Shown: piece by piece, positions 1 through 7,767 of the stretch | Layout: the number at the start of each line of letters is the position of its first letter | How positions within the stretch are numbered: position 1 is the first letter of the stretch | Assembly: GCA_044355355.1 (NCBI GenBank) | Contig: JBIKYI010000096.1 | Location: forward strand, 1 to 7,767 | Direction: 5' to 3' | DNA from: Limnothrix sp. | GTDB taxonomy: Bacteria; Cyanobacteriota; Cyanobacteriia; Cyanobacteriales; MRBY01 | Length of the DNA stretch: 7,767 nucleotides | Notes under the pieces: generated by a model | Told to the model about the DNA's origin: nothing | The model's database searches: none | The model's input: the letters and a program-made list of their open reading frames with translations, nothing else | Program-made: the position numbers and the translations under genes

Positions 1-79
1 ATTTCTTATTGTTTTACTTAACATCAGAATATCCTTATGAGTCCCTCTTCAGAAAGACCCTAGCTGTTGCACTTCAAAT

Positions 80-262
80 TTGAATTGGCGATCCTTTTTT
101 GATGAATGTTCTTTTTCAGGTGCAAATCTAACAGGAGTAGATCTGTCACATACTCGAATGTACTTATCTAATTGTTACAATGTGTTTATTGATCAAGACA
201 CAATTATTCCAGAGACAATTAAGCAAAGTTGTGTCGTTTATGAACCAATCATCTTGTCTTAG
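80..262 (+). CDS. small ORF with a pentapeptide-repeat-like segment (hypothetical; possibly a remnant of a pentapeptide-repeat protein)
   Basis: 60-codon ORF from TTG 80. The translation has about 5 consecutive 5-residue units fitting the A(D/N)LXX-type pattern (DECSF SGANL TGVDL SHTRM YLSNC). An in-frame stop lies at 38-40, so it cannot extend upstream. The region is AT-rich (about 35% GC), there is no ATG start and I saw no clear SD. Confidence 0.3.
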   Translation: MNWRSFFDECSFSGANLTGVDLSHTRMYLSNCYNVFIDQDTIIPETIKQSCVVYEPIILS

Positions 263-295
263 AAATTCATCAGAGATGGATAAGGTTAATTCGAT

Positions 296-925
296 TTAGT
301 GATGAATCCAATGACGTAGTTCTCGAATTAATGAATTTTCTCCTTGGTGACTACGTTTACCCAGAAGCTCTAAAAGTTTAGCTTGATTGAGAATGGGTAA
401 GACTATAGATTGAGTTTGAGCTTGATAAGCTTCACTTTCTAACACGTAGATAGAAAGCTGCTTTCCATCAAATCGCCATACTTCTTTAATTCCTAAACTC
501 GCGTAAATTTTTAACCGATCCAATGAACTACTGGTGATATCGATCTCGATCGCCAAATCTGGTGGCGGGTCAACCGTCAAATCAATCTGAGTTTTGCCCC
601 GCACCTGAGCTTCAGACGTAATGTAATAACACTCGTCCGGTTCCAAACCCCGTTGCAGATCCTCCCGACTCCAAGTCGTCGAACCCAAACTATAAATCTC
701 TAAGCCTAATTCCTCCGTCGTCGCCTCAACAATCCGCCCCAACAAACGCTTATTCGCCTCCTGTTCTGGTAACGGAGGCATAATCTCTAACCATTGATGG
801 TCATAAGTTAATCGCTTATTTGGCTTCTCCGCTAAATCCCACACCAGAGCCTGATAAGTTGACCAACTCACCCCTTGGAGTAGGACTTTCCCCTCACGAA
901 TTGGTATTGGCGTTGCGACCATCAC
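296..925 (-). CDS. Uma2 family (DUF820) PD-(D/E)xK putative endonuclease
   Basis: 209-codon ORF. The translation carries the family core ...PPDLAIEIDITSSSLDRLKIYASLGIKEVWRFD... and the N-terminal ...VSWSTYQALV...LTYDHQWLEIMPP... segment typical of this cyanobacteria-expanded family. The GTG at 925 is followed immediately by ATG (920-922), so either could be the start. A GAGG lies 6-9 nt upstream on the minus strand. Confidence 0.9.
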   Translation of the reverse strand: MMVATPIPIREGKVLLQGVSWSTYQALVWDLAEKPNKRLTYDHQWLEIMPPLPEQEANKRLLGRIVEATTEELGLEIYSLGSTTWSREDLQRGLEPDECYYITSEAQVRGKTQIDLTVDPPPDLAIEIDITSSSLDRLKIYASLGIKEVWRFDGKQLSIYVLESEAYQAQTQSIVLPILNQAKLLELLGKRSHQGENSLIRELRHWIHH

Positions 926-984
926 CCCTGACCTCAGTTCCTTTTGTCCCTATGATACTCACACCAACATTTCAAAGATGCAGG

Positions 985-992
985 GCGATCGC
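985..992. repeat. HIP1 palindrome GCGATCGC
   Basis: exact octamer (extended GGCGATCGCC), intergenic. Confidence 0.95.
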
Positions 993-1119
993 CATCGGGC
1001 ATCATCCACTTTACCTATGGCATTGATTTAAAGCTCAAACTCTTTTGTTGCCATATGTACGTTTTTTTGCAGTCACCCATGTTAACTTTAATGAATACTC
1101 TGATAGATACTCTTTCTTG

Positions 1120-1127
1120 GCGATCGC
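1120..1127. repeat. HIP1 palindrome GCGATCGC
   Basis: exact octamer (GGCGATCGCC), intergenic. Confidence 0.95.
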
Positions 1128-1219
1128 CTAAATCTCTAGAACGCTCTTGAGGCAAGGGATTGGGAAAAGTATATTGTTCGGTTGTTTCTGGTTTTACTTA
1201 TCTTTGCGGGAGTGGGGAT

Positions 1220-2128
1220 ATGAATTTGACGAATGCAAATTGGCAAAAGACGGCGTTGAGTTGGGAATATCATAAGGCTGCAAATCCGCGTTTATCAGAG
1301 GTTCCCATCCGAGCTTTTCCGGCTAGTCTCCATGAGTCGGGGGAAACGAGAATTATTCCTCTGGATCTCTCGGTGGAGTTGGAAACTGCCTATGCTGCCA
1401 CCACTCCTAATTTGTTGGCTAATTTTATTCGCATTCAGACGGGGGAAAAGATCGCGGCGATCGCCCCAGCTAGTTCCGAGGTGTTCTATGTCATGCGAGG
1501 CTCCGGCTACACCGAGACGGAATATGGCACTTTAGCCTGGAAAAAGGGCGATTCCTTTACCCTACCGATGAATTCCGGTGTCACCCACCATGCCGATGAA
1601 GATGCGGCGCTCTATTGGGTACATGATGCGCCCATGTTGGCGTACTTGGGAGTGAAGCCCACGGCTCCTCGCTTTGAACCGGCTTTTTATTCTGGGGAAT
1701 ATCTCACGGGTGAAATTGAGCGCATTCGGGAGGAGGGCATTCGGCGCAATCTCAACCGTAATGGCGTAATTCTCGGTAACCCCAACAGTGAGGCAACCCG
1801 CACGGCAACCCATACCATGTGGTCTTTGTATAATCTTGTGCCGCCCCATTCTTCCCAGAAGCCCCACCGCCATAATTCGATCGCCCTAGATTTGGCTGTA
1901 TCGGCGAAGGAGAATACCTACACGCTCATCGGTAAGTCGGTCGATGGGGAGGGTAATATTATTAACCCGATCAAAATGAGTTGGGAACCCAATAGCGTTT
2001 TCGTTACGCCGCCGAGTCTCTGGCATTCCCACCATAATGAGTCCGATGAAGATGCCTATGTGTTTCCGGTGCAGGATGCGGGGATGCAGATCTATATGCG
2101 TACTTTGGATATTCAGTTTGCGAAATAG
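1220..2128 (+). CDS. bicupin metalloprotein (cupin superfamily, gentisate-dioxygenase-like metal motif in the C-terminal barrel)
   Basis: ATG at 1220 is preceded by GGAG (1209-1212) at 7-nt spacing. The ORF-track TTG at 1160 adds 20 Cys/Phe-rich residues with no SD. Two cupin-like halves are visible. The C-terminal half has HRHNSIALDL...G...WHSHHN (His-x-His plus a distal His). The N-terminal half (SSEVFYVMRGSG...GDSFTLP) lacks the His ligands. The exact substrate or activity is not inferable. Confidence 0.85.
   Translation: MNLTNANWQKTALSWEYHKAANPRLSEVPIRAFPASLHESGETRIIPLDLSVELETAYAATTPNLLANFIRIQTGEKIAAIAPASSEVFYVMRGSGYTETEYGTLAWKKGDSFTLPMNSGVTHHADEDAALYWVHDAPMLAYLGVKPTAPRFEPAFYSGEYLTGEIERIREEGIRRNLNRNGVILGNPNSEATRTATHTMWSLYNLVPPHSSQKPHRHNSIALDLAVSAKENTYTLIGKSVDGEGNIINPIKMSWEPNSVFVTPPSLWHSHHNESDEDAYVFPVQDAGMQIYMRTLDIQFAK
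1457..1464. repeat. HIP1 palindrome GCGATCGC
   Basis: exact octamer inside the bicupin CDS. Confidence 0.95.
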
Positions 2129-2164
2129 GTGCCAAGTCGCTTCTCCTTCACAGCGTGATTTGAG

Positions 2165-2172
2165 GCGATCGC
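2165..2172. repeat. HIP1 palindrome GCGATCGC
   Basis: exact octamer (GGCGATCGCC), 37 nt after the bicupin stop. Confidence 0.95.
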
Positions 2173-2296
2173 CGATATTTGATCCAGAAATGAAGACTCA
2201 AGTACTGACTTTTAGTACGCACCTTTAACAACGGTTGCAGCGTCAATTCATTGTTGATCAAACGCAGACGATCACCATCATAAAATTACCTGAAGT

Positions 2297-2366
2297 GGGA
2301 TTAAATCATTACATTTTTAAGTATGTCTAAGGCATGTTTAAAGATTAGTCATTTAATCCCTTTTTT
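2297..2366 (+). terminator. long AT-rich hairpin followed by T6 (candidate intrinsic terminator or 3' end of a small RNA)
   Basis: GGGATTAAAT (2297-2306) pairs perfectly with ATTTAATCCC (2351-2360). Four further pairs form after one C-C mismatch. The loop region is about 36-44 nt, and TTTTTTG follows directly at 2361-2367. A 10-bp perfect inverted repeat is unlikely by chance in a 600-bp gap. The stem is AT-rich and the loop is large, so terminator function is uncertain. Confidence 0.35.
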
Positions 2367-2398
2367 GTGTGGGTTCAACCGACAATTCTGTCAAAATC

Positions 2399-2447
2399 GC
2401 TTTTTGTTTCAAGTTTTTTGCAAGTTTGTAAAGTTTTTCAGGTTTTT
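2399..2447 (+). promoter_or_regulatory. phased T-tracts / triple AAGTTT motif (candidate intrinsically curved DNA or regulator sites)
   Basis: T-runs start at 2401, 2414, 2425, 2434 and 2443 (spacing 13, 11, 9, 9). AAGTTT occurs at 2411, 2422 and 2431. The element lies about 290-340 nt upstream of ATG 2737. Confidence 0.2.
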
Positions 2448-2463
2448 GAATTGAGATCATCAA

Positions 2464-2471
2464 GCGATCGC
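2464..2471. repeat. HIP1 palindrome GCGATCGC
   Basis: exact octamer, intergenic. Confidence 0.95.
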
Positions 2472-2670
2472 CCAATAGTATCCAGAGATTGATTCGATAT
2501 TTAACAGATATTGCATAAGTATTAAACAAAGATTTCGTCTTTCTTCATCTAGCCACCCAGGATCAAAAAGTCAGCATACAATGCCAGTAAAGGCATTCTG
2601 ACTGGCAGTTAATAATGTAAAAAGCATCACCTTGGGCGTAGGGTCGGTCTTCCGTCGTCCCCAAGCATCG

Positions 2671-2678
2671 GCGATCGC
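2671..2678. repeat. HIP1 palindrome GCGATCGC
   Basis: exact octamer (GGCGATCGCC), leader of the nucleotidyltransferase gene. Confidence 0.95.
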
Positions 2679-2736
2679 CAATCCCATTAACGCCGCCAGC
2701 AAGCTTGGTTCACAAAGCAAGAGAATTTTTATTTTT

Positions 2737-5277
2737 ATGCGTGCAGTACTGATGGCGGGTGGTTCCGGGACAAGATTACGTCCGCTGACCTGTGATTTGC
2801 CGAAACCCATGGTTCCCGTCTTGAACCGACCGATTGCAGAGCATATTATTAATCTTCTCAAACGCCACCACATCACCGAAGTTATTGCCACCCTCCACTA
2901 TGTCCCCGATGCCATGCGGGATTACTTCCAAGACGGTCGAGATTTTGGCATCAAAATGCACTACGCCATCGAAGAAGAGCAACCCCTCGGCACCGCAGGC
3001 TGCGTCAAAAATGTCGAAGAACTCCTCACCGATACCTTCCTCGTGATCAGTGGCGATAGTATCACCGATTTTGACCTCTCGGCGGCGATCGCCTTCCACC
3101 GCGAAAAACAAGCCAAAGCCACCCTCGTCCTCACCCGCGTGCCCAACCCTGTCGAATTTGGTGTCGTCATCACCGACGAAGATCACCGCATCTGCCGCTT
3201 CCTCGAAAAACCCTCCACCAGCGAAATCTTCTCCGATACCGTCAATACCGGAACCTACATCCTCGAACCAGAAGTCCTGCAATACCTACCCGTTAACGAA
3301 GAAAGCGACTTTTCCAAAGACCTATTCCCCCTCCTCCTTGAGCGGGGCGAACCCATGTTTGGCTACATTGCCGAAGGCTATTGGTGCGATGTCGGTCACC
3401 TCGATGCCTACCGCAAAGCCCAATACGATGCCCTCGCCCGTAAAGTCAAAGTCGAATATGCCTACGAAGAGCGATCGCCCAACATTTGGATCGGCAAAAA
3501 TACCTTTATCGACGACACCGCCGAACTCCACCCCCCACTCCTGATCGGCGATAACTGTCGCATCGGAGCCTACGTCCGCATCGAACCCGGCACCGTCATC
3601 GGCGATAACGTCACCATCGGCGCCTATGCCGACCTCAAACGCCCCATCATCTGGAACGGCGTAACCCTCGGCGAAGAAGCCCACCTCAGAGGCTGCACCA
3701 TCGTCCGGGGCAGCAGAATCGATCGCCGCGCCCACATCCTCGAAGGAGCCGTCATCGGTAGCCTATCCACCGTCGAAGAAGAAGCCCAGATCGGCACAGG
3801 CGTAAGAGTTTGGCCGAACAAACGCGTCGAAGCCGGAGCCATCCTCAACATGAATCTCATCTGGGGAAACACCGCCCAACGCAACCTCTTCGGACAACGT
3901 GGTGTATCCGGACTCGCCAACATCGACATCACCCCAGAATTTGCCGTCAAACTCGGCGCATCCTACGGCGCAACCCTCCGCATCGGTTCCTCAGTAATCG
4001 TCTCCCGCGATCAGCGGAGCGTCTCCCGCATGGTCAGCCGTTCCCTCATTGCCGGCTTAATGTCCGCAGGCATCAACATCCAAAACCTACAAGCCACAGC
4101 CATTCCCATCGCCCGAACCATGGCAACAACTCTTGATGTCGAAGGCGGCATCCATGTCCGTCTGCACCCTGAGCGCCAGGATCACCTCCTCATCGAATTT
4201 ATCGATGCCCAAGGCATTAATATCTCCAAAGCCAAAGAGAAAAAAATTGAAGGCGCTTACTTCAAGGAAGAATTACGCCGCGTCCCCATCAACGAAATTG
4301 GCGATATGTCCGTCCCGGCTCAGGTCGTCGAAGGTTACAGCCAAAGATTTGAGCAATATCTCAACGTTGGGGCGCTCACCAACAGCGGCTCTAAGGTGGT
4401 CATTGATTATGCCTATGCTGTTGCTAATGCGGTTTTACCTCGCCTGTTGTCTAAATTCGATTGTGATGCGATCGTCCTCAATGCCAGTTTGAAACAAACC
4501 TCCCTAGTGGGTCAGGAAAAGGAATTACTGCTGCTGCAACTGGGTCATGTGGTGGAAGCATTACGCGCCAGTATGGGGGTACAGGTGTCAGCCAATGGGG
4601 AACAATTAACCCTGGTTGATGAGACTGGGCAGGCAATCCAAGGGGAACAACTCACGGCTTTAATGGTGAATATTTTGCTCACGGCAAATCCCCGGCGAGC
4701 GGTCGTTGTGCCTGTTTATGCCTCTAGTGCGGTGGAGCAGATTGCCCGTCGCCATGATGGTCAGGTCATTAGAACAAAGGCTAATCCGACGGCATTGATG
4801 GAGGCTTCCCGCAACCATCCAAATGTGGTGTTGGGGGGCAGTGGGGATATGGGTTTCATTTTCCCGGAGCTACATCCTGGGTTTGATGCGATGTTCACGA
4901 TCGCCAAGTTGATCGAAATGCTGACGATTCAGGAGCGATCGCTGGGACAGATTCGTGAGGAGTTACCGACGGTACACCACAAATCTCACACCATGCGCTG
5001 TCCTTGGCGGGTCAAGGGTTCTCTGATGCGTCACCTTGTGGAGATCCATAATAATGACCACATTGAATTGATTGATGGGGTCAAGATTATCGATCCGCTG
5101 TCTGATAATTGGGTGTTGATCCTCCCGGATGCGGGGGAACCGCTCATTCATATTTTCGTGAACAGCAATAGCCATGAATGGGCAGAACGCAATCTTTGGG
5201 AATATCGCCAACGGGTGCAAACGTTTATCTCCCAACATCAAAATGGGACTATTTCGGAGTTTGATGATCGGCTGTAG
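2737..5277 (+). CDS. sugar-1-phosphate nucleotidyltransferase (mannose-1-phosphate guanylyltransferase-like) fused to a left-handed beta-helix and a phosphohexomutase (PGM/PMM)-like C-terminal module
   Basis: 846 codons from ATG 2737. The N-terminus MRAVLMAGGSGTRLRPLT...LPKPMVPV is the nucleotidyltransferase G-loop. Hexapeptide repeats (IGDNCRIGAYVRIEPGTVIGDNVTIGAYADL...) span about 3544-3850. The C-terminal ~450 aa align by eye to alpha-D-phosphohexomutase domains I-IV. The architecture matches my recollection of ~840-aa cyanobacterial proteins annotated as mannose-1-phosphate guanylyltransferase. The ORF-track start at 2632 (TTG) adds 35 residues ahead of the G-loop and is unlikely. Confidence 0.9.
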   Translation: MRAVLMAGGSGTRLRPLTCDLPKPMVPVLNRPIAEHIINLLKRHHITEVIATLHYVPDAMRDYFQDGRDFGIKMHYAIEEEQPLGTAGCVKNVEELLTDTFLVISGDSITDFDLSAAIAFHREKQAKATLVLTRVPNPVEFGVVITDEDHRICRFLEKPSTSEIFSDTVNTGTYILEPEVLQYLPVNEESDFSKDLFPLLLERGEPMFGYIAEGYWCDVGHLDAYRKAQYDALARKVKVEYAYEERSPNIWIGKNTFIDDTAELHPPLLIGDNCRIGAYVRIEPGTVIGDNVTIGAYADLKRPIIWNGVTLGEEAHLRGCTIVRGSRIDRRAHILEGAVIGSLSTVEEEAQIGTGVRVWPNKRVEAGAILNMNLIWGNTAQRNLFGQRGVSGLANIDITPEFAVKLGASYGATLRIGSSVIVSRDQRSVSRMVSRSLIAGLMSAGINIQNLQATAIPIARTMATTLDVEGGIHVRLHPERQDHLLIEFIDAQGINISKAKEKKIEGAYFKEELRRVPINEIGDMSVPAQVVEGYSQRFEQYLNVGALTNSGSKVVIDYAYAVANAVLPRLLSKFDCDAIVLNASLKQTSLVGQEKELLLLQLGHVVEALRASMGVQVSANGEQLTLVDETGQAIQGEQLTALMVNILLTANPRRAVVVPVYASSAVEQIARRHDGQVIRTKANPTALMEASRNHPNVVLGGSGDMGFIFPELHPGFDAMFTIAKLIEMLTIQERSLGQIREELPTVHHKSHTMRCPWRVKGSLMRHLVEIHNNDHIELIDGVKIIDPLSDNWVLILPDAGEPLIHIFVNSNSHEWAERNLWEYRQRVQTFISQHQNGTISEFDDRL
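3085..3092. repeat. HIP1 palindrome GCGATCGC
   Basis: exact octamer inside CDS 2737-5277. Confidence 0.95.
3471..3478. repeat. HIP1 palindrome GCGATCGC
   Basis: exact octamer inside CDS 2737-5277. Confidence 0.95.
4935..4942. repeat. HIP1 palindrome GCGATCGC
   Basis: exact octamer inside CDS 2737-5277. Confidence 0.95.
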
Positions 5278-5279
5278 GG

Positions 5280-5287
5280 GCGATCGC
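5280..5287. repeat. HIP1 palindrome GCGATCGC
   Basis: exact octamer (GGCGATCGCC), 3 nt after stop 5277. Confidence 0.95.
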
Positions 5288-5319
5288 CTGTCGTTTAATC
5301 TCCCTCGAAAAATCCGTTG

Positions 5320-5325
5320 CATAAT
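5320..5325 (+). promoter_or_regulatory. candidate -10 hexamer CATAAT upstream of the 127-codon ORF
   Basis: CATAAT matches TATAAT at 5/6 positions and ends 30 nt upstream of ATG 5356, with no good -35. I saw no terminator between the stop at 5277 and 5356, so co-transcription with the upstream gene is equally possible. Confidence 0.2.
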
Positions 5326-5355
5326 AGTGTTAATCCGCCGTTTTGACGAAAAGAT

Positions 5356-5739
5356 ATGGATCCGATCACTTTGTTAGTTGCCGTCCTCGGAATTTATGGA
5401 TCTGGAATTGTCGCGAAGGCGGGGGAAGATACTTTTGATCACTGTCGCCAGTTGTTAACGGCTAAACTCAAGGGTTCGGCTACGGGTCAGGCTTTGGCGG
5501 CGGGAACGGAGATTGATCCAGAACAGGCGGTGATTGATGTGGAGGCGATCGCCCTTGATCCAGAAGTGCAAGTTCTTACGGAAAAAATCCAGCAATTGAT
5601 CGCCCAAAATGAGGATTTACAACGGCAATTCAATGAGGCGATTCGGCAACAACCGCAGGTAATTCATAAAAATTGGCAGGGGATTAATGCGGAGACGGGC
5701 AGCAATGTCACGGTTCATAATCCGACGTTTAACTTTTGA
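5356..5739 (+). CDS. hypothetical 127-aa protein: N-terminal hydrophobic Gly-rich helix, acidic repeat, coiled-coil-like helix, N/Q/G/T-rich tail (candidate effector/partner of the downstream NLR-like NTPase)
   Basis: ATG 5356 is the first possible start, since an in-frame TGA lies at 5344. Visible segments are ITLLVAVLGIYGSGIVA (aa 4-20), IDPEQAVIDVEAIA/LDPEVQVLTEKIQQ (a 14-aa repeat), EKIQQLIAQNEDLQRQFNEAIRQQ, and the tail NWQGINAETGSNVTVHNPTFNF. G-rich codon style matches the 5' part of the downstream gene. I recognise no family. Confidence 0.65.
   Translation: MDPITLLVAVLGIYGSGIVAKAGEDTFDHCRQLLTAKLKGSATGQALAAGTEIDPEQAVIDVEAIALDPEVQVLTEKIQQLIAQNEDLQRQFNEAIRQQPQVIHKNWQGINAETGSNVTVHNPTFNF
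5545..5552. repeat. HIP1 palindrome GCGATCGC
   Basis: exact octamer inside the 127-codon ORF; it is the last HIP1 in the window. Confidence 0.95.
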
Positions 5740-5790
5740 CTACAGTCGTCTGAATCGGTAGCGCGGACAAAGTTAGAGGCTCCGAATAAT

Positions 5791-7767
5791 TTGCGACAAC
5801 GGACGGTTCCCTATTTCGTCGGGCGGGAAGAGGAACTTAAAAGTTTGCATGGTTTCCTGTCGGATGGGGAATCGGTGGCAATTTCGGCGGTGTCGGGCAT
5901 GGGTGGCATCGGCAAATCTGAACTGGCGTTGCAATATATCTATCGTTCGCAAGCAGCTTATCCAGATGGGATTCTTTGGCTGGATGCGACATCGGCAACT
6001 TTTGCGGAGGAGATTATCGGGTTTGCGGTGGGGACATTAAAGCTGTCTGTACCGGAGGATTTACCGCCAGTGCAAAAGGTGAGGAGCGTTTGGGCGCATT
6101 GGCTGGGGACGGATCCGGTGTTGGTGGTGGTGGACAATATCAATCAGCCAGAGGATTTTACGCGGGTACAGGAATTTTTGCCCTACGGTTATCAACGGTT
6201 TCGGGTGTTGGTGACGAGTCGGGTCAAGTTGGCTGGATTGCGGGAATTGCCGTTGGATTTGTTGCCGCTAAAACAGGCGGTTAAATTGTTAGCACGATTA
6301 GCAAAGGCATCTGAGCGCAAAAATTGGGATCGGAAAGCTGCAAAAAATCTTTGTAAACGGTTGGGGCGGTTGCCGTTGGCGGTGGCGTTGGTGGGGAGCT
6401 ATCTGGGGCTAGATCTGAATTTGGGTTTGGCTGAAATGACGGCATTGCTAGAGAAAAAAGGGCTGGATGCGCGGTGTTTGGACAAGCCTGATCCGACGGT
6501 GGCAAAGCGGGGAGTAAAAGCAGCGTTTGATTTGTCGTGGGAGCATCTGACGGCGGAAACGCAACGGTTGGCTTGTGTGCTGGCGATGTTTGCCCGTGCG
6601 CCTATTGAGTGGCGATTGGTGGAAAATACGTTTATTTCGACGGATTCGGAGGAAGCCCCACAATTTGACCGCTTTGATTTGACGGATTGGCGGCAGGAGT
6701 TGCTGCGTTATTCGTTGTTACAGGGGGTGGAATTAGCGGAACAGGGGCGATCTGGTTATCTGTTGCATCCGTTGATCTGGGAATATCTGCGCCAGAAAAT
6801 ACCGACAGTGCTGGATGAGCAAATACGGCGATCGATGGTGAAGGCGATCATTACAGAAGCAGAAACTATTGAATACAACGCGCCCCTTGCGGACTACGAA
6901 AAAGTGCGTCTCTCTATTCCACACATAACCGAGTTAGCGGAAGAGTGGACAGAATTATTGAATCAAGATGATGTGATTACGCCTTCTACAAGAATTGCCT
7001 TTTATTATCTTTGCCGGTTATTTGACATTGAAGGAAGCGAATATTGGTTTCAGAAGACTATCGCTTTAGCAAAAAAACTATTACCCAAAAACCATATGGA
7101 TATTGTTGGAGCACTCAATAATTTAGCTGAGTTCTATAGTAAGCAAGGAAGATATCAAAGAGCTTTATCTATATATTCAGAATGCTTTGAATTTAAGAAT
7201 TTAAATAAAAAACCTGCTTTGCTTGCTATCTTACAGAATAACCAAGCATTAGTTCATGTAGGACTTGGGGAGTTTTCTAAAGCTGAAGTCTTGTACAGGA
7301 AAGCTATGGAGATTGAGCGAAAACATTTATCTGAAGACGATCCAAGTCTTGCGAATAGCTTAATCAATTTGGCTGATTTACTGTCTAAGCATTTAGAACA
7401 AACTATTGAAGCAGAGTCTTTATACTCAGAAGCACTAGAAATAGCCCGTAAGTCATTACCTAAAAATCATCCAAGTCTTGCAAATATTATTTTTAAAGTT
7501 GCAGAATTTTATGAATCTAAAGGAGACTTTTTAATTGCAGAAACTCATTTCTTAGAAGCTATAGTGATTGCACGTGAATCATTTTCTAGGAATCATCCGA
7601 ATTTTGCTGCGATGCTTAATAATGTGGCAATGATGTATATCAAGCTAAACAAAATATCGAAAGCTAAGCCCTTACTACAGGAATCGCTTCGTATTATTCG
7701 ACTACGGTATGGCGATGGACATCATTTGACTCTAACTATTCTTGAAAATTACGAGGCAATTCTCTAA
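5791..7767 (+). CDS. NB-ARC (AP-ATPase clade STAND NTPase) protein with C-terminal TPR array; NLR-like / Avs-like
   Basis: 658 codons from TTG 5791, with GAGG at 5776-5779. NB-ARC motifs read from the translation are FVGREEEL, Walker A GMGGIGKS (5896-5919), Walker B VLVVVD (6118-6135), RVLVTSR, GLPLA-type GRLPLAV (6364-6384) and MHD-like LHPLIWEY (6763-6786). From about 7050 there are about 5 kinesin-light-chain-type TPR units (e.g. ALNNLAEFYSKQGRYQRALSIY, PSLANSLINLADLL, PSLANIIFKVAEFYESKGDF, AAMLNNVAMMYIKLNKISKA). The first in-frame ATG (5899) lies inside the P-loop, so a non-ATG start or read-through is required. The stop codon is the last triplet of the window. Confidence 0.9.
   Translation: MRQRTVPYFVGREEELKSLHGFLSDGESVAISAVSGMGGIGKSELALQYIYRSQAAYPDGILWLDATSATFAEEIIGFAVGTLKLSVPEDLPPVQKVRSVWAHWLGTDPVLVVVDNINQPEDFTRVQEFLPYGYQRFRVLVTSRVKLAGLRELPLDLLPLKQAVKLLARLAKASERKNWDRKAAKNLCKRLGRLPLAVALVGSYLGLDLNLGLAEMTALLEKKGLDARCLDKPDPTVAKRGVKAAFDLSWEHLTAETQRLACVLAMFARAPIEWRLVENTFISTDSEEAPQFDRFDLTDWRQELLRYSLLQGVELAEQGRSGYLLHPLIWEYLRQKIPTVLDEQIRRSMVKAIITEAETIEYNAPLADYEKVRLSIPHITELAEEWTELLNQDDVITPSTRIAFYYLCRLFDIEGSEYWFQKTIALAKKLLPKNHMDIVGALNNLAEFYSKQGRYQRALSIYSECFEFKNLNKKPALLAILQNNQALVHVGLGEFSKAEVLYRKAMEIERKHLSEDDPSLANSLINLADLLSKHLEQTIEAESLYSEALEIARKSLPKNHPSLANIIFKVAEFYESKGDFLIAETHFLEAIVIARESFSRNHPNFAAMLNNVAMMYIKLNKISKAKPLLQESLRIIRLRYGDGHHLTLTILENYEAIL

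Follow-up and report, generated by a model that had tools for sequence, protein, structure and literature searches.

Two-gene amyloid signalling pairs, in which a Bell/BASS protein is encoded next to an NLR, have been described in multicellular bacteria, the BASS7 family being among them (Dyrka et al., 2020; bioRxiv 10.1101/2020.01.06.895854). Recurrence of the tail motif of the small protein on the N-terminus of the NLR is the published hallmark of these pairs. The paired-motif table of that study demands such an N-terminal motif, and loci like the one reported here therefore lie outside it; stop codons or read-through are not mentioned in the study. Experimental precedent for amyloid templating that leads to membrane damage and phage defence comes from Bab/Agp (BASS11), an abortive infection system of E. 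coli (Ibarlosa et al., 2024; bioRxiv 10.1101/2024.11.07.622273). In Podospora anserina HET-S/NWD2, the N-terminal amyloid motif of an NLR templates the C-terminal prion-forming domain of an adjacent helical pore-former (PMC4344463). An N-terminal helix of the "MEPIS" type, in which the second or third residue is negatively charged, is found in Bell, Hell and Babybell domains as well as in Avs2.

UGA read-through takes place at coat/A1 of phage Qbeta. In MuLV gag-pol, a UAG is followed by an 8-nt spacer and a pseudoknot (PMC4178896), and alphavirus and other UGA-C read-through signals are accompanied by 3′ structures (PMC13517186).

The locus studied here lies at the end of the window, that is, the whole stretch of 7,767 nt of Limnothrix DNA that was analyzed. 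As in the Bell/BASS-NLR pairs, the host is a cyanobacterium and the locus encodes a protein of some 130 aa, which starts with a hydrophobic helix, has a helical domain (about 100 aa) and carries an N/Q/G-rich motif (about 25 aa) at its C-terminus; a collinear NB-ARC-TPR gene comes immediately after it. Unlike in those pairs, the NLR has no second motif copy at its N-terminus and is placed in frame behind a UGA and a hairpin; a motif copy on this NLR would arise only in a read-through product. With Bab/Agp the locus shares the combination of a TPR-containing sensor and an adjacent small executioner that is Bell-related ("Babybell"), whose N-terminal helix is conserved and whose C-terminus carries an amyloid motif. 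The Agp sensor, however, is of the type TPR-GreA/B-C-PIN and not a STAND NTPase, it has its own BASS11, and Bab and Agp are two separately translated genes. HET-S/NWD2 differs in being fungal, in having HeLo instead of Bell and a NACHT-WD NLR, and in consisting of separate genes each with its own motif. The predicted 803-aa read-through product would resemble "all-in-one" Bell-NLR proteins and the Avs2-type "MEPIS" NLRs in carrying a Bell-type module directly on a STAND NTPase, but it would be a minor translational isoform in which BASS7 is kept, and PADLOC gave no Avs match. The resemblance to viral read-through would consist in a leaky stop between an abundant N-terminal product and a rare extended fusion, with translation setting their ratio, and in a structured RNA about 8 nt downstream of the stop; what differs is the setting in a bacterial chromosomal/plasmid gene family and the short, 5-bp stem.

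The small protein and its NB-ARC-TPR partner

The layout of ORFs claimed in an earlier, sequence-only reading of this DNA was confirmed: the 127-aa ORF and the 658-aa ORF follow each other on the same strand with a gap of 51 nt, and no terminator was found between them. The coding features are the following.

5356..5739, + strand: small ORF of 127 aa (13.8 kDa) with a Bell-like helical domain and a C-terminal BASS7 motif, ending in TGA (ORF listing, homologues, AlphaFold)
5356..5415, + strand: N-terminal hydrophobic helix MDPITLLVAVLGIYGSGIVA, with an acidic residue at position 2 and a "MEPIS"-type motif (alignment A4)
5662..5736, + strand: BASS7-type amyloid signalling motif IHKNWQGINAETGSNVTVHNPTFNF, residues 103-127 (local alignment to Table S2 of Dyrka et al., 2020)
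5791..7767, + strand: NB-ARC-TPR (NLR-like STAND) ORF of 658 aa, counted from TTG 5791 (ORF listing, Pfam)
5827..6405, + strand: NB-ARC domain with Walker A GMGGIGKS and Walker B VLVVVD (Pfam PF00931, residues 13-205, E 5e-11, exceeding the Pfam gathering score)
7045..7725, + strand: TPR sensor array, approximately residues 419-645 (Pfam TPR_12, TPR_10 and TPR_8; PADLOC TPR at 419-638)

The small protein has a tail, NWQGINAETGSNVTVHNPTFNF, that agrees with the BASS7 amyloid motif described by Dyrka et al. (2020). Local alignment to the BASS7 strings of their Table S2, from Calothrix PCC 6303 (NLR side) and C. elsteri (Bell side), gave scores of 75 and 74, and none of 2000 shuffles scored as high. 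Nine close homologues and 38 profile matches were obtained, with lengths of roughly 55-170 aa if three weak long matches are set aside. Nearly every member of alignment A4 begins with M-[ED]-P-[ILV]-[ST] followed by a hydrophobic helix (MDPIT in the window), and BASS3 and BASS7 tails, of the same types as in Bell proteins of Table S2, occur in family members. AlphaFold predicts six helices for the 127-aa protein (residues 3-16, 21-37, 42-49, 55-65, 69-84 and 86-98; pLDDT 68) and then, with low confidence, a beta hairpin in the region of the BASS7 tail. No match was found in Pfam, NCBIfam or PADLOC families, and neither the Foldseek fold search of the PDB nor a profile search of PDB sequences returned anything significant; the Bab structure (PDB 9H9V) was absent from the fold-search matches.

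By its motifs and the literature tables, the small protein is probably a Bell-domain effector with BASS7, an already known type. The sequence-only reading had recognised no named family in it and had considered an undescribed effector type. This view has to be given up, as the tail is the BASS7 listed for Bell-domain proteins and the N-terminus is of the MEPIS type. The comparison with Bell and HeLo modules was the right one. The features quoted at the time (ITLLVAVLGIYGSGIVA, EIDPE/LDPE and an N/Q/G/T-rich tail) are all present. The proposal that the likely output of the system is the small protein, with its membrane-prone helix at the N-terminus, is supported. As to the Avs systems, with which the locus had also been compared, PADLOC returned only weak TPR matches (E 1.6e-5 and 6.9e-5) and no Avs model. 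In the 658-aa ORF, Pfam profiles matched for NB-ARC, TPR_12 (E 5.6e-39) and TPR_10 (E 1.6e-31).

The motifs quoted for the sensor (FVGREEEL, GMGGIGKS, VLVVVD, RVLVTSR, GRLPLAV and LHPLIWEY) are all found in its translation, FVGREEEL lying 8 residues past the start of the ORF. Over its full length the sensor is 46% identical to the partner genes of the related loci L001 and L004. The tail of the small protein showed no similarity to the N-terminus of the NLR or to the linker that precedes it (1468 and 1883 of 2000 shuffles equalled the score).

Related loci were collected from protein homologues or from a genome and plasmid collection. The pairing does not arise by chance. In every one of those examined but two, the gene that comes after the small one is co-directional and of the NB-ARC/STAND or TPR kind; the exceptions are L026, which has a transmembrane ORF downstream, and L028, a decayed copy of L026. 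In four of the loci the tail motif is repeated at the N-terminus of the NLR, a recurrence equalled by 0 of 2000 shuffles for L006, L012 and L014 and by 4 of 2000 for L023. The idea of an NLR-type conflict or cell-death module is supported. The locus is best explained as a regulated-cell-death module made of Bell/BASS7 and NB-ARC-TPR, to which we infer a defence role, probably against phages.

The in-frame UGA, the linker and the hairpin

Both ORFs are in one frame, which had escaped the sequence-only reading, and they are separated solely by one TGA and 17 sense codons. Among the five ORFs of the window, the 127-aa ORF is the only one terminated by TGA. The features of this junction are listed below.

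5737..5739, + strand: in-frame UGA stop, the proposed read-through site; base 5740 is C (frame analysis, 14-lineage comparison)
5740..5790, + strand: in-frame linker LQSSESVARTKLEAPNN, 17 codons (frame and nucleotide alignment)
5748..5768, + strand: RNA hairpin with arms 5748-5752 (GUCUG) and 5764-5768 (CGGAC) and an 11-nt loop, 5753-5763 (alignment A6, covariance model R1)
5769..5784, + strand: A-rich tract AAAGUUAGAG followed by GCUCCG (5779-5784), complementary to the hairpin loop (duplex energies)
5356..7767, + strand: predicted read-through frame, 127 + 1 (UGA) + 17 + 658 = 803 residues, about 90.5 kDa, in the order Bell, BASS7, linker, NB-ARC, TPR (in-frame layout kept in 14 lineages)

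The arrangement of one frame with a single TGA is found in all 14 related lineages whose sensor is devoid of its own motif copy, counts which, given the shared ancestry of the lineages, do not represent independent events. The small proteins of these lineages are only 23-77% identical to that of the window, and four intact loci on finished Nostocales plasmids are included. The stop is TGA in 14/14 cases and the +4 base is C in 13/14. Insertions and deletions come in whole codons, loops having 11 or 8 nt and linkers 24, 25 or 27 codons. UGA is the leakiest stop codon and the +4 base modulates termination; UGA-C is reportedly the weakest termination signal in E. coli. Four types of downstream module are preceded by the in-frame cassette: NB-ARC-TPR, another STAND, a transmembrane protein and a 97-aa domain. 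The architectures split cleanly, as the 14 loci without an NLR-side motif are all in frame and have the hairpin, whereas none of the four motif-bearing loci (L006, L012, L014 and L023) is in frame; the hairpin is absent from these four, in which covariance model R1 found no significant match.

In every one of the 14 lineages, the 5-bp stem begins exactly 8 nt past the UGA. All 70 cells of alignment A6 (14 lineages) are paired, and compensatory changes are seen in three of the five pairs (UA/CG/AU/GC; CG/UG/GC/UA; GC/CG). The covariation score was reached by none of 500 shuffles, and slid controls were 17-45% paired. R1, built on ten lineages, gave its top match exactly at the stop of the small ORF in 5/5 independent plasmid loci, a test that only partly offsets the fact that the stem was derived in part from the sequences on which it was scored. 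A search of the hairpin region in Rfam, SECIS families included, returned no matching family at E values up to 10. The hairpin is short and energetically weak, with -3.9 kcal/mol for the window and values from -2.8 to -9.4 among the lineages, and the folding energy of the region is unremarkable when compared with shuffles. The duplex between loop and downstream sequence amounts to -10.0 kcal/mol in the window, with 6 of 1000 shuffles as good, and summed over the 14 lineages to -102 versus -54 kcal/mol for shuffles (0/1000); no covariation of the loop-GCUCCG pairing was found across these lineages, which are related to one another. That loop and GCUCCG might form the second stem of an H-type pseudoknot is only suggestive.

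Nucleotide conservation within the locus is highest in the linker, with a pairwise identity of 0.70-0.96 versus 0.43-0.86 in the flanking coding DNA. Its K-L-x-x-P-N-N part has a homologous counterpart in the NLRs of L012 and L014, where translation of that sequence is certain. Counted on the alignment, linker substitutions fall on the three codon positions in about equal numbers and give no clean coding signature. Any codon signature in the linker would be confounded by the RNA constraint.

In seven lineages (L004, L020, L021, L025, L026, L027 and L029), no ATG, GTG or TTG is met on the way from the UGA to the conserved F[VI]GR motif, to the P-loop or through the first 60 codons. Public annotations therefore begin the NLR past that motif and, in L029, past the P-loop; the annotated or gene-caller start is downstream of the NB-ARC N-terminal motif in at least L025, L027, L029, L020, L021 and L004. 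The window has a usable start of its own, TTG 5791, with GAGG at 5776-5779, 12 nt upstream, so that a motif-less NLR could be made there. This TTG is not conserved, the equivalent codon being GTT, GTA or TTA in L018, L019 and L004. Other candidate starts are a GTG at the same codon in L001, at codon 8 in L018 and L019, and directly after the stop in L022.

Predicted read-through and rival explanations

We consider it likely that programmed read-through of the UGA gives rise to abundant free Bell-BASS7 effector and, rarely, to an 803-aa fusion of effector and sensor by which amyloid signalling is seeded. According to this proposal, most ribosomes would stop at UGA 5737-5739 and yield plentiful free 127-aa effector, kept inactive by packing of its hydrophobic helix 1 into the helical bundle. 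A minority would decode the UGA by a near-cognate tRNA, presumably tRNA-Trp, aided by the weakness of the UGA-C context and by the structure 8 nt downstream, a hairpin or perhaps a pseudoknot, which would sit at the mRNA entry channel while the UGA occupies the A site. These ribosomes would cross the 17-codon linker into the NB-ARC-TPR part, and the rare fusion so made would have BASS7 just N-terminal of NB-ARC, the same place as the BASS copy in two-gene relatives. Upon sensing of a trigger by the TPR array, NB-ARC oligomerisation would cluster the BASS7 segments and nucleate the amyloid fold, which would in turn template the BASS7 tails of free effectors; Bell helix 1 would be released and attack the membrane. 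Read-through and its efficiency, amyloid templating and membrane attack are what we infer from the comparison of sequences. To our knowledge, no bacterial cellular gene has been documented to undergo RNA-structure-stimulated stop-codon read-through, and for want of such a precedent the prior for the proposal is low. The impression of an "effector-less" NLR, put forward in the sequence-only reading, most likely stems from the way ORFs are called; the NLR lies in frame with the effector, behind a conserved stop of leaky type and a conserved hairpin. The true N-terminal module of the NLR is probably the Bell-BASS7 protein itself.

It is unlikely, in our view, that these are two ordinary, separately translated genes, the NLR being made from TTG 5791 without a BASS motif. 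The NLR would then activate or bind Bell-BASS7 in another manner, or a BASS7-bearing NLR elsewhere in the genome would template it; the hairpin would serve mRNA stability, processing or translational coupling, and the common frame would be an inherited accident. TTG 5791 with GAGG 5776-5779 is indeed a plausible initiation site and GTG starts exist in L001, L018, L019 and L022, but no start position is conserved and seven lineages have no canonical start before the NB-ARC N-terminal motif or the P-loop. Short distances and coupled translation are frequent in Bell/NLR pairs according to the literature, and the hairpin is weak; against this, frame, whole-codon indels and the 8-nt distance to the stop, not to any start, are kept across divergent loci and four modules. 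Moreover, hairpin and in-frame UGA occur only where the NLR has no motif of its own (14 versus 0/4), and the strongly conserved BASS7 tail would be left without a templating source in cis.

The remaining explanations are far less probable. A reading of the UGA as a selenocysteine codon, with the hairpin as a bacterial SECIS element, appears very improbable. Bacterial SECIS hairpins lie within the coding sequence, just downstream of an in-frame UGA, and the geometry is superficially similar here; the stem, however, is limited to 5 bp and begins 8 nt past the UGA, Rfam gave no match even with SECIS families, Cys or any other sense codon replaces the UGA in none of the relatives examined, and the UGA is located in a variable linker after non-conserved residues, not in a redox motif. 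Cyanobacteria are not known to possess the Sec-decoding machinery. We give even less credit to a decayed "all-in-one" Bell-NLR with a nonsense mutation, or to a sequencing or assembly error, despite the single stop dividing the two parts and the existence of Bell-NLR fusions in the literature: the TGA has an identical position in 14 lineages from independent assemblies, four finished plasmids included, both flanking ORFs are intact and conserved, and the truly decayed copy, L028, differs by a frame-breaking poly-A run. Conservation effectively refutes this reading. Least probable of all is an unrelated secreted or membrane protein that merely neighbours an NLR. Its hydrophobic N-terminal segment might be taken for a signal peptide, but residue 2 is acidic and a basic n-region is missing, the linkage to STAND/TPR genes is constant, and in four relatives the tail motif is duplicated on the NLR.

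Meaning for cyanobacterial NLR loci

Beyond the window, and with almost as much confidence as in the read-through proposal itself, we suggest that a family of cyanobacterial immune loci uses a recoding cassette (UGA-C, 8-nt spacer, covarying hairpin or pseudoknot), the NLR being made only as a rare read-through extension of the Bell-BASS effector. It is a more speculative and quite improbable idea that read-through efficiency shifts during infection, which would make sensor synthesis infection-responsive.

If true, bacterial cellular genes would here show their first case of programmed stop-codon read-through associated with an RNA structure, and bacterial recoding would gain a new class outside phages and selenoproteins, with a compact, searchable signal. 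A covariance model such as R1 could flag loci with mis-placed NLR starts. The arrangement would also explain the expression of many "effector-less"-looking cyanobacterial NLRs, whose annotations are truncated or mis-started, and their coupling to an executioner. A single cistron would provide both parts at a translationally fixed sensor-to-effector ratio, and the NLR-side amyloid motif would be supplied without a second copy. It would thus offer a simple answer to the dosage problem of amyloid death switches, which call for few nucleators and many effectors.

The gene pair and its small, probable effector protein

The features of the window to which the analysis refers are the following:

296-925 (-): gene of a putative endonuclease of the Uma2 family
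2632-5277: gene of a bifunctional mannose-1-phosphate guanylyltransferase/phosphomannomutase, ORF of 881 aa from TTG 2632
5356-5739 (+): small ORF, 127 aa
5748-5752 and 5764-5768 (+): arms of an RNA hairpin, GUCUG paired with CGGAC
5791-7767 (+): NLR ORF, 658 aa from TTG 5791

The two ORFs and the 51-nt gap between them are as the sequence-only reading described them. All the NB-ARC motifs quoted there were found in the 658-aa ORF, and the profile check agreed: Pfam places NB-ARC at residues 13-205 (E 5e-11), together with strongly matching TPR_12/TPR_10 repeats. The top NCBIfam model is FxSxx_TPR, with a score under its cut-off. The comparison with Avs systems was not borne out, as PADLOC returned no Avs-type match. 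It had also been overlooked that both ORFs share one reading frame, their sole separators being one TGA (5737-5739) and 17 sense codons (LQSSESVARTKLEAPNN).

The genes upstream of the module are ordinary (mannose-1-phosphate guanylyltransferase/phosphomannomutase, a bicupin and a Uma2 protein, according to Pfam). As the mechanically called 881-aa ORF exceeds most members of its cluster (822-846 aa), the true start of the sugar-nucleotide gene is probably at 2737 or later. A second Uma2 gene is located immediately 3′ of the homologous NLR of PCC 7376 (locus L001, 10539-11177, -); presence at both loci may be a coincidence, Uma2 genes being abundant in cyanobacteria. Within the NLR ORF, G+C drops from about 0.51 to 0.33-0.38 (window 6750-7767) where the NB-ARC/winged-helix part passes into the TPR array. 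The same trend, weaker, is seen in the homologues at L001, L004, L021 and L022; possible causes are the amino-acid composition of the TPRs or turnover of the repeats. Where NB-ARC is encoded (5750-6750), GC skew is strongly positive (+0.31 to +0.38); in the same-strand sugar-nucleotide gene (2750-4250) it is strongly negative (about -0.22 to -0.25).

No meaningful family match to the small protein was found in Pfam, NCBIfam or PADLOC. Its nine close homologues (121-149 aa) are all stand-alone and all cyanobacterial, and among 1.8 billion representatives searched with a profile there were only 38 relatives, of about 55-170 aa, bar three weak long matches. In the protein alignment, nearly all members begin with M-[ED]-P-[ILV]-[ST] and continue with a hydrophobic helix, and the family has a conserved core including K-x-G-E and Q-A-V-I-D-V-E. 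The AlphaFold model made with a 31-sequence alignment (pLDDT 68) has six helices, followed by a tail predicted with low confidence as a beta hairpin. In a Foldseek comparison of the better model with the PDB, no match fell below E 0.8, and a profile search of PDB sequences returned coiled-coil noise only.

Bell-domain proteins, found in Cyanobacteria and Actinobacteria, are about 120-140 aa long, begin with a hydrophobic helix that is acidic at position 2 or 3, end in a BASS motif some 25 aa in length, and adjoin a gene combining NB-ARC or NACHT with TPR or WD (Dyrka et al., 2020; bioRxiv 10.1101/2020.01.06.895854). Their conserved N-terminus was named the "MEPIS" motif by Ibarlosa et al. (2024; bioRxiv 10.1101/2024.11.07.622273), who showed experimentally that E. 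coli Bab/Agp is an abortive-infection system acting via amyloid templating. The window tail, IHKNWQGINAETGSNVTVHNPTFNF, aligns to BASS7 entries of Table S2 of Dyrka et al. (2020), e.g., Calothrix PCC 6303 INENWQGINAKGGINVIKDNTFNF and C. elsteri PHIVNENWQGINFKNANPTISGNTFNF, and none of 2000 shuffles scores as high. Tails of the BASS3 type, like those listed for Bell proteins, occur on other proteins with this N-domain. Judged by its sequence, the small protein is probably an effector of the Bell-domain/BASS7 kind; the proposal of an undescribed effector type is set aside, the Bell-type features and the BASS7 tail being those of a described one.

A His-rich tail motif, QGYxFN(D/E)KVxAQxIGGxHxHHH, was observed in homologues of the small protein (P0005-P0008, P0011, P0013, P0014, P0020 and P0022), and in L012 and L014 it is carried by both partners, small protein and NLR. 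Table S2 of Dyrka et al. (2020) contains none of the strings GYQF, IGGNH and IGGIH, and the motif may represent an unclassified BASS family.

Two architectures of the locus

A same-strand STAND or TPR gene lies 3′ of the small gene in all related loci that could be read except L026 and L028, in a tally that takes in P0001, a 97%-identical relative known from its gene table alone. The refuting pattern named in the sequence-only reading, homologues mostly away from STAND NTPase genes, was not seen.

Downstream partners of the small gene in the related loci
L001 ([Leptolyngbya] sp. PCC 7376, Lepto7376_2624), L004 (RI_101), L006, L012, L014, L018-L023: NB-ARC-TPR
L025, L027 (Nostoc plasmids): NB-ARC-TPR
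L029: a different STAND protein
L008 group: TPR-only protein
L026, and its decayed copy L028: transmembrane protein

Further relatives were found at the protein level in Nodularia, Pseudanabaena, Lyngbya and Cylindrospermum. A tblastn search of plasmids with the window protein gave no matches; the more distant homologue P0083, used as query, recovered relatives there. Two scans of JGI metagenomes, one with peptide patterns and one with a DNA pattern of the TGA and hairpin, gave no matches.

Two layouts can be distinguished. At L006, L012, L014 and L023, the NLR has its own ATG and, at its start, a copy of the tail motif of its partner; the L012 NLR begins MTDKDQSQRYEFNDKVEAQFIGGIHYHG, and the tail of its partner is NKDNSQEYQFNDKVKAQSIGGIHYHD. 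Such an arrangement is that of the two-gene amyloid-signalling pairs in the literature. The small ORF ends there in TAG, TAA, or a TGA overlapping the ATG of the NLR, and the pair is in frame in none of the four. Fourteen lineages have an NLR without a motif of its own: the window and 13 others (L016, L001, L018, L019, L004, the L008 group, L020, L021, L022, L025, L026, L027 and L029), with small proteins that share 23-77% identity with that of the window. In 14/14 the small ORF ends in TGA and its frame continues, uninterrupted, into the downstream ORF; the base following the TGA is C in 13 of them. Both architectures coexist in one genome, since PCC 7376 also carries a classical two-gene BASS4 pair, AFY38362.1/AFY38363.1 (Dyrka et al., 2020, Table S2).

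The cassette formed by the in-frame TGA and the hairpin is held in frame ahead of four different downstream modules. In L008 (1183-3481; also L009, L010, L013 and L015), TGA-CCG and the hairpin precede an in-frame ORF of 97 codons without NB-ARC, and a TPR-only protein of 494-537 aa starts in another frame, overlapping the end of that ORF. In L026 (3501-4601), on a plasmid of Microchaete diplosiphon NIES-3275, an in-frame ORF of 220 codons with a predicted transmembrane helix follows, and there is no NLR; L028, its decayed copy on a Nostoc sphaeroides plasmid, has the frame broken by a poly-A run. In L029 (1717-4728), on a plasmid of Nostocales cyanobacterium HT-58-2, the frame past the cassette encodes a STAND NTPase of a different kind, whose repeats, each some 33 aa long, follow the pattern SDALAAAKQIQDE..R..ALSALADKLP; the annotated protein lacks Walker A because the GenBank start (2464) falls after the P-loop.

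Part of the L026 220-codon ORF is annotated as "serine/threonine protein kinase". An MNT-HEPN (nucleotidyltransferase/HepT) toxin-antitoxin pair sits between the Bell gene and the NLR at L023 (3998-4664) and L024 (863-1529), that is, in the duplicated-motif type of locus. Between the same two genes, L014 (about 3334-3900) carries another, partial copy of the 3′ end of the Bell gene along with short, possibly MITE-like, repeated elements, which suggests a recent rearrangement at this junction.

A conserved RNA hairpin at the stop codon

A 5-bp stem lies exactly 8 nt 3′ of the TGA in all 14 motif-less lineages, closing a purine-rich loop of 8 or 11 nt. In the 14-lineage RNA alignment, the stem columns hold standard pairs in 70/70 cells, and compensatory double changes occur at three of the five positions (UA/CG/AU/GC; CG/UG/GC/UA; GC/CG). 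The covariation score was reached by none of 500 shuffles, and pairing fell to 17-45% when the partner arm was slid. The first ten lineages served to train a covariance model, which was then applied to five plasmid loci outside its training set, where its best match fell exactly on the small-ORF stop in 5/5 (E 4e-12 to 0.012); on the four duplicated-motif loci it gave no significant match. In every pairwise comparison, no other part of the locus is as well conserved as the TGA plus 51 nt, with nucleotide identity of 0.70-0.96 there versus 0.43-0.86 in the coding DNA on either side.

Taken by itself, the hairpin is weak (-2.8 to -9.4 kcal/mol across lineages) and is not singled out by thermodynamics alone, since single-sequence folding of the junction is unremarkable (z-scores -0.9 to +1.9). 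The GGG-rich loop is complementary to a C-run 9-12 nt past the stem in all lineages, with a duplex energy summed over lineages of -102 kcal/mol versus -54 for shuffles. This would be compatible with an H-type pseudoknot; as the second stem shows no covariation, we offer it as a hypothesis. An outer stem proposed by RNAalifold, UUUUGACU with downstream AGUUAAAG, was dropped, having breaks and no compensatory change. No Rfam family matched at the junction, and no terminator was found between the two ORFs.

Proposed read-through of the UGA and its alternatives

Inter-lineage length differences at the junction are whole codons, with the F[VI]GR motif 24, 25 or 27 codons past the stop, by lineage. 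The distal linker, K-L-x-x-P-N-N-V-P-S-P, is homologous to certainly translated sequence in the L012 and L014 NLRs. Linker substitutions by codon position 1/2/3 (about 10, 8 and 9) are uninformative for coding.

Separate translation of the NLR, with some other function for the hairpin, is a less probable explanation, most tenable for the window, which has TTG 5791 with GAGG at 5776-5779; a motif-less NLR could additionally be made from it. Across lineages, however, no initiation codon occupies a conserved position. At codon 18 after the stop, the window and L016 have TTG and L001 has GTG, but L018, L019 and L004 have GTT, GTA and TTA, respectively; GTG occurs at codon 8 in L018 and L019 and directly after the stop in L022. 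Seven lineages have no ATG, GTG or TTG before the conserved NB-ARC N-terminal motif (L004, L020, L021, L025, L027), upstream of the P-loop (53 codons in L029) or among codons 1-60 of the transmembrane ORF (L026), and for lack of an earlier start codon both gene callers and public annotation (PGAP or submitter's) begin these NLRs inside or past the motif. Initiation at the codon after the stop, which is CTG in many lineages, was rejected as a general solution because five lineages (window, L016, L025, L026 and L027) have CTA there and the L008 group has CCG.

That the UGA encodes selenocysteine is very unlikely: it sits at a linker position, there is no SECIS match and there are no Cys homologues. 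A pseudogene or sequencing error is excluded by conservation of TGA and frame across lineages. A reassigned genetic code was rejected since other ORFs end in TAG or TAA and long ORFs lack internal TGA, and so was a prfB-like +1 frameshift at UUU-UGA-C, where UAG closes the +1 frame 7 codons on and the codon preceding UGA is unconserved.

Programmed read-through of the UGA is, from the sequence comparisons, the most likely mechanism. Qbeta A1 is produced by UGA read-through, and UGA-C is reportedly the weakest tetranucleotide in E. coli (Poole et al., 1995). UGA is described in the literature as the leakiest stop, with an influence of the +4 base on termination; the 8-nt spacing from stop to structure resembles that of viral read-through signals such as MuLV (PMC4178896). 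Most ribosomes would stop, releasing a free 13.8-kDa Bell-BASS7 protein, and a minority would pass to give an 803-residue, ~90.5-kDa Bell-BASS7-linker-NB-ARC-TPR protein with the predicted junction peptide NWQGINAETGSNVTVHNPTFNF-[W/other]-LQSSESVAR. Read-through would explain the dichotomy of 14/14 versus 0/4, since it would put BASS7 directly N-terminal of NB-ARC, exactly as in the duplicated-motif relatives. By analogy with HET-S/NWD2, Bell/BASS pairs and Bab/Agp, we infer that a trigger would then be sensed by the TPR array, NB-ARC oligomerisation would cluster the BASS7 segments and nucleate an amyloid fold, the latter would template the free effector, and helix 1, set free, would damage the membrane.

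The cassette is not mentioned by Dyrka et al. (2020) and was not found in the literature searched; in-frame loci would also escape the paired-motif table of that study, since an NLR must have a motif at its N-terminus to be entered there. Drawn entirely from comparative sequence evidence, the UGA and hairpin cassette would be a new feature on a module, Bell/BASS plus NLR, that itself belongs to a known kind.

Follow-up and report, generated by a model that had tools for sequence, protein, structure and literature searches.

The window analysed here, a stretch of 7,767 nucleotides from Limnothrix sp. (contig JBIKYI010000096.1 of assembly GCA_044355355.1), carries on its forward strand a small ORF followed by a gene encoding NB-ARC and TPR domains. 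The two genes are on the same strand, and the start assigned to the second one (TTG) lies 51 nt 3′ of the small ORF. The main features of the locus are the following:

5356-5739, + strand: small ORF (127 aa) with an ATG start and the C-terminus ...NPTFNF, a predicted Bell-type effector with a C-terminal amyloid-signalling motif
5356-5649, + strand: Bell-like helical domain, residues 1-98; its N-terminal helix, MDPITLLVAVLGIYGSGIVAKAGEDTFD, is hydrophobic and rich in Gly
5665-5736, + strand: BASS7-like amyloid-signalling motif HKNWQGINAETGSNVTVHNPTFNF (residues 104-127), matching the BASS7 pairs of Dyrka Table S2
5737-5745, + strand: putative leaky stop signal UGA-C UA CAG, with the stop at 5737-5739, the +4 C at 5740 and a CUR codon
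5740-7767, + strand: open frame 3′ of the stop, 675 codons, ending with TAA at 7765-7767
5740-5814, + strand: linker from the stop to the FVGRE motif, 25 codons
5748-5768, + strand: predicted 5-bp hairpin, GUCUG (5748-5752) pairing with CGGAC (5764-5768) around an 11-nt loop
5791-5793, + strand: TTG chosen as the NLR start by gene callers
5815-6405, + strand: NB-ARC NTPase module, with FVGRE at 5815-5829, the P-loop GMGGIGKS at 5896-5919 and the Pfam NB-ARC match at 5827-6405
7111-7725, + strand: TPR sensor repeats, TPR_12 and TPR_10 matches, residues 458-662 of the 675-aa ORF

The Pfam matches of the downstream ORF are to NB-ARC (E 5e-11) and to TPR_12 and TPR_10 (E 7e-39 and 2e-31), and the product counted from the TTG is 658 aa long in public gene calls. 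An earlier reading of the window from its letters (the sequence-only reading) had recognized an effector-NOD-sensor layout, and the order of helical effector, NB-ARC and TPR was indeed correct. The same reading overlooked the Bell/BASS7 identity of the small ORF, the lack of the needed motif in the NLR and the conserved hairpin after the stop.

The small ORF has no Pfam match, even at E values up to 1. Its AlphaFold2 model consists of six helices over residues 3-98 (pLDDT about 63-83), while residues 101-127 are predicted to be disordered (pLDDT <50). The alignment of homologues shows conservation of K21, G23 and D28; the homologues are all 92-170 aa long, and the small protein is free-standing in every relative. 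The C-terminal segment HKNWQGINAETGSNVTVHNPTFNF matches the BASS7 entries of Dyrka Table S2, which follow the pattern NENWQGIN.K.G.N.I..NTFNF (e.g., NENWQGINAKGGINVIKDNTFNF). Moreover, the homologue of Pseudanabaena sp. SR411 (L039) matches the small ORF of the window over residues 1-127 (E 1e-12), and its C-terminal string is that of OYQ63525.1, a protein listed as Bell/BASS5 (bass_05) in Table S2 (Dyrka et al. 2020). The small ORF is thus best described as a Bell-type helical effector, on the basis of homology and of the supplementary table of Dyrka and coworkers rather than of a structural match; Bell membership is without fold support, since a Foldseek comparison of the AlphaFold2 model with the PDB gave no match with E <1. 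The small ORF was absent from the plasmid collection searched by tblastn and was not found in a scan of viral contigs.

Both ORFs lie in frame 1. The TGA at 5737-5739 is followed by C at 5740 and by 17 in-frame sense codons (LQSSESVARTKLEAPNN) that lead to the TTG at 5791-5793. No in-frame ATG, GTG or TTG occurs between 5740 and 5790, and the first ATG of the NB-ARC ORF is codon 54 after the stop, that is, the Met of the P-loop GMGGIGKS. Read-through of the UGA would give a product of 127+1+675 = 803 residues. On all these points the sequence-only reading was accurate. Taken alone, the window remains within chance expectation, as a shared frame has P = 1/3 and a run of 17 stop-free codons P ~0.44. 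The arrangement is recognized as non-random only through comparison, because all of the 13 loci with a motif-less downstream ORF keep the frame, the open spacer and the C after the stop.

These loci form a class of 13 lineages, which includes the window, L013, L001 (Leptolyngbya sp. PCC 7376), L065-L071, L015, L031 and the L008 group. They come from independent isolates, MAGs and metagenomes, and one finished genome is included. The identity of the small protein across lineages goes down to about 35%. The shared frame and the stop-free spacer are present in 13/13 lineages, only frame 0 is open across the spacer, and the two indels observed in the spacer are of 3 nt each. The frames of the orthologues are therefore not unrelated, and their alignment at the stop codon, which had been proposed as a check, reveals a stop in every lineage and a sense codon in none. 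This stop is TGA-C in 12 of the 13 lineages and TAG-C in the remaining one (L067), and the codon that follows it is CTG or CTA in 12 as well, the exception being the CCG of the L008 group. Among the stop tetranucleotides of these loci, TGA-C is the least frequent (2/114 background stops, 1.8%). The codon preceding the stop is variable, and the window reads UUU UGA C. It has been reported that UGA with C at position +4 terminates inefficiently in bacteria (PMC5289835).

The downstream genes of the class are well preserved. The NLR ORFs run uninterrupted for 562-755 codons, and purifying selection is evident when NB-ARC is compared between L065 and L066 (pN 0.09-0.13, pS 0.39-0.48, pN/pS 0.19-0.33). 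The L008 group has the same cassette, but next to it lie a 79-aa ORF, which has an ATG of its own, and a TPR-only protein, an arrangement that weighs against a read-through model. The sequence-only reading had considered a recent nonsense mutation or a sequencing error in a once-fused NLR gene. With assembly errors included and the gene taken as a Bell-NLR fusion, the locus would be a pseudogene. Other Bell families do include “all-in-one” Bell-NLR fusions (Dyrka et al. 2020 preprint). However, the stop is shared by 13 diverged lineages of different origin, a finished genome among them, both parts are intact and selectively constrained, and an exhaustive search among 1.84e9 cluster representatives retrieved no stop-less effector-NLR fusion. 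These comparisons refute the explanation, which is the least probable of those considered. P0025 and P0032, examined as long fused homologues, were rejected as spurious repeat proteins.

Comparison with canonical relatives reveals a second peculiarity of the class. In the canonical NLRs recovered, an ATG lies shortly 5′ of the NLR-side copy of the motif; these genes occur in any frame and after any preceding stop. Their NLR-side motif matches score 57-111, whereas in the window the highest-scoring local alignment of the effector C-terminus within 1.5 kb downstream reaches 28 and is spurious. NLRs of the window class are devoid of a motif copy.

Their start codon is equally elusive. From the stop to the P-loop Met, every lineage is devoid of ATG. 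Some GTG or TTG is present in the spacer of 8/12 NLR lineages, but in L015, L069, L070 and L031 the linker up to the conserved F[VI]GR motif is free of ATG, GTG and TTG codons; for these four lineages gene callers consequently fall back on the P-loop Met. The position of the window TTG is occupied in the different lineages by TTG (four times), TTA (three times), GTG, GTT, GTA, CTC and ATT, that is, by seven codons for L, V or I, and the preceding codons show conservation with synonymous changes.

These data bear directly on a two-gene operon, in which a non-AUG codon (TTG 5791 in the window, GTG or TTG elsewhere) would provide the NLR with a start of its own. The motif-less NLR would then reach its effector in some other way, the frame and the stop context would be inherited accidents, and the 30 nt after the stop would serve as a regulatory or translation-coupling element. 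GTG and TTG starts are used by cyanobacteria, and public gene calls adopt them at these loci. In the window, a GAGG lies 8 nt upstream of the TTG (codon 18), and other candidates are the GTG at codon 18 in L001, at codon 8 in L065/L066, at codon 7 in L067 and at codon 4 in L068. Nevertheless, the start position is conserved nowhere, the four lineages mentioned above have no canonical start before F[VI]GR, and conserved residues with synonymous changes extend upstream of the candidate starts. In addition, the frame is kept in 13/13 lineages with indels of 3 nt only, the rarest stop signal is retained, and the NLR would be without a signalling motif that is present in every canonical relative. 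A two-gene operon is hence considered rather unlikely, although it is the most probable of the alternatives. The proposal of a genuinely split pair with a TTG start, also contained in the sequence-only reading, holds in so far as the small protein is free-standing in every relative; it fails in that the TTG corresponds to a sense aliphatic codon in the orthologues. In the window, TTG 5791 is possibly a secondary start.

The first 30 nt after the stop show an unusual pattern of substitution. Over the first 10 codons pS is 0.28 and pN 0.33 (pN/pS about 1.2), and pS in the flanks is 0.72-0.76. This segment of about 10 codons is constrained at the RNA rather than at the peptide level. A hairpin starting 8 nt after the stop was predicted by RNAalifold. 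Its cells are paired in 96.7% of cases, with covariation seen as double changes in three pairs, as tested on its own source alignment of related sequences. Such pairing was reached in 0/500 shuffles and slid controls gave 23-46%, the alignment being the same as that used for derivation. The hairpin is short and weak; its stem energy is −2.8 kcal/mol in the window and ranges from −2.8 to −7.9 kcal/mol over the lineages, and folding of the complete window segment is not better than that of shuffled sequences (z = +2). Read-through stimulators are typically located at such a spacing, and UGA-CUA represents a “type II” context (PMC3542737, PMC7026636). A pseudoknot between the GGG of the loop and a downstream CCC, noted by eye, was dropped because its register varies among lineages and it is not compatible with L067 and L013.

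The remainder of the linker carries a coding signature, with synonymous substitutions in codons 11-25 when the canonical NLR is taken as reference. The internal linker of the canonical L016 NLR is nearly identical to the L065 linker except for the 30-nt cassette, the differences being mostly synonymous. By this comparison, the linker beyond the cassette is regarded as the homologue of the linker located after the NLR-side motif of canonical NLRs, and the 30 nt alone as class-specific.

The constraint on the cassette is also compatible with another form of coupling between the two ORFs, namely, termination-reinitiation without a canonical start (e.g., at a stop-adjacent CUG or CUA), or with a hairpin acting as an RNA-processing or regulatory site that has no connection with decoding. 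CUG adjoins the stop in 9/12 NLR lineages, the RNA-level constraint of the 30 nt is evident from the pN/pS given above, and several lineages have a Shine-Dalgarno-like loop (GGGAG, GGGAA). However, neither the CUA of the window, L013 and L031 nor the CCG of the L008 group is a known initiator, most lineages are without a start codon at a usable distance from the loop motif, and a scan for promoters and terminators detected no promoter-like or terminator-like site between the ORFs. Both variants are considered improbable. Transcriptional slippage was rejected because no homopolymer run is present.

An in-frame UGA with a hairpin close downstream may also recall recoding, for example as selenocysteine, with the hairpin as a SECIS-like element. 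Such recoding is highly improbable. Indeed, the stop of L067 is UAG, neither Cys nor any other sense codon occupies the site in any homologue, and the site falls in a disordered linker without catalytic context. By the rules of bacterial SECIS elements, the loop is too close to the UGA and devoid of the constant G/U signature. A search of Rfam yielded no relevant match, and a tRNA scan nothing relevant.

Programmed leaky termination, the last of the options of the sequence-only reading, is the one favoured by the comparative data, namely, the frame, the TGA-C, the cassette and the missing motif and start codon of the NLR. The locus is probably a Bell/BASS7-NLR module of a cell-death (immune-type) kind in which effector and sensor share one frame with a weak stop between them, and this stop would be subject to programmed read-through. 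Most ribosomes would terminate at UGA-C, releasing the free 127-aa effector with its Bell membrane-targeting domain and BASS7 motif. A few would decode the stop as sense by means of a near-cognate tRNA, probably tRNA-Trp, and the CUR context and the small hairpin 8 nt downstream may aid this decoding. These ribosomes would proceed through the linker, NB-ARC and TPR to generate a Bell-BASS7-NLR of about 803 aa. Since the read-through product would carry the effector motif, the NLR would thereby gain the motif that is otherwise missing. On a trigger, the TPR/NB-ARC sensor would oligomerize and its clustered BASS7 segments would nucleate an amyloid fold; this fold would template the pool of free effector, whose Bell domains would act on the membrane. 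In such a system the motifs of sensor and effector would stay identical, and a high effector-to-sensor ratio would be fixed by read-through. The domain identities, the conserved stop with its context, the frame, the hairpin, the lack of motif and start in the NLR and the coding signature of the linker are observed; the occurrence and efficiency of read-through, the inserted residue, amyloid templating and a role in death or defence are inferred.

A more general proposal, on which our judgement is evenly balanced, is that UGA-C, the CUR codon and the 5-bp hairpin constitute a modular cassette, which would provide an abundant Bell-BASS effector together with a rare Bell-BASS-NLR bearing an identical seed, the NLR having no other route of translation. 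The cassette appears to have been swapped between two types of amyloid motif, and interconversion with the canonical two-gene arrangement seems to occur as well.

Programmed read-through is textbook knowledge for viruses and is known in some eukaryotic genes, while in bacteria it is very rare, almost undocumented, for cellular genes. In the literature searched on read-through with NLR, Bell, amyloid or cyanobacteria, the arrangement is not described, and to our knowledge there is no earlier case of read-through in an NLR or cell-death system. If the read-through model is true, these loci would represent conserved programmed stop-codon read-through in cellular bacterial genes, with a defined signal of 30 nt. 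It would also explain how an NLR without a signalling motif addresses its effector, and it would offer a simple hard-wiring of both the effector-to-sensor ratio and the identity of the motifs. There is, moreover, a consequence for annotation: gene callers assign to such NLRs arbitrary or truncated starts, some of them within the P-loop, so that the class escapes surveys in which Bell C-termini are paired with NLR N-termini. Leptolyngbya sp. PCC 7376 (CP003946), where the locus consists of Lepto7376_2624 and the next gene, is culturable and has a finished genome, which makes the read-through hypothesis directly testable.

Among known systems, viral read-through offers a formal parallel to the stop signal. 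[quoted passage not shown] The window is similar in the putatively leaky UGA, the +4 C, the CUA/CUG triplet and the predicted structure 8 nt after the stop; it differs in being a chromosomal bacterial gene, in having a 5-bp hairpin instead of an extended stem-loop and in its extension, which is a 675-aa receptor. Given that the eukaryotic signals act on eRF1, whereas RF2 would be concerned here, the similarity is one of form and does not indicate a common mechanism. The coat/A1 pair of coliphage Q-beta, which depends on a leaky UGA, is comparable for its abundant short product and rare C-terminally extended one. The autoregulatory site of prfB (RF2) makes use of the poor bacterial termination at UGA-C, and the window likewise reads UUU UGA C. 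However, prfB shifts to the +1 frame, and in our loci the codon before the stop is unconserved; a prfB-like +1 frameshift at UUU UGA C was rejected because the +1 frame of the window closes after 8 codons.

As regards the proteins, fungal HET-S/NWD2 and the Bab/Agp systems of E. coli are functional analogues. The “all-in-one” Bell-NLR proteins, whose effector domain is joined directly to NOD and repeats, have the same order of Bell, NB-ARC and TPR as the proposed read-through product of the window, which differs from them by the amyloid motif and the stop placed between Bell and NB-ARC; owing to this stop, free effector would be made too. The nearest relatives are the amyloid-signalling Bell/BASS-NLR pairs, including the BASS7 class, that are known from filamentous bacteria (Dyrka, Saupe et al. 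2020); L039 and L016 are canonical examples. For these pairs, gaps and overlaps between effector and NLR genes have been reported, with stop codons or read-through unmentioned (Dyrka et al. 2020 preprint). The window shares with them a small helical effector whose N-terminus is hydrophobic and whose C-terminus carries an amyloid motif of about 25 aa, an adjacent collinear NB-ARC/TPR gene and a cyanobacterial host. What sets it apart is its NLR, which is without an N-terminal motif copy or ATG and lies in frame behind a putatively leaky stop and a conserved RNA cassette.

The small and the long ORF of the window are read in one frame and are separated by a single TGA. The features of the junction and its surroundings are as follows.

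296-925, minus strand: Uma2-family putative endonuclease
1160-2128, plus strand: cupin protein
2632-5277, plus strand: 881-aa nucleotidyltransferase/hexapeptide/phosphomannomutase fusion
5356-5739: small ORF, ATG start, 127 aa, C-terminal end ...NPTFNF
5737-5739: TGA stop of the small ORF, +4 base C
following the TGA: in-frame spacer of 17 sense codons, LQSSESVARTKLEAPNN
5748-5752 paired with 5764-5768: 5-bp hairpin beginning 8 nt past the stop (RNAalifold)
5791 onwards: long ORF, from TTG at 5791, open until TAA 7765-7767

The sequence-only reading had described the in-frame TGA-C, the 17-codon spacer, the TTG at 5791 and a first ATG in the P-loop, all of which proved correct on re-reading. 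ATG, GTG and TTG are absent from the 17 spacer codons, and the earliest ATG of the long frame is codon 54 past the stop, within the P-loop GMGGIGKS. The long ORF gives NB-ARC and TPR matches in Pfam and the small ORF gives none; no promoter-like or terminator-like site was found between them. In the window taken alone, the common frame and open spacer are not beyond chance. HIP1 palindromes (GCGATCGC; 11 against 0.2 expected) are dispersed along the whole window and mark its DNA as cyanobacterial. In Leptolyngbya sp. PCC 7376 the orthologues of the two ORFs likewise have a Uma2 gene beside them, the neighbourhoods being otherwise unrelated. Positions 5731-5740, UUU UGA C, formally resemble CUU UGA C, where prfB shifts to the +1 frame; such a frameshift was rejected, as the +1 frame meets a stop after 8 codons and the pre-stop codon varies among orthologues.

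Relatives of the small ORF, 9 by word-indexed search and 26 by exhaustive HMMER search of 1.84 billion cluster representatives, are nearly all free-standing proteins of 92-170 aa; the two long matches are unrelated repeat proteins and not fusions. Family members share a hydrophobic Gly-rich N-terminus and a helical body, and vary in their C-terminal tail. The AlphaFold2 model contains six helices across residues 3-98 and a disordered tail (101-127), and a Foldseek search of it against the PDB gave no match. The tail, HKNWQGINAETGSNVTVHNPTFNF, fits the BASS7 class when compared with Table S2 of Dyrka et al. 2020, which also lists a family member from Pseudanabaena sp. SR411 (L039) as Bell-domain/BASS5 with an NLR partner. 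On both grounds, the small ORF is a Bell-type effector carrying a BASS7 motif. In Bell/BASS-NLR pairs the C-terminal motif of the effector recurs at the N-terminus of the adjacent NLR (Dyrka et al. 2020), and the copy on the NLR side is proposed to template conversion of the effector to amyloid; E. coli Bab/Agp is a functional analogue.

About 70 related loci were fetched for class comparison. The canonical ones (many from Pseudanabaena, together with Crocosphaera L016/L042, L006, L020/L062 and L052) have downstream NB-ARC/TPR genes with an ATG shortly upstream of their own motif copy. Effector and NLR motifs usually align locally with scores of 57-111, some weaker pairs scoring 30-37. These NLR genes lie in any frame relative to the effector, behind TAG-G, TAA-T, TGA-T and other stops. 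Toxin-antitoxin-like small genes sometimes separate the Bell gene from the NLR that shares its motif (L019, L021-L027, L023/L034, L036, L038, L029, L020). Among them are a HicB-like gene, a nucleotidyltransferase/HEPN-like pair and a DUF29-like ORF of 144 aa that is duplicated in some loci; in L006 and L008, HicA/HicB and RelB/ParE pairs lie downstream of the NLR as well. Four Pseudanabaena NLRs (L018, L028, L030, L039) carry two unlike N-terminal motifs in tandem, ~400-560 nt past the Bell stop: NKQTGLE.V..GGDA.I..SQEI, then HEPNKLA.K.G.V...GS.VNI. The two motifs fit the C-termini of different Bell subgroups, a hint that one sensor addresses two effectors. Three canonical BASS3-type Bell genes (L020, L044, L062) also end in TGA-C and have a second in-frame TGA six sense codons on (PQKYAI, LQKYAI or LPRYAI), which looks like a tandem back-stop behind a leaky signal.

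The window belongs to a second class of 13 lineages (the window, L013, L001 from PCC 7376, L065, L066, L067, L015 (= L004), L031, L068, L069, L070, L071 and the L008 group). Every one of these lineages has its downstream ORF in the frame of the effector without an intervening stop, and the other two frames are closed. The orthologue alignment and frame check proposed from the sequence alone found the stop kept, as TGA-C in 12/13 and TAG-C in L067, with only two spacer indels, both of 3 nt and one within the hairpin loop. This conservation excludes the first of three explanations then offered, a recent nonsense mutation or an error of sequencing. TGA-C is the rarest stop tetranucleotide in the long ORFs of the same loci (2/114), and in 12/13 lineages the stop is followed by CUG or CUA. 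Selenocysteine insertion at the UGA is unlikely, given the UAG in L067, a site within a disordered linker, and the failure to find Cys homologues or an Rfam match.

The NLR ORFs of this class are intact over 562-755 codons and under purifying selection, and local alignment with the effector C-terminus found no motif copy in them. Two motif types, BASS7 and QGYQF...IGGNHTHHHY, precede the same junction. A neighbour-joining tree of Bell domains interleaves the canonical and window classes, so the arrangement is old, exchanged between lineages, or both. In L008-L012 and L017 (e.g. L008:1183-3481) the same Bell domain, type-B motif, TGA-C stop and hairpin are followed in frame by an 18-codon linker and a 79-aa ORF with its own ATG, and then, in another frame with a 17-nt overlap, by a TPR-only protein without NB-ARC. 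Either the NLR has been remodelled or is decaying here, or the cassette serves another use.

The linker has a homologue in the canonical Crocosphaera NLR of L016, namely the internal linker behind the NLR-side motif. Linkers of L065 and L016 differ almost only synonymously, indicating that the linker is probably translated, also in lineages without any possible start downstream of the stop. At nucleotide level L016:413-700 and L065:950-1130 are nearly identical; in L016 the NLR ATG overlaps the Bell TGA and the NLR has its own motif copy, where L065 has a 30-nt cassette instead. This difference implies that the two architectures may interconvert easily.

The 30 nt after the stop are the sole class-specific portion of the linker. 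Their pS is 0.28, against 0.72-0.76 in flanking coding sequence, and non-synonymous divergence is not suppressed (pN 0.33), a pattern expected of an overlapping RNA signal. The hairpin lies here, with 96.7% of cells paired and double-sided changes at three pairs (e.g. stems GUCUG/CGGAC, GGUGG/CCACC, GACGG/CCGUC). None of 500 shuffles reached the observed values, and slid controls were 23-46% paired. At -2.8 to -7.9 kcal/mol the stem is weak, and the window segment overall has no unusual degree of structure. The loop (window 5753-5763 and equivalents) is purine-rich and almost always contains GGG or CGG; it resembles a Shine-Dalgarno sequence and is also complementary to a CCC/CCG run ~20 nt further on. 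It may form a pseudoknot or contact the ribosome, but the register of the pairing is not consistent between loci and so does not support this.

A split pair with a TTG start had also been proposed. In the window, independent initiation may operate, as the TTG has GAGG 8 nt upstream. Across lineages this position reads TTG (four times), TTA (three times), GTG, GTT, GTA, CTC and ATT, and appears to be an aliphatic sense position rather than a conserved start. Between the stop and the P-loop Met all lineages lack an ATG, and four (L015, L069, L070, L031) have no ATG, GTG or TTG ahead of F[VI]GR, the conserved motif opening the NB-ARC module. Public gene calls for L069 and L070 begin at the P-loop Met, an implausible start because the conserved N-terminal part of the module would be lost. 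Independent initiation fails in these four lineages and leaves unexplained why the frame is maintained, why the stop signal is a rare one, why sequence upstream of the starts is conserved and why the motif is absent. Another form of coupling, or a regulatory role of the hairpin, is possible.

The comparative data fit the remaining proposal, programmed leaky termination, in which effector and sensor would form a single reading frame divided by a deliberately leaky stop. The comparison establishes the domain identities, the conservation of stop, context, frame and hairpin, the absence of motif and start codon from the NLR, the coding signature of the linker and purifying selection on intact NLR ORFs; the occurrence of read-through, its level, the inserted residue and the amyloid and cell-death function are inferred. 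The majority of ribosomes would end at the stop, giving free Bell-BASS7, and a minority would continue to Bell-BASS7-linker-NB-ARC-TPR. Read-through would thereby give the NLR the amyloid seed otherwise absent from it, keep effector and sensor motifs identical, and fix the effector:sensor ratio at a high value.

In bacteria, UGA with +4C is a documented weak terminator (PMC5289835); in eukaryotic viruses, UGA-CUA with a structure ~8 nt downstream serves as the 'type II' read-through signal (PMC3542737, PMC7026636). The window junction is alike in UGA-CUA and in structure spacing, a purely formal likeness, as the release factors differ. The Bell/BASS-NLR system itself is already known: the preprint of Dyrka et al. 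2020 defines it and discusses intergenic distances and overlaps, with no mention of stop codons or read-through, and its pairing method would miss motif-less NLRs. Since the literature searched for read-through with NLR, amyloid or cyanobacteria also held no report, the window-class arrangement appears to be undescribed; the evidence for it is comparative, and strong.

What the first reader, a model, noticed from the sequence alone, without database searches (positions are those of the whole stretch)
6900..7767. Abrupt GC and synonymous-codon break inside the NLR gene at the NB-ARC / TPR boundary (possible sensor-module swap or chimera)
My hand counts of 60-nt lines give about 62% GC at 6061-6120, 50% at 6781-6840, 47% at 6841-6900 and 43% at 6901-6960. 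GC then falls to 35% at 6961-7020 and 33% at 7021-7140, and stays low to the stop. Synonymous choices flip as well. Leu goes from TTG/CTG to TTA/CTT/CTA, Ala from GCG/GCC to GCT/GCA, Pro from CCG to CCT/CCA, Gly from GGG/GGC to GGA, and Arg from mostly CGG to AGA/AGG/CGT. The strong G-excess of the 5' part also disappears (G 28 versus C 9 at 6361-6420). Because synonymous sites change, amino-acid composition alone cannot explain the break. The reading frame is intact across the junction, which coincides with the nucleotide-binding module / repeat-sensor boundary. This is what exchange of the ligand-sensing module with a gene from a lower-GC background would produce.
Basis: seen in the sequence. 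Interest (0 to 1): 0.6.

Follow-up and report, generated by a model that had tools for sequence, protein, structure and literature searches.

The report
Swapped sensor module in cyanobacterial NLR-like gene
A cyanobacterial immune-type sensor gene (NB-ARC ATPase plus TPR repeats) had its ligand-sensing tail replaced by a very divergent, AT-rich version of the same module. A stub of the old tail survives just downstream, which makes this a clear natural case of receptor-module exchange.

Summary
Inside ORF 5791-7767, GC falls from 0.52 to 0.33 and GC3 from 0.55 to 0.25. The best-fitting break is at nt 6949, and it is the strongest intragenic GC3 break among about 1000 long ORFs of this 3.2-Mb assembly. 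Amino-acid composition predicts almost none of the drop.

The module-swap reading is supported:
- Against the nearest same-genus orthologue, the 5' part has dS 0.42 and 83% amino-acid identity. From about nt 6910 synonymous sites are saturated and identity is 43%.
- Similarity returns at contig position 7797 (86.7% nt, dS 0.29), just past the window's end.
- That downstream stretch holds the last ~38 codons of the ancestral gene, out of frame and with a premature TAG, right behind the new module's own terminal repeat and stop codon.

An assembly chimera is very unlikely. At least four other assemblies with readable DNA carry the same junctions, one with its own SNP tract.

No donor was found anywhere; the best non-self match is 34-46%.

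One qualification: all orthologues share a low-GC3 linker, and two have moderately low-GC3 TPR arrays.

The anatomy matches the C-terminal displacement known from Rhs and T6SS loci, here on a STAND sensor. Read mapping was unavailable.

The parts
5356..5739 (+). Upstream 127-aa ORF. This is context only: a candidate partner or effector of the sensor, in the same frame as the NB-ARC ORF and separated from it by a single TGA.
   Evidence: ORF list. No Pfam, NCBIfam or PADLOC hit. The in-frame stop and the conserved ~45 nt after it are seen in 4 same-genus loci.
5791..6909 (+). Resident (native-lineage) 5' part of the gene. It covers the NB-ARC NTPase (aa 13-205: P-loop GMGGIGKS, Walker B VLVVVDN), the helical and winged-helix part (DUF7779, aa 249-336) and the hinge.
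   Evidence: Pfam NB-ARC scores 42.8 bits against a cut-off of 23.5. Amino-acid identity to orthologue L002 is 83%, with dS 0.42 and dN 0.10. GC3 is 0.546. In the tree its end branch is 0.064, inside the genus clade with 100/98 support.
6779..6909 (+). Conserved hinge, encoding ...MVKAIITEAETIEYNAPLADYEKVR. This is the last block of high nucleotide identity before the break and the proposed homologous anchor for recombination.
   Evidence: Identity to L002 is 85-98% in the 60-nt windows here. It is one of the few blocks still alignable by blastn to the distant orthologues L003 and L004. In the AF2 model a low-confidence interdomain loop at aa 361-367 lies here.
6910..6985 (+). 5' crossover interval. 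Identity to the orthologue drops from 6910. The best-fitting GC3 break is at 6949. A 13-nt identity island, GATGTGATTACGC, lies at 6970-6982.
   Evidence: Nucleotide alignment and change-point fit with support interval 6850-6982.
6910..7767 (+). Imported AT-rich sensor module. It comprises a linker, a TPR array with 4 readily recognisable 42-aa units that are only 23% alike, its own C-terminal capping repeat, and its own TAA stop (7765-7767). Beyond the window, in contig C7 coordinates, 7768-7796 is unalignable (presumed donor 3' flank). 7797-7915 is the relic of the ancestral last TPR and cap (L*LEALAIFEENLELDHPNPRTVRANYESFLEQKGANP), out of frame with a premature TAG.
   Evidence: GC is 0.34 and GC3 is 0.248 against 0.454 expected. 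Pfam TPR_12 E = 5.6e-39 and TPR_10 E = 1.6e-31. AF2 pLDDT is 82-94 over aa 410-658. Against L002, pS is 0.78 (saturated) and dN is 0.51. The tree end branch is 2.33. Relic: 86.7% nt identity to the L002 3' end, dS 0.29, dN 0.11.

Best explanation
The gene is a real mosaic made by recombination. An incoming DNA fragment carried the 3' half of a divergent homologue of the same NB-ARC-TPR family: linker, TPR array, capping repeat, stop codon and about 30 nt of 3' flank. The fragment was AT-rich, with GC3 about 0.24.

It paired with the resident gene at the conserved hinge just after the NTPase/winged-helix part, with the crossover at about nt 6910-6985. At its other end it joined non-homologously, or by microhomology, inside the resident gene's last TPR, at about contig position 7797.

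The resident TPR array (about 745 nt) was deleted. The resident gene's last ~38 codons were pushed downstream as a dead relic. The result is an intact 658-aa protein with the old nucleotide-binding switch and a new ligand-binding TPR solenoid.

What is shown: both junctions, the relic, the saturated divergence of the module against unsaturated flanks, the composition shift, and the presence of the structure in independent assemblies.

What is inferred: the one-sided-homology mechanism (homology-facilitated illegitimate recombination, as proposed for Rhs and T6SS C-terminal displacement), the foreign low-GC source, the recency of the event (the relic is no more diverged than the flanks), and that the swap changed what the sensor recognises.
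For: 1. Junctions. Identity to orthologue L002 is 85-98% up to about 6910, 55-67% over 6930-7108, and about 42-70% up to 7670. It resumes at 83-87% over 7797-7919.

2. Double cap. The module ends with its own capping repeat and TAA. The ancestral cap follows about 30 nt later, out of frame and with a TAC-to-TAG change. It is 83% identical to the L002 C-terminus, against 31% for the module's own cap.

3. Divergence. For the N part dS is 0.42 and dN 0.10. For the relic dS is 0.29 and dN 0.11. For the module pS is 0.78 (saturated) and dN 0.51.

4. Amino-acid identity. In the N part WIN-L002 is 0.83. In the C part WIN is 0.40-0.44 to all 7 family members compared, while those members are 0.53-0.80 to each other.

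5. Trees. The end branch is 0.064 for the N part and 2.33 for the C part. The N part rejects the C-part topology (AU p = 0.004).

6. Composition. GC3 is 0.248 against 0.454 expected (z = -7.2). This is the top-ranked intragenic break in the genome.

7. Not an artefact. The sequence, including both junctions and the relic, is 100% identical in JGI 3300034355, ENA ERZ27272080 (k141 contig, 12.3 kb) and Logan SRR10955660. In JGI 3300044974 it is 99.6% identical, with all 12 SNPs in one 73-nt tract far from the junctions. Gene tables for JGI 3300059473 and NCBI GCA_041443025.1 also list the 658-aa gene in the same neighbourhood, but no DNA could be read for those.

8. The module is an intact, confidently folded TPR solenoid.

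9. The repeats differ in kind. The L002 array has 5 units that are 79% alike (homogenised). The window's units are 23% alike.
Against: - No donor was found. The best non-self match to the module is 34-46% identity. I searched 5.8 billion and 1.84 billion protein sets, metagenome and genome contig scans, 400 cyanobacterial genomes, plasmids and phages.
- The C-part tree cannot reject the window's module being sister to L002 (AU p = 0.21). Tree topology alone therefore does not prove a foreign origin. The case rests on branch length, composition and the duplicated cap.
- Orthologues also show a low-GC3 linker, and two of the three examined show moderately low-GC3 TPR arrays. Part of the drop is a family trait.
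- The 3' microhomology and the HFIR mechanism cannot be checked without the donor sequence.
Confidence: 0.85

Rival explanations
1. In-place runaway divergence. The resident TPR array was never replaced. It evolved very fast under AT-biased mutation and/or diversifying selection, after a small tandem duplication of the terminal repeat.
For: The C-part tree groups the module with the genus clade (98/96) and does not reject a sister relation to L002 (AU p = 0.21). Close allele pairs in the family diverge faster in the C part than in the N part (0.80 against 0.93, and 0.73 against 0.92). No donor was found.
Against: Both boundaries are sharp while the flanks sit at dS 0.3-0.4. The module has a complete cap and stop, followed by unalignable bases and then a second, ancestral-type cap. 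Synonymous sites are saturated only inside the tract. The GC3 shift of 0.3 would need near-complete turnover of silent sites in about 860 nt with none next door.
Confidence: 0.06
2. Old, stable family feature. The low-GC sensor half is ancestral to this orthologue group, and nothing special happened in this lineage.
For: All three examined orthologues have a low-GC3 linker (0.24-0.27, z about -3). L003 and L004 have TPR GC3 of 0.36 and 0.33 (z -3.1 and -4.2).
Against: The closest orthologue, L002, has a normal TPR GC3 (0.46). The window's module is 40-44% identical to all orthologues, whereas they are 53-80% identical to each other. The relic of an ancestral-type tail lies downstream. This reading explains the linker, not the array.
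Confidence: 0.05
3. Assembly or binning chimera that joins two organisms at shared repeat sequence.
For: The genome is a fragmented metagenome-type assembly (579 contigs, 84% complete). TPR genes are repeat-rich. The break lies near a contig end.
Against: The same sequence, with both junctions and the relic, occurs in contigs from at least four other assemblies with readable DNA, made by different pipelines. One carries private SNPs. L014 continues 4.4 kb further into syntenic genes. Just past the junction the identity to the orthologue is only about 60%, so two organisms would not share the long exact overlap that a k = 141 assembly needs (the k value is my reading of the contig name). A chimera would also need two switches within 900 nt.
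Confidence: 0.02
4. Programmed diversification: a diversity-generating retroelement or a silent-cassette gene-conversion system acting on the sensor.
For: DGRs are reported to target putative antigen sensors of conflict systems in multicellular bacteria (PMC10907252, found). One population variant shows a short conversion tract in the same gene.
Against: The assembled genome holds no second copy of any part of 6901-7767, so there is no template repeat or silent cassette. The diverged tract is about 860 nt with indels and its own stop, which is unlike the adenine-specific changes of a DGR in a short variable region (my knowledge). No recombinase or reverse transcriptase appears among the called neighbours in the 12.3-kb contig.
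Confidence: 0.01

Closest known systems
C-terminal displacement of Rhs genes and of T6SS effector modules (Jackson et al. 2009, PMC2935791; Kirchberger et al. 2017, PMC5361080)
   Same: A constant 5' core is shared with relatives. A conserved block sits at the junction. The variable 3' tip has different base composition and arrives from outside. The old 3' end is shifted downstream as a relic. One-sided homology (homology-facilitated illegitimate recombination) is the proposed mechanism.
   Different: The gene is a cytoplasmic STAND/NLR-like sensor, not a secreted toxin. The swapped part is a ligand-binding TPR array that is homologous to the one it replaced. No immunity gene travels with it. 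There is only one short relic, not an array of orphan tips.
Sensor-module sharing among bacterial STAND/Avs immune receptors (PMC12803255) and domain reshuffling in NTP-dependent conflict systems of multicellular bacteria (PMC7159879)
   Same: An NTPase switch with a C-terminal TPR sensor. The same sensor type is found across different STAND clades, which implies module exchange over evolution.
   Different: Those are family-level inferences from phylogeny. Here a single recent event is seen at nucleotide resolution with both junctions. This protein matches no PADLOC Avs model, and a defence role is untested.
STAND ATPase with TPR sensor from Pyrococcus horikoshii, PDB 6mfv (organism from memory, not given by the tool); also Apaf-1 and plant NRC/ZAR1 NLRs
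   Same: 6mfv is the best full-length fold match (E = 2.9e-12, TM 0.54-0.55). The NOD part also matches Apaf-1 and plant NLRs. The module matches kinesin-light-chain-type TPR domains at 27-32% identity.
   Different: Sequence identity is only 14-19%. There is no N-terminal effector domain on this polypeptide.
Bell-domain/BASS - NLR gene pairs of filamentous bacteria (Dyrka, Saupe et al., bioRxiv 10.1101/2020.01.06.895854)
   Same: A small upstream ORF with a hydrophobic N-terminus and a G/N/Q-rich tail lies directly before an NB-ARC-TPR gene in a cyanobacterium.
   Different: The NB-ARC ORF has no matching N-terminal motif, and the two ORFs are separated only by an in-frame stop. I did not test this further.

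Membership tests
NB-ARC / STAND NTPase with TPR sensor (NLR-like) | P-loop (GxxxxGK[ST]) and Walker B (hhhhD) in an NB-ARC domain scoring above the Pfam threshold | tested here: met
   GMGGIGKS at aa 36-43 and VLVVVDN at aa 110-116 (sequence). PF00931 scores 42.8 bits against a cut-off of 23.5, over aa 13-205.
NB-ARC / STAND NTPase with TPR sensor (NLR-like) | C-terminal repeat (TPR) sensor and overall NOD-TPR fold | tested here: met
   TPR_12 E = 5.6e-39 (5 stretches) and TPR_10 E = 1.6e-31. AF2 model mean pLDDT is 78.6. The top PDB match is 6mfv, a STAND-TPR protein, with TM 0.54.
NB-ARC / STAND NTPase with TPR sensor (NLR-like) | N-terminal effector or adaptor domain on the same polypeptide | tested here: not met
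   The NB-ARC domain starts at aa 13 of the ORF. Only a separate upstream 127-aa ORF is present.
Characterised anti-phage STAND systems (Avs / bNACHT) | Match to a defence-system model | tested here: not met
   PADLOC gives only a generic TPR hit (E = 1.6e-5) and PDC-M71B (E = 6.9e-5). No Avs or NLR model matches.
FxSxx-COOH system TPR protein (NF040586) | Score above the NCBIfam cut-off | tested here: not met
   186.8 bits against a cut-off of 300, and only the N part (aa 7-380) matches.
C-terminal displacement (Rhs-type module replacement) | Conserved 5' core shared with relatives, and a sharp junction at a conserved block | tested here: met
   The core is 82.5% nt and 83% aa identical to L002, and identity collapses at about 6910 right after the conserved hinge.
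C-terminal displacement (Rhs-type module replacement) | New tip with different composition and much deeper divergence than the core | tested here: met
   GC3 is 0.248 against 0.546. pS is 0.78 (saturated), against dS 0.42 for the core.
C-terminal displacement (Rhs-type module replacement) | Old 3' end retained downstream of the new stop | tested here: met
   Contig positions 7797-7915 are 86.7% identical to the last ~38 codons of L002, out of frame and with a TAG.
C-terminal displacement (Rhs-type module replacement) | Arrays of several orphan tips, or an accompanying immunity gene | tested here: not met
   There is one relic only. The downstream genes in L014 are a 37-aa ORF, a 130-aa ORF, DUF1350, GDPD and an ABC ATPase.
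Horizontal (xenologous) replacement | An identifiable donor lineage with a closely similar module | tested here: not met
   The best non-self identity is 34-46% in all collections searched. There is no paralogue donor in the assembly.
Diversity-generating retroelement target | A template repeat matching the variable region, and a nearby reverse transcriptase | tested here: not met
   blastn of 6901-7767 against the whole assembly finds only itself. No RT appears among the called neighbours. The assembly is 84% complete, so absence is not proven.
Bell/BASS - NLR amyloid-signalling pair | Upstream effector with a C-terminal amyloid motif that is repeated at the NLR N-terminus | tested here: inconclusive
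   The upstream ORF ends ...GINAETGSNVTVHNPTFNF. The NB-ARC ORF has no such N-terminal motif, and no Pfam model hits. I ran no dedicated motif model.

The most novel reading that the evidence does not exclude
The swap may not be a one-off. STAND/NLR-like sensors of this lineage may be served by a circulating pool of AT-rich sensor cassettes that are plugged in at conserved hinges by one-sided homologous recombination. That would be an Rhs-like 'C-terminal displacement' system for immune receptors.

Hints:
- Three of the 12 NB-ARC/NACHT genes in this assembly rank 1st, 5th and 10th of 997 long ORFs for intragenic GC3 breaks, each with the low-GC3 part at the sensor end.
- All orthologues keep a low-GC3 linker at the same boundary.
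- The N-part and C-part trees of the orthologues disagree on the branching of L003 and L004.
Probability: 0.25. Interest if true: 0.65.

Novelty: new member of a known kind. Interest (0 to 1): 0.42.

Why it matters
Exchange of sensor modules is assumed to drive the diversity of NLR/STAND immune receptors in bacteria, fungi and plants. It is usually inferred from family-level phylogenies.

Here a single event is preserved at nucleotide resolution. Both junctions can be read, the incoming module brought its own stop codon, and a stub of the displaced tail remains. The crossover sits in a conserved hinge at the structural boundary between the nucleotide-binding switch and the TPR solenoid.

That gives a natural design rule for where such receptors tolerate module exchange. 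It also gives a matched pair for testing whether specificity resides in the TPR array: this gene and the unswapped 'Limnothrix sp.' orthologue, which are 83% identical in the switch part and 43% in the sensor.

The case also shows that the Rhs-style displacement mechanism is not confined to toxin genes.

Tried and rejected
I substituted independent public assemblies.
- Donor search. All of the following were negative, with at most 46% identity: a word-indexed search of 5.8 billion proteins restricted to aa 400-658; a full HMMER scan of 1.84 billion representatives; pattern scans of metagenome and genome contigs; 400 genomes of the phylum; plasmids and phages by tblastn; and the assembly itself.
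- Intermediate alleles. The N-part search found nothing between 82% and 100% identity, so the event cannot be dated more finely.
- Topology tests. The C part does not reject a sister relation between the window's module and L002 (p = 0.21) and only weakly disfavours the N-part topology (p = 0.064). I therefore do not use tree placement as evidence of foreign origin.
- Amino-acid composition as the cause of the GC3 drop. Rejected: it predicts 0.487 falling to 0.454, against the observed 0.546 falling to 0.248.
- DGR or silent cassette. Rejected for lack of any second copy.
- Extending the pattern to the two other STAND genes with breaks. The C55 NACHT-GUN4 gene has only a truncated close orthologue. 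The C343 NB-ARC-Ig gene has none in the genus. The generalisation stays untested. The Mann-Whitney p = 0.03 for STAND genes is post hoc.
Full report
**Setting.** The window is bases 1-7767 of a 7903-nt contig (C7). The assembly has 579 contigs, totals 3.22 Mb, is 46.6% GC and is 84% complete. The nearest relatives of the gene carry the names 'Limnothrix sp.' (a MAG) and [Leptolyngbya] sp. PCC 7376, so the organism is a filamentous-type cyanobacterium of that genus.

ORF 5791-7767 encodes 658 aa:
- NB-ARC at aa 13-205, with P-loop GMGGIGKS and Walker B VLVVVDN.
- A DUF7779 helical/winged-helix part at aa 249-336.
- A TPR_12/TPR_10 array from about aa 430 to the end.

An AlphaFold2 model built on 30 family members has mean pLDDT 78.6. 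Its best full-length match in the PDB is 6mfv, a STAND ATPase with a TPR sensor (TM 0.54). The nucleotide-binding part also matches Apaf-1 and plant NLRs. There is no effector domain on this polypeptide. No PADLOC defence model matches beyond a generic TPR hit, and NCBIfam's FxSxx_TPR model scores below its cut-off. 'NLR-like STAND sensor' is therefore the right label, and a defence role is plausible but untested.

**The observation.** The codon flips are also real. TTG/CTG changes to TTA/CTT/CTA, GCG to GCT/GCA, GGG to GGA, and CGG to AGA/AGG/CGT.

GC3 falls from about 0.55 to about 0.25. The best two-segment fit places the break at nt 6949, with support interval 6850-6982 and LLR 31. This is the largest intragenic GC3 break of all 703 ORFs of at least 400 codons, and of all 997 ORFs of at least 350 codons, in the assembly.

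Amino-acid composition combined with genome-wide codon use predicts only a fall from 0.487 to 0.454. The observed values are 0.546 and 0.248 (z = -7.2), and only 1.7% of 270-codon windows in the genome's ORFs are as AT-rich at third positions.

**What lies beyond the window.** The contig continues 136 nt past the stop codon. In another frame those bases read L*LEALAIFEENLELDHPNPRTVRANYESFLEQK. This is the C-terminal capping repeat of the same-genus orthologues. L002 ends ...LYLEALAICEESLGLDHPNTRQVRANYERFLEQKGANP, and P0275 ends ...LEALAIFEESLGLDHPNTRKVRANYEYFLEQKGANP.

The longer public contig L014 is identical to C7 over all 7903 nt. It shows the relic running on to the ancestral stop codon (...GANP, TGA). 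The gene therefore has two caps. One belongs to the AT-rich module, in frame and followed by TAA. About 30 nt later comes an ancestral-type cap, out of frame and carrying a TAC-to-TAG change.

**Junctions and divergence.** I aligned the region to the closest orthologue, L002 (genome G005, 'Limnothrix sp.').
- Nucleotide identity is 85-98% in most windows up to about 6909.
- It drops at 6910 to 55-67% over 6930-7108, and to about 42-70% through the TPR array.
- It vanishes over 7673-7792.
- It returns at 83-87% from 7797 to 7919.

Nei-Gojobori estimates against L002:

| Region | dS | dN |
|---|---|---|
| 5' part | 0.42 | 0.10 |
| 38-codon relic | 0.29 | 0.11 |
| Module | saturated (pS 0.78) | 0.51 |

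At protein level the 5' part is 83% identical to L002. The module is 40-44% identical to every one of seven family members, and those members are 53-80% identical to each other in that part.

In trees the window's end branch is 0.064 for the 5' part, inside the genus clade with 100/98 support. For the module it is 2.33, with deviant composition.

The repeat arrays also differ in kind. L002 has five 42-aa units that are 79% alike, which indicates homogenisation. The window's recognisable units are 23% alike.

The module is nevertheless intact. It has 272 codons without a stop in 33%-GC DNA, strong TPR profile hits, and pLDDT 82-94.

Public assemblies served as a substitute.
- Contigs from JGI 3300034355, ENA ERZ27272080 (12.3 kb) and Logan SRR10955660 are 100% identical to C7 across both junctions and the relic.
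- JGI 3300044974 is 99.6% identical. All 12 of its differences lie in one 73-nt tract (6234-6306) far from the junctions.
- JGI 3300059473 and NCBI GCA_041443025.1 list the same 658-aa gene in the same neighbourhood, but no DNA could be read for them.

A chimera would need two template switches within 900 nt, reproduced by different assemblers. It would also need them at places where the putative partner sequences are only about 60% alike just past the junction. I rate this at about 2%.

The orthologues are not flat in composition. All three examined have a low-GC3 linker of about 50 codons just after the hinge (GC3 0.24-0.27 against about 0.45 expected, z about -3). The TPR arrays of L003 and L004 are moderately depleted (0.36 and 0.33). 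L002's array is normal (0.46). The window's array is 0.23.

So a GC dip at this boundary is an old family trait. The window's long, deep drop is a lineage-specific addition, and the relic rules out 'nothing happened here'.

**Limits of the phylogenetic evidence.** AU tests on the module's alignment do not reject the window's module being sister to L002 (p = 0.21). The 5' part does reject the module's topology (p = 0.004). With a branch of 2.3 substitutions per site, placement is unreliable. I therefore rest the case on the sharp junctions, the saturated silent sites between unsaturated flanks, the composition, and above all the duplicated cap.

The module does group with this orthologue family (98/96) and shares its linker motifs (DVIT..., EYWFQK). 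The donor gene was therefore most likely a distant member of the same family.

**Donor.** None was found. The best non-self identities are:
- 34% in the word-indexed 5.8-billion-protein set.
- At most 46% among 1.84 billion representatives scanned exhaustively.
- 27-34% in the metagenome and genome contig scans.
- 36% in 400 genomes of the phylum.
- At most 34% in plasmids and 25% in phages.
- No paralogue in the assembly itself.

About 5% of this genome's long ORFs have similarly low GC3. AT-rich accessory DNA is therefore a normal component of this genome and a plausible source pool. That link is inference.

**Mechanism.** The 5' junction lies in the most conserved block of the gene, encoding ...MVKAIITEAETIEYNAPLADYEKVR-SIPHI. 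This block is nearly invariant even in orthologues whose 5' parts are only about 50% identical. In the model it sits right after a low-confidence interdomain loop (aa 361-367), at the start of the helix that leads into the TPR solenoid.

The 3' junction has no extended homology. The incoming piece carries its own stop and about 30 unalignable bases, then abuts the resident last TPR at ...CTCTA....

One homologous end and one illegitimate end is the signature of homology-facilitated illegitimate recombination. The overall anatomy is a constant core, a conserved junction block, a compositionally different imported tip, and the old tip shifted downstream. That is the 'C-terminal displacement' described for rhs genes and proposed for T6SS effector modules (PMC2935791, PMC5361080, PMC3240628).

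The relic is no more diverged from L002 than the resident 5' part, and the module's codon use has not shifted toward the host's. Both suggest that the event is recent relative to the split from the L002 lineage. This is inference.

The new TPR array presumably changes ligand specificity. That follows from what is known of STAND receptors with TPR sensors (PMC12803255). It was not tested here.

**Wider hints.** The gene is mosaic at smaller scales too. Identity to L002 swings between 60% and 98% within the 5' part, and one population variant differs only by a 73-nt tract.

Among the genome's strongest intragenic GC3 breaks are two more STAND genes, both with the low-GC3 part at the sensor end:
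- C55, NACHT plus GUN4-like, GC3 0.50|0.25, rank 5.
- C343, NB-ARC plus Ig-like repeats, GC3 0.41|0.22, rank 10.

This was noticed after the ranking was made, and the Mann-Whitney p = 0.03 is descriptive only. I could not extend the orthologue test to these genes for lack of full-length relatives.

**Verdict.** A chimera is excluded for practical purposes, and the donor is unknown. This is a clean, well-anchored example of a known evolutionary process, seen in a gene class where it has mostly been inferred rather than observed. It is not a new kind of system.

Noticed in passing
window 5737-5793, and loci L002-L004: The 127-aa upstream ORF and the NB-ARC ORF are in the same frame, separated by one stop codon (TGA here, TGA/TGA/TAG in three same-genus loci). 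The ~45 nt after the stop (CAGTCGTCTGAATCGGTAGCGCGGACAAAGTT...) are more conserved than the coding flanks. The NB-ARC ORF has only a TTG start.
   Followed up: partly
window 1-90, and the ends of more than 100 contigs of G000: The first ~90 nt of the contig are a high-copy dispersed repeat. It is 95-100% identical and nearly always lies within about 40 nt of a contig end, in more than 100 contigs. L014 carries an inverted copy 12.1 kb away. It probably is the end of an IS/MITE-type element that fragments the assembly.
   Followed up: partly
window 6234-6306, compared with L016: The JGI 3300044974 variant differs from the window by 12 substitutions. All of them lie within 73 nt of the NB-ARC/helical part, with none elsewhere in 2839 nt. 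This is the signature of a short recombination or conversion tract from a third allele.
   Followed up: partly
window 5791-6909 and 2850-4390: Third-position G/C skew is extreme and opposite in two neighbouring plus-strand genes. It is +0.70 (G-ending codons) in the NB-ARC part and -0.76 (C-ending codons) in a 1.5-kb block of the nucleotidyltransferase-mutase fusion gene. The genome's 1st-99th percentile range is -0.59 to +0.60. This is unexplained.
   Followed up: partly
G000:C55:2154-4607 and G000:C343:1-3162: Two other STAND NTPase genes, NACHT plus GUN4-like and NB-ARC plus Ig-like repeats, have strong intragenic GC3 breaks with the low-GC3 part at the C-terminal sensor end (0.50|0.25 and 0.41|0.22). 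They rank 5th and 10th of 997 ORFs.
   Followed up: partly
G000:C190:8747-13096, C530:4574-7705 and C93:4115-6262: Other genes with large intragenic GC3 breaks include an NRPS module (break before the T-TE part), a Big_1/extensin-like surface protein, and an MscS-like channel (low-GC3 N part). Mosaic genes seem common in this genome.
   Followed up: no
L002 (G005:C98), orthologue TPR array: The orthologue's five 42-aa TPR units are 79% identical to each other. This indicates concerted evolution (intragenic conversion) of the repeats. The array has normal GC3, unlike the arrays of L003, L004 and the window.
   Followed up: partly
contig C7 / L014, position about 7912 (just beyond the window): The ancestral stop codon overlaps the ATG of a small downstream ORF (ATGA). 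The orthologue L002 shows the same arrangement. In the window's lineage the new stop lies about 146 nt upstream, so any translational coupling to that ORF would be lost.
   Followed up: no
window 985-5552: All 11 exact HIP1 sites (GCGATCGC) lie between 985 and 5552. None lies in the NB-ARC-TPR gene, in either half.
   Followed up: partly
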